Assembly: GCA_046346715.1 (NCBI GenBank)
Contig: JAXMHO010000002.1
Coordinates: 83,059-147,058 of the forward strand
Source: Verrucomicrobiota bacterium
Lineage (GTDB): Bacteria; Verrucomicrobiota; Verrucomicrobiia; Limisphaerales; CAIQOK01
DNA: 64,000 bases
Direction of reading: 5' to 3'
The notes under the pieces are model-generated. The model was not told the origin of the DNA. It was given only the letters and a program-made list of their open reading frames with translations, and did no database searches. The position numbers and the translations under genes were made by a program. This document shows positions 1 through 64,000 of the stretch, piece by piece (position 1 is the stretch's first letter; every line of letters starts with the position of its first letter).

Positions 1-916
1 TCAAGACCACCTGGGCCTTGTTGTAAAGCCGCTGCTGGCCATCGGTGGAGTTGGGATCCTCGCCCGAGGGCGGCACGTCGATCAGCATGTGGGTGTTGGT
101 CATGTTCAGCGACAGCACCACCGGCGGATTGTTGGTCAGTTTGCCGCCGTTGTAGTTGACGGCGCCGCTGAGGGAGCTCAGGGAAAGGCCGTCCAGATTG
201 GTCTTGAGGGTGACACCCACGCAGGTCACCTGGCTGTTGAAGTTCAGGGTGGAGCTGGACAGGCAGCCGGTGAAGATATGTCCGTTGGCGTGCACGGTGC
301 CGTTCACGGTCAAGGGGGCGCACCGGACGAATTCCATGTTGGTGTTGCTGAACAAGGCCCGGGTGCTGAGCGGCACCATGGCCAGCAGCACGTCCTCCTG
401 CACGGCGTTGGTGAGGTTGTGGCGCGCATTTTTCATGCGGGCGTTGGCCACGATCCGGTACACCGGCGCGTTCAAGGTGGCGAGGAGGTTGGTGCCGCCG
501 CTGGTGAACTGTGACGGGAGATTGCCCGAATAGGAGGTCAGGTATTGAACGTAGACCTTGTTGTCATGACCTTGCGCGTCGGAAAAGACGAAGTTGGTCC
601 AGTAGGAGTTTTCAGAGGAGGAGGGAATGTAGTTGGCGTACAGTCCGGAAGCCGTGTTGCTGGTCACCGCGCCCAGCGCCAGACCGGGCGTGCTGAAGTC
701 ATAGCAAATCCGGGCGTAGACCTTTTCACAGGCCGCCTCGGCCGCATTCAGCGTGAGAGAGTACTGGTTGTTGCGGTCATTGAGTTTCGAAACCGTGTAA
801 GTGCGCCGGAGGGTTCCGGAGAGAATCAAGGCGCTGGCGGCGGTCATTCCCAGCACGATCAACAGGGCATAGCCCGCGGCAACGGCATTACGGCCGGAAG
901 AAAAATTGGTTTTCAT
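1..916 (-). CDS. PilX_N/GspK-like minor pseudopilin; C-terminal end lies outside the window
   Basis: Absent from the ORF track because it has no in-window stop. Hand translation of the minus strand from ATG 914-916 gives MKTNFSSGRNAVAAGYALLIVLGMTAASALILSGTLRRTYTVSKLNDRNNQYSLTLNAAEAACEKVYARI... and stays open to base 2. An N-terminal hydrophobic helix plus the NAAEAA segment resembles PilX_N/GspK-type pseudopilins. It lies 2 nt downstream of two prepilin-type genes. Confidence 0.55.
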   Translation of the reverse strand, partial: MKTNFSSGRNAVAAGYALLIVLGMTAASALILSGTLRRTYTVSKLNDRNNQYSLTLNAAEAACEKVYARICYDFSTPGLALGAVTSNTASGLYANYIPSSSENSYWTNFVFSDAQGHDNKVYVQYLTSYSGNLPSQFTSGGTNLLATLNAPVYRIVANARMKNARHNLTNAVQEDVLLAMVPLSTRALFSNTNMEFVRCAPLTVNGTVHANGHIFTGCLSSSTLNFNSQVTCVGVTLKTNLDGLSLSSLSGAVNYNGGKLTNNPPVVLSLNMTNTHMLIDVPPSGEDPNSTDGQQRLYNKAQVVL

Positions 917-918
917 GA

Positions 919-1542
919 TCAATCGGGGGCGTGGGGGGTGGCGCGAAATTCGAGCTTGTAAAAATCGTAGAGATAATTGCTTCCCACCTGGGTCAGGGGA
1001 TACTGAAACTGGCGGAATTGCAGGATGAAATGGATCACATACCGCCATTGCAGGTCGGATTTTATGGTGCCCGCGTAATCCTGGGCGCTGAAGGTCAGGG
1101 TATTGATGAGGTTGGAGGCCACCACGGTCGCCGTGCCGCCCGTACGCCTGCGGAACAGCTGGTTGTCACCATTCACCGTGGTGAAGTAATACATGATGTT
1201 CGTGGTGTAGTTGTTCGTGAAGCTCAGCTGCAGCCCGGGGGCCTGCTGCAAGGCGCCGTTCGTCAGCGCGGTGAAGGTGGTGCCCGACACGGTTCCCAGC
1301 CGCCAGATTTTGGCCGAGCGAATATCCCTGGTGATCAGGTCGAAGCTTTTCCGCGACTGGTCGCTCGCCCCGAGCTTGCTCTGGATCAACTCGTCCTGCT
1401 TGAGGCCGAAAATGTGGATGGCCAGAAACGCCAGCATGGCGAGGCTGAACACCGACATCGTCACCATCATCTCGATCAGGGTCATGGCCGCCGCCGTGCG
1501 AAACGGAGAACGAACGCCTGGGTTGCCGGGTTGTGAGTTCAT
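919..1542 (-). CDS. prepilin-type N-terminal cleavage/methylation domain protein (GspJ/PulJ-like minor pseudopilin)
   Basis: 207-aa ORF. RTAAAMTLIEMMVTMSVFSLAMLAFL is a prepilin methylation motif plus hydrophobic helix. Same strand as its neighbours and tightly spaced with them. Confidence 0.75.
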   Translation of the reverse strand: MNSQPGNPGVRSPFRTAAAMTLIEMMVTMSVFSLAMLAFLAIHIFGLKQDELIQSKLGASDQSRKSFDLITRDIRSAKIWRLGTVSGTTFTALTNGALQQAPGLQLSFTNNYTTNIMYYFTTVNGDNQLFRRRTGGTATVVASNLINTLTFSAQDYAGTIKSDLQWRYVIHFILQFRQFQYPLTQVGSNYLYDFYKLEFRATPHAPD

Positions 1543-1551
1543 GAGGGCCGT

Positions 1552-2082
1552 CTAGTTGTCCGGGGAGCAATAGGTGACGATGGTGTTGGTGAACATCTTG
1601 GTCGTGCCCCCCCAGCGAAACGGCCACGCGGTGTTGATTTCCGTCATCCGCATCTGCACCGGCGGATTGGAGGTGCCGTTGGCGTAAACGAGGCTGACCT
1701 TCACCCAGTTTGTGGCCCGCACGTAGTTGGTCCCCGAGTAGGGAATGTCCAGGTTCGTCCAGCTGTACCCGGTCATCGTCGTGCCGGAGAGACTGAAAGA
1801 GTTCAACTGCAGGTTGGTGATTTCATTGATCCCCGTGTAAACGTCCCAACGCGCCGAGCGAATCTGCTCGACCTGCTGGATCGCCAGCGCCTGGGCCGCG
1901 AGCTGATAGCCGGACCACTGCGCGCGTTTGCTCGCCTGTGTGTAGGCGATGATGATGGAGCCAAAGACCAGCCCGATGATGCCGAGCGCCATCACGACTT
2001 CCACCAGCGTAAAGGCATGAACTGTCTTCCGCCGGCCGGCCGGCAAACCTGTCACACGGCTAGATGTCTCGATTATCATCAC
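1552..2082 (-). CDS. prepilin-type N-terminal cleavage/methylation domain protein (GspI/PilV-like)
   Basis: 176-aa ORF with HAFTLVEVVMALGIIGLVFGSIIIAY prepilin-type motif. The true start is probably internal to the track ORF. Confidence 0.75.
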   Translation of the reverse strand: MMIIETSSRVTGLPAGRRKTVHAFTLVEVVMALGIIGLVFGSIIIAYTQASKRAQWSGYQLAAQALAIQQVEQIRSARWDVYTGINEITNLQLNSFSLSGTTMTGYSWTNLDIPYSGTNYVRATNWVKVSLVYANGTSNPPVQMRMTEINTAWPFRWGGTTKMFTNTIVTYCSPDN

Positions 2083-2303
2083 TATTTGGAGCTCAAAATC
2101 AGCACGTGCCTTGCCACGGGGAAAAAATCGCCGGTCCCTTTGTTTGTCAGGGTCGCGCCGGACGCCCTGTACCCCTTCGGGGCAATAGTGTCTTGTTTCA
2201 AAAGCATCGAACGCTGTTCCTGGGGGGGAAACCGCCAGGCAAACCGCCGCTCGACACCGCCCGCCCGCTTCTCTTAACCTCGCGCTGCAATTTTTGCCCG
2301 CCC

Positions 2304-3434
2304 ATGGTCAAACCAGAAAAACTGCTCGGCGACCTCATCGCGCTTCCCAGCGTGAACCCGGCCTTCTTGCCGGCCAACCATTCCCAGGCCGGCGAACAGC
2401 GCGTGGCGGAGTTTCTGGCCGGCATCGCCACCGCGGCCGGACTGGATGTGCAATTTCAACGCGTGCTCCCCGGACGCTCAAACCTGCTCGCCCGTTTGAC
2501 ACCCTCCGGCAAAATCTCCCAACGGGTTCTCCTGGCTCCGCACCTCGACACCGTTCCGATTTTTGAACCCAGCCAGTTGCAACCGCAGCGAAAAGGCGGC
2601 CGACTCCACGGCCGGGGTGCGTGCGACACCAAAGGCTCCGTGGCCGCGATGCTCGCCGCGGTCTGCGAACTGGCGGCCGGCAAGCGCCGTCCGCAACACA
2701 CCGAGATTGTTTTTGCCGGACTGGTGGACGAGGAAAACGCCCAGGCCGGTTCACGCGCCCTCGGCGCCAGCGGCTTCCAGGCGAATCTTGCGATTGTCGG
2801 TGAACCAACGGATTGCGAAGTCATCACCGCCCACAAAGGGAGTCTGTGGCTTCGCCTCGAAACCAAGGGCAAATCCGCCCACGGCGCCAAGCCCGAACTC
2901 GGCCGCAACGCCGTTCATGCCATGGCGCGCATCGTGGACGCGCTCGAATCGGATTATGCCGCCCAGTTGCAGCGCCGCCGCCATCCGCTGCTCGGTCACG
3001 GCACCGTCAACGTCGGGGTGATTCGCGGCGGCACCCAGCCCAACATCGTGCCGGACGCCTGCTCGATCACGATTGACCGCCGCACTTTGCCGGGCGAAAC
3101 CGAAGCTGGTGTGCGCCGGGAAATCACCGCGTTGTTGAAGCGCAAAAAACTTTCGGCCCGCTTCACCAGCGAAAAGGCCGCGCCCACCTCGGCGTTGGAA
3201 ACCGATCCCCGCCTTCCCCTCGTGCGGCAGTTCATGGCGCAGGCCGGCCAGAAGCGTCCGGCCGGCGTGGATTACTTCTGCGACGCCGCCGTGCTGGCCG
3301 GCCACGGAATTCCCAGCGTGGTGTTCGGCCCCGGCGACATCGCGCAAGCCCACACAATGGATGAGTGGATCTCGCTTAAGTCATTGAATCAGGCGAAGGA
3401 CATTCTGCTCAGTTTCCTCGGTTCCCTTCCCTAA
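2304..3434 (+). CDS. M20 family metallopeptidase, ArgE/DapE-like deacylase
   Basis: Track ORF 2064-3434. The conserved part starts at ATG 2304 (MVKPEKLLGDLIALPSVNP). Motifs LLAPHLDTVP, GRGACDTKGSVAAML, GLVDEE, GEPTDCEVITAHKG and HTMDEW are typical of the acetylornithine deacetylase / succinyl-DAP desuccinylase family. Confidence 0.8.
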   Translation: MVKPEKLLGDLIALPSVNPAFLPANHSQAGEQRVAEFLAGIATAAGLDVQFQRVLPGRSNLLARLTPSGKISQRVLLAPHLDTVPIFEPSQLQPQRKGGRLHGRGACDTKGSVAAMLAAVCELAAGKRRPQHTEIVFAGLVDEENAQAGSRALGASGFQANLAIVGEPTDCEVITAHKGSLWLRLETKGKSAHGAKPELGRNAVHAMARIVDALESDYAAQLQRRRHPLLGHGTVNVGVIRGGTQPNIVPDACSITIDRRTLPGETEAGVRREITALLKRKKLSARFTSEKAAPTSALETDPRLPLVRQFMAQAGQKRPAGVDYFCDAAVLAGHGIPSVVFGPGDIAQAHTMDEWISLKSLNQAKDILLSFLGSLP

Positions 3435-3444
3435 ATCCTCCACC

Positions 3445-4746
3445 ATGAAAGCCGAGCCCACCCCGTCTCATCATCCGGCCGACACTGCGAAACAGCACTC
3501 GTCGTTCTTCAAGCAAAGCGGCTGGCTGATGATGGCCACGATTGCCGGAGGCATCCTGACCTGGGGTGTTCACTTTCTCTCGAAGAGTGTTCCCAAGGCC
3601 GATTACAGCGTCTTCGGAACGTTGCTGATGGTCACCGCGATTTTGCCGACGATGCCTTTGCAGATGATGTTTGCCGCCCAGACCGCCGGCGCGCTGGCGA
3701 CGGGACGCGAACGGGAATTGTCCGGCAAAATCCGCCTCGCGTTCATCTCGCTCTTCGTTCTGTGGCTAATGGGTGCTGTGGTCGTTTTCGTTTTCCAAGA
3801 ATCCATCATCACGGCGTGGAAGCTGAGCAGCCCCGCGCCGCTGTGGATCACCGTCGCCACCTTGCTGGTCGGTTTGTGGATGCCGATGTTCAACGGCGTG
3901 CTGCAAGGCTGCCAGGACTTTTTCATGATGGGCTGGTCGGCCATTTTCAACGGCGTGCTGCGCGTCATCGCGGCGGGAATCCTCGTGCTCGCGCTGGGTC
4001 TCGGTGCTTCCGGCATGGTGTCCGGCGCGCTGGCCGGCCTGGGCTTCGCCGCGCTGCTGGGCATCTGGCGGACGCGCGACCTCTGGCTCAAAACACCGGA
4101 GAAGATCGACGCCCTGGCGTTCGCCCGGCAGGTGGCGCCGCTGATGCTGGGCTTCGGCGCGTTTCAATTCATGTTCACGTCGGACACGATGTATGCCCAG
4201 GCGTTTTTCACCGCGGATGAAATGGCGCCCTACGTTGCCGCCGGCACCTTGTCGCGCGCGCTGCTCTGGCTGGTGCTGCCGCTGGCGGCGGTGATGTTTC
4301 CCAAACTCGTCCACAGCAACGCCAAGGCGGAAAAGACCAACCTCCTGAAAATTGTCCTGCTCGGCACCGCCGTGCTTTCCATCTGCGGCGGACTGGGACT
4401 TTGGCTGGTCGGACCGATCGTGGTGAAGATTGTTTACAAAGCCGGCTATGTGGAGGCGACGACCGCGTTGCTGCCCTGGTATGCGATGGCGATGGTGCCG
4501 CTGGCCCTGGCCAATGTGCTGGTGAACGATCTGCTGGCCCGGTCGAGATTCCGCGTGGTGCCGTTTATCCTGATGGTCGCGGTGGGTTATGGATTCGCCC
4601 TGCCCTGGGCGCTGAACCATGTCGCGCTCAAGCTGGTGACCGTGCTGCAAACGCTTGGTATCTTCAACTGCCTCCTGCTGGCCGTCTGCGTGTGGGGAGC
4701 TTTTGGGAAGGATGCCAAGCCGAACGCTGCTGACCGGCTTCAATAA
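3445..4746 (+). CDS. multipass membrane protein, MOP/Wzx-type polysaccharide flippase-like
   Basis: 433 aa, hydrophobic throughout with many predicted helices. Neighbours a GT2 gene. Assignment rests on overall architecture only. Confidence 0.5.
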   Translation: MKAEPTPSHHPADTAKQHSSFFKQSGWLMMATIAGGILTWGVHFLSKSVPKADYSVFGTLLMVTAILPTMPLQMMFAAQTAGALATGRERELSGKIRLAFISLFVLWLMGAVVVFVFQESIITAWKLSSPAPLWITVATLLVGLWMPMFNGVLQGCQDFFMMGWSAIFNGVLRVIAAGILVLALGLGASGMVSGALAGLGFAALLGIWRTRDLWLKTPEKIDALAFARQVAPLMLGFGAFQFMFTSDTMYAQAFFTADEMAPYVAAGTLSRALLWLVLPLAAVMFPKLVHSNAKAEKTNLLKIVLLGTAVLSICGGLGLWLVGPIVVKIVYKAGYVEATTALLPWYAMAMVPLALANVLVNDLLARSRFRVVPFILMVAVGYGFALPWALNHVALKLVTVLQTLGIFNCLLLAVCVWGAFGKDAKPNAADRLQ

Positions 4747-4754
4747 AACTGCGC

Positions 4755-4827
4755 CTCACGCCAAGAGCGCAAGGGACGCAAAGGCGTTTGATGGTTTCCT
4801 TTATGCGGTCTTCGCGGCCTTCGCGGG
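4755..4827. repeat. imperfect inverted repeat built from CGCAA(A/G)GG-type units between convergent genes
   Basis: CCTCACGCCAAGAGCGCAAGGGACGCAAAGGCG ... GCGGTCTTCGCGGCCTTCGCGGGAG. The arms are partially complementary. Same unit type as at 44431, 48094 and 26365. Confidence 0.5.
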
Positions 4828-4844
4828 AGAAACGTTCGGCTGAG

Positions 4845-5678
4845 TTATTTCTTGTCCGAAGACTTGCCGGATTCCGTCGGCGACACGTAGAGGGATTTGT
4901 AAACCCAGTTTTCCAGAGGTCGCAGCAGCTTCAGCCCGCGATACAACGTCGGCCAGTAGATGAGCCGCAGGCGAATCACCGACAGGAACATCCTCAGCGA
5001 TTGGCGGAACAACGACGCGCTGACCTTTGAACCCACCTTGTCCGTCCATTCAATCGGCACCTCGACAACCTTGAAACCGGCGCGGTTCAAGGAGACCAGC
5101 AGGTTCACGTCGAACGCCAGATCGGCGATGAGCAGCGACGAATGAATCTTCTCCACGCACCCGCGCCGCATAAGCTTGCAGGGGCATTGGGTGTCCTTGA
5201 TGTTCATCCAGAACAATACCTCGACGATCAAATGGAACGTGCGGCTGGTGATTTTCCGAATCCACGGCTGCGCCTGATGCAGCACCGCGCCGCTCAGCCA
5301 GCGCGAGCCGATCAGACAATCCGCATCGCCCATCTGCTTCACCAGCGACAGCAGCGCCTGCGGCGGCGATGCGCCGTCGGCATCCACGTAGCCGATGAGG
5401 TCCGCCAGCGGCGCGAGCTTCAACCCCTCGATCAGCGCCCCGCCCTTGCCGATGGGCTGCTTGAATTCCAGCGACTTGATCTCGGGATATTCCGCAGCCA
5501 CGCGCTGCACCACGCCCAGGGTGTTGTCGCGGCAGCCGTTGAGCACGACCACGATCTGGAACTTGCCGGAGTATTCGCGCTGAAAAAACGCCGCATACTC
5601 CCGCAGCACGGGTTCGATGCGCTCCTCCTCATTGTAGGCCGGGATGAGGATGAGAAGACTGGGAAGCGTCGCGCTCAC
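4845..5678 (-). CDS. family 2 glycosyltransferase (polyprenyl-phosphate sugar synthase-like)
   Basis: 277 aa. LILIPAYNEEERI, VVVLNGCRDNT and YVDADGASPP are classic GT2 (GT-A, DxD) motifs. The start overlaps the stop of the upstream regulator gene by 4 nt. Confidence 0.8.
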   Translation of the reverse strand: MSATLPSLLILIPAYNEEERIEPVLREYAAFFQREYSGKFQIVVVLNGCRDNTLGVVQRVAAEYPEIKSLEFKQPIGKGGALIEGLKLAPLADLIGYVDADGASPPQALLSLVKQMGDADCLIGSRWLSGAVLHQAQPWIRKITSRTFHLIVEVLFWMNIKDTQCPCKLMRRGCVEKIHSSLLIADLAFDVNLLVSLNRAGFKVVEVPIEWTDKVGSKVSASLFRQSLRMFLSVIRLRLIYWPTLYRGLKLLRPLENWVYKSLYVSPTESGKSSDKK

Positions 5679-7156
5679 TGAATCTTCAATTCCCGCTGAA
5701 TCTCAAACTTGTCCACGCGCTTGCGCAGCGTGGCGCGGGTGATGCCCAGCAGCTTCGCCGCCTGCACCTGGTTGCCGTTGGTTTCCTTCAACGCCTGGAT
5801 GATCAGCTCGCGCTCGACGGCCGGGATCAGCTTCAACTTCGGGTCCTTGCGCGCCCACTGGAACATCTTGCGGGTCAATGAAACAATGTCCGTCCCGCCC
5901 GCGTCCGCCACCGGGACCGCTGCCTCCGGAGTCGCCGCGCTGGCCGGCGCGGCCACGCCCTGCTCCAACACCTGAATGGGCAAATCACTCAACAGGATCG
6001 CGTCGCCCTTGGCCACGACATGCGCGCGGCGGATGACATTCTCCAGTTCGCGGACGTTGCCCGGCCAGTGATACTGCTCCAGCGCCTTCAACACGCCGGC
6101 GGAAATGGACTTAGGCGCCGCCTTCTGGTCATGGGCGAACTTCTTGAGGAAGTAATTCACCAGCAGCCGGACGTCGTCCTTACGCTCGCGCAATGCGGGC
6201 ATCTGGATGCGCACCACGTTCAAGCGATAAAACAGGTCCTCACGAAACTGCTTCGCGGCGACGGCCTCTTCGAGGCGCTTGTTGGTCGCGGCAATGATGC
6301 GGACATCCGCCTTGATGGGCTGGTTGCCGCCGACGCGTTCAAAGGTGCCGGACTGAAGCACGCGCAGAATCTTCGTCTGCGTGGCCGGCGTCATGTCGCC
6401 GATTTCGTCCAGAAAGATCGTGCCGCCGTGGCATTGCTCGAACTTGCCGATGCGCTGCAACGTCGCGCCGGTGAACGCGCCGCGTTCGTGGCCGAACAAT
6501 TCGCTTTCCAGCAGCTGCTCGGGGATCGCCGCGCAGTTGACCGCCAGAAACGGCTGGCCGCTGCGATGGCTATGATGGTAAATCGCGCGGGCGACGAGTT
6601 CCTTGCCGGTGCCGCTTTCGCCGGTGACCAGCGTGGTGGCATCGGTCGCGGCTACCTGGCCAATCAGCTTGAAGACCTGCTGCATCGGTTCGCTGCGACC
6701 CACGATGCCCAGTTCGTAATCTTCGGATTCCAGCAGCGGCTGGTAGGAAACCACCTGCCGCATGTCCTGCGACGCCTTCAACGCGCTGGCAACGACTTCC
6801 TTGAGCTTGGCGATGTCGAACGGTTTGAGCAGGTAATCATACGCGCCCAGCTTCATCGCCTCGATGGTCGTCTGGGTCGTGCCGTAGGCGGTCATGAGAA
6901 TGACCAGCAGCTTGGAATCGAGCTCGCGGATGTGGCGGAGGGTTTCCAGTCCCGTCATGCCGCCCATGCGGATGTCCATGATGACGAGGTCGGGCTTGAA
7001 ACGGGGAATGAGCTTGAGGCCCTCTTCACCGCTGGAGGCGGTGGCAATCTCGACATCCGGGGAATCGAAAATGCGCCGGAAGGAGTACTGCACATCTTCT
7101 TCGTCGTCGATCAATAGTAGCTTGCTCATGGATTGGCGGAACTTTTCCGTGGGCAA
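5675..7156 (-). CDS. sigma-54-dependent response regulator (NtrC/Fis family)
   Basis: Receiver domain (LLLIDDEEDV...DLVIMDIRMGGMTGLE), AAA+ sigma-54 activator domain (GESGTGKELVARAIH, GAFTGA, ESELFGHERGAFTGA) and C-terminal Fis-type HTH (GNQVQAAKLLGITRATLRKR). The likely start is MSKLLLID at 7129. Confidence 0.9.
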   Translation of the reverse strand: MPTEKFRQSMSKLLLIDDEEDVQYSFRRIFDSPDVEIATASSGEEGLKLIPRFKPDLVIMDIRMGGMTGLETLRHIRELDSKLLVILMTAYGTTQTTIEAMKLGAYDYLLKPFDIAKLKEVVASALKASQDMRQVVSYQPLLESEDYELGIVGRSEPMQQVFKLIGQVAATDATTLVTGESGTGKELVARAIYHHSHRSGQPFLAVNCAAIPEQLLESELFGHERGAFTGATLQRIGKFEQCHGGTIFLDEIGDMTPATQTKILRVLQSGTFERVGGNQPIKADVRIIAATNKRLEEAVAAKQFREDLFYRLNVVRIQMPALRERKDDVRLLVNYFLKKFAHDQKAAPKSISAGVLKALEQYHWPGNVRELENVIRRAHVVAKGDAILLSDLPIQVLEQGVAAPASAATPEAAVPVADAGGTDIVSLTRKMFQWARKDPKLKLIPAVERELIIQALKETNGNQVQAAKLLGITRATLRKRVDKFEIQRELKIQ

Positions 7157-7192
7157 AACTAGCGGGATTCTCTCGGAAACGACAGAGAATTT

Positions 7193-8518
7193 TCAGACCG
7201 GGACGCCATTCGGCCGGCTTTTCACCCACGCCAGCGCGGCTTCCCTGGTGGAGATTTCGTCTGACAACTGTCGTTCCCGCAGTTCGGCCAGCATTGCGCC
7301 CAGGGCCGGGCCGGGCCGGATTCCCAGCGCCATCAGGTCGTCGCCGGTCAGCAATGGCGGAACCATCTCCGGCTGCTGCGCCAGCGCCCGCGCCTGCTCC
7401 ACGAGAAAATCATAAACCTCCAGCCGGCGATGCGAGCCGAGGCAGTCCAGGCGATGCAGCGCCAATTCAAGCGGGAACGTCTCCCGCAGCAGCAGCCGGC
7501 GCAGGGTGGACTTGCGCATCTTCGGCGCGTCCTTGAACTGCATGTGATGCCGCACCACCGTCGTCACGGCCTCGATTTCCTTCCGGGGAAAACGCAGGCG
7601 CCCGAGGATCTGCTCCGTCATGTCCGCGCCGATTTTTTCGTGCTCGTAAAAATGAATGCTCCCGGTCTTTTCGTCCCGCGACGCCGTCAACGGTTTGGCG
7701 ATGTCGTGCATCAACACCGCCCACGGCAGCAGCGGATCGGCCTCGGCGGGCAGGTGCTGCAACATCAGGCGCAGATGATTGAAGACGCTGCCTTCAGGGT
7801 GATAATCCGGGGATTGTTCGCAGCGAATGGTCGCCGCAACCTCCGGGAGGACATGCACCAGCAGGCCGGATTCCTGCAGCAGGTCCAGCCCCCGCGCCGC
7901 GGCTTTCGTGGCAGGCGCGAACAACTTGAGCAATTCGTCCCGGATTCGTTCGGCGCTGATGGAAGTTATTTTAGGCGCCCAAGCCTGGATGGCCGCCATC
8001 GTCTGCGGCTCAATCTCAAAGCCCAGTTGCACGGCGAAGCGAACGGCCCGCAGCATCCGCAGATGGTCTTCGCCAAAGCGTTCGGCGGGACTGCCGATGG
8101 TCCGGATGATCCGCGCCTGCAAATCAATTTCACCGCCAACCCAGTCGTGCAGCTCCGATTTCAACGGATCGTAAAAGAGGCCGTTCACCGTGAAATCCCG
8201 GCGGCTGGCATCCGCCTGGGCGTTGCTGAAGGTGACTTGTTCGGGTCGCCGTCCGTCGCGGTAATCCGCCTCGGCGCGAAACGTGGCAACCTGAAATTCA
8301 TGGCCGTCGGCCACCACGATCACCACGCCGAACTTGCGTCCGACCGGAATGGTCCTGGTAAAAAGCCGTTCGATCTGCTCCGGCAGCGCCGAGGTGGCGA
8401 TGTCGTAGTCGCCGGGTTCCCGTTGCAGCAGAAAGTCGCGGACGCAGCCGCCGACCCAGAATGCGGCGAAGCCGGCGTTTTGAAGCCGGCGGACGATGTC
8501 GATGGCAGTGCGGCGCAC
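7193..8518 (-). CDS. cca: CCA-adding tRNA nucleotidyltransferase with HD domain
   Basis: 441 aa, GTG start. GFAAFWVGGCVRDFLL, DYDIATSALPEQ and RDFTVNGLFYDP form the polymerase beta-type head; HDIAKP...H forms the HD domain. Confidence 0.85.
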   Translation of the reverse strand: MRRTAIDIVRRLQNAGFAAFWVGGCVRDFLLQREPGDYDIATSALPEQIERLFTRTIPVGRKFGVVIVVADGHEFQVATFRAEADYRDGRRPEQVTFSNAQADASRRDFTVNGLFYDPLKSELHDWVGGEIDLQARIIRTIGSPAERFGEDHLRMLRAVRFAVQLGFEIEPQTMAAIQAWAPKITSISAERIRDELLKLFAPATKAAARGLDLLQESGLLVHVLPEVAATIRCEQSPDYHPEGSVFNHLRLMLQHLPAEADPLLPWAVLMHDIAKPLTASRDEKTGSIHFYEHEKIGADMTEQILGRLRFPRKEIEAVTTVVRHHMQFKDAPKMRKSTLRRLLLRETFPLELALHRLDCLGSHRRLEVYDFLVEQARALAQQPEMVPPLLTGDDLMALGIRPGPALGAMLAELRERQLSDEISTREAALAWVKSRPNGVPV

Positions 8519-8534
8519 GGTGTCGGGAGTGGAA

Positions 8535-8609
8535 TGGTGGGCGCTGAGGGATTCGAACCCCCGGCCACCTCGGTGTAAACGAGATGCTCTACCACTGAGC
8601 TAAGCGCCC
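8535..8609 (-). tRNA. tRNA-Val (anticodon TAC), CCA encoded
   Basis: Hand-folded cloverleaf: acceptor GGGCGCT/AGCGCCC, D arm GCTC-AGTGGTA-GAGC, anticodon arm TCTCG-TTTACAC-CGAGG, T arm GGGGG-TTCGAAT-CCCTC, 3' ACCA. Confidence 0.9.
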
Positions 8610-8737
8610 CAACCGTTTGCAGCCTAAACGGGACGTGCGCGATTTACAACCGCAACCTCAGGCTCAAAAGGCTGGGCGAAATCTTCCCGGCTGGCCTATA
8701 CTGTCGCGGCTTGAACCGCACCTTTCATTTTTGTCGG

Positions 8738-9466
8738 ATGCCGTCCCCGGCCCGGCGCGGCCGGGCGTTCACGCTGATTGAACTGCTGGTGGTCATTGCC
8801 ATCATCGCCATCCTCGCCGCGCTGCTGCTGCCCGTGCTGGGTGTGGCGAAGAAAAAGGCGAACCGCGTCAGCTGCAATTCCAATCTGCGGCAGATCGGCA
8901 TCGGCTTCAACGTTTACCTCACCGATCACGCCAGCCGTTTTCCTGACCGGCGCGATTTGAAGTCGGGCCTTCCGGGAGGATACCGCCCATGGTCGAGCTG
9001 GCCGCCGTCCGATCCTCGCGGCGGCTGGGCACCCTTGGTCCTGAAGGAATCCGGCTCCGCAGACAATCTTTGGACGTGCCCCTCAGCACGGACTTCACCG
9101 ATTGGAAATGCAGTCCAGGTGGCGCAGGCATTTTCCACCGATCCGCAAGTTTCACCCGTCAACTACTGGCTGTGGCGCTTCGATCGGACAAACGATTTGT
9201 CTGACGCCATCATGCTGTCAGATTTTTGGGGGAAGACGCTGACGCAGGCCGTGGCGGATTTGAAGACCGCCGCACTGACTGATGCCACGCTGGGGGCCAT
9301 CAACGGCGAAGCAGATGTCGAATTGGCCGTGGATCCTTATTTTCCCAAGACGGTTCCGACGGTTGCACCGGAGCTTTCCGGCCGCACCCTCCATCCCGGC
9401 GGCCGCAACCGCGTTTATCTCGACGGCCACACGCAATATCTCAAGGACAGCCGCACGCCGAACTGA
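8738..9466 (+). CDS. prepilin-type N-terminal methylation domain protein with C-terminal H-X9-DG motif
   Basis: Track ORF 8711; ATG 8738. [24 protein letters not shown] prepilin motif; C-terminal [13 protein letters not shown] fits H-X9-DG. This family is expanded in PVC bacteria. Confidence 0.8.
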
Positions 9467-9725
9467 CCGGCGACGTTCAATCCGCTCTGGAAGTTTCCCG
9501 CCTGCATTTTTTTGTTCCCCTTGCGGAATAGGCGACAGGGCACCGGGTCTTCCGGAATTAAATTTCCGCTTCAAGGAAAAGAAAACCCAACCACCGCCGG
9601 TCATTTTTGCTGCGCCCGGACTGCGCGCGAGTCTTGAAATTCTCCATCCCGCCAGCACTCAAACCGCGTACGTGAATTTATTTCAGTGACTCGCTGAAAT
9701 TTTTCGAGGCATCCCGAAACCGTAC

Positions 9726-9741
9726 TGGCACAACGTCGGCT
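9726..9741 (+). promoter_or_regulatory. candidate sigma-54 (-24/-12) promoter upstream of the porin-urt-ure cluster
   Basis: TGGCACAACGTCGGCT has GG and GC separated by exactly 10 nt as in TGGCAC-N5-TTGC. The -12 element is degenerate (CGGC). It lies about 95 nt upstream of the porin ATG. A palindrome ATTTCAG-N7-CTGAAAT sits at 9680-9700. Confidence 0.3.
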
Positions 9742-9834
9742 TGAGGGCCGGTGTTCATCGTCGGTGTGCCGGTAACTGCATTTAACCCCGGGACAGCGAA
9801 CGCAAAGAGAAAACCAAATTCGGATACAACAACT

Positions 9835-11103
9835 ATGAAGAAGAACTCTTGTCTCAAAACCCTCAACAAAAGCGTTTGGGTCGGCGGCGCCCTCCTGAGC
9901 AGCGCGGTCATGGCCTTGGCCGACGACACCAGCGATCTCAAAGCACGCGTCGCTCAGCTCGAAGCCATTGCGGCCAAGGAAGGCATCCTGCCCAGTGGCA
10001 CGACCCCCCCGAAATTCGTCTCGGCGATGTCAGACATCACCGTCAGCGGCTTCGTGCAGGCGTCCTACTTTTACAACACCCGTCATCCGGCCGACGGCAA
10101 ATCGGACGGCTACCTGTGGAACACTTCCGACAATTCATTCTCACTCAACAAATTCAAGCTCACCCTGGCAAGCAAGCCGGTCGCGACGGACAAGTGGGAC
10201 GCCGGTTTCCGCGCGTCGCTCATGTTCGGTGAAGACGCCGCCGACCTGAACTCCGGCAGCACCACCACCGTGCTGACTCCGCCCACGTCCTTTCCCGGAA
10301 CGACCACCACGGCGGCCGTCGCCGGCTTTGACGGCCTGCGCGAGGCGTTCGTTGAAATCAACGTCCCCATCGGCACGGGCCTGAACATCAAGGCGGGCGA
10401 ACTGATCTCGCTCCTCAACTGGGAATCCGGCGACGGCGGCGCGGCCAACCCCAACTTCTCCCAGGGCAACCAGTGGTGGTTCACCGGCAACGGCCCCTCG
10501 GCCGGCGTGCAGGCAACCTATAATTTCACCGACAAGGTCGGCCTGACCTTGCGCGTGGACAACGGCCTGTTCCAAGGCCCCGTGGACAACAACGAAGGCA
10601 AGGCGTTCAGCGGCAGCCTGGCGTTCAAGCCGACCAAGGATCTCTGGTTCAACATCATTGGCTGGTATGACGATCAGCCCGGCGGCACGGACGTCTCCGG
10701 CTTCTCGACGATTGGCGGCCTCCAGGTCACCAAGGCGCTGGGCACGGGCTGGGAACTCGACTACTTCAACTTCAGCTCCCCCGGCAACGCGAGCGATCTC
10801 TGGTCCGGCGGCCTCTGGGTCTGGTATGACTTCACCTCCAAGCTCGGCGTCGCCCTGCGTGCCGACTACATCGGCAGCCCAGACCCGACGTTTGGTCTCG
10901 GACCTGCGGTTCGTCCCGGCGCCGGCGTGACCACCTTCGCCACCGGCGAAAACCACATCGGCAGCGTGACCTTCACGGTCAACCTCAAGCCGACCGCCAG
11001 CCTGAAGATCCAGCCGGAGCTTCGCTACGACTTCACCAACGGCCGGCTCGACGGCAAGCGTGACCGCGTGATCGTCGGCTGCGGCGCGACCTACATGTTC
11101 TAA
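9835..11103 (+). CDS. outer-membrane beta-barrel porin (possibly a urea/short-chain amide porin)
   Basis: Track ORF 9751; ATG 9835 gives a signal peptide ([29 protein letters not shown]), a short coiled-coil segment, an alternating beta-strand pattern and a C-terminal ...GCGATYMF aromatic end. Sits immediately upstream of urtA. Confidence 0.55.
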
Positions 11104-11153
11104 GCCGGACCACCACCAACCAAAAGCACACAACACAAACGACCAACGAAACT

Positions 11154-12437
11154 ATGAAATCATTCCTCAGCAAATTGACCCTGGCCGCCGGCGCGCTGCT
11201 CGTGGCCGCGTCAACGCAGGCCGCCGACATCGTGAAGATCGGCGTGCTGCATTCGCTCAGCGGCACCATGGCCATCAGCGAGACGTCCCTGCGCGACGTC
11301 GCGCTGTTTGCCTTCGACGAAATCAACAAGGCCGGCGGCGTGAAGCTCGGCGACAAGTCCTACAAGATCGAGCCCGTCATCGTGGACGGCGCGTCGAACT
11401 GGCCGCTCTTCGCCGAAAAGGCCAAGCAGCTGCTCGAAGTGGACAAGGTCGCCGTGACCTTCGGCTGCTGGACCTCGGTCAGCCGCAAGTCCGTCCTGCC
11501 GGTGTACGAGAAGGACAACGGCCTGTTGTTCTATCCCGTGCAGTATGAAGGCGAGGAACTCTCCAAGAACATCTTCTACACGGCCGAAGCCGTGAACCAG
11601 CAGGCCACGCCCGCCGTGGATTACCTGCTGAAGATGGGCAAGAAGAAGTTCTACCTCCTCGGCACCGACTACGTGTATCCGCAGACCACCAACCTCATCC
11701 TCTACAAATACCTGCTGCTCCATGGCATCTCGATCGAGAACATCGGCGGCGGCTTCCGCAAGGATGACTCGGGCAAGGTGATCTCCGCCGGCAAATACGT
11801 TCCGTTCGGCCACACCGACTTCCAGCAGATCGTGGCGGACATCAAGCAGTTTGCCGCCAGCGGCGACGCCTGCGTGCTGAACACCATCAACGGCGACTCC
11901 AACGTCCCGCTGTTCAAGGAAATCGCGGCGGCGGGTTTGAGCGCGGCCGACTGCCCGGTCGTTTCCTTCAGCTTGTCGGAAGACGAACTCCGCGCGCTGC
12001 CCACCAAGGACCTCGTCGGCGAACTCGGCTGCTGGACCTACTTCATGTCCATCGACTCGCCCGACAACAAGGCGTTCCTCAAGAACTGGGATGCCTGGCT
12101 CAAAACCCAGAGCTACCCCGGCGTCGTGAAGGAAAAGCGCGTCATGTGCAGCCCCATGGTGCTTACCTATAACGGCATCTACCTCTGGAAGGCCGCGGCG
12201 GAAAAGGCCGGCACGTTTGACGTGGACAAGGTTCGCGAAGTCCTGGAGTCCGGCGAGATCAGCATGACTGGTCCCGGCGGCAAGACCACGATGAACAAGA
12301 ACCATCACACCACCAAGAACGTCTACATCGGCGAAACCAAGGCCAACGGACAGTTCAAGATTCTGGAAACGTTCATGAACGTTTACGGCGAACCCTTCCT
12401 CCTGAAGGGCCTCGACGAGAAGCTCGGCGCGAAGTGA
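11154..12437 (+). CDS. urtA: urea ABC transporter substrate-binding protein
   Basis: 427 aa. Signal peptide [23 protein letters not shown], then [23 protein letters not shown]..., typical of UrtA. Followed by urtBCDE and the urease genes. Confidence 0.9.
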
Positions 12438-12444
12438 TTCCAAC

Positions 12445-12529
12445 CCGGATGAACCCTGACTCAGTTCATCCGGTCCTGACGTGAACCGGAGTCATCTCAG
12501 AGGGCGGAGGATGGTTTCCTCCGCCCTCT
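12445..12529 (+). promoter_or_regulatory. two intercistronic stem-loops between urtA and urtB
   Basis: CCGGATGAAC-N9-GTTCATCCGG (12445-12473) and AGAGGGCGGAGGA-TGGTT-TCCTCCGCCCTCT (12499-12529, perfect 13-bp stem) followed by TTCTG. The probable urtB ATG is at 12538. Confidence 0.6.
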
Positions 12530-12537
12530 TTCTGAAA

Positions 12538-14280
12538 ATGCGATCCCCACTTCAACACCTCCTGATCCTGACCTGCGCCCTGCTGCTGCCGCTTTTGGGG
12601 CGCGCCGAGGACGATGCCGCCATCCGGCAAAAGCTCGCCCAGGCCATCCTGAGCAGCGGCGACGAGCAGAAAAAGCTCCTGGATGAGCTCGGCGACACCG
12701 GGCGGAAGTTTTTACGCGAGCCGCTGCTGGCCTGGACCCGCGACGGCGTCTTCCTCTTCGAATCCACCAACGCCACGGGCAAAATTCCGCTGATGCTGGA
12801 GGAGCAGACCGATGCCGACGGTAAGGCCCGCGCCATTCTGCTCGCCGACGGATCATTTTTGAAGGATGACAAGAACCAGGAACTGCGCTTTGGCAGCAGC
12901 GACCTGACTGCCGCCGACACGGATGCCGGCCTGCGCCTCAAGATTCAGCAGACCTTGGACACGCTGGCCCTTTCCGATCCCGATCCCAACGCCCGCGCCA
13001 CGGCCATCACGAAGCTGGGCAATTCACAGAAGCCGAAAAACATCCCCGTCCTCCAGGCCCGCCTGACCAAGGAAACCGACACTGATGTCAAACGCACCAT
13101 TCAGGAAGCCATCGCTTTGCTGCAACTGGGCAGCACCGATCCGCAGGTCCAGATCACCGCCGCCACCCAGCTCGCCGACCTCGAATCCATCGGCAGCATG
13201 GACGCCCTGAACAAGCTCGCCGCCAACAAAAGCCTGCCGCCGGAAGTTTCGCTGGCCGTCGGCAAAGCCATCGCCCGGATTCAGAACCACATCTCGGTGG
13301 TGAATTTCTTCGGCACCATTTTCCGCGGCGCCAGCCTGGGCTCCATTCTTTTGATCGTCGCGCTGGGCCTGGCCATCACCTTCGGGCTGATGGGCGTGAT
13401 CAACATGGCGCACGGCGAGATGATCGCCGTGGGCGCCTACACCAGCTACGTGGTGCAGAACCTTTTCGGCGCGGGCTTTTCCTTCTCGGTCAACCTGCCC
13501 TTTCAATTCGCCGGCAAACCGCTCGGCTTCGGCCTGCATCTGCCCGGACTGAACGCCACGGGCTGGTTCTATGAAAGCTACTTCCTGTTCGTGCTGCCGC
13601 TGAGCTTCCTGATGGCCGCGCTGACGGGCTGGGTGGTGGAACGCTGCGTCATCCGTTTCCTCTACCGCCGTCCGCTCGAATCGCTGCTCGCCACCTGGGG
13701 CGTGTCGCTGGTGATGCAGCAGCTCTTCCGCATGGTTTTCGGCGCGAACAACGTGCAGGTCAATTCGCCGTCGTGGCTTCAGGGCCACTTTGACATCAAC
13801 GACATTTCGTTCGGTTACAACCGCGTGTTCGTCATTGCCTTCGCCGGTCTCATTGTGCTCGGCACCTGGCTGCTCCTGACCAAGACGCCGCTCGGCCTGC
13901 TGATCCGCGCCGTGATGCAGAACCGCAACATGGCCGCGTGCATGGGCGTCCGCACTGACCGCGTCAACATGATGACGTTCGCCTTCGGCTCGGGACTGGC
14001 CGGACTGGCGGGCGCGTTTCTCTCCCAGATCGGCAACGTCGGCCCCAGCCTCGGCCAGAGCTACATCGTGGACAGCTTCATGACAGTGGTGGTCGGCGGC
14101 GTCGGCAGCATCGTCGGCACGGTCTATTCCGCCATCGGCATCGGCACGGCGGACCAGATTCTGCAACAGGTCACCGGTTCGCCGGTCACCGGAAAAATCG
14201 TGGTGCTGATCAGCATCATCCTGTTTCTCCAGTGGAAGCCCGGCGGACTCTTCGCCATCCGCAGCCGCAGCCTTGATTGA
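12538..14280 (+). CDS. urtB: urea ABC transporter permease with a long N-terminal periplasmic extension
   Basis: Track ORF 12481; ATG 12538 gives MRSPLQHLLILTCALLLPLLG (signal-like). The C-terminal ~300 aa form a LivH/UrtB permease (LGLAITFGLMGVINMAHGEM...). About 270 extra N-terminal residues carry HEAT-like repeats. Confidence 0.85.
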   Translation: MRSPLQHLLILTCALLLPLLGRAEDDAAIRQKLAQAILSSGDEQKKLLDELGDTGRKFLREPLLAWTRDGVFLFESTNATGKIPLMLEEQTDADGKARAILLADGSFLKDDKNQELRFGSSDLTAADTDAGLRLKIQQTLDTLALSDPDPNARATAITKLGNSQKPKNIPVLQARLTKETDTDVKRTIQEAIALLQLGSTDPQVQITAATQLADLESIGSMDALNKLAANKSLPPEVSLAVGKAIARIQNHISVVNFFGTIFRGASLGSILLIVALGLAITFGLMGVINMAHGEMIAVGAYTSYVVQNLFGAGFSFSVNLPFQFAGKPLGFGLHLPGLNATGWFYESYFLFVLPLSFLMAALTGWVVERCVIRFLYRRPLESLLATWGVSLVMQQLFRMVFGANNVQVNSPSWLQGHFDINDISFGYNRVFVIAFAGLIVLGTWLLLTKTPLGLLIRAVMQNRNMAACMGVRTDRVNMMTFAFGSGLAGLAGAFLSQIGNVGPSLGQSYIVDSFMTVVVGGVGSIVGTVYSAIGIGTADQILQQVTGSPVTGKIVVLISIILFLQWKPGGLFAIRSRSLD

Positions 14281-14286
14281 TTTCCC

Positions 14287-15435
14287 ATGACTCGCACGTT
14301 TTCCAAAACCGAAATGCTGGTGGTGGGCGCGGTCGCCTTCCTGGCGATGGTCGTCCTGCCCGGCCTCAACGCGTTTACGCCGGAAACCAGCGCGCTGCAC
14401 GTCAGCAATTTCACCATCAACCTCTTCGGCAAATACCTCTGCTACGCCATCCTCGCCATCAGCGTGGACCTGCTCTGGGGTTACACCGGCCTGCTCAGCC
14501 TTGGTCAGGCGATGTATTTCACCCTCGGCGGCTACATGATGGGCATGTATCTGATGCGGATGATCGGCGACCTCGGCCAGTATCACAAACCCATCCCGGA
14601 CTTTCTGGTGTTCCTCGGCTGGAACAATCTGCCGGCGTTCTGGAAGCCCTTCAGCAGCTTTCCGTTCGCGCTGGTGATGGCGTTCCTTCTGCCCTGCACG
14701 CTGTCGCTGGTCTTCGGTTTTCTCGCCTTCCGCTCCCGCATCCGCGGCGTTTACTTTTCCATCCTCACTCAGGCGCTGACTTATGGCGCGTGCCTGCTGT
14801 TCTTCCGCAACAGCCTGCTGCTCGGCGGCAACAACGGGTTCACGGATTTCAAGTTCGTCCTCGGGTTCGATGTCCGCTCGGCCGCAACCCAGCGCGGGCT
14901 TTACATCGCCACCACGATTGTGCTGCTGCTGGTCTATCTCCTGTGCCGCTGGCTGAGCCGCACCAAGTTCGGCCTCGTGCAGCAGGCAATTCGTGACAGC
15001 GAAAACCGCGTGCTGTTCAGCGGCTACGCGGCGGGCAATTTCAAGCTGTTCGTCTTCGTCCTCGCCGCCGCCATCGCCGCAGTCGGCGGCGTCCTGTATG
15101 TCCCGCAGGTCGGCATCATCAACCCGAGCGAAATGTCCCCCGACAAGTCCCTCGAAGCGGTTGTCTGGGTCGCGGTCGGCGGCCGCGGCACGTTGCTCGG
15201 GCCGATCCTCGGCGCGGTCGGCGTGAACGCGCTCAAAAGCTGGGCCACCCGCGCCTATCCGGACCTGTGGCTCATTTTTCTCGGCACCCTGTTTGTGCTG
15301 GTGACGCTGTTCATGCCAAAGGGTCTCGTCGGCCTGCCGGAACAATTGCGCGCCTTGAAGAAAAAGTTTTTTGGACGGACCAACCCGGAGTCCAACGCCG
15401 CGAATTCCGCCAAACCCGTTGCTGAAACCAAATGA
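14287..15435 (+). CDS. urtC: urea ABC transporter permease
   Basis: 382-aa multipass LivM/UrtC-like protein (DLLWGYTGLLSLGQAMYFTLGGY). Confidence 0.85.
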   Translation: MTRTFSKTEMLVVGAVAFLAMVVLPGLNAFTPETSALHVSNFTINLFGKYLCYAILAISVDLLWGYTGLLSLGQAMYFTLGGYMMGMYLMRMIGDLGQYHKPIPDFLVFLGWNNLPAFWKPFSSFPFALVMAFLLPCTLSLVFGFLAFRSRIRGVYFSILTQALTYGACLLFFRNSLLLGGNNGFTDFKFVLGFDVRSAATQRGLYIATTIVLLLVYLLCRWLSRTKFGLVQQAIRDSENRVLFSGYAAGNFKLFVFVLAAAIAAVGGVLYVPQVGIINPSEMSPDKSLEAVVWVAVGGRGTLLGPILGAVGVNALKSWATRAYPDLWLIFLGTLFVLVTLFMPKGLVGLPEQLRALKKKFFGRTNPESNAANSAKPVAETK

Positions 15436-16199
15436 GCATGTCAGCCCGCCAGTTTATCCTGATGCTTGAGGACGTGAGCAAGTCCTTCGAAGGCTTCAAG
15501 GCGATCTCCAACCTCACCTTCTACATGGATGAAGGCGAACTCCGCACGGTCATCGGCCCCAATGGCGCCGGCAAAAGCTCCATGCTCGATCTCATCACCG
15601 GCCGCACCAAGCCGGACACCGGCAAGATCGAATTCGGCCGCGACACCGATCTGACCGCGTTGAACGAACACCAGATCAACCGCCTCGGCATCGGGCGCAA
15701 ATTCCAGACGCCCTCGGTGTATGTGGACCACACGGTCTTCGAGAACATCCTGCTTTCCCTGAAAGGCTCCCGCAGTGTCTTCTCCACGCTCTTCCACCGC
15801 ATAAATTCGGAGGAACGCGACCGCATCCATTCCGTGCTCAACACGGTGAACCTCTCGGACAAGGCCCAGTGGAAGGCCGGCGCCCTGAGCCACGGCCAGA
15901 AGCAATGGCTGGAGATCGGCATGCTGCTCGCCCAGGACCCGCGCCTGCTGCTGGTGGACGAACCCGCCGCCGGCATGACCGACGAGGAAACGCACAAGAC
16001 CGGCGAACTCCTCATCAGCCTCGCCGGCAAGCACAGCATCATCGTCATCGAGCATGACATGACCTTCGTCCGGCAGATTGCCCGCAAGGTGACGGTGCTC
16101 CATCAGGGAACGGTCCTCTGCGAAGGCTCGGTGGACGAGGTGCAGAACGACGAGCGCGTCATCGAGGTGTATCTCGGCAAAAAGAAAAGGGCGGCGTGA
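15432..16199 (+). CDS. urtD: urea ABC transporter ATP-binding protein
   Basis: Walker A GPNGAGKSS, signature LSHGQKQWLEIG, Walker B LLLVDEPAAGM. The start overlaps the urtC stop (ATGA). Confidence 0.9.
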   Translation: MSMSARQFILMLEDVSKSFEGFKAISNLTFYMDEGELRTVIGPNGAGKSSMLDLITGRTKPDTGKIEFGRDTDLTALNEHQINRLGIGRKFQTPSVYVDHTVFENILLSLKGSRSVFSTLFHRINSEERDRIHSVLNTVNLSDKAQWKAGALSHGQKQWLEIGMLLAQDPRLLLVDEPAAGMTDEETHKTGELLISLAGKHSIIVIEHDMTFVRQIARKVTVLHQGTVLCEGSVDEVQNDERVIEVYLGKKKRAA

Positions 16200-16217
16200 A
16201 CCTTTCAACCTTTTAAC

Positions 16218-16913
16218 ATGCTCAACCTGTCCAACCTCAACGTCAGCTACGACGGCTCCCGCATCCTGCGCGGCGTCAACCTGACCGTTCCCGAAAAGAG
16301 CCTGGTCTGCCTGATGGGCCGCAACGGCGTCGGCAAGACCACCACGCTGAAATCCATCGTCGGCCTCGCCCGCCTCGACAGCGGCGACATCTCCCTCGGC
16401 GGCCAGTCGCTCAACCACCTCAAGCCCGACGCCCGCGCCCGGACGGGGATCGGCTACGTGCCGCAGGGCCGCGACATTTTCCCGCATCTGACCGTGGCCG
16501 AAAACCTCAAGCTCGGCCTGGTGGTTCACGGCAAAAAAGCCAACGGGCAGATGGACCGGGTGCTCGAACTGTTCCCCATCCTGAAGGAATTTCTCCCGCG
16601 CAAGGGCGGCGTGCTCAGCGGCGGCCAGCAGCAGCAGCTTGCCATCGCCCGCGCCCTGCTGACCGATCCGAAGATTTTGATCCTCGACGAACCAACCGAG
16701 GGCATCCAGCCGAACATCATTGATCTCATTGGCGAAACACTGATGAAGATCAAGCAGGAGGGACGCATCAGCATCCTGCTCGTCGAACAATACCTCGACT
16801 TCTGCCTCGAGGTTGGCGACCTTTTTTACATCATGGACCGCGGCGCGGTGGTTGCCGAAGGCCCGATCAGCAAGCTCAACGACGAGATCGTGAAACAACA
16901 TCTGACTGTCTAA
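16218..16913 (+). CDS. urtE: urea ABC transporter ATP-binding protein
   Basis: Walker A GRNGVGKTT, LSGGQQQQLAIARAL, ILILDEPTEG. Confidence 0.9.
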   Translation: MLNLSNLNVSYDGSRILRGVNLTVPEKSLVCLMGRNGVGKTTTLKSIVGLARLDSGDISLGGQSLNHLKPDARARTGIGYVPQGRDIFPHLTVAENLKLGLVVHGKKANGQMDRVLELFPILKEFLPRKGGVLSGGQQQQLAIARALLTDPKILILDEPTEGIQPNIIDLIGETLMKIKQEGRISILLVEQYLDFCLEVGDLFYIMDRGAVVAEGPISKLNDEIVKQHLTV

Positions 16914-16914
16914 C

Positions 16915-17751
16915 GTGGTCGCACCCGCCCTCCAAACCCCGTCACTATTCCGCAGCGGCAACGCCTCGCTGACCGTCGAACTGGTGTTTGGTCAAAGCAC
17001 CGCCACCTCCAGCTACGCGGTCAGCCCCATGAAGCTCCTGACGCCCGTGGCGCGCGGCCAAAGCGTGTGGTCTTACACCAGCAGCTTCGGCGGCGGGCTG
17101 GTTGCCGGCGACAAAACCCGGCTCGAAGTCAGCGTCAACTCCGGCGCGCGTTGTTTCCTCGGCACGCAATCCTCCACGAAAGTTTATCGCAATCCCGCCG
17201 CCTTGCCCTGCGAACACGTGACCCATGCAACCGTTGCCGAGGACGCCATGCTGGTGTTCGCGCCTGAACCGGTGCAGGCGTTCGCGGATTCTCATTACAC
17301 GCAACGACAGGAATTTCATCTCGCGCCCAGCGCCGGGTTGGTTTTGCTCGATTGGTTCAGTTCCGGCCGCGCCGCCCGGGGCGAACGTTGGGCGTTCAAG
17401 CATTTCGAGAGTCGCAACGACATCTTCGTTGGGGGCGAACGCGCGCTGGTTGATCCCATCCTGCTGAACTCCGACGAACTCGCCGAGCGCATGGGCCGGT
17501 TTAATTGCCTCGCCACGCTGCTGCTCCTCGGCCCGCCGCTGAAGACCGCCGGTGATTCACTGTTGCAACTGGTCGCCGCGCGCGCGGTGGAAAAGCGCGC
17601 CGAGCTGAATGTTAGCGTGAGTCCAGTGCGCGGCGGAGTGTTGTTCCGCGTGGCGGGAGCACAAGTGGAAGCCGTGCGCCGCGAACTGAGTGGACACCTG
17701 GCCTTTCTACACGACATCCTTGGCGACGATCCGTGGGCGCGGAAGTGGTGA
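16915..17751 (+). CDS. ureD: urease accessory protein UreD
   Basis: 278 aa with SFGGGLVAGD...GTQSSTKVYRN UreD/UreH-type region. GTG start 1 nt after the urtE stop. Confidence 0.8.
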   Translation: MVAPALQTPSLFRSGNASLTVELVFGQSTATSSYAVSPMKLLTPVARGQSVWSYTSSFGGGLVAGDKTRLEVSVNSGARCFLGTQSSTKVYRNPAALPCEHVTHATVAEDAMLVFAPEPVQAFADSHYTQRQEFHLAPSAGLVLLDWFSSGRAARGERWAFKHFESRNDIFVGGERALVDPILLNSDELAERMGRFNCLATLLLLGPPLKTAGDSLLQLVAARAVEKRAELNVSVSPVRGGVLFRVAGAQVEAVRRELSGHLAFLHDILGDDPWARKW

Positions 17752-17754
17752 ATC

Positions 17755-17976
17755 AACCACGGATAAACACAGATGAACACGGATAAAACCAAAAGCCAGC
17801 GGCAGGACAGGCGCGTTTTGGACTGCGGTGGGAAGCGAAGCGCCACACCGCTTTCACACGCAAGACAGTTACCTCTTATTCGCAAGCCTCTCGCCCGCCC
17901 GAGAGCGCCGTCGCCGCTACGCTTTGCCGGCGCAGGCCAAAACGTCATCCGTGTTTATCCGTGTCCATCCGTGGTT
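17755..17976. repeat. 222-bp element with ~32-bp terminal inverted repeats made of tandem GGATNNACAC units (MITE-like)
   Basis: The left arm AACCACGGATAAACACAGATGAACACGGATAAAA (17755-17788) is complementary to the right arm TCATCCGTGTTTATCCGTGTCCATCCGTGGTT (17946-17976). The ~157-bp interior carries further small palindromes and a CGCCGCTAC REP-type tail. It fills the ureD-ureAB spacer. Confidence 0.7.
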
Positions 17977-17990
17977 AAAACTTTTTGGTT

Positions 17991-18824
17991 ATGCATTTAA
18001 GTCCTCGTGAACTAGACAAACTGACGCTGCATCAGGCGGGCTCGCTTGCGCAGAAGCGCCTCGCTCGCGGCGTGAAGTTGAATCATCCCGAATCTGTGGC
18101 GCTCATCGCCACCGTGCTGCTGGAATTCATCCGCGATGGCAAGAGTGTCGCCGAGTTGATGAACCTTGGCCGCCAGTTGCTCGGTCGCAATCAAGTCATG
18201 TCCGGCGTGCCGGAGATGATTTACGACGTGCAGGTGGAAGGCACGTTCCCCGACGGCTCGAAGCTCGTCACCGTGCATCATCCCATCGCCAGCGAGAACG
18301 GCGATTTGAAACTCGCGCTCCACGGCAGCTTCCTGCCCGTGCCGGATGTTTCCCTTTTCGTGCCCGGTCTCCATGAACCGGGACGCCTCCTCTCCCCGTC
18401 CCTCTCCTCCATTCCGAATGGAGGAGAGGGTGGCCGCAGGCCTGGAGAGGAGGAGTTCTTCATTCCCGGTGCGACGGAGATCAAGGACGGCGAGATCGAA
18501 CTCAATGTCGGTCGCGCGACGGCGGAGATTCCCGTCACGAATTTCGGCGACCGCCCGATTCAAGTCGGCAGCCACTACCATTTCATCGAGACGAACGCGG
18601 CGTTGCAGTTTGATCGCGGCGCGGCCTACGGCAAACGCCTCGACATCCCGGCGGGCACAGCCGTTCGTTTTGAGCCCGGCGAAACCAAGACCGTGAAGCT
18701 GGTTGAGATCGCCGGCAAGAAAGTCATTCGCGGCGGCAACAACCTCGCGAGCGGCAAAGTTTCGGCGGCGGGCAAGAAAGCCGCCTTGAAGAAGGTGAAA
18801 GCCAAAGGATTTGCAACCACGTGA
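17991..18824 (+). CDS. ureAB: urease gamma-beta fusion subunit
   Basis: ATG 17991. The first ~100 aa are gamma ([39 protein letters not shown]...VTVHHPI). A linker follows. The beta part is [18 protein letters not shown]...[17 protein letters not shown]...[10 protein letters not shown], with a C-terminal [14 protein letters not shown]...KAKGF tail. Confidence 0.9.
18384..18455. repeat. nested palindromic element (CCCTCTCCTCC/GGAGGAGAGGG family) lying in-frame in the ureAB linker
   Basis: Outer arms CCTCCTCTCC (18386-18395) / GGAGAGGAGG (18444-18453). Inner arms CCCTCTCCTCC (18400-18410) / GGAGGAGAGGG (18420-18430), loop ATTCCGAAT. Translated as [25 protein letters not shown]. Confidence 0.75.
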
Positions 18825-18826
18825 TT

Positions 18827-18888
18827 AACCACAAAGCCACAAAGTCACAGAGAGAAAGTTTTCTCCGTGCCTCTGTGTCTCTGTGGTT
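18827..18888. repeat. hairpin element AACCAC-(A[AG]AGNCAC)n ... GTGGTT after ureAB
   Basis: AACCACAAAGCCACAAAGTCACAGAGAG-loop-CTCCGTGCCTCTGTGTCTCTGTGGTT. Starts 3 nt after the ureAB stop and ends 12 nt before the ureC ATG. Confidence 0.75.
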
Positions 18889-18900
18889 CAGAAAGATGCT

Positions 18901-20616
18901 ATGTCCCACAAAATGAAACGCGCCCATTACGCCGACATGTTCGGCCCAACCACCGGCGACAAAATCCGCCTCGGCGACACGTCGCTCATCGCGGTGGTTG
19001 AGAAGGATTTCACCGTGTATGGCGACGAATGCAAATTCGGTGGCGGTAAAGTTATCCGCGAAGGCATGGGCCAGGCCGCCGGCGTCGGCGCGGCGGGTGC
19101 GCTGGATTGCGTCATCACCAACGCGCTCGTGCTCGATCACACCGGCATCTACAAGGCCGACATCGGCATCAAACACGGACTCATCTCCGGCATCGGGAAG
19201 GCGGGCAATCCCGACATGATGGCGGGGGTGACCAAGGGCATGGTCGTCGGTGTCACCACCGAAGTCATCGCAGGCGAAGGTTTGATTCTCACAGCGGGCG
19301 GTCTCGACACGCATATCCATTTCATCTGCCCGCAACAGGCGCACGAGGCGATTGCAGCGGGGCTCACCACGATGGTCGGCGGCGGCACTGGCCCGGCGGT
19401 CGGCACTTGCGCCACGACCTGCACGCCCGCGCCGAATTACATCCGCGAGATGCTGCGCGCCGTGGATGCGTTGCCGTTGAACTTCGGTTTCACCGGCAAA
19501 GGCAACACCGCCATGCCCGCTGGTCTCGCCGACCAGATCAAAGCCGGTGTCATCGGCCTGAAGCTGCACGAAGACTGGGGCACAACGCCCGCGGCGATTG
19601 ATTGCTGTCTCGGCATCGCGGACAAGCACGACGTGCAGGTGACGATCCACACCGACACGTTGAACGAATCCACGTTCGTCGAAGGCACGATCGCCGCGTT
19701 CAAGGGTCGCACGATCCACACCTATCACAGCGAAGGCGCGGGCGGCGGTCACGCCCCGGACATCATCCGCATCTGCGGCGAACCGAATGTGCTGCCGAGT
19801 TCCACCAACCCGACGCGGCCTTACACGGTCAACACGATTGACGAGCATCTAGACATGCTCATGGTCTGCCATCATCTCGATCCGAACCTCCCGGAGGACG
19901 TGGCGTTTGCCGAAAGTCGCATTCGCGGCGAGACCATCGCGGCGGAAGATATTCTGCATGACATGGGCGCGATCAGCATGATGAGTTCGGATTCGCAGGC
20001 AATGGGCCGCATCGGCGAAGTCATCACGCGCAGTTGGCAGACGGCGGACAAGATGAAGCAGCAACGTGGTCGCTTGCCGGAGGAAAAAGGCGACAACGAC
20101 AACGTCCGCATCAAGCGTTACCTCTCGAAATACACGATCAATCCCGCGCTCGCCCACGGTATGGCGCACGTCATCGGCTCGATTGAAGTCGGCAAGCTCG
20201 CTGATCTCGTGCTGTGGAAGCCCTCCATGTTCGGCGCGAAGCCCGAGATGGTCATCAAAGGCGGGTTCATCGCATGGGCGCAGATGGGCGACCCGAACGC
20301 GAGCATCCCGACGCCGCAACCGGTTTACATGCGCCCGATGTTCGGCGCGTTTGGCCGCGCGACCGGTGCGACGAGCATCGCGTTCGTCAGCCAGCTCGCC
20401 AAGAAGGCGAATGTTGGGAAAGCCTACGGGCTGACCAAGCAGGTCGTCGCCGTGAAAGGCTGCCGCAAAGTTGGCAAGAAGGATTTGAAGTGGAACAACG
20501 CAATGCCGAAGATCACCGTTGATCCGGAGACCTACGAGGTGCGCGCCGATGGTGAATTGCTGACGTGTCAGCCGGCGAAAGTGTTACCCCTCGCGCAAAG
20601 ATATAACCTCTTTTGA
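18901..20616 (+). CDS. ureC: urease alpha subunit
   Basis: The track ORF starts at GTG 18883 inside the hairpin; ATG 18901 gives [27 protein letters not shown]. Motifs [52 protein letters not shown]-terminal LAQRYNLF. Confidence 0.95.
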
Positions 20617-21347
20617 AAAACCACAGAGGCACAAAGGCACAGAGTTCAAGGGGACTTGATTCAATTCGAGTCCCCTCTGTGTCTCTGTGTCTCCGTGGTG
20701 AAAAGGATTTCCTCATCTGGCAGCTCTGTGATTCCGCATTCCCCACGGGAGGCTTTGCACACTCGTCCGGCCTGGAGGCCGCCTGGCAACACGGGGAAGT
20801 GCGCGGACGCACGGAACTGGTCGCGTTCATCAAAACCAGTTTGGACCAACTCGGCCACGCGATGCTGCCGTTCGTCACCGAGTCGTTTGATGCGCCAGAT
20901 AAACTCACCGAGTTCGACGCGCTCTGCGACGCGTTCACAACGAATCACGTCGCCAATCGTGCTAGCCGCGCGCAAGGCCGGGCGTTCCTGACGGCGGTGG
21001 AACGCATATTCAAAGCGGAAAGCGGAAAGCGGAAGGCGGAAACATCGTTCGCGCACTTCGCGCCGGTCTTTGGTGCGTGCTTGAGCCGCTTGGAGATTTC
21101 CCGCGAGACCGCCATGCGCCTCTTCCTCTTCAATCAACTCCGTGCCGTGCTGGCCGCCGCGGTGCGCTTGAACATCGTCGGCCCGATGGAAGCGCAGATG
21201 CTCCAGCACCAACTGTCCGCTGAAGCCGAGCGAGTGCGCCAGTGTTGCGAAGCGTTGTCGCTCGATCAGATTGCCCAGACCGCGCCGTTGCTCGACTTGT
21301 GGCAAGGCGCGCAGGACCGGCTTTACTCCCGACTTTTCCAAAGCTAA
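20613..21347 (+). CDS. ureF: urease accessory protein UreF (start uncertain)
   Basis: The track ORF starts at TTG 20613, overlapping the ureC stop, and reads through the hairpin repeat. The conserved part begins near 20700 ([25 protein letters not shown]). An in-frame GTG at 20679 is an alternative start. Confidence 0.8.
20619..20700. repeat. hairpin element AACCAC-(AGAGGCAC)n ... GTGGTG after ureC
   Basis: AACCACAGAGGCACAAAGGCACAGAG ... CTCTGTGTCTCTGTGTCTCCGTGGTG with an inner 8-bp stem AGGGGACT/AGTCCCCT. Starts 3 nt after the ureC stop. Confidence 0.75.
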
Positions 21348-21352
21348 CCACT

Positions 21353-22057
21353 ATGCGAATCCTCCTTCATCAAGGTCACGCCGACAGCCCCGGACATTTT
21401 CATGACCGCGAACTTCCGCTCGACCGCGACTTCAAACAGCGCGCTTTCACCGTCGGTGTCGGCGGGCCGGTGGGCAGCGGCAAGACGGCGTTGATGCTGC
21501 AACTCTGCCTCAAGCTCCGCGAGAAGATGAACATCGCGGCGGTGACCAATGACATCTTCACCAAGGAAGACGGCGAGTTCCTCACGAAGCACGGCGCGTT
21601 GCCCGCCGAACGGATTCGTGCCGTGGAAACCGGCGGCTGCCCGCACGCCGCCATCCGCGAGGACATCTCCGCCAATCTGCTGGCGCTTGAAGAACTGCAT
21701 GTGCTGTTCAAACCGCAGCTCCTGTTCATTGAATCCGGTGGCGACAACTTGGCCGCATGCTTCAGTCGCGAACTTGCGGACTTCACGATTCAAGTGATCG
21801 ACGTCTGCGGCGGCGACAAGATTCCGCGCAAAGGCGGCCCGGGCATCACGCAGAGCGATTTGCTCGTCATCAACAAGACGGACCTGGCCGCGGGCGTCGG
21901 GGCGGACTTGAAGGTGATGGAGCGCGACACGAAGAAGATGCGCGGGGATGGTCCGTTTGTTTTTGCACAGGTGAAGAACGGCGTCGGGGTGGACGAAATC
22001 ATCCATCACATCATCCATTCGTGGCAACACGCCACGGGCGTGGCACACGGCCATTGA
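21353..22057 (+). CDS. ureG: urease accessory GTPase UreG with a His-containing N-terminal extension
   Basis: Track ORF 21242; ATG 21353 gives [45 protein letters not shown]. Also [25 protein letters not shown]. Confidence 0.9.
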
Positions 22058-22114
22058 AGAGTCGCGGCTGATTTTTCTCCCGAAACTCCTCCGCCGAATC
22101 TATATTGCCGCCGC

Positions 22115-22972
22115 ATGGCAATCATCGGCAGACGCAACACGCTTTCTATCGCCCGGGCTTCCGGCCCCGGCTTCTACCTTAACGGCGGGGAGCTCGGCGA
22201 AATTCTTCTGCCCGGCCGCTACATCACCCCGGCGATGGTGCCCGGCGCCAAGCTCGACGTCTTCATCTACCTGGACTCGGAGGACCGTCTCACCGCCACG
22301 ACAGAAACGCCGCTGGCGATGGTTGGTGAGTTTGCCTGCCTGAAGGTGCTCAGCATCAACCCCCGCATCGGCGCGTTTCTCGACTGGGGCCTCGCCAAGG
22401 ATTTGCTCCTCCCGTTTCGCGAACAGGAAAGGCCCGTGCGCGTCGGGGAGTCCGTCGTGGTGTTCGTCTATCTCGACCAGAAATCCAACCGCATCGTCGC
22501 CAGCGCGCGGCTGCAGCGCCATCTCACGTCCAGCAACACCTACCGCGACAGCCAGTTGGTCAGTTTGATCATCGCCGAGAAAACGCCGCTCGGCTACAAG
22601 GCCATCGTGGACAATGACCGGCTTGGCCTGCTTTACCATGACACGCTGGCGACGCCTTTGGAAATCGGCCAAAAGCTCAAAGGCTTTGTCCGCACCGTCC
22701 GTCCGGGCGGCAAGCTGGACCTCAGCCTGGATCGTTCGGGCTACAAGCGCGTCGCGCCGTTGAAAGAACAGATTGTCGAGCAGCTTGAAAAGAGCGGCGG
22801 CCGGCTGGCGCTTGACGACGACACGTCGCCGGAAGCGGTCCGCGCCGTCTTCGGTTGCAGCAAGAAGGCCTTCAAGCAGGCGCTGGGAGCGCTCTACAAA
22901 TCGCGGCGCATCGCTTTCACCAATCCGGGAATTCAATTGCTCGACAACTCCACCTTCTCGCCCGGCCGCTGA
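22115..22972 (+). CDS. S1-like RNA-binding protein, CvfB/YitL family
   Basis: 285 aa. Tandem S1-like modules (GEILLPGRYITP..., GEFACLKVLSINPRIGAFLDWGLAKDLLLPF...) and a C-terminal winged-helix-like tail, as in COG2996 proteins. Confidence 0.65.
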   Translation: MAIIGRRNTLSIARASGPGFYLNGGELGEILLPGRYITPAMVPGAKLDVFIYLDSEDRLTATTETPLAMVGEFACLKVLSINPRIGAFLDWGLAKDLLLPFREQERPVRVGESVVVFVYLDQKSNRIVASARLQRHLTSSNTYRDSQLVSLIIAEKTPLGYKAIVDNDRLGLLYHDTLATPLEIGQKLKGFVRTVRPGGKLDLSLDRSGYKRVAPLKEQIVEQLEKSGGRLALDDDTSPEAVRAVFGCSKKAFKQALGALYKSRRIAFTNPGIQLLDNSTFSPGR

Positions 22973-25900
22973 TGTCCGTGGAACTGACAGAGTCGCTGCT
23001 GAGCAAGGCCGCCGGCTGGGAGGTCATGAAGCGCGCCCGCGCCTATCTCGAACAGGGCCAGGTGCTGAGTTCGCTGTGGGCGCCGCCGCTGCTGCGCGGG
23101 GTGGTGCAGTCAGATGGCGTCTCGTTCCGGGCCTCGATGGTCATCCACAACGGCATTGATATTGAAAATCTTTGCACCTGCCGCGATGCCCGGCAGTGGG
23201 GAAAAATATGCGCGCATGGCGTCGCCGTCGGATTGCACTGGCTGAAGGCGCAAAATCCGGAAGCACCCACGAAGGAGCGCGGAATTCATTCCGCCAACAA
23301 GGGCATTCAAGCCAACTCGCGGACTGAAGTCCGCGCTCCAAAGAAAACTCCTTCCCTGCTCCGCTCCGAGTCCGGCGAACCTGCCGAACTGTTCATCCTC
23401 CTGCCGCCGAATCTCGACCAGGCGGCGGCGCGCGGCAAGGTCATGCTGGTGCTGGAAGCCAAAGCCAGCGGCGGACGAATGCCGTTGAACGCGCTGCCGA
23501 AGGGTCGCACGTTCGTCTTTTCCCAGCAGGACAATCTGCTTCTGGATGCCTTGGAAAAGCTGACCGACGGCGAGACTCCGGCGGTGCTTCAACTCGACAC
23601 TCAAGAGTTCGCCACCCTCCTGCCGATGCTGGTGGGACACCCGAACATCACGCTCGGCAAAAGCGCGTCGGTGACCGTGGCCAACCAGCCGGCGTCACTG
23701 CCGCTGCGCGCGACGTTGGAATCAAACGGCGAAATCACCATGGCCATCAGGGGAAATGCCGCAGCGCTGCCGCTCGTCGGCAACTGGCTCTGGCGCGACC
23801 AAACTTTCTCGCCGCTCGCCCTGCCCTTGGCGTTGCAGGAAGTGCTGCGCGGACCTTTGCGCATTTCCCGGATGCAGGTGCCGCAGTTTCTCAGCCAGCA
23901 ATGGCCGCAGTTGCTGTCCTCCGGAAGCGTGGAGGCGAACTTCAAGCTGGAGGACTTCTTGCTTGAACCGCAGGCACCGCGCTTTCTGCTCGAACTCAAG
24001 GGCGGTCTCGCCCAGCTCACGGCGCGACTCCAATGCGCTTACGGTGCGCGCATCATGACGCTCGGTGTGACTTCCACCGACGAAGGCGTCTGGCTGCCGG
24101 ATCCGGAATCGCCCACGCGCTATTCGACCCGCGACGTCGGGGCCGAACGCGCCGCGCTGGCAAGACTGCAACGCCAGGGTTTCTCCGCGCCCGACAGCCA
24201 GGGAAAGCTTTTGCTCGCCGGACAAAATGCGGTGCTGAACTTTCTCGCCCGGGAGTTCACCAGGCTCCAGCGCGAATGGAGTGTGACGCTCGACGAGCAG
24301 TTGGAAAACCGCACGTTGAAAAACATCGAGCGCGTTGAACCTGAATTTCAAATCACCCCGTCGGGGGTGCAGTGGTTTGACCTGGGCGTCGTCTTTGCCG
24401 CCAGCAGCGGCGAGAAATTTTCCCCAACGGACATTCAGCGGCTGCTGTTGTCGGGACAAAGCCACACGCGCCTGAAAAACGGCAAGACGGCCGTCATCGA
24501 CACCGGCGCGGTGGAGGAGCTTCAGGAGGTTTTGCTCGACTGCGCCCCGCAGCAGCATGCCTCGGGCTACCGGCTGAATCAGGCGCAGGCGGGATTTCTC
24601 GACGCCACGCTGCGCCAGCAGGGCGGCTGGAAAGTGGAGGCGCCGACCGCCTGGAATGAACGCGCGGCCAAACAGCGCGGCGACACGAAGCTCGACTGTC
24701 CGCCGCTGGGTCCGTTGGAAAACGTCCTGCGGCCATACCAGAAACACGGCGTCGCGTGGCTGCATTTTCTCCGCGAGAACGGCTTTGGCGGCATCCTCGC
24801 GGACGAAATGGGGCTGGGAAAAACCCTGCAGGCGCTGGCATTTCTAAACCTGTGGCGGCAGGCATCCCTGCCTGCCGTAGAGCTGGGCTTCCAGCCCGGC
24901 GGAAAGGACGCGGACATTTCAAGCACGGAAGCAAATCCGAACGCCGGCCCTGGCGGCAGGATGCCGCCCTCTACGGCAGGCAAGGATGCCCGCCGCTACG
25001 CGCCGCACCTGATCGTTTGTCCCACCAGCCTGGTTTTCAACTGGGTGGCCGAGGCAAAGAAGTTCACGCCCGATTTGAAAGTGCTCGCGCTGCACGGCCC
25101 CGACCGACACGCCTGGTTCGACCAGATTGCCACAAGCAACATCATTGTGACGAGTTACGCGCTCATCCGGCGCGACGCCGAGAAGTATCGCGGGGTGGAA
25201 TTCGACACCGTGGTGCTCGACGAGGCGCAGCACATCAAGAACCGTCAGACGCAAAACGCGCAGGCGGTCAAGGCGGTGAAGGCAAAGCACCGCCTGGTGC
25301 TGACCGGGACGCCGCTGGAAAACTCCGTGCTCGATCTCTGGTCCATCTTCGACTTCCTCATGCCGGGCTATCTGGGCACGGCGAAGGATTTTCGCGAGCG
25401 CTACGAGCTGCCCATCGCTAAGGAAAAGAACGCCGAGGCGCAGGCACGGCTCGCCCGGCGGCTTCGGCCTTTCATGCTGCGGCGGCTGAAGAAGGAGGTG
25501 GCGGCCGATTTGCCGGCGAAAATTGAGCAGGTGTCATTCTGTGAGCTCACGCCGGATCAACGCGGCGTTTACCAGCAAATCCTCGAAGCAACGCGCAAGG
25601 AAGTCCTTGACGCCGTCGGCGCGCAGGGTCTGGCCAAGAGCCGGATGGTGGTGCTGAGCGCGCTGCTGCGGCTGCGGCAGATTTGCTGCGACCTGCGGTT
25701 GCTCAAACTCACCAAGCAAAGTGATGGAGAGGCGGAGACTGGAGCTGCCGCGGAAATATCCAATCAACCGGGCGCTTCCGCCTCCCTCTCCTCCCCCAGA
25801 GGAGGAGAGGGCGGGGCGAGGGAGTCAGCAAGCACGTCTTCGAGTTCGTCCGGCAAGCTGGAGTTGTTCAGCGAATTATTGGAAGAAGTCATTGATGGCG

Positions 25901-26355
25901 GGCATCGTGTGCTGGTGTTCAGCCAGTTTGTGAGCATGTTAACGCTGCTGAAGGAGCGGCTGGCGGAGGAAGGCATCGAGTATTGCTACCTCGACGGTTC
26001 CACAACCGATCGGGGCGCGGTGGTGGAGAAATTTCAAACGAGCACGGCGATTCCCGTCTTCCTCATCAGCTTGAAAGCCGGCGGCGTGGGCTTGAATCTC
26101 ACCGGCGCCGACACGGTGATTCATTTTGATCCGTGGTGGAATCCAGCCGTGGAAGATCAGGCCACCGATCGCGCGCACCGCATCGGCCAGACCAAGGTCG
26201 TCACCAGCTACAAACTGATCACGCGCGATACGATTGAGGAAAAGATTCTGACGCTGCAAAACCGGAAGCGGGAAATCATCCAGGCCACCCTCGGCGGCGA
26301 AGAGGCATTCACGGCGGCGTTGAACTGGGAGGAGATTCAGGAGCTGCTGGCTTGA
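22972..26355 (+). CDS. SWIM zinc-finger / SNF2-family helicase
   Basis: Track ORF 22855; ATG 22972 overlaps the upstream stop (TGATG). SWIM finger CTCRDARQWGKICAHGVAV. SNF2 motifs DEMGLGKT, LIVCPTSLVFNW, VVLDEAQHIKN, LTGTPLENS, VLVFSQF, GGVGLNLTGADTVIHFDPWWNPAVEDQATDRAHRIGQ. Confidence 0.9.
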   Translation: MSVELTESLLSKAAGWEVMKRARAYLEQGQVLSSLWAPPLLRGVVQSDGVSFRASMVIHNGIDIENLCTCRDARQWGKICAHGVAVGLHWLKAQNPEAPTKERGIHSANKGIQANSRTEVRAPKKTPSLLRSESGEPAELFILLPPNLDQAAARGKVMLVLEAKASGGRMPLNALPKGRTFVFSQQDNLLLDALEKLTDGETPAVLQLDTQEFATLLPMLVGHPNITLGKSASVTVANQPASLPLRATLESNGEITMAIRGNAAALPLVGNWLWRDQTFSPLALPLALQEVLRGPLRISRMQVPQFLSQQWPQLLSSGSVEANFKLEDFLLEPQAPRFLLELKGGLAQLTARLQCAYGARIMTLGVTSTDEGVWLPDPESPTRYSTRDVGAERAALARLQRQGFSAPDSQGKLLLAGQNAVLNFLAREFTRLQREWSVTLDEQLENRTLKNIERVEPEFQITPSGVQWFDLGVVFAASSGEKFSPTDIQRLLLSGQSHTRLKNGKTAVIDTGAVEELQEVLLDCAPQQHASGYRLNQAQAGFLDATLRQQGGWKVEAPTAWNERAAKQRGDTKLDCPPLGPLENVLRPYQKHGVAWLHFLRENGFGGILADEMGLGKTLQALAFLNLWRQASLPAVELGFQPGGKDADISSTEANPNAGPGGRMPPSTAGKDARRYAPHLIVCPTSLVFNWVAEAKKFTPDLKVLALHGPDRHAWFDQIATSNIIVTSYALIRRDAEKYRGVEFDTVVLDEAQHIKNRQTQNAQAVKAVKAKHRLVLTGTPLENSVLDLWSIFDFLMPGYLGTAKDFRERYELPIAKEKNAEAQARLARRLRPFMLRRLKKEVAADLPAKIEQVSFCELTPDQRGVYQQILEATRKEVLDAVGAQGLAKSRMVVLSALLRLRQICCDLRLLKLTKQSDGEAETGAAAEISNQPGASASLSSPRGGEGGARESASTSSSSSGKLELFSELLEEVIDGGHRVLVFSQFVSMLTLLKERLAEEGIEYCYLDGSTTDRGAVVEKFQTSTAIPVFLISLKAGGVGLNLTGADTVIHFDPWWNPAVEDQATDRAHRIGQTKVVTSYKLITRDTIEEKILTLQNRKREIIQATLGGEEAFTAALNWEEIQELLA
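24852..24999. repeat. REPIN-like unit (three GT[AG]G-type REP hairpins, one forward and two reverse) inside the SNF2 ORF
   Basis: Left: GTGG-CGGCAGGCA-TCCC-TGCCTGCCG-TAG (24852-24880). Middle: GGCGGCA-GGA-TGCCGCC (24952-24968). Right: CTA-CGGCAGGCA-AGGA-TGCCCGCCG-CTAC (24971-24999). The reverse complement of the left unit matches the right unit at about 26 of 29 positions. Confidence 0.75.
25777..25824. repeat. palindromic element of the CCCTCTCCTCC/GGAGGAGAGGG family inside the SNF2 ORF
   Basis: TCCGCCTCCCTCTCCTCC-CCCAGA-GGAGGAGAGGGCGGGGCGAGGGAG, nearly identical to the intergenic copy at 29577-29625. Translated as SASLSSPRGGEGGARE. Confidence 0.8.
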
Positions 26356-26364
26356 GCCAATGGT

Positions 26365-26434
26365 AACCGCAGAGAACGCAAAGTTCGCAAAGACAGAACC
26401 GGAATTCTGTTGAGAGCTTTGTTCTCTTTGCGGT
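26365..26434. repeat. hairpin element AACCGC-(A[AG]AGNNCGC)n between convergent helicase genes
   Basis: AACCGCAGAGAACGCAAAGTTCGCAAAG ... CTTTGTTCTCTTTGCGGT with an inner palindrome CAGAA..TTCTG. Likely a bidirectional terminator-like structure. Confidence 0.6.
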
Positions 26435-28983
26435 CAGCTTGCGAGACTCCCAATCTTCACCAGCTTCAAAACCGGTTCTTCGAGCTTTCTTGATTCAATC
26501 AAGTCCACTTCAAGCTCCACCACCCAGTCGTTGTTCTCCTCCGGGTCCACGAGCATTTGCTGCACGCGCCAGGATTTCTTGTCCTCCGCCGGCGTGACGT
26601 AGGTGTGGCGGGCGTTGCGCGCGTTCGGGTCGAGGCAGATGTATTTGTGGTCGGCGTGATAGGTGTCGAGCGTTTGCTTGAATCGTTCCGGCGTCCACGG
26701 CTGGCCGTCGGCGTCCAGCGGCGACGCAAAGTTTGTCAGGGCCGTTTCAAAATCGCCGATGACCAGACCGCGCAGGAAGGAGAAGACCTTCTGACGGATC
26801 GCCGCGGTGAACGTCTTCGTGTCGCGCGTGACGTCCTTGTCCGCCTCCTCGGCACCGGGCGGGCGCAGTTCCTTGGTTTCCGCGCGTTGATAATTCGGGT
26901 CGCGGAGCTTTTCCCATTCATCAAGCAGGCTGGAGTCGATCTGCCGGATCATCGAGCTGAGATAAAGCTCCATGTCGCGGATGGCGTCGTTCTTGGCGGC
27001 GTCGGGAACAGTCTGGGAAAGCACCTTGAACACACGGTTCAAGTAACGCAGCAAGACGCCCTCGGCCCGCTGCAGTTCATAGTCGCGGATGTAATCCGAG
27101 AACGACCGGAACGACTCGAACATTTCGCGCGCGATGGATTTCGGGCGGATGTTTTCCTGGCCGACCCACGGATGCCGCGCGGCGAAGGCGTTGAAGGTGT
27201 CATAGACGAAGTCGCGGTTCGGCTTGGGATATTCGCACTTCTCCAACTCCTCCATGCGCGCGTCGTATTCCACGCCTTCCATTTTCATCTCGGCCATCTT
27301 CTGGTCCTTCACGCGGTCGAGCTGTTTGCGGAGAATGATGTCCGGGTTTTCAACGATGGACTCAACGAGCGTGAGCAGGACGAGCGCGTGATCCGGCGCG
27401 TTGGGATCCATCAGCGGAATCGTGTCAAGCAGGTAGAGCGACAACGCCTGGTCCATGGAGAAATCCTCCTGCAGCTCGACGTTCACGCGGAGATACGAAC
27501 CCTCGGCGGTCTTGGGAACAAACTCGATGATCTTCCGGTCCAGCAGCGAGCGGAACAACTGCCACGCCCGATCCCGATGCGCCTGCTTCTGCTTCGGGGT
27601 GTCATGGCAGTCATGAATAAGCCGCTGCATGGCGCGGCAGCCGTCACCCTTCCGGCTGAGAACGTTCAACAACATACCGTGCGACACTTGGAAGCGCGAA
27701 ACCAGCCGCTCCGGCGGCGCGACAATCAGCCGGGCAAAGGTGTTCTTGTCCCAGTTGACGAAATTCTTCTCCGGTGGCTGGCGCTTCACCGTCTTCTTGC
27801 CGTCGCGCGCCGACTTCTCGGCGAGCTTGAGGTTTTCGATGACATGCTCCGGCGCCTGGGCGACGACCCAGCCCTGATTGTCGAAGCCCTTGCGCCCGGC
27901 CCGGCCGGCGATCTGATGAAAGTCGCGCGCCGACAGAATGACCGTCTTCTGGCCGTCGAACTTGCACAGCCGCGTGAACAGCACGGTGCGGATCGGCACG
28001 TTGACGCCCACGCCCAGCGTGTCGGTGCCGCAGATGACCTTGAGCAAACCGCGTTGCGCCAGTTGCTCAACCAGCACGCGATATTTCGGCAGCAGACCGG
28101 CATGATGCAGACCGATGCCGTGCCGCAGCCATTTCTTGATCTCGGGGCCGTAGGGACTGCTGAACTTGAATCCCTCCAGCGCCGACGCGATGGCGGCCTT
28201 CTCGTCGCGGGAACAGACGTTGAGGCTGGTGAAGTCCTGCGCGCTTTGCGCGGCTTCGAGCTGCGTAAAATGGACGACATACACCGGCGCGCGTCCGCCG
28301 GCCACGAGACTTTCCAAAGTCTTGGCCAGCGGCAGTTCCGAGTATTCATGCGCCAGCGGCACCGGACGTTGCGCCGAGGAAATCGTCAAGGACGGACGCC
28401 CCGTCAGCCGCGTCAGCACCTCCTCAAAGAACGTCGTCTCGCCCAGCGTCGCGGACATCAGGAGGAAGCGCGTCTGCGGCATCGTCAGCAGAGGAACCTG
28501 CCACGCCACGCCGCGCTCGCGGTCGGCGTAGTAATGAAATTCATCCATGACGACGTCGCGGACATTTGCCGACGAACCTTCGCGCAGCGCAATGTTGGCG
28601 AGGATTTCCGCCGTGCAGCAAAGGATGGGCGCGTCATGGTTCACCGAGCCGTCGCCGGTGCTGAGGCCGACATTCTCCGGGCCGAACTCGCGGCAGAGCG
28701 CCATGAACTTCTCGTTCACCAGCGCCTTGATCGGGCAGGTATAAATCGAGCGGCGGCCGCGGGCGATTCCCTGAAAGTGCAGCGCGGTGGCGACGAGGGA
28801 TTTCCCCGAGCCGGTGGGCGTGTTGAGGATGACGTTCTTGTCCTCGAACAATTCCAGGATGGCCTCCTCCTGCGCCGGATACAGCGTCAACCCGCGGGCC
28901 TCGACGTATTCCAGAAAACGTCCGAGCAGGACATCGCTGCCGGTGCGCCCGTCGCGGGGGATGAGATCGTAAAGCGTGGTCAC
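26434..28983 (-). CDS. Ski2/HelY-like DEAD/DEAH-box helicase with a long C-terminal (DUF3516-like) domain
   Basis: 849 aa. [45 protein letters not shown]. Confidence 0.85.
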
Positions 28984-29047
28984 GTCGCAAAATCCTATCG
29001 TGAATAATTACTTTCGGAAACTTTCGTTTGGAATATTGCCTATCGCA

Positions 29048-29097
29048 GGTAGGGCGGCGCTGCCGCGCCGCCGGCGAAGCAGCAGCTTCGCCCTACC
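29048..29097. repeat. compact REP doublet (GGTAG-hairpin / hairpin-CTACC)
   Basis: GGTAG-GGCGGCG-CTGCCG-CGCCGCC then GGCGAAGC-AGCA-GCTTCGCC-CTACC. The CTA of the right tail (29093-29095) is the trmL stop codon. Confidence 0.75.
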
Positions 29098-29560
29098 GCA
29101 GTTCACCGGTGAAACCCTGCTGCCGCAGGGCCTCGAACAAAACCAGCGCCACGCAGTTCGACAAATTCAACGACCGCGCCGCGTCGTTGAACATGGGAAT
29201 CCGCAGCCAGCGGTCGCGATGCTGTTCGAGAATCGGCCGGGGCAGTCCGGCGGTTTCCCGGCCGAACACGAGGTAATCATCCGGCTGAAACTTCGCATCG
29301 GCATAGCAAGTCGGACCGTCGGACTCGACGAACCACAGCCGTGCCGAGGCCGGGAGCTGGCCGACAAATTCCGTCCAACTTTTCCAGCGATGCCACGTGA
29401 CGTGCTGCCAGTAATCCATGCCGGCGCGTTTCAGCTGCGAGTCGTCGAGCTTGAAGCCAAACGGTTCAACCAGGTGCAGCGTCGTTTTCGTGGCGGCGCA
29501 GAGGCGCGCGACGTTGCCGGTGTTTGGCGGGATTTCAGGTTCGAGCAGGACGATGTTCAT
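29093..29560 (-). CDS. trmL: tRNA (cytidine/uridine-2'-O)-methyltransferase TrmL (SpoU family)
   Basis: 155 aa. IVLLEPEIPPNTGNVARLCAAT, ...IPM...RSLNLSNCVALVLFEALRQ. Confidence 0.85.
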   Translation of the reverse strand: MNIVLLEPEIPPNTGNVARLCAATKTTLHLVEPFGFKLDDSQLKRAGMDYWQHVTWHRWKSWTEFVGQLPASARLWFVESDGPTCYADAKFQPDDYLVFGRETAGLPRPILEQHRDRWLRIPMFNDAARSLNLSNCVALVLFEALRQQGFTGELR

Positions 29561-29576
29561 GGAGATCTATTCCGCG

Positions 29577-29696
29577 TCCGCCTCCCTCTCCTCCTCAAAA
29601 GGAGGAGAGGGTCGGGGTGAGGAGGCATTCTTTTTTTCAAGTGGAGCTCCCCTCACCCCAGCCCTCTCCCCGCTTAGACGGGGAGAGGGAGGAGGT
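29577..29696. repeat. two adjacent palindromic elements in the trmL-truA spacer
   Basis: TCCGCCTCCCTCTCCTCC-TCAAAA-GGAGGAGAGGGTCGGGGTGAGGAGG (29577-25) and CCCTCTCCCC-GCTTAGAC-GGGGAGAGGG-AGGAGG (29662-29695). The second contains the last 8 codons and the stop of truA. Confidence 0.8.
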
Positions 29697-30468
29697 CTCT
29701 GGGACACTTTCGCCTTCTTGGATTTGTAAAAAACTTTTGCAGCACCAGACCGTGGGCCGGCGCGCTCATGCCGCCGCGCCGGTCCTTCTTGGCGAGCATG
29801 GCCTTCACGGCCTCCGGCGGAAACCGGCCAAAACCAATCTGCACCAGCGTCCCGACAATGCCCCGGCACATCCGGTAAAGAAATCCCTCGCCCTCGATGA
29901 TGAAGGTGAACAGGCAGCCGCTTTTCTTGATGTCGCAGCGCGTCAATCGGCGCACGGTGGTTCCCGGTTCGTAGTCGGTCTTGGCGGTGAAGGACTGGAA
30001 GTCGTGTTCGCCCGGAAAGTGTTTGGCCGCCGCCCGCATCTTGGCGAGGTCGAGCTGGCGCGGCATGTGCCACGCCGTCTTTTGCAGCAGCGGATTCATC
30101 GCGTGATGGCTCCAGACGTAATACCGGTATTGCTTGCCGCTCGCGTGAAAGCGGGCGTGAAAATCTTTTGGCACGCGCGCTGACGCCAGCACCCGGATGT
30201 CGTCGGGCAGCCAGGCGTTGAGGGCGAGGGCGAGTTTGCGGGCGGGAACCTTCGCCTCCGTGCGCGGCACTTCAAAATGCGCCGCCATGCCCAGGGCATG
30301 GACGCCCGTGTCCGTGCGGCTGGAACTGTGCAACCGCGGCGCGCTCGGAAAGAGCTTCGCCAGCGCGCCCTCGACCTTTTCCTGCACGCCGGAGCCGATC
30401 TTCTGCAACTGCCAGCCGTGATAGGCCGAGCCGTCGTAGGCGAGGGTGAGTTTGAATTTGACGTTCAC
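29674..30468 (-). CDS. truA: tRNA pseudouridine(38-40) synthase
   Basis: 264 aa. KLTLAYDGSAYHGWQLQ, RTDTGVHA catalytic Asp motif. Confidence 0.9.
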   Translation of the reverse strand: MNVKFKLTLAYDGSAYHGWQLQKIGSGVQEKVEGALAKLFPSAPRLHSSSRTDTGVHALGMAAHFEVPRTEAKVPARKLALALNAWLPDDIRVLASARVPKDFHARFHASGKQYRYYVWSHHAMNPLLQKTAWHMPRQLDLAKMRAAAKHFPGEHDFQSFTAKTDYEPGTTVRRLTRCDIKKSGCLFTFIIEGEGFLYRMCRGIVGTLVQIGFGRFPPEAVKAMLAKKDRRGGMSAPAHGLVLQKFFTNPRRRKCPRDLLPLPV

Positions 30469-30515
30469 GATTCCTGAGTTTCACCGCGGGAGCCGGGGAG
30501 ATCCTGCGGTGCACT

Positions 30516-30938
30516 TCATCCGACCAGGCTGTCCAGGTAGCTTTGCAGCAGGATGGCGGCGGCGGTCTTGTCCACCTTCTCCTTGCGCTGGTCGCGGCGG
30601 GTGCCGGCGGCGATGAGAAATTTCTGCGCCTGCGAGGTGGTCAGGCGTTCGTCCCAGGTCTTGATCGGCACGGCGAACTTCGCGCCGAGCGCCGCGGCAA
30701 ACTCCTTCGCCTTCAACGCCGCCGGGCCGTAGCTGCCGTCCATGTTGCGCGGCATGCCGATGAGAATCAGTTCAACCTCCTTCTCCTGAAGCAAGGTCTG
30801 CAGGCGGGCGAGCAACGCGTCGAACGGCTCGGCGGGAATATACTCCAGCGGCGAGGCGATCATCTTGAGCTCGTCGCTCACCGCCACGCCGACCCGTTTG
30901 GTTCCGTGATCCAATGCAAGAATACGCACAGCCACCAT
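30516..30938 (-). CDS. ruvX: Holliday junction resolvase-like / pre-16S rRNA nuclease YqgF
   Basis: Track ORF runs to 31139. The conserved part starts at ATG 30938 (MVAVRILALDHGTKRVGVAVSD...GMPRNMDGS...DERLTT). Confidence 0.85.
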   Translation of the reverse strand: MVAVRILALDHGTKRVGVAVSDELKMIASPLEYIPAEPFDALLARLQTLLQEKEVELILIGMPRNMDGSYGPAALKAKEFAAALGAKFAVPIKTWDERLTTSQAQKFLIAAGTRRDQRKEKVDKTAAAILLQSYLDSLVG

Positions 30939-31029
30939 GCTTCCAATTTGCGGCGCAAAGGCAATCCCCGTTTCCAATCCGCCTCCGGAAGCTCGCCACC
31001 CGGAGACTTCCCTGCTAAACAGTCCGGCG

Positions 31030-33117
31030 ATGGAACTGCGCGAGTTTGCCGAACAGGTTTTGTTCTCGACCTCGATCGAACAGAAACTGCAGGTGCCGGA
31101 CGTCATCACCGATGAACGGCCGGGCTCCGCGCTGGTCACCCCGGCGAGCCCGGGCCGTCCCGCCCATCTTCACTTCAAACCCCACGGCACCGGCAGCAAG
31201 AGCGAATTCCCCGGGCTGCAACGGCTGGAGCGGCAGGACGAGCGCGGCAAGCTCCTCCACTTCTTCGCCAACCACGAACTGCTCGCCACCGAACTGATGG
31301 CGCTGGTGCTGTTGAAGTTTCCCGACGCCCCCGCCGCATTTCGCAAGGGCGTGCTGGAGACGCTCAAGGACGAGCAGGAGCACACCCGCTGGTACATCGA
31401 ACGAATCCGCGCCTGCGGCATCGAGTTCGGCGAACTGCCCGTCAGCGGCTATTTCTGGCGCTGCGTGTCGCCGATGGAAAACCCGATTGACTACGTCGCC
31501 GGGCTTTGCCTCACGTTCGAGCAGGCCAACCTGGACTTTGCCGGACATTTCGCGAAGGGCTTTGCGACCGTCGGCGATGCCGACACGGCGAAGCTGCTGG
31601 GGAAAATTTACCGGGACGAAATCGGCCACGTCGCCTACGGGCTGAAATGGTTTCGCCGCTGGAAAAATCCCACGGAGAACGACTGGGAGGCCTTTTGCCG
31701 CACGCTGAAGTTTCCGCTCTCGCCGCAGCGCGCCAAGGGATTTTCGCTGAACGTCGAAGGCCGCCGCGCCGCCGGGCTGGACGCGCAGTTCATCGCGGAG
31801 CTGAACGTCTATTCGCAGTCCAAGGGCCGGACCCCGAGCGTCTTTGTCTTCAATCCCTTTGCCGAGGGACGTATCGCAGAAGGCCGGACATTCAACGCGA
31901 ACCAGCATCAGGCGCAGCTTGCCCGCGACCTGGCAAACCTCCCGCAGTTTCTCTGCCGGCAGGATGATCTCGTGCTCGTGGGCCGGAAGCCGTCGGTGGA
32001 ATTTCTCAGCGGCATCAAGCAGGCGGGTTTTCCCCTGCCAGAATTTTTCGAGACCGCCTCGCTGGCCGGACTCCGCGCCCGCAAGCTCGGCCGGCTGCGT
32101 CCGTGGGCGTGGGGCCCGGACAGCTTCGACCTGCTCCGCCCGCTGTTCGCCAACGTGACCGGCGAACAGCGGTGCGACGAGGCGCGGTTCAACGCCACCC
32201 TGGCCGGACTTTATTCCAAGTCGTGGAGCGCGGATTTCCTGAGGGAGATTCTTCCCCGCAGCGACCAGGGCTGGCTGTGCACCGAAAACGAAGCCGGCAC
32301 GACGGCGCGGACGCTCGACCAGGCCTTGTCGGCGATTCGAGCCATCCGCGCGCGCGGACATCATCGGATCGTCGTCAAGGAAGCGCTCGGTCTCGCCGGC
32401 AGCAACGCGATGCGGCTGTTTGAACCGGAGGTGCTGGAATCGCATCAGCGCTGGATGAGCAAGGCGTTGCAAAACGGCCGGGCGCTGGTGGTCGAACCCT
32501 GGCTCGACCGCCTTCAGGATTTTTCGATCCAGCTCGAAATGTCCGGCGACGGGTTGAAGCTCTGCGGCTTCACCGGCTTGGTAAACGACGCCAAGGGACA
32601 GTTCCAAGGCAACTGGGCGGAATCGCATCACCACAAGCGCATCCCCGGCAAGGTCGTGAGCCTGTTTGAAGGCATCCCCGACATCTCCACGCGCATGCTG
32701 GAATTCTACGAGGGCGTTTTCAAAACGCTCGCACAACGGCTGCAGCAGGCGGACTTCACCGGACCGGCGGGCATTGATGCCTTTGTCTATCGCGACGCCG
32801 TTGGCGCGGTGCGGCTCAAGCCCGTCGTGGAAATCAACCCGCGCTACACGATGGGCCGCCTGATGGTGGAGCTGATGAAGCAGGCGTGTCCGGGCAGCAG
32901 CGGTGAATTTCATCTGTTCAACGCGGCGCAACTGAGGCAGCCGGGCTTCGCCACCTTCGCCGACCTCGCGGCATCGCTGCGGACACGTTTCCCGCTGGAG
33001 CTGGAGGGCGAGCCGGTCCGCAAAATCCACTCCGGCGCTGTCTGCCTCAACGATCCGTCCGTGGCGCAGGTGTGTCTGGCGGTGTTTCAGGTTCATCCGC
33101 GGCCGCCGGGTGGTTGA
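31030..33117 (+). CDS. fusion protein: N-terminal ferritin-like DUF455 domain plus C-terminal ATP-grasp-like domain
   Basis: Track ORF 30937; ATG 31030 (MELREFAEQVLF). DUF455-type di-metal helices: HFFANHELLATELMALVLLKFPD, LKDEQEHTRWY, FEQANLDFAGHF, YRDEIGHVAYGLKWF. The C-terminal ~430 aa contain RIVVKEALGLAGSNAM, VVEPWLDR and KPVVEINPRYTMG (ATP-grasp-like). Confidence 0.6.
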   Translation: MELREFAEQVLFSTSIEQKLQVPDVITDERPGSALVTPASPGRPAHLHFKPHGTGSKSEFPGLQRLERQDERGKLLHFFANHELLATELMALVLLKFPDAPAAFRKGVLETLKDEQEHTRWYIERIRACGIEFGELPVSGYFWRCVSPMENPIDYVAGLCLTFEQANLDFAGHFAKGFATVGDADTAKLLGKIYRDEIGHVAYGLKWFRRWKNPTENDWEAFCRTLKFPLSPQRAKGFSLNVEGRRAAGLDAQFIAELNVYSQSKGRTPSVFVFNPFAEGRIAEGRTFNANQHQAQLARDLANLPQFLCRQDDLVLVGRKPSVEFLSGIKQAGFPLPEFFETASLAGLRARKLGRLRPWAWGPDSFDLLRPLFANVTGEQRCDEARFNATLAGLYSKSWSADFLREILPRSDQGWLCTENEAGTTARTLDQALSAIRAIRARGHHRIVVKEALGLAGSNAMRLFEPEVLESHQRWMSKALQNGRALVVEPWLDRLQDFSIQLEMSGDGLKLCGFTGLVNDAKGQFQGNWAESHHHKRIPGKVVSLFEGIPDISTRMLEFYEGVFKTLAQRLQQADFTGPAGIDAFVYRDAVGAVRLKPVVEINPRYTMGRLMVELMKQACPGSSGEFHLFNAAQLRQPGFATFADLAASLRTRFPLELEGEPVRKIHSGAVCLNDPSVAQVCLAVFQVHPRPPGG

Positions 33118-33193
33118 GCGATGGCCGCGGCAAAAAGCATTGCCTTGGCGGGGGCCGGCTGATTTGATGAAGCCGCCTTCAGAAGGGAACCAC

Positions 33194-34357
33194 ATGAGAA
33201 CGTTATTTTCGCTCGGTTTGACGGTCGGTTTGCTGCTTTCGCTTCAGACGTCCAGTTTTGGCGAACAGCACCGGGCCACGCGCCTGGGCAATCCAGCCAC
33301 GCGCTTTGCCCCGACGCTTTACACGCCGGACGACCTGCGCGCGCGGTTCCGCGATGAAAAGCTCAAGCCCGATTTCGCCGAAGTCCTCCGGCAATGGGGC
33401 TGGAAGGGAAATCTCGCCGACCTCTTTGCCGCCGCCGCGACGAACACCATCACGGAGTGGAGCATTCCCATCGGCACCACGATGCCGTTCATGTCCTCGC
33501 GCGAGGACGGCCGGGCCATCTGCCTGCGCAACGTTCTCTGGGCCGGCAAGGAGCCCGCGCCGGCGTATGCCTTCTTCTTCAACTCCAACGGCCGCCGCTA
33601 CCGCTGCATCACGCCGAAGGCCTGCAGCAACTTCTTCGTCGAGGACCTGGGCGAAATTCCCCGGCCCGGTCTCGCGCTGGAATGCTCCGCGCCCGCCAAC
33701 GGCCTGATTGGTCGTCGCGCGGAAATCTGCCTGACCGTTCACAACACCGGGAATGTTGCGCAGCCGCAGACCGTCGTGATGCTGCCGATTCCCGCCGGCA
33801 CGGCGTTCGTGAGCGCGACCGGCGGCGGCACGGCGACGAACGGCCTGGTGACCTGGATGATTGAGAACCTCGCCACCAATGCCAGCGAACACGTCTGCGC
33901 GACGTTCAATCTCCGCCAGCTTGGCAGCATTCCGTTCGCCTCGACGGCGGCGGGTCCCACGGCCAAGGCGCAGTCCGCCTGTGCCACCACGGTGGCGGGT
34001 TTGCCGGCCATTCTGTTGGAGACGGCGGATTTGCAGGACCCGATTCCAGTCAACGGCGAGGTGACGTATGTCATCAAGGTGACGAACCAGGGTTCCAGCC
34101 CGGCCACGCAGGTGCGGCTGGTCTGCACCCTGCCCGCCAGCGAACAATTCATTTCGGCCACCGGCACCACGACCGCCAGCAGCCATGAGCGGACCGTGAC
34201 CATGGAACCGGTGGCGGTGCTCGCGCCCAAGGCGGTGGCGCAATGGCAGGTGGTGGTGAAGGCGCTCTCCGCCGATGACGCGCGGTTCCGGGCGGAGGTC
34301 AGCAGCGAGCAGTTCGAGCAGCCGATTCCCAAGGACGAGGCCACCCAGCTTTACTGA
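33194..34357 (+). CDS. secreted protein with DUF11-type repeat domains
   Basis: Track ORF 33110; ATG 33194 gives signal peptide MRTLFSLGLTVGLLLSLQTSSFG. C-terminal repeats CLTVHNTGNVAQPQTV... and VTYVIKVTNQGSSPATQVRLVCTLP. Confidence 0.55.
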   Translation: MRTLFSLGLTVGLLLSLQTSSFGEQHRATRLGNPATRFAPTLYTPDDLRARFRDEKLKPDFAEVLRQWGWKGNLADLFAAAATNTITEWSIPIGTTMPFMSSREDGRAICLRNVLWAGKEPAPAYAFFFNSNGRRYRCITPKACSNFFVEDLGEIPRPGLALECSAPANGLIGRRAEICLTVHNTGNVAQPQTVVMLPIPAGTAFVSATGGGTATNGLVTWMIENLATNASEHVCATFNLRQLGSIPFASTAAGPTAKAQSACATTVAGLPAILLETADLQDPIPVNGEVTYVIKVTNQGSSPATQVRLVCTLPASEQFISATGTTTASSHERTVTMEPVAVLAPKAVAQWQVVVKALSADDARFRAEVSSEQFEQPIPKDEATQLY

Positions 34358-34423
34358 GACGCCGGCCGTCCGGCATTTTCCAGTGTTGCCAAAAACCGCG
34401 GCGAAAGCCCAATATAGCCCAGC

Positions 34424-34921
34424 ATGTCCACGGTCACCGATCAGTTCCGGCAGGCGCGCGAAGCGCAGAACCTGACCGTCCAGCAAGTCGCCGAGCTTAC
34501 CAAGATGCGCGGCGACCACGTGCGCGCCTTTGAGGAAGGGAACTTCAGCGTCTTCTCCGCGCCGGTTTACATCCGGGGATTCGCCCGCACTTACTGCAAG
34601 CTGCTCAAGCTCGACACTGCGCAGATGGTTTCCGCGCTGGACCGGGAGTTGAACGGCACGGAACAGTTCAGCGAACCGCCGCCGCTGTCGGATAACCCGA
34701 AGGGCATTTTGGATTTTGTGATGCTTCAGCTCTCGAAGCTGAACAAAAGCGCGGTGCAAACGCTCGTGGGCGTGGCTGTCTTCCTGGTGATTCTCGCCAT
34801 CGTCTTGTTTGTCTGGCGCGAGAAGCGGGGCGCCGATCCGCTGAAAGGTGTGAAGCCGGGAATGTATGAACCGGCGGCGGGCAATTCCGGCGACACCCTC
34901 GCGTTGCCGGCGCGGCGCTGA
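34424..34921 (+). CDS. HTH-domain membrane protein, RodZ-like
   Basis: 165 aa. N-terminal HTH (LTVQQVAELTKMRGDHVRAFEEGNF), PVYIRGFARTYCKLL, and a single TM helix. Confidence 0.55.
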   Translation: MSTVTDQFRQAREAQNLTVQQVAELTKMRGDHVRAFEEGNFSVFSAPVYIRGFARTYCKLLKLDTAQMVSALDRELNGTEQFSEPPPLSDNPKGILDFVMLQLSKLNKSAVQTLVGVAVFLVILAIVLFVWREKRGADPLKGVKPGMYEPAAGNSGDTLALPARR

Positions 34922-35440
34922 TCACGCGGCCAGTTTCTTTCCGACCGCCACCGCCAGCACGACGACATTCACGTAAACGGCCGCCAAGGCATCGTCGATC
35001 GTCACCCCCCAGCCGCCGGGCAAATCCTGCGCCTGCCGCACCGGCCAGGGCTTCCAGACATCGAACAAGCGGAACGCCGCAAACACCCCAACGGTCGCCA
35101 GCAAACCGCGCCCGGCAAAGAAATGTTCCACTCCAGGAAACGCGCCCGTCCTCCCAACCTCGGCCGTCACCCAACCCACAAAGCACAACGGAATCGCGGT
35201 GATTTCATCCAGCACGATGGAACCCGGATCGGTTTGGCCGAGAATTTTTTCCCCCAAGCCGCACAGCCAGACCGAAAGATAAAGCCCGAGGATCGTTCCC
35301 AAGAGAAACAGCCAGAGATTGTGCGTCAGCAGAAGAACGGCGAACCAGCCCAGCCCAACCACCGAACCGAAGGTGCCCGGCGCCACGGGAATGCGGCCGC
35401 TCCCAAACCCCTGCGCAATCCAAAGAGCCAGCGCGTTCAC
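34922..35440 (-). CDS. pgpA: phosphatidylglycerophosphatase A
   Basis: Track ORF runs to 35539. GTG 35440 overlaps the pgsA stop (GTGA). GFGSGRIPVAPGTFGS, DPGSIVLDE, FRLFDVWKPWP, GWGVTIDD. Confidence 0.8.
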   Translation of the reverse strand: MNALALWIAQGFGSGRIPVAPGTFGSVVGLGWFAVLLLTHNLWLFLLGTILGLYLSVWLCGLGEKILGQTDPGSIVLDEITAIPLCFVGWVTAEVGRTGAFPGVEHFFAGRGLLATVGVFAAFRLFDVWKPWPVRQAQDLPGGWGVTIDDALAAVYVNVVVLAVAVGKKLAA

Positions 35441-36027
35441 ATGTCGTCGAGGTAAAGCCGCCGATTTTTCCAGAGGTAAAGCCAGCCCGACGTGAACGTC
35501 AGCAGCACGGCAAGCCACTTTGCCGCGTGCGAAAACCACCAGACCCAGGGATGATCCCCGAAGCCCCAGCCGAAGAGCAGTTCACCCGCCCGGCCCCAGT
35601 CGGTGTAGGCGTGCAGCACCAGCACGGCGATGATGGCGGTGATCTGCGAGATGGTCTTGTGCTTGCCGTAACGCTCGGCGGCCAGCACGACGTTCTTGGA
35701 CGCGGCCAGCAGGCGGAGGCCGGTGATGGCGAGCTCGCGGGCGACCACCACGACAGTCATCCAGGCTGGGAGCCAGCCGACGCCGACGAACGCAATGAAG
35801 GCGGAACAGACCATGATCTTGTCCGCGAGCGGGTCCATGAGAATCCCGAAGTTCGTAATGAGATTCCGGCGGCGGGCGATTTCGCCATCGAGAAAGTCCG
35901 TGATGCCCGCCGCGCAAAACAGCACCAGCGCAATCGTCTCGTGGAATCTCATCTGCGAAAACAGCACGATGAGAAAGGCCACGGTCAGAACGAAGCGCGA
36001 CGCGGTCAATTGATTCGGCAGGTTCAT
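35437..36027 (-). CDS. pgsA: CDP-diacylglycerol--glycerol-3-phosphate 3-phosphatidyltransferase
   Basis: Track ORF runs to 36153; ATG 36027 gives MNLPNQLTASRF. CDP-alcohol phosphatidyltransferase motif DFLDGEIARRRNLITNFGILMDPLADK. Confidence 0.85.
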   Translation of the reverse strand: MNLPNQLTASRFVLTVAFLIVLFSQMRFHETIALVLFCAAGITDFLDGEIARRRNLITNFGILMDPLADKIMVCSAFIAFVGVGWLPAWMTVVVVARELAITGLRLLAASKNVVLAAERYGKHKTISQITAIIAVLVLHAYTDWGRAGELLFGWGFGDHPWVWWFSHAAKWLAVLLTFTSGWLYLWKNRRLYLDDM

Positions 36028-36140
36028 GCGTGTGTCGGCGGCGAATTTCGGGCAAACCCCCGCGGATGTAAATTTTATTCGCCGCCCGGCCTGGTTGATT
36101 TTGCCTTTCGATTTCACCCACCCGCGTCTAGTTTGACGCC

Positions 36141-37211
36141 ATGCGTGTGCCATCTCTGAATTTTCTCCGAACCCTCGTCAACACCCCCAGCCCCACCGGC
36201 CATGAAGTCCGCGGCCAGCGCGTTTGGCTCGATTACGCCGGCAAGTTCGCCGACAAGACCTTCTCCGACGCCTACGGCAACTGCGTCGCCGTGCTGAACG
36301 AAGGCGGCGGGCCGCGCGTCATGCTCGCCGCGCACGCGGATGAAATCGCCATGGCGGTCAATTACATCGACGACAACGGCTTCATCTACGTCCGACGCAT
36401 GGGCGGTGTCGATGCCGCGATCACCAAGGCGCAGCGGGTGGTCATCCACACCCGCAACGGCCCGGTCAAGGGCGTCGTCGGCAATGTCGCACCGCACCTG
36501 ACCAGCAAGGAAGGCGACGCCAAGCCGCCGAAGATCCATGATATCTTCATCGACATCGGCGTGAGCAGCCGCAAGGACGCCGAGGAGGTCTTGCGGGTCG
36601 GCGACCCCATCACGCTGACGGATGAGTTCGATGTTTTGCGCGGCGACCTCGCGGTGGCACGGGCGTTTGACAACCGCATCGGCACCTGGGCCGTGGCGGA
36701 AACGCTCCGGCTGTTGAAGGAATCCAAGGCGAAGCTCCACGTCGAGGTGTGCGCCGTCTCAAACGTGCAGGAGGAAGTCGGCCTGCTCGGCGCGCGGCAG
36801 ATCGCCTACTCGCTCAAGCCGGACGTCGCGCTCGTGGTGGACGTCACGCACGCGACGGATTATCCGACGGTGAGCAAGGCCCAGCACGGCGACATCAAAA
36901 TCGGCGCCGGCCCGGCGCTGACCCACGGCGGCTGCAATCATCCCGAGGTGGTGAAGCGGTTGGAGGAAGTGGCCGCGGCGAAGAAGATTCCCCTGCAGCA
37001 CGAGGCGATGTCCGCCACCAGCGGCACGGACACCGACGTGATTTTCTGGACGCGCGGCGGCATCGCCAGCGCCTTGATCAGCCTGCCGAACCGTTACATG
37101 CACTCGCCCGTCGAGGTCGTGAGCCTGAAGGATCTGGAGCTGATTCCGCAGTTGATGGCGGCCTTCGTGCAGTCCATCCGCAAGGGCGACCAGTTCAAGG
37201 TGAAGATTTGA
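36141..37211 (+). CDS. M42 family metallopeptidase (FrvX/CelM-like aminopeptidase)
   Basis: 356 aa. TPSPTGHE, LAAHADEIA, NVQEEVGLLGA, VDVTHATD. Confidence 0.8.
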   Translation: MRVPSLNFLRTLVNTPSPTGHEVRGQRVWLDYAGKFADKTFSDAYGNCVAVLNEGGGPRVMLAAHADEIAMAVNYIDDNGFIYVRRMGGVDAAITKAQRVVIHTRNGPVKGVVGNVAPHLTSKEGDAKPPKIHDIFIDIGVSSRKDAEEVLRVGDPITLTDEFDVLRGDLAVARAFDNRIGTWAVAETLRLLKESKAKLHVEVCAVSNVQEEVGLLGARQIAYSLKPDVALVVDVTHATDYPTVSKAQHGDIKIGAGPALTHGGCNHPEVVKRLEEVAAAKKIPLQHEAMSATSGTDTDVIFWTRGGIASALISLPNRYMHSPVEVVSLKDLELIPQLMAAFVQSIRKGDQFKVKI

Positions 37212-37226
37212 ATGAAACCATTCTAT

Positions 37227-37736
37227 TTAATCCCAAAAATTAAAAACAAGATCACCGAGTCTGGTCGGATTCCAATATCGCATCTGGTCCAGCTCTGCTG
37301 GTCCTAATTTTAAAATCATCGTAGGAGAAATCCCTGCTTCCGCCTCGGCCCGAGTCATAATCGTAAATTTCTTTTTAAAGTCATCGGCGGCATAAGGACA
37401 ATCAAGAAAGCGAACTCGCAAGTCACCTGGTCTTCTAACTGGCTGCGCAAACGCAACGATTGGAAAATGAGCATTGCAAAGAATGCTAATCCCCTCTGAT
37501 TCTCCGGTTGAAAGCTTAACATGCACCTCATGGAAGTTCGGGGTCACTTCAGCATAAGCACGACGTGTGTAAACAATGCCTCCCCGCAACCGACGGACGA
37601 GTGACTGACATGGCAACTCAAACGACTCAATCGAAACCAATTTTTCTGGAGCATCAAATCCCGTGACTCCTTTAGGTAGTGTTTCCATAAGATAACTGGC
37701 TTCGGCTATCGTGCCACCACATAGCTTGACACTCAA
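37227..37736 (-). CDS. hypothetical protein in an AT-rich islet
   Basis: 169-aa ORF with no motif I recognise (ends ...RYWNPTRLGDLVFNFWD). Region 37212-37762 is visibly AT-richer than both flanks. An alternative start is METLPKG. Confidence 0.45.
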   Translation of the reverse strand: MSVKLCGGTIAEASYLMETLPKGVTGFDAPEKLVSIESFELPCQSLVRRLRGGIVYTRRAYAEVTPNFHEVHVKLSTGESEGISILCNAHFPIVAFAQPVRRPGDLRVRFLDCPYAADDFKKKFTIMTRAEAEAGISPTMILKLGPAELDQMRYWNPTRLGDLVFNFWD

Positions 37737-37762
37737 CCTTCAACCTTGAACCTTCGACGCCG

Positions 37763-40669
37763 ATGATCGCCCGCGTCACGCTGGAGCTCGCGCTTCGCAA
37801 GGAGTTCGACTACGCCATCCCCGCCGAACTGGCCGGCCAGGTGGACGTGGGCAGCCGTGTGCAGGTGCCGTTCGGTCCGCGCAAGGTGCTGGGCGTGGTG
37901 ACGGCCGTCGCCGAAGAATCCGCGCACGCAAAACTGCGGAGCATCATCAAGATCATCGGCGCGCAGACGCTCGTCACCCCCAAGGTGCTGAAGCTCGCGC
38001 GGTGGATTGGCGAATACTACTGCTGCGCGCCGGAGATCGCCTTGAAAAGCGTGCTGCCCGAAGCCGTGCGCAAGGAGGAGGCGGGCTGGCGGGAACGCCT
38101 GTTTGTGCGGGCCTTGCCGCTCGTTGGCGAAACACCCGCGCTGGCCAAGCGGCAGCTGGAAGTGTGGAACCTGATTCAAGAACGCCGCGAACTGCCCTTG
38201 CAGGAACTGCTCGAACTCGCCAACACCACCGCGTCCACCGTGCGTCGACTGGAAGACAAGGGGCTGGTGTCCATCACAACGGAAATTTCCGAACGCGATC
38301 CCTACGCGCGTGAAACCATCCTGCCGACCCAGCCGCTGGCCGTGAATCCCGCGCAGGCGAACGCGCTGGAAAAGATCAAGGCGGCGATGGGTGGAACCGG
38401 CGTCTCGCCGGTTGTTGCGGGCGTCCCGCCAGCAACCGTTCCGGCGGGTAATATCGCTCCTGCGATAACGGAGATGACTGCGCGTCGCGGGTTGATGCCT
38501 CATTTTGAAATTCCCGGAAAAACTTACCACGTCACCTGGCGCACCCGTGGAAACCTGAAGCTCTCCCCGGAGGCCTGTCAAAAGACCTTGGACGCCTGCG
38601 TTCATTGGCACGGTCGGAAAATGCGCTGTTACCTGGCGTGCGTGATGCCCGACCATGTTCACCTGCTCATTCAGCCTTTGCCCGTTCAGAAATCCGTGAG
38701 CACGGAGGTGCATTCGCTTTCGGAAATCCTTCACAGCATCAAATCCTTTTCGGCGCACGAGTCCAACCGGGTGATGAACCGCATCGGTCCGCTCTGGCAG
38801 GACGAGTCGTATGACCGCATGATTCGCTCGGAAAGCGACCTGCACGAAAAGTGGAATTACATCTGGAACAATCCACGGGACGCCCGACTGGTCGGCCCGA
38901 CGGAGGAATACCCTTTCCTTTGGATGCCGGCACCGGGTGTTCCTCCTGGCGGACAAGGAACCTCCGGGACTTCGGAACAACCACAGGCATCTCCTTCACC
39001 GCAGCACGAAATTCGGCGGGACGCCGAATTTAACCCGCGGGACGCGGGTGCTACCTCTAAAGATTCCCGCACTTTCCTCCTTCACGGCGTCACCGGCTCG
39101 GGCAAGACGGAGGTGTATTTGCAGGCCATCGCCCATGCGCTGGAACAGGGCAAGGGCGCGATTGTGCTGGTGCCGGAAATTTCCCTGACACCGCAGACGG
39201 TGGAACGCTTCAAGGCGCGTTTCAGCTCCGGCCCGCTGCAAACACTGGTCGCGGTGCTGCACTCACATCTCTCCGGCGGCGAGCGTCACGACGAATGGCA
39301 CAAAATCCGCCAGGGTCGCGCCCGCATTGTGATCGGCGCGCGCTCGGCGATCTTCGCGCCGGTGGAGCCGCTCGGGCTGGTGATCGTGGACGAGGAACAC
39401 GAGCACACCTACAAGCAGGAGGAGGCGCCGCGTTATCATGCCCGCGACGTCGCCATCATGCGCGGCCAGATGGAAGGCGCGGTGGTGGTGCTCGGTTCCG
39501 CGACGCCGTCGCTGGAAAGTTTTTACAACTGCAAGAAGGGCAAGTTCACCCTGCTGGACCTGCCCGAGCGGGTGGACGATCAGAAAATGCCGCACGTCCG
39601 GGTGGTGGACATGCGCCAGGGCGCGGCCAGTGAAAAGGGCGGGCTGATCTTTTCACCGCAGCTCAAGGAGGCAATGCAGCAACGGCTCGAACGCGGCGAG
39701 CAGACCATTTTGTTTTTAAATCGCCGGGGCTATTCCAGCTCGCTGCAATGTCCGAAATGCGGCTTCGTGGCCGAATGCCCGAACTGCAGCATCTCGCTCA
39801 CGTATCATCGCCAGGAGCAAAAGCTCCGCTGCCACATCTGCGGCCATGCCGATCCCGCGCCGAAGGTCTGCCCGAACACGGCCTGCCGGAACCCGGAGAT
39901 TCGTTACGCCGGACTGGGCACGCAAAAGGTCGAGGACACCTTGAACAAGCTCTTTCCCAAGGCGCGCGTAACGCGGATGGATGCCGACACCATGAAGCAC
40001 AAGGAGGATTACCGGAAAATCCTCGGCGAGTTCCGCGCCGGCCGGATCGACATTCTCGTCGGCACGCAGATGATCGCCAAGGGCCTGCATTTTCCCAACG
40101 TCACGCTGGTCGGAATCATCTATGCCGACCTGGCGCTGCATCAGCCCGACTTCCGCGCCGGCGAACGGACGTTTCAACTGCTCACCCAGGTTGCCGGACG
40201 CGCGGGCCGTGGGGACATCGAAGGCGAAGTCTTCGTGCAGGCGTTCACGCCGTTTCATCCGGCCATTCAATTTGCCCGGCGCCATGACTTCGTGGGATTT
40301 TACGAGCAGGAGCTGGAGTTCCGGCAGCAGCTCAAGTATCCGCCCTTTGCCCGCGTGGCGCTGCTCACCCTGAAAGGCCGCAACGAGGAGAAGGTGAAGC
40401 TCTCGGCCGACCACGTGAAAAAGGAAATCGAAGCGCGTCTGCCCGGCTCGGCAAACAAAGCCGGCGGCAATCTGCTGCCGGCGGATGTGACGATTTCCGG
40501 CCCGGCCCCGGCGCCGTTGCTGAAAGCAGAGACCTATTATCGCCACCAAATTCTGCTGCGCACCCAGCGCATGAGCGCGCTCAGCCAGGGATTGGCCGGC
40601 ATCATCCAGAACCTGTCGCTGCCCGAAGATGTCACGCTGGCCGTGGACATCGACCCGGTGGGGTTCTAG
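37763..40669 (+). CDS. priA: primosomal replication-restart helicase PriA carrying an internal RAYT-like insertion
   Basis: 968 aa. N-terminal 3'-DNA-binding/winged-helix part (MIARVTLELALRKEFDYAIP...). Helicase motifs GVTGSGKTEVY, VIVDEEHE, GSATPS. Cys-rich zinc region CPKCGF..CPNCS...CHICGH...CPNTAC. QVAGRAGR. An extra ~220 residues sit between aa ~210 and the Walker A motif. Confidence 0.9.
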   Translation: MIARVTLELALRKEFDYAIPAELAGQVDVGSRVQVPFGPRKVLGVVTAVAEESAHAKLRSIIKIIGAQTLVTPKVLKLARWIGEYYCCAPEIALKSVLPEAVRKEEAGWRERLFVRALPLVGETPALAKRQLEVWNLIQERRELPLQELLELANTTASTVRRLEDKGLVSITTEISERDPYARETILPTQPLAVNPAQANALEKIKAAMGGTGVSPVVAGVPPATVPAGNIAPAITEMTARRGLMPHFEIPGKTYHVTWRTRGNLKLSPEACQKTLDACVHWHGRKMRCYLACVMPDHVHLLIQPLPVQKSVSTEVHSLSEILHSIKSFSAHESNRVMNRIGPLWQDESYDRMIRSESDLHEKWNYIWNNPRDARLVGPTEEYPFLWMPAPGVPPGGQGTSGTSEQPQASPSPQHEIRRDAEFNPRDAGATSKDSRTFLLHGVTGSGKTEVYLQAIAHALEQGKGAIVLVPEISLTPQTVERFKARFSSGPLQTLVAVLHSHLSGGERHDEWHKIRQGRARIVIGARSAIFAPVEPLGLVIVDEEHEHTYKQEEAPRYHARDVAIMRGQMEGAVVVLGSATPSLESFYNCKKGKFTLLDLPERVDDQKMPHVRVVDMRQGAASEKGGLIFSPQLKEAMQQRLERGEQTILFLNRRGYSSSLQCPKCGFVAECPNCSISLTYHRQEQKLRCHICGHADPAPKVCPNTACRNPEIRYAGLGTQKVEDTLNKLFPKARVTRMDADTMKHKEDYRKILGEFRAGRIDILVGTQMIAKGLHFPNVTLVGIIYADLALHQPDFRAGERTFQLLTQVAGRAGRGDIEGEVFVQAFTPFHPAIQFARRHDFVGFYEQELEFRQQLKYPPFARVALLTLKGRNEEKVKLSADHVKKEIEARLPGSANKAGGNLLPADVTISGPAPAPLLKAETYYRHQILLRTQRMSALSQGLAGIIQNLSLPEDVTLAVDIDPVGF
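38391..39055 (+). mobile_element. REP-RAYT-REP module (IS200/IS605-like Y1 HUH transposase domain flanked by inverted REP hairpins), in-frame within priA
   Basis: Own Met and RAYT-like N-terminus MTARRGLMPHFEIPGKTYHVTWRT, HUH motif MPDHVHLLIQP, Tyr helix LWQDESYDRMIRSE, and C-terminus YIWNNPRDARLVGPTEEYPFLWM. Left hairpins: GTGG-AACCGGCG-TCT-CGCCGGTT and GTTGCGGGCG-TCC-CGCCAGCAAC. Right hairpins: ATTCGGCG-GGA-CGCCGAAT and ACCCGCG-GGA-CGCGGGT-GCTACC. Confidence 0.75.
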
Positions 40670-40673
40670 CGGC

Positions 40674-41225
40674 TCAGGACTGAGCCGGACGCAAAATCCA
40701 TTCCGCCACTTCCGCCAGACCGTCCGCCACGACGGCGTCCCGCAGTTGGCCGGCGGATTCGCGTTCCACCTTTGCGCCGTAGCCGGTGCGGACGAGAAAG
40801 CTTTTCCGCACCCCGGCGTTCCAGCCGCATTCCAAGTCGATCAGCTTGTCCCCGACCATGTAGCTCCGGGCGAGGTCGAGCTGAAACTCATCCCGGGCGT
40901 CGAAGAGAAACTGCGGGGAAGGCTTGCGTCCGTGGCTGGGCTGGTCCGGCGCTTCCGGGGCGATGTAAATCTTCTCGAAACGAACACCCTCGCGGGCCAG
41001 TTCCTGACTGAGATGCGCGTTGACCCGGTCCACGTCCGCCAGGGTGAAATAGCCGCGGCCGACCCCGGACTGGTTGGACACGATGAACAGCCTGAAGCCC
41101 GCCTCCGTCAATCGCCGCAATGCTTGGGCGGCCCCGGGGAAAATGACGACATCCTCCGGACGGCAGAGATAGTTCTTCTCGGCAATCAAGGTTCCATCAC
41201 GGTCCAGAAACACGGCGGCATGCAT
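40674..41225 (-). CDS. gmhB: D-glycero-D-manno-heptose 1,7-bisphosphate phosphatase (HAD-IIIA)
   Basis: Track ORF runs to 41336; ATG 41225 gives MHAAVFLDRDGTLI (HAD motif I). VSNQSGVGRG, RKPSP, VGDKLIDLECG. Confidence 0.8.
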   Translation of the reverse strand: MHAAVFLDRDGTLIAEKNYLCRPEDVVIFPGAAQALRRLTEAGFRLFIVSNQSGVGRGYFTLADVDRVNAHLSQELAREGVRFEKIYIAPEAPDQPSHGRKPSPQFLFDARDEFQLDLARSYMVGDKLIDLECGWNAGVRKSFLVRTGYGAKVERESAGQLRDAVVADGLAEVAEWILRPAQS

Positions 41226-41325
41226 GCGGCCAGTGTCAGGAAGGCGGGCGGACAGGAAAAGCCAAAAGACCGGGGGTGTCCGCAACCAAAACTTCCGGTT
41301 GGTGTTTAAGCCTTCATCCGATATA

Positions 41326-42171
41326 ATGAAGACCATGAAGCGCAGTGGAAAAACCTTCGTCCTCGCGTTGAGCGCCGTGCTGTTCGGCCAGGCGGCCGGG
41401 GCGGTCAGCGCCGACTCCAGCCCCTACCGCGGCATTGTCGAGCGCAACATTTTCAATGTCCACGCGGCCCCGCCGGTGGCGGCGGTTGACCCCCAAAGCC
41501 TCCTGCCGCCTCCGCCCAACGTGAAGCTGCAGGGCATCACCGACATCCTTGGGCGCAAACAGGTGCTCTTCAAGGTGCAGCTGCCGGCCAAACCCGGCGC
41601 CGCCGGCAAGGAGGAATCCTACATCCTGACCGTGGGCGAACGGCAGGGAGAGATCGAAGTCCTCGACATCAATCCCAAGGCCGGCACGGTCCGCATGCGC
41701 AACTACGGCGTGGAGACCAATCTCAGCCTGGAATTGAACAGCGACAAGCTGGTCAACACCGCGCCGGTCGCCCCGCCGCCCGGCCAGCCCAATCCCGGCA
41801 CGATGGCCGCTCCCGGCACGCTCGCGCCGCCGCCGGCCATGCCCGGCCTTCCGCCCGGCAAGTTTCCCCGCACCTTGAGGCTGCCCGGCACCAATCCCGG
41901 CAATCCCGGCGGCACACCTGACTCGTCCTCCTTGAACAATTACGGCGGCGCCAATTACGCCAACAACGCCCAGGCCCAGCAGCAGGCGGACACGGACCAT
42001 CTTACCCAGGTGGCGAATCTCGCGGTGCAGAAGCGCCTGGCCGAACAATCCAAGGACCGCCGCATTCAAGCCATGGCTCCCATCATCCCGATGCCGGCCG
42101 AGCTTCAAGGCGAGATGGACGGCAACAACAATCAGCCGAACAACACGCCGCAGCTGCCTCCCGGTTTCTGA
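41326..42171 (+). CDS. secreted Pro/Gly/Asn-rich low-complexity protein
   Basis: ATG 41326 gives signal peptide MKTMKRSGKTFVLALSAVLFGQAAGA. The C-terminal half is proline-rich. No recognised domain. Confidence 0.5.
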   Translation: MKTMKRSGKTFVLALSAVLFGQAAGAVSADSSPYRGIVERNIFNVHAAPPVAAVDPQSLLPPPPNVKLQGITDILGRKQVLFKVQLPAKPGAAGKEESYILTVGERQGEIEVLDINPKAGTVRMRNYGVETNLSLELNSDKLVNTAPVAPPPGQPNPGTMAAPGTLAPPPAMPGLPPGKFPRTLRLPGTNPGNPGGTPDSSSLNNYGGANYANNAQAQQQADTDHLTQVANLAVQKRLAEQSKDRRIQAMAPIIPMPAELQGEMDGNNNQPNNTPQLPPGF

Positions 42172-42240
42172 AGCGGTTTCCCTTCCCTGAACGTTTGGTT
42201 TCCTGGAGCTGACCTGCTCCTCCCTTTCCCTTTTCTGACT

Positions 42241-42341
42241 GGCGGCAGGATGCCGCTTTACTGGCACGCTGGAAGCGTGCCGCTACCTGCTGCCGTAGCG
42301 GCGGACATCCTGGCTGCCAGTGACGGCAGCTTCCAGCTGCC
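42241..42341. repeat. cluster of four REP-type hairpins with alternating orientation
   Basis: GGCGGCA-GGA-TGCCGC (42241-56); GGCACGC-TGGAA-GCGTGCC-GCTACC (42263-87); GTAG-CGGCGGACA-TCC-TGGCTGCC (42295-42319, imperfect); GGCAGCT-TCC-AGCTGCC (42325-41). A further GCGGC-AAC-GCCGC-CCTACC lies at 42391-42409. Confidence 0.7.
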
Positions 42342-42477
42342 GGTTTGGTTGCGACAACTGATGTCAGACAGGCTACACGCGTTTAAAGGAGCGGCAACGC
42401 CGCCCTACCATGTCGCCGCCGCCGCCCTAGCGTTTGCAGCCGGAGACGTGGGCCGGTGTATTTCTCAAATCGCCGCG

Positions 42478-44307
42478 TCACGGCGTGGTCGTGGTGATCC
42501 GCATGATCAATCCGTTCGTGATGAAAAAGGTCGAACCGCCGATCACCACGTTGGTTGTCAGGGCCGATGGCAGGTTGCCGGTGGAAATTTTCCCCGCCAG
42601 ATTCGTCGCCGGCAGATTTGAGAGCCGGGAACCGTTGCCGATGATCGCGCCGCCCACGGTCAGGGTGTTCTTCACCGTGACGTTCTTTTGATCGTCCACC
42701 CGCAGAAGATAACGCCCCGGATCGACCGATACCGTGCTCGCGTCGGCGAATCCCCACAGGGTTCCCGTTTGTTGCTGGTCCATGCCGCCGCCGACCGTCT
42801 TCTGCGAGCTGTTTTGCGTCACGGTCCAGCGGCCGCTGTTGTTGACCACCAAAGCCGCTCCCCAGCCTCCTCCGTTGAAGCTCTCCACCGCCAACGGTGC
42901 GGAATCATCCGAGTAGATGTGGCCCCCGCCCTCGATGTAGCCGCCTTGAATCAGATAGTTGCCCACGATGGAATTGAGCAAGGCCACGGAACACCGGCTC
43001 GCAATGAAATTGCCCCGCACGACCTGCGCCTCATAACCCATCCCGTCCATCAGCACGCTCGCACCCAGCGACGGCGTCTGGTTGGACGGCCAGCCGTTGG
43101 CGAACACGGTCAGTTCTCCGTTGTAATACGTCCCGATGTGCGTGAACTGGCAGTCTTCCACCGTCAGATGCGCGCAGCTCGCCCAGATGCCGTCGGCCAA
43201 TCCGCTGAAATGACAGCGATAAAACCGCGTGTTGTTCTCGTCCGTGCCCCAGACATGCGCGCCAATCACCTTGCAGGGCGCCTGGTTGGACGTGATCAGG
43301 TTCGGCGCGGTGGAGATGCCCCAGAGGGTGTTTCGGGCGTAGCCAAACCAAGTGAAATGACAATGCTCCACGTCCAGCACCGCGAACTCGGTCAGGTCCA
43401 GGATGGCGTTGGTCGTGTTTTGCTCGGCGACCAGCGCGCAGTCCCGCAGATACAGATGCAGCCGCGCGCCCTCGGGGTTGCTGTAGTTTCCCGTGGTGCG
43501 GATGCCCGGCCGGTTCAGATTGTTGAAACTCAGCTCGGTGGCAATCTCCCCCGCGCCTTCAATGATCAGGCTCGTGTAATAACGATTGTCCAGGTCCAGC
43601 GTCAGGTTCGTGTAAATCCCCGGACCTATCCGGATGCGGCCGCCGCGCGGCAGATTGTTCGTGAGAATGACCTTGGGCAGATAGTTGAACGCCTCCTGCA
43701 ATCCCGCCGTGGTCGTGCCGGGGGTGAAAGGACCAAACATCGCGTTGCTCTGCCCCACCGTGATCACCACGCCGTCGTAAAGGTTCGTCATGCCCAGTCC
43801 GTTGCCATTGAAGCTGCCGGCAAAGGTGTTCGTGGGATTCACCAGATTGACGGCGCTGGCGTAGGTGCCGGCCAGGCTGCCGCTCAGCAACGGCCCGGTG
43901 ACGGTGTTCGCAAAAGTCGCCGACGTGGCCGTGGCGGCGTAAATCGCATACGGCGACGGCGTCACCTGCTGGCGTGGCGACAGGAGGCTGAACGCTCCGC
44001 CGCCGTTGGTGCGGACTTCGACCTGCAACCAGCGCAGGGTTCCGATGAAGGCGCTTCCGCCGAAATTCAGCGACACGGTGAAAAGCCCGTTCGGCACGGC
44101 GACGCCGGCGTTCGTCACGGAGGGGCCGATCTGAAAGCCGTCGGTTTCCTGGGTGTAGAGCCGGAAGACGAAATCATAGGTGCCAACGGCGGGATTGCCG
44201 GCTTCGGTCAGCCGGCCTTGATAGGTGAACTGCGTGCCTTGACCGCGCAACGACGCAACGACGCCGAGAAACAGCAGGAGGCAAAGGAGATGGCGGAAGC
44301 TGGGCAC
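42478..44307 (-). CDS. secreted protein with a right-handed parallel beta-helix-like core
   Basis: 609 aa. Signal peptide MPSFRHLLCLLLFLGVVASLRG, an N-terminal FTYQGRL...GTYDFVFRLY module, and central repeats of pectate-lyase-fold character (CHFTWFG..., FYRCHFSG..., VEDCQFTH...). Confidence 0.55.
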   Translation of the reverse strand: MPSFRHLLCLLLFLGVVASLRGQGTQFTYQGRLTEAGNPAVGTYDFVFRLYTQETDGFQIGPSVTNAGVAVPNGLFTVSLNFGGSAFIGTLRWLQVEVRTNGGGAFSLLSPRQQVTPSPYAIYAATATSATFANTVTGPLLSGSLAGTYASAVNLVNPTNTFAGSFNGNGLGMTNLYDGVVITVGQSNAMFGPFTPGTTTAGLQEAFNYLPKVILTNNLPRGGRIRIGPGIYTNLTLDLDNRYYTSLIIEGAGEIATELSFNNLNRPGIRTTGNYSNPEGARLHLYLRDCALVAEQNTTNAILDLTEFAVLDVEHCHFTWFGYARNTLWGISTAPNLITSNQAPCKVIGAHVWGTDENNTRFYRCHFSGLADGIWASCAHLTVEDCQFTHIGTYYNGELTVFANGWPSNQTPSLGASVLMDGMGYEAQVVRGNFIASRCSVALLNSIVGNYLIQGGYIEGGGHIYSDDSAPLAVESFNGGGWGAALVVNNSGRWTVTQNSSQKTVGGGMDQQQTGTLWGFADASTVSVDPGRYLLRVDDQKNVTVKNTLTVGGAIIGNGSRLSNLPATNLAGKISTGNLPSALTTNVVIGGSTFFITNGLIMRITTTTP

Positions 44308-44430
44308 GGGACGATGCGGGTGTCAGGGTTGAGTCATTCGGCGCGATACCTTGCCGCCGGAAAGCCGAGTTGTCGAGTTTTCTGGTGATGTGTCTCGCTT
44401 GGTGGGGAGCAGAGTCCAGACGAAGTGTTT

Positions 44431-44494
44431 CTCACGCCATGGGCGCAAAGGACGCAAAGGTCTGCGGGTCTGCCTCGTTGCGACCTTTGCGTGA
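44431..44494. repeat. hairpin built from CGCAAAGG units
   Basis: CTCACGCCATGGGCGCAAAGGACGCAAAGGTC ... GACCTTTGCGTGAG. Stem GACGCAAAGGTC/GACCTTTGCGT. Confidence 0.6.
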
Positions 44495-44590
44495 GGCCAC
44501 AGCTAAACCGTGCCGGGGTTCAGGATGAACATGACGGCGGGGCGGTTGCGACGGTTCAGTGCAGCGCGGAATTTTTGAAGGCTATGGTGG

Positions 44591-44623
44591 AAAAGAAATA
44601 GCCCCGGAATTTCTTCCGGGGCT
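44591..44623 (-). terminator. rho-independent terminator of the PEP-CTERM protein gene
   Basis: Perfect 10-bp stem AGCCCCGGAA / TTCCGGGGCT with a 4-nt loop, followed on the minus strand by ATTTCTTTT. Lies 39 nt downstream of the stop at 44662. Confidence 0.8.
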
Positions 44624-44661
44624 AAAACTAACAATAACTAACAGGTGCTACCTGCTGATTA

Positions 44662-45330
44662 TTACTTACGACGACGAGCAATCAGCATCGCAGCCACGCC
44701 GAGACCGCCCAAGGCGAAGGTGGTGGGTTCCGGAACAGCGTTGACGCCGAACGGAACGAAACCAGAACCAGTCAAGCTGGTCGGGGTTCCGATGCTGTCA
44801 ACAGAAGCGTAGTTGAAGACCGAGCTCCAACCAACCGCCGCGCCGATGGACAGAGCGTTGGCCAAGGTGCCAGCCGTCTTGTCCCAGCCCACAACGTACA
44901 TCTTGTAGGACTGGCCAGAAGCCGTGTCCTTAACAGGGATGGAGCTGCCGCCACCGGTGGTGGTGTAAGCCCAGCCGCTATTCGCTGCAGTGGTCGGCTG
45001 AATGATGTTCTGGGTGTTATTATCCACCGCGAGCTTCCAGACGCCGCCCAAGTCAGCCTGAATGGCCAACCAAGGATTGGTCAGGTAGGTCGTCGCAGTG
45101 TTGGTGACAGTGCCACCAACCTGGATTCCAGAGAGCGCGGTAGTAGCCGAAGACGGCGCCCAAAGGATACCGATGTTGATGGTGTTGCCCAACTTAGGGA
45201 GACCACTGTTAGCAGGGGTAAAGATATCCCAAGCGCTACGAGCAGAACCCGCCAAGGAGAAGTATCCCTGAGCCATGGAGGAAATGCCGGTCAGCGCAAC
45301 GAGACCGATAGTGAGTAGTGTTTTTTTCAT
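44662..45330 (-). CDS. PEP-CTERM sorting-domain secreted protein
   Basis: 222 aa with a signal peptide. The C-terminus VPEPTTFALGGLGVAAMLIARRRK is a PEP-CTERM signal. The exosortase locus is about 6 kb away. Confidence 0.85.
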   Translation of the reverse strand: MKKTLLTIGLVALTGISSMAQGYFSLAGSARSAWDIFTPANSGLPKLGNTINIGILWAPSSATTALSGIQVGGTVTNTATTYLTNPWLAIQADLGGVWKLAVDNNTQNIIQPTTAANSGWAYTTTGGGSSIPVKDTASGQSYKMYVVGWDKTAGTLANALSIGAAVGWSSVFNYASVDSIGTPTSLTGSGFVPFGVNAVPEPTTFALGGLGVAAMLIARRRK

Positions 45331-45368
45331 TTGTTGTGTGTGTATGTTGTTAGTTGATGTTAGTCAGA

Positions 45369-46151
45369 TTATTGAACCGTGAAGCTGGAGTTCCAGGTCA
45401 CCGGAGCCGTGAAATGCCGGAGGAAGAAACCCTGACCGACCTTCTGCTTGCTGGAAGCGAGATTGCCGACAGAATCATACCAACCATTCACAGAGCCGGA
45501 GAGAACAAACCAGTTGTCAGCATCAGAACCAGTGAAATATTGGAAAATGCTGTAACCGACACCGGGATTGTAGATGTAAATGGTATCGTTGTTGTTACCG
45601 TTCACATCGGAAGTGCCAGGGAAGCCAATCGTGCTATCGATGTTGGTCGAGATCGGAGGAATGACAGAATAGGTGTCAAAGCCGGTCTTGATGGTGCGGC
45701 TGAAGTTACCCTGCGGAACCTGACCGACGATCGTGTTGGTGATCGCCGTGCCAGACGGGTTGTAGATGAAGGAGCCGGTGCCCTGCTTGAATTGAGCGCT
45801 GGCCAAGTTACCAACCGAGTCATACCAACCGTTCACAGAGCCGGAGAGCACGAACCAGTTGTCCGCATCAGCGCCAGTGAAGTATTGATAAATGTTGTAG
45901 GTGCTGCCAGTCCAGAGGTAAAGGGTGGTGTTTTGGACCGCGTTCACGTCAGACTTGAAACCACTGGCGAGCACGACGTTGATGTCGTTGTTCGCGCTGT
46001 TGGTCAACTGGTTCGCAACGAGGGCGTAGCCATTGGCCGGAACAGTGACGTTGTAGTAGCCGACCACGTTCGCAGAATAGACCTGCGCGCTGGCGGAAGC
46101 GATACCTGCGGCGAGAGCCACAGCCGATAGAATAGAGGTTTTTGTTCTCAT
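45369..46151 (-). CDS. secreted protein with an internal tandem duplication
   Basis: Track ORF runs to 46226; ATG 46151 gives signal peptide MRTKTSILSAVALAAGIASASA. Two modules share YQYFTGADADNWFVLSGSVNGWYDSVGNLAS / FQYFTGSDADNWFVLSGSVNGWYDSVGNLAS. Confidence 0.6.
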   Translation of the reverse strand: MRTKTSILSAVALAAGIASASAQVYSANVVGYYNVTVPANGYALVANQLTNSANNDINVVLASGFKSDVNAVQNTTLYLWTGSTYNIYQYFTGADADNWFVLSGSVNGWYDSVGNLASAQFKQGTGSFIYNPSGTAITNTIVGQVPQGNFSRTIKTGFDTYSVIPPISTNIDSTIGFPGTSDVNGNNNDTIYIYNPGVGYSIFQYFTGSDADNWFVLSGSVNGWYDSVGNLASSKQKVGQGFFLRHFTAPVTWNSSFTVQ

Positions 46152-46185
46152 GTTTTTTTGTTTATTTGTTGCCGTGTGTGTTCGC

Positions 46186-46214
46186 ACTATCTCAGAGGCC
46201 CCATGGAGCGTCAA
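46186..46214 (-). promoter_or_regulatory. candidate sigma-70-type promoter with an upstream A-tract
   Basis: The minus strand reads AAAAAAAAG-TTGACG-N17-GATAGT, about 35 nt upstream of ATG 46151. Confidence 0.35.
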
Positions 46215-46366
46215 CTTTTTTTTCAAAATTCTTTGAACGTTTTTCTACGGACCAGGCACCCGGGAGAACCCCCGGTTTGACAGGGGTTTTCTCATCGAAA
46301 CGCCCTTTGCCAAAAGCCGCCGGAAAGGTGAGGAATAGTACGGACATTTTGGCCTTAAAACCGGGT

Positions 46367-47992
46367 TCAATTTGCCGGCGAAACCGCGGGGGCCGGCGCC
46401 GGTTTTGCCCGGGTTCCCCGGCGCACGCCGAAGAGTTCCGGGATGCCGCGGGTGGTGTTCAGGCCGGCCGGGAAGTCAGGAGACGCCAGCCAATCCGCAA
46501 GAATATGTAACTCAAAGGCGGTAAGGCAGACACTGGAAGACTGCCGGATGAAGCGGATCTGGGCGGGTTCGCTCTGGATGGCGGTGGTGAGGCAGCGGCC
46601 CGGGAGGTTGGTCTTGGCGAGGAGCCAGTTCATGGGAACGCCGGCGGGAAGCTGGGACTTGTGCAGGACGGCGCGGAGGGTCTGCCCGATGTACAGCCAG
46701 GCCTCAACCCGCGGTCCGGTGAGCTCCCAGTCGTAATAAATGAGATTCGTCCGGCTCATTTGGAACAAAATGTCGGGGTGCGGACCGGGCTTGCCGAAGG
46801 GTGCGGGGAAGAATCCGCCCTGGATGTAACCGGGCTGGGAGCGCAGGTAAGGTCCAAGGAAGGGCATGCCGACCCAGTTGATGGCCTGGGTTTCCTCGGA
46901 CAGCTCCAGCCGGCCGGAGCGGTTGGTTTCCAACCAGGGCTGGACGGTGTGCATGAGGGTGTTGGTGATCTCGGACAGGCGGTTGGTGGCGTCGGCGACG
47001 GGAGCGGCAAAGAGGGTCTGCATGGGGACGCCGTAGCCGGACCAGATGAAAAACTGGTTGGGGGCGGTGCCGAGGGCGAGCTTGGCCCAGTCGGGGGAGG
47101 CGTTCAGCCCGGGGCCAAAGCCGCGAATGGCGGTGAAATTGTCCACATCGCCGCGGATGAGGTTGGTTGGGACCTGCCAGGGTTCGAGCTTCAAGGCCAG
47201 CGGCTGGGCGAAGTCCAAGGCCCCGCGAGACTGGATGTTTTGGCCGTCGCCATCGGTCTGGAGGGTGATTTTGGCCAGGTGGGCGGGGATTTTCCAGCCG
47301 AGCTGGAAGGCATCGGAGACTTTGACGAGGTCAATGTCGGTGTCGAGCCAGAATTCGGACGGGCTGGGCAGCGGGGTCTGGTTTTTGAGGATGCGGGCGA
47401 CGAAATCGCCGTGGAGGAGATTGGGCTGGCCGCCCCAGCCGAGGATGAGCCATTCACCGACGCGGGCGAGTTCAAGGTGGCGGGAGGCGATTTGCGCGTG
47501 CCAGGCGGGAGAAACGGCGGGTTTGGCCCCGGTCAACGATTCCACGACGACGGCGAGGTTGCTTTGCCAGAGACCGGCGCGGTCGGCGGGGAGCTGGATG
47601 GCGAAGGCGAGTTCGCCGGGAGCGTTGGTGGGCGCGCGGACTTCGAGATAGCTTTCGCGGTCGAGGCAATCCTCGATGAGAGGTTGCAGGAGCGGCGCGG
47701 CGGCGGCGTTGGTGGTGGCGACGCCGGGGATCAGCCGCCAGGGTGCGGTGGCGAGCCTGGCGATGAGCTGGGCTTTGAGCGCGGCGCTTTCCGGCTCATT
47801 GAACATGCGCAGCAAAGGCGCGGCGTTGGTGTCGGTGGCGAGCTGGTTTTTACCGATCCAATGGAGGTGGGCCACGGTCTGGTTCGCCAGGGAAAAAGCC
47901 AGCGGGCGTTTGTCAGAGTTGGCGGCAGGATTGCAGCCGCTGACCAGAATCAAGGCCAGGCACGCGACGAAGGTGAGACTCAGTTGTTTCAT
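46367..47992 (-). CDS. lipoprotein of unknown function
   Basis: ATG 47992 gives MKQLSLTFVACLALILVSGC (lipobox LVSGC). 541 aa with no recognised domain but normal protein-like composition. Confidence 0.6.
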   Translation of the reverse strand: MKQLSLTFVACLALILVSGCNPAANSDKRPLAFSLANQTVAHLHWIGKNQLATDTNAAPLLRMFNEPESAALKAQLIARLATAPWRLIPGVATTNAAAAPLLQPLIEDCLDRESYLEVRAPTNAPGELAFAIQLPADRAGLWQSNLAVVVESLTGAKPAVSPAWHAQIASRHLELARVGEWLILGWGGQPNLLHGDFVARILKNQTPLPSPSEFWLDTDIDLVKVSDAFQLGWKIPAHLAKITLQTDGDGQNIQSRGALDFAQPLALKLEPWQVPTNLIRGDVDNFTAIRGFGPGLNASPDWAKLALGTAPNQFFIWSGYGVPMQTLFAAPVADATNRLSEITNTLMHTVQPWLETNRSGRLELSEETQAINWVGMPFLGPYLRSQPGYIQGGFFPAPFGKPGPHPDILFQMSRTNLIYYDWELTGPRVEAWLYIGQTLRAVLHKSQLPAGVPMNWLLAKTNLPGRCLTTAIQSEPAQIRFIRQSSSVCLTAFELHILADWLASPDFPAGLNTTRGIPELFGVRRGTRAKPAPAPAVSPAN

Positions 47993-48093
47993 GATCGAGC
48001 CCCGATTTTTGCCATTAACCGGGGATTTTCGCAAACCGAAACCTTGCGGAGGACGGGTCCGGAGAACTCTGACGTAGGGAGCGCGGACAATTC

Positions 48094-48168
48094 CTCACGC
48101 CAAGGTCGCAAAGGTCGCAAAGCAGGAATCACCAAACATCGCTGCGTCCTTCGCGACCTTGGCGTGAG
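48094..48168. repeat. hairpin with perfect 16-bp arms built from CGCAAAGG units
   Basis: CTCACGCCAAGGTCGC(AAAGGTCGCAAAG)...GCGACCTTGGCGTGAG. It is followed at 48231-48256 by a REP-type GGCGT-CGCAGCA-ACGCC-GCCCTACC. Confidence 0.75.
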
Positions 48169-48274
48169 AACGTTGGGTTGTGGAAAGCATCTGGTTTGGC
48201 GGAATAAATTCCGCGCTCCGGGGGAAGATGGGCGTCGCAGCAACGCCGCCCTACCCATGACGGGCGCAAGACCT

Positions 48275-49245
<971 letters not shown>

Positions 49246-49249
<4 letters not shown>

Positions 49250-50643
49250 TTTGCTCCGGTTCCCAGCAGCACGACGGGGATGGTCTTGAGGAGAATTTTC
49301 AGATCGAGCCAGATGGACCAGTTGTCGATGTATTCCAAATCCAGCCGGACCCAGTCCTCGAACTTAGTGACCTCGTTGCGGCCGCTGACCTGCCAGAGAC
49401 AGGTGAGGCCGGGCTTCACGCTGAGGCGGCGGCGGTGCGAGCAGTCGTCAAAGCGCTTGACCTCGTATTCGGGCAATGGCCGCGGGCCCACGAGGCTCAT
49501 GTCGCCGCGGAAGACGTTGAAGAGCTGGGGAAACTCGTCGAGGCTGAACTTGCGGAGAATGCGTCCGATGGGCGTGACGCGCGGGTCCTTGGTGATCTTG
49601 AAGACCGGCCCGCTCATCTCGTTGAGCGCGGCCAGCTCATGCTTGCGCTGCTCGGCGTCGGTGACCATGGTGCGGAACTTGAACATGGTGAAGGGCCGGC
49701 CGTTGAGCCCGGAACGCTTCTGGCGGAAGAGGACGGGGCCCTTGCTGGTGAGCTTGATGAGGAGGGGGACGACAATGAAGATGGGCGTGGCGAGGAGCAT
49801 CAGGGTCAGCGCGCCGAAGAAATCGAGCGAGGACTTCGCCACGCTCTGCCAGGAGGCGTCCGGCGCGGTGCGGAAAACCATCACGGGGCGGCCGAGCAGC
49901 TCGTCGAAATGCATCCGGGAAATCTGCGTGCTGAAGAAGTCCGCCACGAGCCAGACCTCGACGCCCTCGCGTTCGCAGGCGCGGATGGCGGCCTCGACGT
50001 GCTCGAAGTAGGCGTGCTTGGCGCTGACAATGACGCCGTTGACGGAATGTTCGTGCAGGAGCTCGACCAGGTAGTCGACGGAAATCTCGCTCAGGTTCAA
50101 CTCGCCGGGGATTTCGATGCCCTCGTTGTTGCGCTGGGTGAATTCGCGGCGCATGCGGATCAGCTCATCCTCCGTGCCGACAATCAGGAAGCGGCGCTTG
50201 TTCAGCTCCCGGGAGAAGCGGCGCTTGTAAACTTCGCGGAAGAACTCCTCCTTGGCAAACATGAGGACGAGGCTGACCGCCGCAAACCACACCATGGCGC
50301 CGCGGGCGATCTGCGCCTCGGTGCGCCTGAGGAACATCAGCAGCACCAGTCCCACGGCGATGATGGTGCAGGTCTTGAACAGCTGCCAGAGGGTGGTCGC
50401 CCGCGAACAGAACAGGGGCCGCTTGTAAAAGCCCTGCGCCTCCAGGACAAACGGCGCGACGGGGATCACCACCATCATCATCCAGGCAAACCGCTGGAAC
50501 GGGTCGATGAGATTGAGGTCGAAGAGGTCGATGACCACCGGGTTGGACCGGAGCTGATAGGCCAGCCAGAAGCTGATGCCAAAGACAAACGCATCCATCA
50601 TCTGATGGATTTGCATGCGGACTTGCCGTTCTCGACGCAACAT
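49246..50643 (-). CDS. polyprenyl-phosphate glycosyl-1-phosphate transferase (WbaP/EpsB-type initiating sugar transferase)
   Basis: 465 aa. N-terminal TM helices and a C-terminal bacterial sugar transferase domain ([41 protein letters not shown]). Confidence 0.85.
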
Positions 50644-50720
50644 GATTGGGCAATGTGACGAACTGTTATCTTAAGCAAGCGCGCCGCCGGAAGCAATGCC
50701 GGCCGCGGCGCGTTTGGGAA

Positions 50721-51458
50721 TTACCGCCGGGCGACCGCGGCGGCCGCGGCGGGCGGATGTTGAAACTCGGGGACCGAGGCGGCGATGAGCTGGCTCAGAC
50801 GGTGGTAGGCCGCCTCCTCCTGTCCGGGAATGCACTCGGTGTAATAGCTGACGTAGGCCCAGCGCTGCAGGACGCCCTTGGTCAGCAGATCCCGCGACAG
50901 CCACCAGATGCGCTGCCAATGGTCGATGGTCTGCTCGTCGCGGGCGACAAACCAGAAGACGTAGATGGCGCTGTGGGTGAAGGTCTGGCCGGATTCGGTG
51001 CGGCCGGTGCGGGTGAGAAACCATTTGGCGACCGGCAGCCCGTAGGCCGACGCCGGATCCTTGATGGCAATGACGTCGTTGGTTTTCAGGTTGATGGTCA
51101 GGCCGTGGCCCGGCAGGCAATACTCGGGCTTGTGAATGCTCGTCCGGTCCTTGCCCATCATCACGATGTTGGCCTGCGCCCAGAAGTCCTTGGATTCCGA
51201 CCAGTAGACCCGGAGCGCAAAGCTGGTGTCCTTGGGCAGCATGTTGGTGGTCTCCGCCGACTGCGGGAGGTTGGTGGAAATGTAACCCGCCAACTGCGCC
51301 GGCAGGTCGATGGCCATGTCCACGCGGCCGGGAATCGGGGCCGCCTTGATGCCGGGCTGGCCGAGAACCTGGTGGGTTTTGACGTGAAAAATCGCCGCAC
51401 CGGCCAGGACCGTGAGCCCGACCGTGACGACCAGCAAAATCCATTTCTGACGGTTCAT
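50721..51458 (-). CDS. exosortase-associated EpsI-family protein
   Basis: 245 aa with a single N-terminal TM helix. The start overlaps the exosortase stop. Position and size match EpsI partners of exosortases. Confidence 0.6.
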   Translation of the reverse strand: MNRQKWILLVVTVGLTVLAGAAIFHVKTHQVLGQPGIKAAPIPGRVDMAIDLPAQLAGYISTNLPQSAETTNMLPKDTSFALRVYWSESKDFWAQANIVMMGKDRTSIHKPEYCLPGHGLTINLKTNDVIAIKDPASAYGLPVAKWFLTRTGRTESGQTFTHSAIYVFWFVARDEQTIDHWQRIWWLSRDLLTKGVLQRWAYVSYYTECIPGQEEAAYHRLSQLIAASVPEFQHPPAAAAAVARR

Positions 51459-52438
51459 GCGGGTTTGGGCGCGGCCGGCTGGGGTTTCTTTTCCTCGAGA
51501 TACTGGCCGAGATACATCAGGCCAAAGATGGCCGGCACGTAGGGCAGCAGGCTGAACAAGCCGCCGGGGCCGCCGTCATGGACGTAGTTGCCGGCTGCCT
51601 GGCCCCAGTTGTCCGCGGCGACAATGATGGTCAGCAGCCGCAAGACGTTGCCCGCCACGGCCAGCGGAATGATGGCGGCAAACATCACGCCGCGACGCCA
51701 CCATTGCTTGAAGAACAGGAACGCCCAGACGGTCGCCATCAATCCCACCGCCATCAGGCTGCGGATGCCGCTGCACGCCGCCGCGACTTCGTAGTGGTAC
51801 TTGTTCATCGGGTCCTTGAGCATCGTGCCCTCGCGGTTGATGTCGATGGAGAGAATCGTCTGCGAGATGCCCTCGGTGATCTGCGAGGCAACCAGGCGCA
51901 GCGGAAAGGTGACGGGTTCGATGAGCGTGGAAAAGGGAATCAGAAAGCCCATCAGGAAGAACGGGAAGAAAATCCGCTTCATCCATTCCCAGCCCCAGGC
52001 CATGCCCATCAGGCCGTAAATGCCGGTGAGCAGCGCGATGATGGAGAGGCGCGGCTGCTGGATGAAATACCCCGCCATGTGCAGCAGCAGCCCCGCGATG
52101 ACCAGCACCAGCCCGGGCGACCAAAGCTTCGGCGGCCGCTCCAGCAGCTCCTTTTGCTTCCACCAGATCAGTCCCAGCACCAGCAAGGGCACCCAAAGCC
52201 CGATGCTGTCGTCCTGCAGATGCCCATCCGGGTCGCGAGCCAGGTAGGAGTTGAGCATCCAGCGAAAGAGCGACGGCGTGTCCACGTAGCCGAGGGTGGC
52301 GTTGCCGAAGAAGTGGAACAGGACGAGCCAGCACGCCAGCAGGGCGAAGAAAAACCCCTTGTTGGGCAGGCGCTGCCAGAATTCGACGAACTCCGTCTGA
52401 AACTGGTCCAATACGCCAACTGTGTCGCGGTCATCCAT
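51455..52438 (-). CDS. exosortase (EpsH/Xrt family)
   Basis: 327-aa multipass membrane protein. AAACSGIRSLMAVGL contains the conserved Cys. Confidence 0.8.
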   Translation of the reverse strand: MDDRDTVGVLDQFQTEFVEFWQRLPNKGFFFALLACWLVLFHFFGNATLGYVDTPSLFRWMLNSYLARDPDGHLQDDSIGLWVPLLVLGLIWWKQKELLERPPKLWSPGLVLVIAGLLLHMAGYFIQQPRLSIIALLTGIYGLMGMAWGWEWMKRIFFPFFLMGFLIPFSTLIEPVTFPLRLVASQITEGISQTILSIDINREGTMLKDPMNKYHYEVAAACSGIRSLMAVGLMATVWAFLFFKQWWRRGVMFAAIIPLAVAGNVLRLLTIIVAADNWGQAAGNYVHDGGPGGLFSLLPYVPAIFGLMYLGQYLEEKKPQPAAPKPA

Positions 52439-52550
52439 GAATGCTTTATTTCAGGCTCATTGGATAGCGCATGCCGGCCGGGCGCTCAATCAAATTTCCC
52501 CGTGAAACATACCGACCGTCCGGGGAAAACTCCGGAGCGGCCGCGCGGCG

Positions 52551-53432
52551 TCATTCCGCCGAACCGTCGGCATCGTCGTCCTCCTCCTCGATTTCATGCC
52601 GCATGCGGCGGGAAATGCGGGGCCGGATGAATCCATAGATGAGATACGCCGTGAACAGCGCGGGCAGCACGTAATAGAGAATTTTTTCACGCAGCACGAG
52701 GATCAGCCCGAGGAACATCGCCCCGCAGATGGCCTTGGCAAAGGTGCTGGTCGAACGCAGACCGAGCGACTTGAAGGTCGGATAACGCACGGTGCTGACC
52801 ATCATCGCCGAGAGGAACAGCAGCACCACCACCAGCAGGTAGTTCCACTTGCCCAGCGGCTTGTCCTTCTCGTTGAGCTCGATGATCAGCAGCGTCAAGG
52901 AGGCCACCAGGCCCGCCGCCGAGGGGATGGGAAAGCCCAGGAACTCCTTGCCGCCGCCCGTGCCGGCCATCGTTGCGAGACAGTTGAACCGCGCCAGCCG
53001 AAACGCGCCGCACAGGAGATACATCGAGGCAATGAACCAGCCCCACTCGGGACGGTCGCCGAAGGGCGTGTTCAAAAAGACGTCATGCAGCACGACGCGA
53101 TGCACCAGAAACGCCGGGGCCACGCCAAAGGAAACCAGGTCGGCCAGCGAATCGAACTCGCGGCCGAACGGACTTTCGCAGCCGACCATGCGGGCGACGC
53201 GGCCGTCGAACAAGTCAAAGATGCAGGCCAGCAGGATGAATCCCAGCGCGAGCTTGATCGGCGCCCAGATCACGGTTCCTTCCGGCGTGGGCGTGAGGTC
53301 GGCCTCCACGATCTTGGTCAGCGCCACAAAGCCGCAGAAGAGATTGCCGGCGGTGAAAAGGTTCGGCAGAAAATAAATCTTCAGCTTCTCCTCGGTTCCG
53401 GCGGATGGCTTCGGCTGGACGGGCGAAGACAT
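52551..53432 (-). CDS. pssA: CDP-diacylglycerol--serine O-phosphatidyltransferase
   Basis: 293 aa. NLFTAGNLFCGF, DLFDGRVARMVGCESPFGREFDSLADLVSFGVAP. Confidence 0.85.
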   Translation of the reverse strand: MSSPVQPKPSAGTEEKLKIYFLPNLFTAGNLFCGFVALTKIVEADLTPTPEGTVIWAPIKLALGFILLACIFDLFDGRVARMVGCESPFGREFDSLADLVSFGVAPAFLVHRVVLHDVFLNTPFGDRPEWGWFIASMYLLCGAFRLARFNCLATMAGTGGGKEFLGFPIPSAAGLVASLTLLIIELNEKDKPLGKWNYLLVVVLLFLSAMMVSTVRYPTFKSLGLRSTSTFAKAICGAMFLGLILVLREKILYYVLPALFTAYLIYGFIRPRISRRMRHEIEEEDDDADGSAE

Positions 53433-53438
53433 AAAACT

Positions 53439-54158
53439 TCAATCCAGGATGGCCAGCACGGTTTCGCCGCCGACCACGCGGTCGCCGAGCTTGATTTTGA
53501 TCTGCGCCGAACGCGGCAGATAGACATCCACCCGCGAGCCGAACTGAATCAGGCTGATGCGGTCGCCGCGGGAGACTTCGGCCCCCGTCTCGACCCAGGG
53601 GACGATGCGCCGCGCAATCAGGCCGGCGATGAGCCGGATGCCGACCTTGGTGTCGCGGGGCTCATTGGCGTTGAAGCCGATCAGGACGTTCTCGTTGTTC
53701 GTCGCGCATTCGGTCTTCATCGCGTTCATGAACTGGCCCTCGGTGTATTTGAAATAGCCGACCCGGCCGCCAACCGGCGCGTTCTGCACATGGACGTCGA
53801 AGACCGACAGGAAGATGGAGATGCGCTGGCATTCGCCGCCCATGAAGGCGGGCTCCACGGTGGTGTCGATCACGTCCACCTTGCCGTGCCCCGGCGACAC
53901 CACGGCGTTTCGTTCCGCGGGAACCTTCGCCGTTGGATCACGGAAGAAGTAGAGGGTGAACAGCGCAAACAAAACCCAGACGCCGAACAGCGCAAATGAA
54001 ATCATCACCATCGCGCCGCCAATGAGCGTGGCCAGCAATCCGGCCAGCGGCACAAACATCACCAAAACCAAGGTGATGATGATCATCTTGAACGCCGCTT
54101 TTCTTGCCTTGCCTGAGTTAACCATCCGCCCAAGGTAGGGAAAACGCCGCCGGTTCAA
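53439..54158 (-). CDS. psd: phosphatidylserine decarboxylase (short form)
   Basis: 239 aa. GHGKVDVI, FLSVFDVHVQNAPVGG, self-cleavage-type FGSRVDVYLP. Adjacent to pssA. Confidence 0.85.
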   Translation of the reverse strand: MNRRRFPYLGRMVNSGKARKAAFKMIIITLVLVMFVPLAGLLATLIGGAMVMISFALFGVWVLFALFTLYFFRDPTAKVPAERNAVVSPGHGKVDVIDTTVEPAFMGGECQRISIFLSVFDVHVQNAPVGGRVGYFKYTEGQFMNAMKTECATNNENVLIGFNANEPRDTKVGIRLIAGLIARRIVPWVETGAEVSRGDRISLIQFGSRVDVYLPRSAQIKIKLGDRVVGGETVLAILD

Positions 54159-54185
54159 AGCGTAAAATGCGGCGGACGGACGACG

Positions 54186-55424
54186 TCAGCGCAGCCGCTT
54201 CGCCAGATAAGCGTTCATCGCGGAGAGAATTTCCGGATCCAGCGTCACCTTGTGTCCGCGCGGCTCGCGGTCCATGAAAAACTGCTCGTCGCCGCCCAGC
54301 TCGGCGAGCCGCTGGCGCAGCACCTTCATCTGATGCAGCGCGTCCGGGGATTCGGTGCAGTTGATGGTGAGGAACAACGGAATGGTCGCGTTGGTCAGAT
54401 AATCCAGCGCGCCATGACGCCGCCACGTTTCGAGGCTGGTCCCCCGTTCGCCCCAGGCCTTCGCATAGCGCGGCAGCATCTTGTCCTCGGGCAGCAGGTT
54501 CAGGTAGGTGAAGCGTCCCGACATCACCACCGCGCCCTGGACTTCGCTGCTGATGCCGGGGTGTTCACCCGACGACTCGAACGCCGGCTGGCCGGCGGTG
54601 GCCACCAGCATCAAGGCCATGCCGCTGCCCCGTGAAAAACCCACCGGCGCAATTTTGCCGTTCAAGCCAAGTGCCGCGCTCTCCGCGCGCAGCGTGCGCA
54701 CCGCCGCCTTGATTTTCTCCGCGCAGTCCGGCATCGGGTCCAGCCCCTTGTACGGCGCGGCCACCGGATGATCGGCCATCGCCACGGCGAACCCCTCCGT
54801 CGCCAGGGCGTCCAGCAGCGTGTCGCTGCAAATGGAAAGCGAGGTGTTGCCGAAGCGGTTTTGGTTGTCGCAGGAGAACTCGAGGACCGCGCCGACGGGT
54901 CGTGATGGCTTGGCGGGATAAATGATGTCCATCGCCAGGGTGCGGTTGGTCACGGTGAAAAACGTCACGTCGCGCTTCAACCGGCAGCCTTCCGGCACAA
55001 TGAACAGATGCGCGTCATCGAGCGGGTACTGGCCGAGGAACTTTTTCGCCCGGAGATCGTCGCGGAGTTTGCCGAGGTCGCGGTTGATGAACGGCACGCG
55101 CGCCTGCGGATGCCCGGCAAAGTCGATCGTCACCACCAGATAGCCCGCCGCCTGAAAGTCGCGGAGGATGACATCGTTGGACTCGGTTCCCGTCCGCGGC
55201 GCGGCGAGGTTGAGAAGATAAAAGACCGCGGGCCGAGGCTGGTTGGTGTTCGTTGCGGCGGGAGCAAGAACGTGGACGGCCAGGGCTTTTTCGCCGGTGA
55301 CGCCGCGCCATTCGACGGGAGCCACCTGCGCCGATGATGTGAAGGCCGCCAGCAAGGCGAACAGGGCAGCGAAGTGTCTGCACCGTTTGAACAGAGAAAC
55401 TTGGCTGGGGTGCTGGATGTGCAT
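54186..55424 (-). CDS. secreted alpha/beta hydrolase (esterase-like)
   Basis: Track ORF runs to 55463; ATG 55424 precedes a signal-like segment FAALFALLAAFTSSAQ. GFSRGSG nucleophile elbow. Confidence 0.55.
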   Translation of the reverse strand: MHIQHPSQVSLFKRCRHFAALFALLAAFTSSAQVAPVEWRGVTGEKALAVHVLAPAATNTNQPRPAVFYLLNLAAPRTGTESNDVILRDFQAAGYLVVTIDFAGHPQARVPFINRDLGKLRDDLRAKKFLGQYPLDDAHLFIVPEGCRLKRDVTFFTVTNRTLAMDIIYPAKPSRPVGAVLEFSCDNQNRFGNTSLSICSDTLLDALATEGFAVAMADHPVAAPYKGLDPMPDCAEKIKAAVRTLRAESAALGLNGKIAPVGFSRGSGMALMLVATAGQPAFESSGEHPGISSEVQGAVVMSGRFTYLNLLPEDKMLPRYAKAWGERGTSLETWRRHGALDYLTNATIPLFLTINCTESPDALHQMKVLRQRLAELGGDEQFFMDREPRGHKVTLDPEILSAMNAYLAKRLR

Positions 55425-55488
55425 GTCAGTTGATAAGTAGCGGCTTGTTGCTGGCGGCATCATGGATTATCTACCATTCCAGCACGCC

Positions 55489-56421
55489 ATGAAAAAGACA
55501 ATGTTGCTTCTCCTGCTGCTCAGCCCCGGGCCGGTCATGGCGCAAACCACCAATCCCGCCGTCGCCTTCACCAACCGTTTCGCGACCTTCACCAATTTGC
55601 AGGGCAAGGCCTATGAGCGCGTCGAACTGGTGCGCGCCGACGCCTTTTCGGTTCTTTACCGCACCGGGAGCGGAGCCGGCCGGGTGTTCTTCACCAATCT
55701 GGCGCCGTCGGTTTTGGGCGGCCTTGGCTTTGACACCAACAGCGCCCAAACCGCCGCACGGCTGGAGGAGGAATTGAACCGCAAACGCGAAGGATCAAGA
55801 GCCGAAGAGCTGGAGCGGTCGCTGAACCCGGACAACTGGAAGGAGGTTCACGTGCGCGAACTGGTCCGGTCCTATGGCGGCGGCGTGGAATGTTCCGTGC
55901 AGGAGTTCTCGCGGCGGGTGATTCTGCGCAACGCGCCGCCCGCGCTGCTGGACTATTGGAACCAACGGCAAACCCTCCTGCAAACCAGCGCGCGCCTGAA
56001 CGCCGCCATCCAGGAGGCCCGGGCGCAGATTCAAACGCTGACGTCCGAAACCACGGCGTTCGCGGCCGAACTCAACGACCGCGAGATTCGGCAGCAATGG
56101 CAGGAGGCGACCATCGTGCCGGTGACGTATGAAGATCCGCTGCTGGCACAGTCACAAATCAACCGCGCCACCGCCATCCAGCGGGCCCGCGTGGAATTGA
56201 ACCTGGACAAGCAGGAACTGACCCGCCAGCAGCAGCAGCTCGCGAATGTGGAATTGGAACTGCCCCAGACCCAGGAACAGTTGAGCACCGTCTTCACCCA
56301 ATTGAAGAAACTGGAGGAGGACGGCGCCAAACTCACCGTCCTCCGGGTGTTTGTCAGCAGCGGAACCTATCTGGGAATTCCCGTGCTGGTCTTCAAGCAG
56401 TTCGCGCTGCCGCGGGAGTGA
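55489..56421 (+). CDS. secreted coiled-coil protein, unknown function
   Basis: ATG 55489 gives MKKTMLLLLLLSPGPVMA. The central region is heptad-like and Q/E/L-rich. Confidence 0.5.
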   Translation: MKKTMLLLLLLSPGPVMAQTTNPAVAFTNRFATFTNLQGKAYERVELVRADAFSVLYRTGSGAGRVFFTNLAPSVLGGLGFDTNSAQTAARLEEELNRKREGSRAEELERSLNPDNWKEVHVRELVRSYGGGVECSVQEFSRRVILRNAPPALLDYWNQRQTLLQTSARLNAAIQEARAQIQTLTSETTAFAAELNDREIRQQWQEATIVPVTYEDPLLAQSQINRATAIQRARVELNLDKQELTRQQQQLANVELELPQTQEQLSTVFTQLKKLEEDGAKLTVLRVFVSSGTYLGIPVLVFKQFALPRE

Positions 56422-56426
56422 ACCGG

Positions 56427-57503
<1,077 letters not shown>

Positions 57504-57544
57504 AAATTTTTGGTTTGCAACTCCTCTTCTTGGAATTGCGAGGC

Positions 57545-57573
57545 AGACTAGCGAGCCTCGCCGATTTCGTCAA
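57545..57573 (-). promoter_or_regulatory. candidate recA promoter TTGACG-N17-TAGTCT overlapped by a 7-bp inverted repeat
   Basis: The minus strand reads TTGACG (57573-57568), a 17-nt spacer, then TAGTCT (57550-57545). The inverted repeat GCGAGGC-N10-GCCTCGC spans 57538-57561. Confidence 0.4.
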
Positions 57574-57763
57574 CGCACCCGGTGGAAATATATTTTCAGG
57601 GGTGGGACGGCAATTGTCCGAGCCGTTTCCAGCGGATTTTCGAGCGACCACCGGAGATTTCCCCGGTCCGGAAACGCCGCGCCGCCGCTGCCAAAATAGC
57701 GGGAGCATTTTTCTGGCGACGCCGTCCAACCTTTCGACTATGTATCGAACACAACGCCATGCC

Positions 57764-59215
57764 ATGAAAAACAAACTGCTCCTGCCCCTGCTCTCGCTCG
57801 GCCTCGCCGCCGCGCCCGCCGGCGCCGATTCCGCGCTGACGATTTACAACCAGAACTTCGCCGTCGTCCGGGACACCGTGCCGCTGGACCTGAAGGCCGG
57901 CCTCAACGAAGTCCGGTTCGGCGATGCCACGGCGCACGTGGAGACGGACTCCGTCATTTTGCGCGACCCCGCCGGCAAACGCGCCTTCCGCATTCTCGAA
58001 CAGAACTACCGGAACGATCCCGTCAATGAACCGCTGCTGCTCTCCATGTTCGAGGGCAAGACCGTTGACTTTGTCCGTGAACGGATGAAGGACAACACGC
58101 TGGTCCGTGAAATCATTCCCGGCCGCATCATCCGCAGCGGCTACGTGCCCGGCGGCGGCACCGAACAGCCGATCATCGCGGTGGACGGCAAGCTGCAGTT
58201 CTCCTTGCCGGGCAGCCCGGTGTTTCCCAATCTCGGCGACGACACGATTCTCAAGCCGGCCTTCAACTGGCTGATCAACTCGGACAAGGCGGGCAAGTTC
58301 GACGCCGAGGTCGGTTATGTCACCGGCGGTTTCACCTGGGAGGCCAGCTACAACCTGGTCGCGCCGGAGAAAGGCGACCTCGTCGATGTCATCGGCTGGA
58401 TCACCTTCAACAATCAAAGCGGAAAAACCTTCCGCGATGCGAAGATCAAGCTGATGGCGGGTGACGTGAACAAAGTCCAGCCGCCCGCAGCATTTTTCTC
58501 CAGGGCCAAACGAATGGAAATGCTGGCCTCCGCGGTGGCGGATGAACCGACCGTCTCCGAAAAATCCTTCGACGAGTTTCATCTCTACACCATCGCGCGG
58601 CCGACCACGCTGCGGGATCGCGAAAGCAAGCAGGTGGAATTTGTCCGTGCCACCGGCGTTTACGCGCCGGTGATGTATGTCTATGACGGCGCTTATGGGA
58701 TGGGCTACGGCTTTTATGGCGGCTTGAACAACGACCGCAACTACGGGACGCAGTGCAACAAGAAGGTCTGGGTGAAGCGCGAGTTCGTGAACGCGGAAAC
58801 CAACCATCTCGGCATCGCACTGCCCAAGGGCAAGCTGCGGTTTTACCGGAGCAACGACGACCGGCAGCTGGAGTTCACGGGCGAGGACACCATCGACCAC
58901 ACGCCGCGCAACGAAACCATCCGCGTCACCACCGGCAACTCCTTCGACCTCGTCGGCGAACGCCGGCAGACGGATTTCAAGACCGACCGGGCCGACCATT
59001 GGCTGGATGAATCGTTTGAAATCAAGCTGCGCAACCGGAAGAAGGAGGCGGTCGAGTTCCGCGTCGTGGAGCATCTCTACCGCTGGAACAACTGGAAGAT
59101 CACGGCGAAGTCGGACGAGTTCAAAAAGACCGACGCCCAAACCATCGAGTTCCGCGTCACCGTCCCGCCCGACCAGGAAAAAGTGGTGAACTACACGGTG
59201 CATTATTCCTGGTAG
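57764..59215 (+). CDS. DUF4139-like (MuiA family) secreted protein
   Basis: Track ORF 57515; ATG 57764 gives MKNKLLLPLLSLGLAAAPAGA, then LTIYNQNFAVVRDTVPLDLKAGLNEVRF..., which resembles DUF4139 proteins. Confidence 0.6.
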   Translation: MKNKLLLPLLSLGLAAAPAGADSALTIYNQNFAVVRDTVPLDLKAGLNEVRFGDATAHVETDSVILRDPAGKRAFRILEQNYRNDPVNEPLLLSMFEGKTVDFVRERMKDNTLVREIIPGRIIRSGYVPGGGTEQPIIAVDGKLQFSLPGSPVFPNLGDDTILKPAFNWLINSDKAGKFDAEVGYVTGGFTWEASYNLVAPEKGDLVDVIGWITFNNQSGKTFRDAKIKLMAGDVNKVQPPAAFFSRAKRMEMLASAVADEPTVSEKSFDEFHLYTIARPTTLRDRESKQVEFVRATGVYAPVMYVYDGAYGMGYGFYGGLNNDRNYGTQCNKKVWVKREFVNAETNHLGIALPKGKLRFYRSNDDRQLEFTGEDTIDHTPRNETIRVTTGNSFDLVGERRQTDFKTDRADHWLDESFEIKLRNRKKEAVEFRVVEHLYRWNNWKITAKSDEFKKTDAQTIEFRVTVPPDQEKVVNYTVHYSW

Positions 59216-59233
59216 GCAAAGTTTCCCATCGCG

Positions 59234-59270
59234 ACGGCGGCTTCCCTCAAAGAAGCCGCCGTTTCGTTTT
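59234..59270 (+). terminator. rho-independent terminator
   Basis: Perfect 11-bp stem ACGGCGGCTTC / GAAGCCGCCGT, loop CCTCAAA, then TTCGTTTT. Lies 19 nt after the stop at 59215. Confidence 0.8.
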
Positions 59271-59341
59271 GGAAAAGTCCTCCGTCACTTAAAGACGGAA
59301 CAACACTGGCTTTCCCGGCGCGATGGGATTATTTTCCGCGC

Positions 59342-59815
59342 ATGTCAAAAGTCAGCGCCGGACTCGTGATGTATCGGGTGAGAGAGGGACAGCTGGAATT
59401 TCTATTGGCGCATCCGGGCGGCTCGTTCTGGAAAAACAAGGACACCGCGGCGTGGACGATTCCCAAGGGAGAGATCCGCCCCGACGAGGATCCGCTCGCC
59501 GCCGCCTGCCGGGAATTCGAGGAGGAAACCGGCTTCAAACCATCCGGCGACTACCTTCCCCTGCGACCGATCAAACAGCGCAGCGGCAAGATCGTGCATG
59601 CCTGGGCGTTTGCGGGCGACTGCGATGCCACGAAGGTCCGCAGCAACACCTTTCAGATGGAATGGCCGCCGAAGTCCGGCCGCATGGAAACCTGCCCGGA
59701 GATCGACCGCGCGGGATTCTTCAACCTCGCCACGGCCCGCAAGAAAATCATGCCCGCCCAGTTTCCGTTTCTGACGGAACTCGACGAGAAGCTGCGCGCC
59801 CAGGCGGCTTCCTAG
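59342..59815 (+). CDS. NUDIX hydrolase
   Basis: 157 aa. NUDIX box GEIRPDEDPLAAACREFEEETGF. Confidence 0.85.
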   Translation: MSKVSAGLVMYRVREGQLEFLLAHPGGSFWKNKDTAAWTIPKGEIRPDEDPLAAACREFEEETGFKPSGDYLPLRPIKQRSGKIVHAWAFAGDCDATKVRSNTFQMEWPPKSGRMETCPEIDRAGFFNLATARKKIMPAQFPFLTELDEKLRAQAAS

Positions 59816-61114
59816 TTATTTCAACCAGGCGGCCACGTTTTCGCCGGCCAGAATCTCCGCCACCGTCTGGCGCTTGCGCACCACGGCAGACTTGCTGCCC
59901 TTCACCAGAACCTCCGCCACCAGTCCGCGCGTGTTGTAGTTCGACGCCATGACGAAGCCATAGGCGCCGGCGCTCAACAGGGCAAGGTGGTCGCCTTCGC
60001 CCAGCTTCGGCAGCGGCCGGTCCTTGCAGAAATAATCACCCGACTCGCAGATGGGGCCGACGACGTCGGAGGAAATCGTGGCGCCGCCTTTGCGCGTGAG
60101 CGGGACGATTTCGTGGTAGGCGTCGTAAAAGGCCGGACGGATAAGGTCGTTCATCGCCGCATCAACGATGAGGAAGTTCTTCTTGCCGGTGCGCTTCACG
60201 TATTCGACGCGCGTCACCAGGATGCCCGCGTTGCCGGAAATGAAACGGCCGGGTTCGAGCAGAATCCGCAATCCCAGCGGCTGCAACAAAGGCAGCAGAC
60301 GGTTGGCGTAAATCTGCGGGGTAAGGATGTTCTTAGCCGCCGAAGACTTCCACCACTCGGCCGAACCGCTGGCCAGCGCGGGGTTGTAAACAATGCCCAG
60401 GCCGCCGCCGACGCTGAAGAATTCCAGGCCGTGCTTTTCCTTCAGGCTCTTCACCAGCGGAAGCACCTTCCGCACGGCTTCCTCGAACGGCTTCACCGCC
60501 GTGAGCTGCGAACCGATGTGCATCTGCACGCCGCGCAGCCAGATGTTCTTGAGCTTGCTGGCGCGGGCATAGACGCCCTCGACCTGCTCGAACGCGATGC
60601 CGAATTTGTTCTCGTAGGTGCCGGTCGTGATTTTGGCGTGGGTGTGGGCGTCCACGTTGGGATTCACCCGCACGGCCACCGGCGCCTGCTTCTTGAGACG
60701 CGCCGCCACTTTGTTAATCCGCACCAGCTCGGCTTCGCTTTCCACGTTGAAGGAATAGATCCCCTTGCGGAGGGCGAATTCAATTTCCGGTTCGGTCTTG
60801 CCGACACCGGCAAAGACGCACTTGCGCGGATCGCCGCCGGCGGCAATGACGCGCTGCAGTTCGCCGGCGCTGACGAGGTCGAAGCCGGCGCCAAGGTTGG
60901 CCAGCGTGCGCAGCACGGACAGGTTGGAATTCGACTTCATCGCGTAGCAGATGAGGTGGTCCAACGGAGCCAGCGCGCGGTCAAGCTTCTCAAAGTGGTC
61001 CGTCAGCGTTCCCTGGGAATAAACGTAAAGGGGCGTGCCGTGCTTCCTGGCGAGCGACTCGATGGAGACGCCTTCGCAGTAAAGTTTGTTTCCGACGTAA
61101 CGAAATCCGTGCAT
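59816..61114 (-). CDS. lysA: diaminopimelate decarboxylase
   Basis: 432 aa. YAMKSNSN (PLP Lys), GGGLGI, EPGRFISGNAG, CESGD. Confidence 0.9.
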   Translation of the reverse strand: MHGFRYVGNKLYCEGVSIESLARKHGTPLYVYSQGTLTDHFEKLDRALAPLDHLICYAMKSNSNLSVLRTLANLGAGFDLVSAGELQRVIAAGGDPRKCVFAGVGKTEPEIEFALRKGIYSFNVESEAELVRINKVAARLKKQAPVAVRVNPNVDAHTHAKITTGTYENKFGIAFEQVEGVYARASKLKNIWLRGVQMHIGSQLTAVKPFEEAVRKVLPLVKSLKEKHGLEFFSVGGGLGIVYNPALASGSAEWWKSSAAKNILTPQIYANRLLPLLQPLGLRILLEPGRFISGNAGILVTRVEYVKRTGKKNFLIVDAAMNDLIRPAFYDAYHEIVPLTRKGGATISSDVVGPICESGDYFCKDRPLPKLGEGDHLALLSAGAYGFVMASNYNTRGLVAEVLVKGSKSAVVRKRQTVAEILAGENVAAWLK

Positions 61115-61150
61115 AGGTTCAGGCGGGTTGAGAGTTCAGGATGTGAATTT

Positions 61151-61188
61151 CAAAATAAAAACCCGCCGGATGAAATCAGCCGGCGGGG
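61151..61188 (-). terminator. rho-independent terminator
   Basis: Stem CCCGCCGG / CCGGCGGG (8 bp) with a 10-nt loop, followed on the minus strand by TTTTTATTTTG. Lies just downstream of the stop at 61207. Confidence 0.7.
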
Positions 61189-61206
61189 TTTGGTAAAAAC
61201 TTCCGG

Positions 61207-62034
61207 TCAGGGTTCGGACAAAATCTTGATGCGGCTCTGGTGATATTCCTCGGCCGAAATCTTGTCGGTGCGGTAATCATCATTCAACTGCTGGAGGCGT
61301 TGTTCCTTGGAACCCGAAAGATTCGAGGCGGGAACCTCCATCGGGGTGAACGCCGGTTTTTCGACGACCTCGTTTTTGGCCTTCTTGGCTTCCTTGGCCT
61401 CCTGCGCCGCCCGCTTGGCGGCGGCTTTTTCCGCTTCGGCCTGCGCCTTGGCTTCGGCCTTCTGCCGCTTGGCGATCTCCTTGGGGTCTTCCGCGGGCTT
61501 GACCGTGGTCGTGACCGTCGCCATTTCGGGAGCGGTTTGGGGGAAGGCATTGGCTTCGACCGGCTGTGCCGCGGCTTTCCGGGCCTTCATTTGCGCTTCC
61601 GCCTCGCGCTGGGCGGCGGCCTCACGCTCCTTCTGCTGCTTGCGGGTCTCACGGATTTCCTCCTTCGCCGGAGCCGGGGTTTCTGAACCGGCCGGGATCG
61701 CCGTGGCGGAGTTGCCCTGCAGCTCCTGCAACCGCGCGCGCGTGGCCTGACGGGCCTGCTCGATCAAATCCGGGCTGACGGCGTTGGGAGAAACGACCAC
61801 CGGGGCCGGCGCGACGGGCGCGACGGGCGCAACGGGTGCCACGGGCTGCGCCGGCACCACGACCGTGGTCGCCGGTTGCGCCTCGGAGGCGGCACCACCG
61901 TGCAATTCGCGCATTTTCTGTTGCAATGCGGCGCGGGCCGCGGCCTGCGCCTCGTTGTCTTCGGCACGCAAGGTGGCCGGACCGAGAGCCGCAACGAGAG
62001 AACACGCCAGAAGAGTGTGTTTGAAAATCTGCAT
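61207..62034 (-). CDS. secreted low-complexity (Ala/Pro/Glu/Lys-rich) protein
   Basis: Signal peptide MQIFKHTLLACSLVAALGPATLRA, a (PVA)n tract, and a charged A/E/K/Q-rich region. No recognised domain. Confidence 0.5.
   Translation of the reverse strand: MQIFKHTLLACSLVAALGPATLRAEDNEAQAAARAALQQKMRELHGGAASEAQPATTVVVPAQPVAPVAPVAPVAPAPVVVSPNAVSPDLIEQARQATRARLQELQGNSATAIPAGSETPAPAKEEIRETRKQQKEREAAAQREAEAQMKARKAAAQPVEANAFPQTAPEMATVTTTVKPAEDPKEIAKRQKAEAKAQAEAEKAAAKRAAQEAKEAKKAKNEVVEKPAFTPMEVPASNLSGSKEQRLQQLNDDYRTDKISAEEYHQSRIKILSEP
61808..61843. repeat. four tandem 9-bp units encoding (APV)n
   Basis: GGCGCGACG GGCGCGACG GGCGCAACG GGTGCCACG on the plus strand, lying within the minus-strand CDS. Confidence 0.8.
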
Positions 62035-62104
62035 GATGTCTTTAATTACGCAAAAAGGCCGGCTGATGCAACAGGTTTCCCGCAGCGAAGGCCGCTCGCG
62101 ACCT

Positions 62105-63103
62105 TCACGACGCCAGCCGCTTCCAACGGCCGCGGAGCGGATAGAAAATGACGGAGCGAAACATCACCCCGCGAACTGCCGCCCGGGAAATTTTGATCCG
62201 CTGGGTGGCATCCAGAACGTTGGCCGACCGCAGACGACCCAGGGTTTGCAGGCCGATCAACACCGGCCACGCACAGGCCAGACGCACCCGCACACAGCTC
62301 CAGGGGACCGTGTTCGTGTAATCCCAGCCGGCCCGCAGATGCGCCTCCGCCCGGTCCAGCCACCGGTCAAACAAGGGCCGCAGCCGGTTTTCATTCGCCG
62401 GGTTTTGCAAGTCCGCCGGCGTCAGCCCAAGCTGCTTCAAATCCTCGAGCGGCAAATAACAACGCCCGTTCTTCAAATCCGCCGGCAGGTCGCGAAGAAT
62501 GTTCACCAGCTGCAACCCCTTGCCGAAGCGCACGCCGTCCGCCAAAAACTTCGCGTCCTCAATTTGGGCCGACGGAAACACCTGGGCGCGGCACATCTTC
62601 GTCCAAAACTCTCCAACACATCCGGCCACGCGATAAGTGTAGTCGTCGAGTTCATCGGCGGTCTGCAGCGCGATGATTTTGTCCAAGGAACTTCCGGCAA
62701 ACCGCCGCAAGTCCAATTCCTGACCGCTGGCGATGACCTCGATCACCTCGCGCACCAGCCGCCGGTCCGCCGCGGACAACGTTTGCAGGAGGGCCAGACT
62801 GTCTTCGCAACGCTCCAGCAGAATTCGTTCGGCGGAAAGTTTTTGCTGACGCGCCAGTTCACCAAAGCTCAGCGCGGCGGCGGAAGTCCCGAGGATGCGT
62901 TCCCGCAGGGATTGCAGCGACTTCAACCGCAGTTCCAGCGGGACTATCTCCGTGTCGGCAATGGTGTCGGTCGTGCGCGCGAGCAGATAGGCGAGGCCGA
63001 TTTGCGGACGGACCGATTTCGGCAGCACCCGCAGCGTGAGATAAAAGGAACGCGACACCTCCCGGAGCAGGTCGGTCAGCAGTTCGTTCGGCGCGGATGC
63101 CAT
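62105..63103 (-). CDS. squalene/phytoene synthase family protein
   Basis: 332 aa. SRSFYLTLRVLP, ARTTDTIAD, YTYRVAGCVGEFW, NILRDLPADL. Confidence 0.75.
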   Translation of the reverse strand: MASAPNELLTDLLREVSRSFYLTLRVLPKSVRPQIGLAYLLARTTDTIADTEIVPLELRLKSLQSLRERILGTSAAALSFGELARQQKLSAERILLERCEDSLALLQTLSAADRRLVREVIEVIASGQELDLRRFAGSSLDKIIALQTADELDDYTYRVAGCVGEFWTKMCRAQVFPSAQIEDAKFLADGVRFGKGLQLVNILRDLPADLKNGRCYLPLEDLKQLGLTPADLQNPANENRLRPLFDRWLDRAEAHLRAGWDYTNTVPWSCVRVRLACAWPVLIGLQTLGRLRSANVLDATQRIKISRAAVRGVMFRSVIFYPLRGRWKRLAS

Positions 63104-63134
63104 CGCGGAAATGAAGCAGGATTCGCGGGCGATG

Positions 63135-63530
63135 TCAGCTTCCCTTTGCCTTCACGCGCTGGGAAAAGCTGCCGATCCGCACGACGGCGCGCTTGTGAAC
63201 TCCCCGCGCCAGCAATTCCTCGCCGTCCCGCGCCTCGATCTGAAAATCCACAAACCGCCCGGCATGACCGATGACCCGCGCCGTGGCCGTGACCTTCGCA
63301 CCGACGGGCGTGGGCGCGAGATGCCGCAGCTCGATTTCCACCCCGACGCTCCGTTCGTCCGCGTCAAGAAACGGCATGATGGCATGGCGCGCGGTGCGTT
63401 CCAGAATGCCGATGAGGTTCGGCGTGCTCAGCACGGCGGGCATGCCGTCCTGCGCGAACTCGATGCAGTGCTTTTCCTCGACGACGAAGGTGGTTTCGCC
63501 GGCGGTGCCGGTTTTGGGATGAGCTTTCAT
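63135..63530 (-). CDS. hotdog-fold thioesterase (FlK-like)
   Basis: 131 aa. VLSTPNLIGILERTA...VGVEIELRHLAPTPVGAKVTATARV pattern, typical of small thioesterase superfamily proteins. Confidence 0.7.
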   Translation of the reverse strand: MKAHPKTGTAGETTFVVEEKHCIEFAQDGMPAVLSTPNLIGILERTARHAIMPFLDADERSVGVEIELRHLAPTPVGAKVTATARVIGHAGRFVDFQIEARDGEELLARGVHKRAVVRIGSFSQRVKAKGS

Positions 63531-64000
63531 TTCACAGAAGGCAGGGCGAGTTGATAAAATTCGTGGAGCTTGCGAGCGAGCAGTTTTTTATCCGGCAGCC
63601 GCGTTTGGTATTCCGCAATCAACGCCGGCGACAGCGCGCGACTCAAGGCGTATTCCACGACTTCCTTGTCCTTGCTCGCGCAGAGCAGCACGCCGATGGA
63701 GGGACGCTCATGCGGTTTTTTTAAATCGCGGTCGAGCGCTTCCAGATAAAAAGTCAGCTTGCCGAGTTGCTCCGGCTCGAACTTGGTGATCTTCAACTCG
63801 AAGGCGACGAGGCATTGCAGGCTGCGATGGAAAAACAGCAGGTCGAGATAAAAATCCTGCCCGCCCACCTGCAGCCGCAGTTCCTCGCCGGCGAAACAAA
63901 AATCCGGCCCCAGCTCGATGAGAAACTGCTTGAGGTTTTTCACCAGCGCCTTCTGGAGGTCACGCTCCGAGTGATCCACGGGTAGTTCCAGAAAATCGAG
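63527..64000 (-). CDS. DUF1016/YhcG-like PDDEXK nuclease; N-terminal part lies outside the window
   Basis: The track ORF begins at GTG 63979, but the frame stays open to base 64000 (LDFLELPVDHSERDLQKAL...). FYLDLLFFHRSLQCLVAFELKITKF is a D...E-x-K nuclease core. The stop overlaps the thioesterase start. Confidence 0.7.
   Translation of the reverse strand, partial: LDFLELPVDHSERDLQKALVKNLKQFLIELGPDFCFAGEELRLQVGGQDFYLDLLFFHRSLQCLVAFELKITKFEPEQLGKLTFYLEALDRDLKKPHERPSIGVLLCASKDKEVVEYALSRALSPALIAEYQTRLPDKKLLARKLHEFYQLALPSVK

Follow-up and report, generated by a model that had tools for sequence, protein, structure and literature searches.

A BoxC-like palindromic unit in the linker of a fused urease gamma-beta gene of a Verrucomicrobiota bacterium, and a DUF559 nuclease as its candidate partner

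The window analyzed here is a stretch of 64,000 nucleotides (G000:C12:83059-147058) from a 2.9-Mb, 61% G+C, 68%-complete assembly of a Verrucomicrobiota bacterium (G000). It contains a ureAB gene whose product has homologues with the source labels Verrucomicrobia, Verrucomicrobiales or Verrucomicrobiae, and in which Pfam places Urease_gamma (PF00547) at residues 3-101 and Urease_beta (PF00699) at residues 161-258. Between the two domains lies a palindromic block, the parts of which are as follows.

17985..18824, plus strand: ureAB, the fused urease gamma-beta subunit gene that hosts the insert (open reading frame list, Pfam).
18380..18461, plus strand: inserted block of 81 nt (27 codons) in the gamma-beta linker, absent from eight fused orthologues and from homologue P0018; its boundaries are uncertain by about 2 nt.
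18386..18397, plus strand: left flank CCTCCTCTCCCC, a mirror repeat of the pyrimidine arm.
18400..18430, no strand assigned: central hairpin, a perfect 15-bp palindrome made of the pyrimidine arm CCCTCTCCTCCATTC, a 1-nt center (c) and the purine arm GAATGGAGGAGAGGG.
18432..18442, plus strand: small hairpin GGCC-GCA-GGCC, between the central hairpin and the right flank, seen in the RNA fold and kept in homologues P0002, P0003 and P0004.
18444..18455, plus strand: right flank GGAGAGGAGGAG, where the purine third strand occurs again, this time on the plus strand.

First-pass annotation of this DNA had described a nested palindrome in the linker, and we confirmed it over positions 18383-18456, with perfect inner arms of 15 nt (18400-18414 and 18416-18430) and outer arms of 13 nt (18383-18395 and 18444-18456) that are 92% complementary. 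The small GGCC-GCA-GGCC hairpin (18432-18442) was absent from that description. The linker is indeed extended, by 27 residues (81 nt) rather than the approximately 25 first estimated; these run Pro/Ser/Leu and then Gly/Glu/Arg in frame with the gene, and from this conservation of frame we infer that the insert is read through by the ribosome. Folded as RNA, a 91-nt stretch over the block reached -56.3 kcal/mol (z = -5.9), and its minus strand folded as DNA reached -29.6 kcal/mol (z = -4.9). On the minus strand, the left flank becomes GGGGAGAGGAGG, which corresponds to the purine "third strand" in the triplex motif considered below, and the unit as a whole reads …GGAGGAGAGGG AC GGGGAGAGGAGG (pattern match G000:C12:101447-101488, minus strand). 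The ureAB unit is thus flanked on both sides, and its right flank covaries with the hairpin arms in P0004. An AlphaFold2 model of UreAB based on 21 close homologues was poor (mean pLDDT 45.7, with residues 131-170 the lowest) and was given no weight.

To place the block relative to the fusion, orthologous joints were compared. All eight fused ureAB orthologues (same order, one of them from the same genus) lacked the 27 codons at the gamma-beta joint, and many close UreAB homologues of 250-253 aa had no insert and read ...FAPAVAEPIPGATE... at this point (P0014, P0018, and P0033). Among these, P0018 represents an empty allele with 89% DNA identity over the gene, reading GAGCCG-ATCCCCGG where the window has GAACCG-(81 nt)-ATTCCCGG (hyphens mark the joint); the consensus empty site is GA(G/A)CCG-AT(C/T)CCCGG. 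Two further homologues, P0002 and P0003, which are 88% identical at the nucleotide level, come from independent assemblies and carry the same insert at the same place. Neither a target-site duplication nor conserved outer termini were seen at the ureAB junctions (GAACCG-…-ATTCCC) or at those of a second copy in an SNF2 helicase gene. Judged by these alignments with the eight orthologues and P0018, the block is a true in-frame insertion, as had been proposed. Since these relatives are fused without the 27 codons, the same alignments place the gamma-beta fusion before the insert, with the element only exploiting an existing linker. The suggestion that the insert had contributed to the fusion was rejected, the fusion being present without it in all relatives examined, that is, in the eight orthologues and in many homologues of about 250 aa. 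It had also been considered that the linker might be conserved as a peptide on DNA that is not palindromic; the relatives that share the peptide share the palindromic DNA as well. Within the insert, a 51-nt core was identical in the window, P0002 and P0003, while the rest of the gene differed by 12-13.6% (Fisher p = 0.0008-0.0016). A purely neutral passenger does not predict this identity, which might instead reflect DNA symmetry under constraint, a palindrome correcting itself on its own template, or other copies acting as donors in gene conversion.

The same linker has received other DNA. Of 27 close UreAB homologues that were read, three were empty, one more differed only at its C terminus and 23 had a linker insert. 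Three of these inserts were that of the window, two (P0004 and P0006) had the same flanks around another hairpin and 18 belonged to at least five other kinds, giving at least six kinds in all; the others included short SPSPGGEGRGEG and LPRPVGRGEGRGEG types as well as two other palindrome families. About 45 of the best 120 UreAB clusters had a length of at least 265 aa. A comparable site was found in the Dus gene, which holds a doublet of units in G000, an unrelated palindrome at the same spot in G015 and nothing in three other genomes. The UreAB linker is therefore an insertion hotspot, and selection for permissive sites, rather than function, explains where the insert lies.

The hairpin core CCCTCTCCTCC has six matches in the window (1.34 expected from shuffles), which correspond to three palindromes at 18400, 25784 and 29584. 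The ureAB palindrome had been taken for a separate, second family; by its letters and layout, it is instead a copy of the BoxC/PIT/TMECO "intrastrand triplex motif" repeat, of the B-half type, that is, one half of the A+B inverted doublets known from E. coli and present in many phyla. The full unit can be written CCTC(A/T)CCCC-NN-CCCTCTCC…GGAGAGGG, or its complement. One complete doublet lies in an intergenic spacer of the window, with the architecture of the inverted type A and type B pairs of E. coli.

29584..29689, no strand assigned: intergenic A+B doublet, made of a B hairpin (29584-29611), GGGGTGAGGAGG (29614-29625), a spacer, CCCCTCACCCC (29649-29659) and an A hairpin (29662-29689).

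The published motif comprises a hairpin and a third block of purines, and both were found at ureAB. The hairpin core CCCTCNCC(C) / (G)GGNGAGGG is present at 18400-18430 as CCCTCTCCTCC…GGAGGAGAGGG, and the G-rich block mirroring the purine arm, for which the motif provides 1-5 nt after that arm (GGGNGAGG…), follows on the minus strand as GGGGAGAGGAGG. Measured against the strict 9-nt form CCCTCNCCC, the ureAB unit is a variant, mismatched at position 9 (T). The published loop of 3-6 nt between 9-nt arms was not found, the arms here being 11-15 nt long and the A-type loops about 10 nt between 9-nt arms; because the stems are longer here, this mismatch is one of degree only. Rfam searches at gathering thresholds assigned no family to any copy. 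The units thus share with the E. coli triplex motif the core letters CCCTCTCC ... GGAGAGGG together with GGGGTGAGG, the three-block design in which the A of the purine arm faces T (or A), the A+B inverted pairing and a patchy presence between close relatives. They differ in that the ureAB type has arms of 11-12 nt (…TCC / GGA… / …AGG) instead of 9, with longer stems and with loops beyond N3-6, and in that the ureAB copy carries a flank on both sides. In E. coli K-12, 23 copies have been described as "always intergenic," including five inverted A+B pairs; a single strand of the motif forms a purine-motif triplex in vitro that was not detected in vivo, and neither promoter or terminator activity nor a link to mobile elements was found (Holder 2015, PMC4666352). 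That work found no partner gene either, and a second paper interpreted the same motifs as G-quadruplex/hairpin switches.

The three-block design could be followed in the letters themselves: read in reverse order, the flank repeats the purine arm, allowing T or A where the arm has A. When the three letters extending the arm were compared with the three extending the flank, 73 of 87 matched as mirror images in G000, compared with 50.3 ± 4.1 after shuffling, and 378 of 570 matched at loci elsewhere, compared with 278.6 ± 8.0. None of 2000 shuffles reached either value, although the copies are related and their independence is accordingly overstated. Two single observations are more telling than these statistics. 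At ureAB, P0004 differs from the window by a coordinated set of changes, from CCTCC to CCCCC in the pyrimidine arm, from GGAGG to GGGGG in the purine arm and from AGGAGG to AGGGGG in both flanks, and one Dehalococcoidia locus has the same three-part design in other letters (CTCCCTCCC / GGGAGGGAG / GAGGGTGGG).

Nor is the motif confined to the three sites in the window. A looser search of the G000 assembly returned 33 hairpins and 46 full units at about 29 loci, with 12 exact B-type palindromes. Inverted doublets made up 17 of the approximately 29 loci, and 14 of these 17 paired a CCCC-type (A) with a TCC-type (B) half across a spacer of 15-30 nt. In a scan for its exact pattern, the unit turned up on more than 120 contigs among the matches listed; these came from Pseudomonadota, Verrucomicrobiota, Planctomycetota, Acidobacteriota, Chloroflexota, Myxococcota, Bacteroidota, Armatimonadota and Melainabacteria. 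Units numbered thousands in related genomes, where the reversed pattern, used as a control, gave close to zero matches. Their spread is patchy, with 36 pattern-matched units in G000 versus none in the same-genus genome G001.

We also analyzed how many of these loci lie within genes, using a crude codon-usage gene model that was trained on the assembly and called 90% of it coding. By this model, nine of the approximately 29 loci were mid-gene, with a positive coding score and a single frame on both sides. About a third of the loci are hence in frame inside genes here, whereas the E. coli copies were "always intergenic." The nine hosts were UreAB, SNF2, Dus, an AMP-ligase-like protein, an aminotransferase, a family-21 glycosyltransferase (GT21), an NTP-transferase and two proteins without a Pfam match, and in all but these last two, Pfam domains were split by the insert or flanked it. 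Comparison with orthologues was made for four of the nine loci, and all four were clean in-frame indels, listed here with the window copies first.

UreAB: insert of 81 nt, as given above.
25753..25842, plus strand: SNF2 helicase, 90-nt in-frame insertion between the SNF2 domain and Helicase_C, absent from the orthologues in G040, G001 and G011.
Dus: insert of about 130 nt.
AMP-ligase: insert of 135 nt.

The SNF2 copy, which had also been reported as in frame, contains a hairpin at 25784-25811 followed by a degenerate third strand, GGGGCGAGGGAG, at 25813-25824. Since the arms are purely pyrimidine or purely purine, the genetic code allows no stop codon in them in any of the six frames. Only two of the three phases are used: among 12 intragenic hairpins, seven were read as (L)SS…GGEG, five as PSP(P)…EERE and none as PLL…RRG, which suggests mild selection on the peptide. 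In the literature searched, no report of intragenic BoxC-type units was found; the ureAB element is a variant of a known repeat, and it is the in-gene behavior that has not been reported for BoxC there.

The copy most similar to the ureAB insert points to a possible partner. The best genomic match, 43 of 45 positions at C48:76621-76665, directly adjoins the only DUF559 gene of the assembly (C48:76790-77110, E = 1.1e-32), the product of which matches the Vsr-like structure 3hrl (E = 3.3e-22). This gene has a further unit, in inverted orientation, on its opposite side and so takes the place of the doublet "spacer" in a cassette spanning C48:76621-77164. The ureAB copy itself is a solo unit and not a cassette. 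A search extended to 100 further genomes of the order showed a unit within 300 nt at 24 of the best 30 DUF559 loci, one of which is the G000 locus itself. When the G000 locus was left out, the density of units at the remaining 29 was 3.09 per kb within 300 nt of the gene versus 0.28 per kb farther away, an 11-fold difference, and the density over the whole of G000 was about 0.016 per kb. The arrangement recurred in five unrelated genomes (an Enterobacteriaceae isolate, Pseudomonas, Azospirillum lipoferum, Dyella marensis and a Dehalococcoidia metagenome-assembled genome), where seven of eight DUF559 genes were flanked by units. In E. coli K-12, the end of the DUF559 gene ycjD falls within a BoxC-like hairpin, a TMECO copy follows about 165 nt downstream, and the gene neighbors fabI/envM, the site of the first BoxC description.

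At the level of genomes, all 32 of the 101 analyzed that encode a small DUF559 protein had units (median 40.5 pattern matches), and of the 69 without one, 31 had no units (median 1). For this association, Fisher p was 4.6e-7 and Mann-Whitney p was 1.8e-8, in statistics that ignore relatedness. The same-genus genome G001 has neither units nor DUF559. Of 120 sampled unit loci from many phyla that were searched with one DUF559 protein as the query, 117 had no such gene nearby and three did, in each case directly beside a unit. No paper tying DUF559 to BoxC or to these repeats was found in the literature searched.

One DUF559 subtype extends the in-frame behavior from the unit to the gene. It has the N-terminal residues YRGG..SGLVERARELR, the C-terminal LPSTSGRGAGGEG and no start codon of its own; HsdR and HsdM genes host it in their own reading frame, with unit-encoded peptides on either side. 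At one HsdR site, three orthologues were found in three states, namely empty (L164), with a solo unit (L163) and with unit-DUF559-unit (L183); at a second HsdR site, two orthologues had the cassette and a third had nothing. Presence and absence of this kind would be the pattern expected from a mobile family with autonomous and gene-less members, whichever way the states convert and whether or not DUF559 is the agent.

The units might spread independently of DUF559, by replication slippage, by template switching at the hairpin or by recombination, with DUF559 a separate selfish gene that homes into pre-existing units recognized by its nuclease. Several assemblies are rich in units (65-212) yet encode no small DUF559 protein, the three-state HsdR site is accounted for equally well by homing into a solo unit and by decay to one, and the double-flanked ureAB copy resembles a fold-back product. 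Such a history nevertheless leaves several observations without an obvious place, since no sampled genome has a small DUF559 gene without units, the gene sits exactly in the spacer of the inverted doublet, as though a doublet were a cassette minus its gene, and no other unit is closer to the ureAB copy than the one adjoining DUF559. We regard this alternative as rather unlikely, though as the most probable of the rivals.

A role in urease itself was also weighed, in which the hairpin would be kept for expression or assembly of the enzyme, either as a ribosome-pausing mRNA structure between the two modules or because a longer linker is needed. The very stable fold would suit such a role, as would the core that stayed identical in three lineages amid about 12% divergence at other sites of the gene, and the 22-residue insert peptide is likewise conserved in P0002 and P0003. 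Yet homologues that are 84-86% identical have no insert, or have one of at least five unrelated inserts at the same place; the same unit occurs in eight unrelated genes and at about 20 intergenic sites; and what is conserved is the symmetry of the DNA, which is not specific to urease. We consider a urease role unlikely.

The inverted doublets resemble REPINs, intragenic REPs have been published for a verrucomicrobium (PMC3733652) and the genome encodes a Y1_Tnp protein (C32:10562-10903, E = 1.2e-20), all of which would suit ordinary REP/REPIN elements that a RAYT (an IS200/IS605-type Y1 transposase) mobilizes, with DUF559 a bystander. The one clear Y1 gene, however, is flanked by a different, GTAG-type repeat, a family that is also present in G000 and is separate from the triplex-motif units, and no such unit lies within 1.5 kb of it. 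Nor do the units share a GTAG or CGTC tag: depending on the copy, the hairpin adjoins GG, GA, AG, AA, AC or GT. It is beside DUF559 genes that the units are enriched. This makes movement by a RAYT very unlikely. Finally, linkers are often rich in Pro, Ser and Gly, but a native linker that is palindromic by chance, or an assembly artifact, is hardly credible for a block with a sharp 81-nt presence or absence relative to 89%-identical alleles, a 43/45 match to a noncoding copy elsewhere in the genome and an occurrence in three independent assemblies.

Several known systems resemble the units in part. Rickettsia palindromic elements are described, in the citing article, as inserted in frame and read through in surface or linker regions of functional proteins (Ogata et al. 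2000, cited in PMC3733652), and the likeness noted in the first-pass annotation holds at the level of this described behavior. RPE-1 differs in being longer and in coming from an AT-rich, obligately intracellular genome, and for these elements neither a purine/pyrimidine strand asymmetry nor a mirror flank is described. The same annotation had stressed how distant the present lineage is; the lineage is a different one, but in-frame palindromes have already been published in Verrucomicrobia as well as in Rickettsia, as intragenic GTAG/CGTC REPs that are most numerous in Opitutus terrae (Di Nocera, De Gregorio & Rocco 2013, PMC3733652). Those REPs belong to the same phylum, occur as singles and dimers encoding 20-30 residues in known genes and were argued to be neutral in linkers and loops, but they form a separate family, tied to RAYTs and marked by a conserved tetranucleotide tag. 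Miniature inverted-repeat transposable elements (Coxiella QMITEs, PMC5896051; reviewed in PMC3184786 and PMC10969869) are likewise short and non-autonomous, have inverted symmetry and can extend or interrupt open reading frames, some of them adding peptides to proteins; the triplex-motif units differ in having no IS terminal inverted repeats and no transposase relative, and no IS with these ends and no duplication at the ureAB junctions was found. Among nucleases, DUF559 of G000 belongs to the PD-(D/E)xK clade of Vsr and of the group I intron homing endonuclease I-Bth0305I (PDB 3r3p; DUF559 structure 3hrl, PMC3424549). It differs from these Vsr-like homing endonucleases in lying in no intron or intein and in being bracketed by triplex-motif hairpins, and in HsdR and HsdM it is an internal domain in the frame of its host, without a splicing element.

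Our preferred reading, which we hold to be likely as a whole, is that the ureAB block is a BoxC-type insertion into a pre-existing linker, tolerated there as a passenger, and that its unit derives from a DUF559 cassette. A unit in which a loop joins a pyrimidine arm to a purine arm, and a purine flank mirrors the latter, inserted into the disordered UreAB linker, where it is most likely a passenger without a role in urease. On this reading, it persists because its arms are free of stop codons, its length is a multiple of three and the linker tolerates additional flexible residues. A solo unit of this kind may descend, as a non-autonomous form, from a small selfish cassette that has a gene for a DUF559 (Vsr-like PD-(D/E)xK) nuclease between two units in inverted orientation, and this nuclease may act on the hairpin- or triplex-forming ends and copy units to new sites. 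For DUF559 as the mobilizing agent, the chances appear to us about even. Equally balanced, in our judgment, is the broader proposal that one widespread selfish element comprises both the BoxC repeats and the DUF559 nucleases, with doublets and solo units as its gene-less derivatives and with stop-free ends that may let these derivatives as well as the complete cassette live in frame, up to a whole nuclease domain within HsdR or HsdM.

To our knowledge, BoxC/PIT/TMECO repeats have been catalogued since the 1990s as strictly intergenic elements with no known origin, partner enzyme or function. The ureAB locus adds a clean filled versus empty site within an enzyme gene, in a genome where a third of the loci lie in genes. 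Inserts of this sort account for many odd "PSPxPSP…GEGxGEG" stretches, and for differences in length, among otherwise conserved proteins, and they are not to be annotated as functional linkers. The bracketing of DUF559, which holds in this Verrucomicrobiota order, in Pseudomonadota, in Chloroflexota and at ycjD of E. coli, offers a testable candidate for the missing enzyme. If the two are indeed parts of one element, a 30-year-old orphan repeat and an orphan nuclease family would have a common explanation, and mobile DNA would have a new way to persist inside genes without introns or inteins.

The core of the in-frame insert that lengthens the ureAB gamma-beta linker (51 nt; window 18386-18436) was 100% identical among the window and the ureAB loci of two other lineages (L195 and L196), whereas 12-13.6% of sites differed over the rest of ureAB in these three lineages (Fisher p about 0.001 against the core). 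Candidate causes of this identity are constraint, self-correction and gene conversion. Within the urease alpha-subunit gene, an antisense match to an sRNA family was also recorded:

Window 19054-19347, minus strand: 5_ureB_sRNA match (Rfam RF02514), 94.9 bits

This antisense sRNA family is one of Helicobacter. The match is probably due to conservation of the coding sequence and not to a genuine sRNA.

Other palindromes were found in the window. The SNF2 gene carries a second palindromic insert (…GGRMPPSTAGKDARRY…; window about 24850-25000, residues about 660-700), which lies upstream of the triplex-motif copy in the same gene and is unlike it. An A-type hairpin (window 29662-29689) extends into the 3' end of a gene on the minus strand (29674-30468), whose stop codon therefore falls within the repeat. 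Elsewhere in the source assembly, G000, a loop of the tRNA-dihydrouridine synthase Dus holds a triplex-motif doublet (C1:134207-134299). The same loop contains an unrelated GGCAGGCGTCCTCGCCTGCC-type palindrome instead in G015 (L146), and the site is empty in G001, G006 and G011, all comparison genomes of the same order.

The Vsr-like DUF559 nuclease was also found as a complete in-frame domain within the type I restriction genes hsdR and hsdM (L157, L158, L159, L161, L163, L164 and L183), where it has no start codon of its own and is bordered on both sides by repeat-encoded peptides; the HsdR proteins with an internal DUF559 additionally carry up to three solo repeat inserts. In a Dehalococcoidia MAG (L192, L194), the repeats flanking DUF559 genes form a variant triplet, CTCCCTCCC / GGGAGGGAG / GAGGGTGGG, which shares the hairpin-plus-mirror-flank design of the triplex-motif unit but differs from it in its letters; in L194, the two types of unit are nested. 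Downstream of ycjD in E. coli K-12 (L156, 1830-1965), roughly 30 nt of the ycjD 3' end (…aatattctccagcaccgtctcc…) recur about 100 nt downstream, between ycjD and the TMECO copy, in what looks like the remnant of a second cassette.

A distinct repeat system is also present within G000, consisting of GGGTAGC…-type REP hairpins together with a Y1 transposase:

G000 C32:10562-10903 (L199): Y1 (IS200/RAYT-like) transposase gene, with GGGTAGC…-type REP hairpins at both flanks

As for the triplex-motif units, their pattern was matched 36 times in G000, which has a single DUF559 gene, while none of either was found in G001, a genome of the same genus that is 97% complete. This contrast suggests that the whole system of units and DUF559 was recently gained or lost.

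Follow-up and report, generated by a model that had tools for sequence, protein, structure and literature searches.

Three-chain ureases with UreDEFG, as in Klebsiella aerogenes and Sporosarcina pasteurii, require UreE, and maturation of Helicobacter urease uses UreE as well. For plant UreG, a takeover of the UreE role has been proposed. Experimental precedent comes from the fungus C. neoformans, where the His-rich UreG homologue Ure7 replaces UreE (PMC3663189). Eukaryotic ureases are single chains that comprise gamma, beta and alpha, as in the plant enzymes 3LA4 and 4G7E. According to a review (PMC6077230), both the primitive state of urease and the route from three bacterial chains to the single eukaryotic chain are open, and Helicobacter, the only known two-chain urease, is no intermediate; the latter judgement towards eukaryotic ureases is that of Ligabue-Braun 2013 as relayed in the review. 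A fused gamma/beta protein has already been named at NCBI (NF009671), and no description of the fused-type bacteria as relatives of eukaryotic ureases was found in the literature searched.

Here, a 64,000-nt stretch of a soil-type Verrucomicrobia genome (the window) was analysed, in which urt and ure genes were present as one operon. With a probability of about three in four, this operon for UreE-less urea scavenging belongs to a multi-phylum bacterial clade from whose like the eukaryotic urease systems derive.

The urt-ure operon and its two-chain urease

The genes and the features discussed below were located as follows.

9751..11103, + strand: outer-membrane beta-barrel porin (BBP2/OmpL-like), upstream of urtA; Pfam PF07642, E=4.9e-42
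11154..12437, + strand: urtA, urea ABC transporter substrate-binding protein; Pfam Peripla_BP_5; TIGR03407 471.8 bits, slightly below the curated cut-off of 492.75
12481..14280, + strand: urtB permease; TIGR03409 382.7 bits, above cut-off
14287..15435, + strand: urtC permease; TIGR03408 423.7 bits
15432..16199, + strand: urtD ATPase; TIGR03411 376.5 bits
16218..16913, + strand: urtE ATPase; TIGR03410 315.8 bits
16915..17751, + strand: ureD accessory protein (scaffold); Pfam PF01774, E=3e-53
17991..18824, + strand: ureAB, fused gamma-beta urease subunit; Pfam gamma and beta; NCBIfam NF009671
18294..18368, + strand: eukaryote-type gamma-beta linker, residues 102-126 of the ureAB product; multiple alignment
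18369..18452, + strand: window-specific in-frame linker insert, about 28 aa; alignment with relatives
18883..20616, + strand: ureC, catalytic alpha subunit, own gene; Pfam Urease_alpha and Amidohydro_1
20613..21347, + strand: ureF accessory protein; Pfam PF01730
21353..22057, + strand: ureG GTPase, 234 aa; TIGR00101 279 bits
21353..21445, + strand: UreG N-terminal extension, 31 aa with 4 His; motif alignment

Urea would be imported by the Urt ABC transporter after passing the porin, which its position upstream of urtA makes possibly the entry pore. The urtB product was extended at its N-terminus by about 270 aa that include HEAT repeats (PF13646 HEAT_2 at residues 161-212). The imported urea would then be hydrolysed by a two-chain nickel urease, composed of the fused gamma-beta chain and the alpha chain, whose nickel centre would be assembled by UreD, UreF and UreG without UreE. 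An alignment of UreC (TIGR01792, 962 bits) with jack bean urease (3LA4) revealed that the catalytic motifs, including SSDSQAMGR, were wholly conserved, and the active-site set of HxH, carbamylated Lys, two further His, Asp and the mobile-flap Cys-His was present. From these alpha-subunit residues, the product is predicted to be an active nickel urease (EC 3.5.1.5) of the amidohydrolase superfamily, and the urea-scavenging operon appears intact. The catalytic site and the UreD/F/G maturation logic are those of K. aerogenes and S. pasteurii (UreC 858 bits), whereas the gamma and beta chains of the latter two are separate.

In the window, as the sequence-only reading had claimed, gamma and beta lay in a single frame (17991-18824), with Urease_gamma at residues 3-101 and Urease_beta at residues 161-258 when numbered from the ORF start at 17985; counted from MHLSPRE, the product has 277 aa. 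It scored 329.9 bits against NF009671 (“bifunctional urease subunit gamma/beta”), for which the cut-off is 243. Two plant ureases, 4G7E of pigeon pea and 3LA4 of jack bean, were its top PDB matches, and the phmmer alignment with plant urease was continuous across the linker, with posterior marks throughout (plant residues about 101-128). The plant-like gamma-beta linker that had been proposed is real, although the jack bean string quoted for it was a near match that differed from the actual sequence. This linker, ENGDLxLALxGSFLPVP, aligned residue by residue with the single-chain ureases of plants, fungi and oomycetes. In the multiple alignment it was found in plants, Rhodotorula, Pythium, alga-like ureases and GSFLPVP-type bacteria, and it was a gap in split types and alphaproteobacterial fusions. 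Two forms, GSGL and GSFLPVP, occurred among the fused-type bacteria, and the eukaryotes have the GSFLPVP form.

Helicobacter pylori and H. mustelae ureases (1E9Y, 3QGA) resemble the window enzyme in having gamma and beta in one chain, alpha apart and a beta C-terminal tail. However, H. pylori UreA has a direct gamma-beta junction, passing from residue 104 to 106, where the window has the linker. Gamma-beta fusions of independent origin were found in Helicobacter, Xanthobacteraceae and Microvirga; neither the Helicobacter fusion nor those of alphaproteobacteria had the linker, and they grouped with split types. The linker was common among bacterial fused ureases only within the clade that also includes the eukaryotes.

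The beta tail (KVIRGGN...KAKGF) aligned with the plant tail, but the suggestion that it was plant-specific failed, since Helicobacter UreA and Sporosarcina UreB have it too, as do the split-type UreB of Nitrospira, Nitrosospira, Binataceae and Clostridiales. The gamma-beta linker and the UreG extension described below are indels in common with eukaryotes. The end of the tail, “GF-x-H”, runs on into the eukaryotic beta-alpha connector. In several fused-type loci (L001, L003, L005 and L006) the end of the ureAB ORF adjoined or overran the first aligned ureC residues; in the window the ureAB stop lies at 18822-18824 and ureC starts at 18883, 58 nt after ureAB. Alpha is thus a separate gene, unlike in the eukaryotic single-chain enzyme, and the window enzyme is eukaryote-like and related, yet it is no single-chain urease by architecture.

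Accessory proteins and the absence of UreE

The true start of ureG was the ATG at 21353, and the P-loop, CPH and NKTD motifs were present. The plant-type extension before the P-loop, H..SPGxFxxR..PL.RDF..RAFTVG, had its motif in 18/18 eukaryotic and 17/17 fused-type bacterial UreG aligned and was missing from split-type UreG in the same alignment. Twelve signature columns were common to fused-type bacteria and eukaryotes, among them F69 (NDIF), A99, I105, R139 (FSRELAD) and G200, which occurred in 82-100% of fused-type bacteria, 100% of eukaryotes and at most 4% of other bacteria. Both the extension and the residue variants had been read as plant-like from the sequence, and both held. UreG of K. 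aerogenes and S. pasteurii has no such extension and carries Y/T/A/P at signature positions, and H. pylori UreG grouped with Clostridiales among ordinary bacterial types, which the window UreG did not. When 401 Verrucomicrobiota genomes were searched with Arabidopsis UreG, the window UreG was the top match with 76% identity, and the best match in 301 Myxococcota genomes reached 73%; no other NF009671-type UreG exceeded that value. The Arabidopsis UreG and UreF sequences used as queries were 98% and 87% identical to the actual entries. A homologue search from the window UreG returned relatives at 84% identity or above only, with no eukaryotes among the matches.

The start of ureF was uncertain between TTG 20613 and GTG 20679, the latter being more likely, and the conserved sequence began at FLIWQLCDS. 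The plant-like UreF N-terminus was also confirmed, with five signature columns in common with plants. UreD was 37-40% identical to that of GSFLPVP-type loci and 22-30% to that of split-type loci. No eukaryotic UreD, UreF or UreG structures were found in the PDB.

The operon held no ureE near ureD to ureG, as had been noted, and none was detected in its own genome (68% complete) with Pfam PF02814/PF05194 and a custom HMM at E<=10. UreE was likewise missing from 10 further genomes with the same operon type, one of them of the same genus and 97% complete. By locus, UreE was found in 0/20 fused-type and 47/60 other loci. The ORFs between ureC and ureF in two loci (L004 and L038) were considered as ureE and rejected; one was an unknown ORF, the other a DUF559 protein. 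The N-terminal extension of UreG, bearing His residues, would stand in for UreE as nickel chaperone, and this takeover is the most likely arrangement in view of Ure7 and the lack of UreE. The extension has 4 His in the window and 3-12 in relatives, which have longer His tracts, so the chaperone role of the window UreG is less obvious.

Phylogeny and the origin of eukaryotic urease

Operons of the type D-AB-C-F-G, without E and with a His-rich UreG, were found in Verrucomicrobiota, Planctomycetota, Acidobacteriota and Myxococcota, in the last of these in about 29% of the 301 genomes sampled, and also in Bacteroidota and Kiritimatiellota, where they are a variant of the fused-type clade. The window operon is one member of this large multi-phylum clade and no singular relic.

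Trees for urease, UreG and UreF were inferred by maximum likelihood under LG+C20 after removal of the trait columns. The eukaryote sample for UreG and UreF consisted almost wholly of streptophytes and green algae, without fungal, stramenopile or amoebozoan sequences. Excluded were Mytilus UreG (P0364, misaligned), the Pythium gene model P0121 after the first urease tree (2.8-substitution branch), and Pomphorhynchus, Neoechinorhynchus, Radiomyces and the transposon-fused P0143 as too divergent or partial. Each tree placed the window with the eukaryotes, apart from ordinary three-subunit ureases. The 18 eukaryotic and 17 fused-type UreG formed a clade (100/99), in which eukaryotes were sister to the Verrucomicrobia clade of the window (97/90, and 99/96 after 21 bacterial sequences were added). 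The 8 plant and 18 fused-type UreF formed a clade as well (100/99), with plants branching outside all GSFLPVP-type bacteria. In the gamma+beta+alpha urease tree, 12 GSFLPVP-type sequences and 5 eukaryotes grouped at 98/94, and at 100/99 with 7 GSGL-type sequences added; fungus, plants and alga-like sequences came together, outside the bacteria. The plant, fungal and algal systems shared with the window one clade per tree, the homologous linker, the GF-x-H tail, the UreG extension with F69/A99/I105/R139/G200, the UreF motif DS...PTGGFAHS and the lack of UreE; C. neoformans Ure1/Ure4/Ure6/Ure7 and Arabidopsis UreG and UreF represent these systems. In the UreC-only tree, support for the clade was 99, and cyanobacteria and alphaproteobacteria were placed elsewhere. 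The analysis indicates that eukaryotic urease came neither from the mitochondrial (alphaproteobacterial) nor from the plastid (cyanobacterial) ancestor.

In a concatenate built with composite legume taxa, plants nested in a group together with the window, L001 and Anaeromyxobacteraceae (97/96). AU tests rejected the monophyly of all fused-type bacteria (p=0.00085) as well as that of the GSFLPVP-type bacteria (p=0.029). A bacteria-only clade was not rejected with single genes (urease p=0.196 and 0.057; UreG p=0.32 and 0.098), so the nesting of eukaryotes rests on the concatenate. Since the trees are unrooted, the direction of transfer depends on the root among three-subunit ureases; nesting in bacterial diversity together with the operon organisation favours transfer from bacteria to eukaryotes.

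The sequence-only reading had suggested that the operon may be near the source of eukaryotic urease, or may reflect a transfer between domains, and the alignments, trees and shared indels support it, with the traits being clade-wide. What count as eukaryotic hallmarks (linker, UreG extension, UreF and UreG signature residues, no UreE) are already present in the bacterial clade, and eukaryotic urease systems branch with it or within it. Most likely they derive from an operon of this kind, through one more fusion, in which ureAB was read through into the ureC that abuts it, and through scattering of the accessory genes. For UreG, the Verrucomicrobia lineage of the window appears to be the nearest bacterial relative sampled, and for urease it is one of the nearest, in a sample of the best 80 of more than 600 matches to the window UreC, so that closer relatives of eukaryotes could have been missed. 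A more specific account, which we put forward tentatively at slightly less than even odds, is that eukaryotes gained the whole system (urease with UreD/F/G and no UreE) in a single event, as an operon, from a PVC/Myxococcota-type donor that already had the gamma-beta fusion and the UreG replacing UreE, and whose closest living relative is the window lineage, the two-chain operon being the missing intermediate of a 3-to-2-to-1 series. If so, the last step was a simple read-through of the ureAB stop into the abutting ureC. In this operon type a two-chain urease survives that agrees with eukaryotes in its linker, its accessory proteins and the lack of UreE, and it makes an order of events testable: gamma-beta fusion, loss of UreE with takeover by a His-rich UreG, and beta-alpha fusion in eukaryotes. 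Urease would join the eukaryotic genes of PVC or myxobacterial affinity, and the operon offers a genetically tractable bacterial model for UreE-independent nickel insertion of the plant and fungal type.

Alternatively, eukaryotes may be only sister to the whole fused-type clade, through a common ancestor or an unsampled or extinct donor, with the nearness of the window reflecting slow evolution or sampling. The single-gene AU results (p=0.057-0.32), the position of plants in the UreF tree and the moderate support in the urease trees (eukaryote monophyly 85/87 and later 48/88; sister relation 84/90) agree with this, but the concatenate tests reject it, UreG unites the window clade with eukaryotes more firmly under denser sampling, and the GSGL and GSFLPVP linkers divide the bacterial clade with eukaryotes on the GSFLPVP side. 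We consider it unlikely. Far less probable is the reverse course, in which a eukaryotic urease system entered a bacterial ancestor and was split in two genes and assembled into an operon: the narrow eukaryote sample in the UreG tree, lacking fungi and most protists, leaves room for bacterial nesting in that gene, but this course requires that three to four unlinked intron-bearing genes were captured and brought into the order D-AB-C-F-G, in six phyla or more, each tree shows bacteria paraphyletic around monophyletic eukaryotes, and fungus, plants and alga-like sequences cluster outside bacteria in the urease tree. Equally improbable is convergence or artefact (composition, long-branch attraction, slow evolution) in an ordinary urease with an independent Helicobacter-like fusion, for although such fusions exist and UreC is no closer to plant ureases (68-69% identity) than to many split-type bacteria (65-70%), the clade was recovered from three proteins with a site-heterogeneous model and without the trait columns, two homologous indels and 17 signature columns are in common, and the fusions of independent origin have no such linker and fall with split types.

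Features peculiar to the window operon

Compared with eukaryotes, the window genes lie in one operon with urtABCDE, have a short His tract and a linker insert, and have no introns or targeting peptides. The other NF009671-type operons (Myxococcota, Planctomycetota, Acidobacteriota, Verrucomicrobiota) have the same architecture, linker, UreG type and gene order and no ureE, whereas the window differs in the linker insert, hairpin-filled intergenic spacers and the shortened UreG His tract. The insert of 27-28 aa inside the linker (about 18369-18452) was not mentioned in the sequence-only reading, and it was absent from L001-L003 and 8 same-order relatives in the alignment. The AlphaFold model of UreAB had a pLDDT of 81.6, with about 90 for the linker up to residue 120 and below 50 for residues 126-159. 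A structure search with the model returned plant ureases first, at a TM of only 0.43 and an rmsd of 11 Å because its two domains were not packed as in the complex. As a prediction, the model supports the domain folds and a disordered insert, and nothing beyond.

Gene string, predicted function and maturation

A co-oriented gene string on the plus strand extended from 9751 to 22057 and carried a porin gene, the urt genes and then the ure genes.

Head of the string (9751-22057), plus strand: BBP2-type porin (family assignment)
After the porin and before ureD, plus strand: urtA, urtB, urtC, urtD and urtE (NCBIfam equivalogs TIGR03407-03411)
16915-17751, plus strand: ureD
17991-18824, plus strand: ureAB, gamma-beta fusion
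18883-20616, plus strand: ureC
20613 or 20679 (two possible starts) to 21347, plus strand: ureF
21353-22057, plus strand: ureG

The source genome was a 2.9-Mb MAG, 68% complete, and its closest database relatives were labelled Verrucomicrobiia or Verrucomicrobiota. An alignment with jack bean urease revealed that the catalytic motifs of UreC were conserved, and UreG likewise kept its P-loop, CPH and NKTD motifs in comparison with the UreG structures of H. pylori and K. pneumoniae. The Urt and Ure components were complete, with the catalytic and GTPase motifs intact and UreE missing. Everything in the sequence points to an operon for functional urea uptake and hydrolysis. In UrtB (12481-13300), the permease domain was preceded by an N-terminal extension of ~270 aa that includes HEAT repeats (PF13646) as well as a hydrophobic leader.

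The UreAB-UreC apoenzyme would be activated by a complex of UreD, UreF and UreG bound to it, and the N-terminal extension of UreG (His6, His9, His15 and His17) probably takes nickel in the place of UreE, for which Ure7 of C. neoformans offers a precedent. In that organism, which has no UreE, nickel is bound by the His-rich N-terminus of Ure7, and activity is lost when His is replaced by Ala (PMC3663189).

Features shared with eukaryotic ureases

The sequence-only reading had described a gamma-beta fusion with a plant-like linker, and both features were borne out. The best solved-structure matches of UreAB were the ureases of pigeon pea (E=5e-82) and jack bean (1.4e-80), ahead of Helicobacter UreA, and the 25-residue linker of the window protein was aligned by HMMER with a 25-residue plant segment. 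A search of 1.84 billion cluster representatives returned the urease of Pythium insidiosum as the top match, and the other nameable high-ranking matches were of the same kind, eukaryotic single-chain ureases or fragments from Rhodotorula, Coemansia, Varroa and others. Gamma-beta fusions that arose independently, in Xanthobacteraceae, Microvirga and Helicobacter, were without the linker and clustered with the split-type enzymes, in which gamma and beta are separate chains. The beta tail, also read as plant-like, did align with plants but was not diagnostic because it occurred in Helicobacter, Sporosarcina, Nitrospira, Nitrosospira, Binataceae and Clostridiales as well; its presence in Helicobacter, Sporosarcina and split-type bacteria ruled it out as a plant-specific trait.

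The structural model of UreAB was confident for the gamma and beta domains and for the linker to about residue 120, and residues 126-159, a window-specific insert, were disordered in it. This in-frame insert of ~28 aa within the gamma-beta linker (18369-18452), predicted to be disordered, was not found in the three closest Verrucomicrobiia loci or in eight relatives of the same order. A peptide resembling it, SLSSPRGGEGGARES, was present in an SNF2 helicase at ~25780.

The window UreG carried the plant-type extension proposed for it; the motif H..SPGxFxxR..PL.RDF..RAFTVGIGGPVG occurred in all 18 of the eukaryotic UreG proteins aligned and was not found in the split-type bacteria of the same alignment. 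The UreG variants that had been quoted as plant-type belonged to 12 columns in which the eukaryotes agreed with the fused-type bacteria (gamma and beta in one ORF, gene order ureD-ureAB-ureC-ureF-ureG, no ureE) and other bacteria differed. UreF, for which a plant likeness had been suggested, had five signature columns in common with plant UreF; the DS of WQLxDS was among them. A long His tract was usual at the start of UreG in the fused-type relatives, for example MNGHDHSHDHGHSHDHGHSHSHETMDHPG, and short in the window, where residues encoded at 21353-21400 included 4 His versus 8-12 in five relatives (L001, L004, L019, L017 and L021). Most of this tract has been lost from the window UreG. The UreG of L001, one of the three closest Verrucomicrobiia loci, read MKSNLHAHSHGGNGHTHEHADSPG opposite a 14-residue window segment.

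No ureE was detectable in the operon, as had been noted, or in the source genome (68% complete). An HMM built from six Pfam-verified UreE proteins showed UreE in 0/20 fused-type loci versus 47/60 other loci among the best 80 UreC loci. UreE_C gave no match above the cut-off in any of 10 whole fused-type genomes, which included one complete chromosome, two Hymenobacter isolates and one genome from the window's own genus that was 97% complete.

Distribution of the fused operon

Loci were sampled by scanning GTDB with UreC, each species being represented by a single genome; the best 80 of more than 600 matches supplied the named loci, in which ORFs were called and compared with the window proteins. 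The operon type is a clade and not a singleton. Fusions with the GSFLPVP linker were found among the 80 loci in three Verrucomicrobiia MAGs, in Planctomycetota (including Pirellulaceae and Tepidisphaeraceae), in Myxococcota (Anaeromyxobacteraceae, Myxococcaceae and Haliangiales) and in one Vicinamibacterales acidobacterium, and a GSGL linker variant was found in Hymenobacter, Cytophaga and Pontiella. The fused type was present in 9 of the 12 urease-bearing genomes of the window's order and was rare across the phylum Verrucomicrobiota; plant-like UreG was common in Myxococcota (~86 of 301 sampled genomes). The gene ureF lay directly 3' of ureC in all fused-type loci but two, where unrelated inserts intervened: a DUF559 endonuclease-like ORF in Hymenobacter aranciens (L038, 8667-9143) and two ORFs without a Pfam match in a Planctomycetota MAG (L004, 8720-9709). 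In alphaproteobacteria, L061 and L069 (Reyranella and an alphaproteobacterial MAG) and L031 encoded beta and alpha in one ORF, a UreB-UreC fusion at the junction opposite to that of the window. An NCBI family for the fused gamma-beta protein, NF009671, already exists, and the window operon is a member of an annotated bacterial family.

Phylogenetic placement and the last fusion

Plant sequences were taken from PDB alignments, and a fungus and alga-like single chains from the representative search; further eukaryotic UreG and UreF came from homologue searches seeded with Arabidopsis sequences, which returned real database entries. All trees were unrooted and were built with IQ-TREE under LG+C20+F+G4 (PMSF). 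The linker and UreG-extension columns were deleted beforehand, so these traits do not drive the topology. The bacterial sample was seeded from the window, the UreG and UreF eukaryotes were mostly of the green lineage, and the proteins compared with eukaryotes were urease, UreG and UreF.

In the UreG tree, eukaryotes and fused-type bacteria were united at 100/99 on a long branch, the eukaryotes were monophyletic (100/97), and the window's Verrucomicrobia clade was their sister at 97/90. The support for this sister pair rose to 99/96 in a denser tree with 12 Myxococcota, four other fused-type Verrucomicrobiota and five close window relatives added. The UreF tree joined plants with the fused-type bacteria (100/99) and with the GSFLPVP subgroup (97/82). 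The urease tree (gamma, beta and alpha; 768 columns) grouped the GSFLPVP-type bacteria with five eukaryotes at 98/94, and at 100/99 with the GSGL type added; in another urease tree, PVC members were sister to the eukaryotes (84/90). The UreC-only tree of all loci recovered the fused type with the eukaryotes at 99, with cyanobacteria as a clade of their own and alphaproteobacteria among the split types. An Arabidopsis UreG query found its best match among 401 genomes of the window's phylum in the window itself (76% identity), and the best of 301 Myxococcota reached 73%.

Single-gene AU tests did not reject a bacteria-only clade (p=0.06-0.32). In the concatenate of urease, UreG and UreF (1183 columns), which used composite legume taxa, a construction that presupposes a common history of the operon genes, plants were nested with the window, L001 and one Anaeromyxobacteraceae genome (97/96), and AU tests rejected monophyly both for the fused-type bacteria as a whole (p=0.00085) and for the GSFLPVP-type bacteria (p=0.029).

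In the three-chain ureases of Nitrosospira (L039) and Nitrospira (L056), the beta tail was long and no ureE separated ureC from ureF. Their UreG was sister to the whole clade of fused-type bacteria and eukaryotes (99/85), and these loci are candidates for unfused, three-chain kin of the clade that are older than the fusion. The animal single-chain urease of Varroa destructor (P0273) stood apart from plants, fungi and algae in a first quick tree, on a long branch among the split types and adjoining a Clostridiales enzyme, and had no resolved placement in the UreC-only tree. It could represent an independent acquisition or an artefact, and a shared origin need not hold for every eukaryotic urease.

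The number of chains in the primitive urease has been described as an unanswered question, and a "3-to-1" inference has been reported in which the two-chain Helicobacter enzyme is not an intermediate (PMC6077230). No paper linking NF009671-type operons to eukaryotic ureases was found in the literature searched, which is not proof of novelty. What appears to be new is the combined evidence that, among bacteria, the NF009671 family stands closest to the eukaryotic urease system and has every "eukaryotic" urease hallmark but the last fusion.

For this remaining beta-alpha junction, the end of the ureAB ORF adjoined or passed the first aligned ureC residues in several fused-type loci (L001, L003, L005 and L006). 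At the end of the bacterial beta tail, 3-5 residues lay between ...GF(A/S/G)H and the stop codon. The eukaryotic chains had this GF-x-H as well and continued from it into a connector of ~10-35 residues and then the alpha start, ...YA.M(F/Y)GPT(T/V)GD. Given this arrangement, read-through of the stop codon would be enough to make a single chain. A single-chain urease with the GSFLPVP linker, its N-terminus cut off, was encoded on a 70%-GC metagenome contig (L081, 786-5615), with a plant-type ureG head to head with it, divergent and 1.7 kb away; this contig is probably from a gene-dense picoalga that keeps its urea genes clustered.
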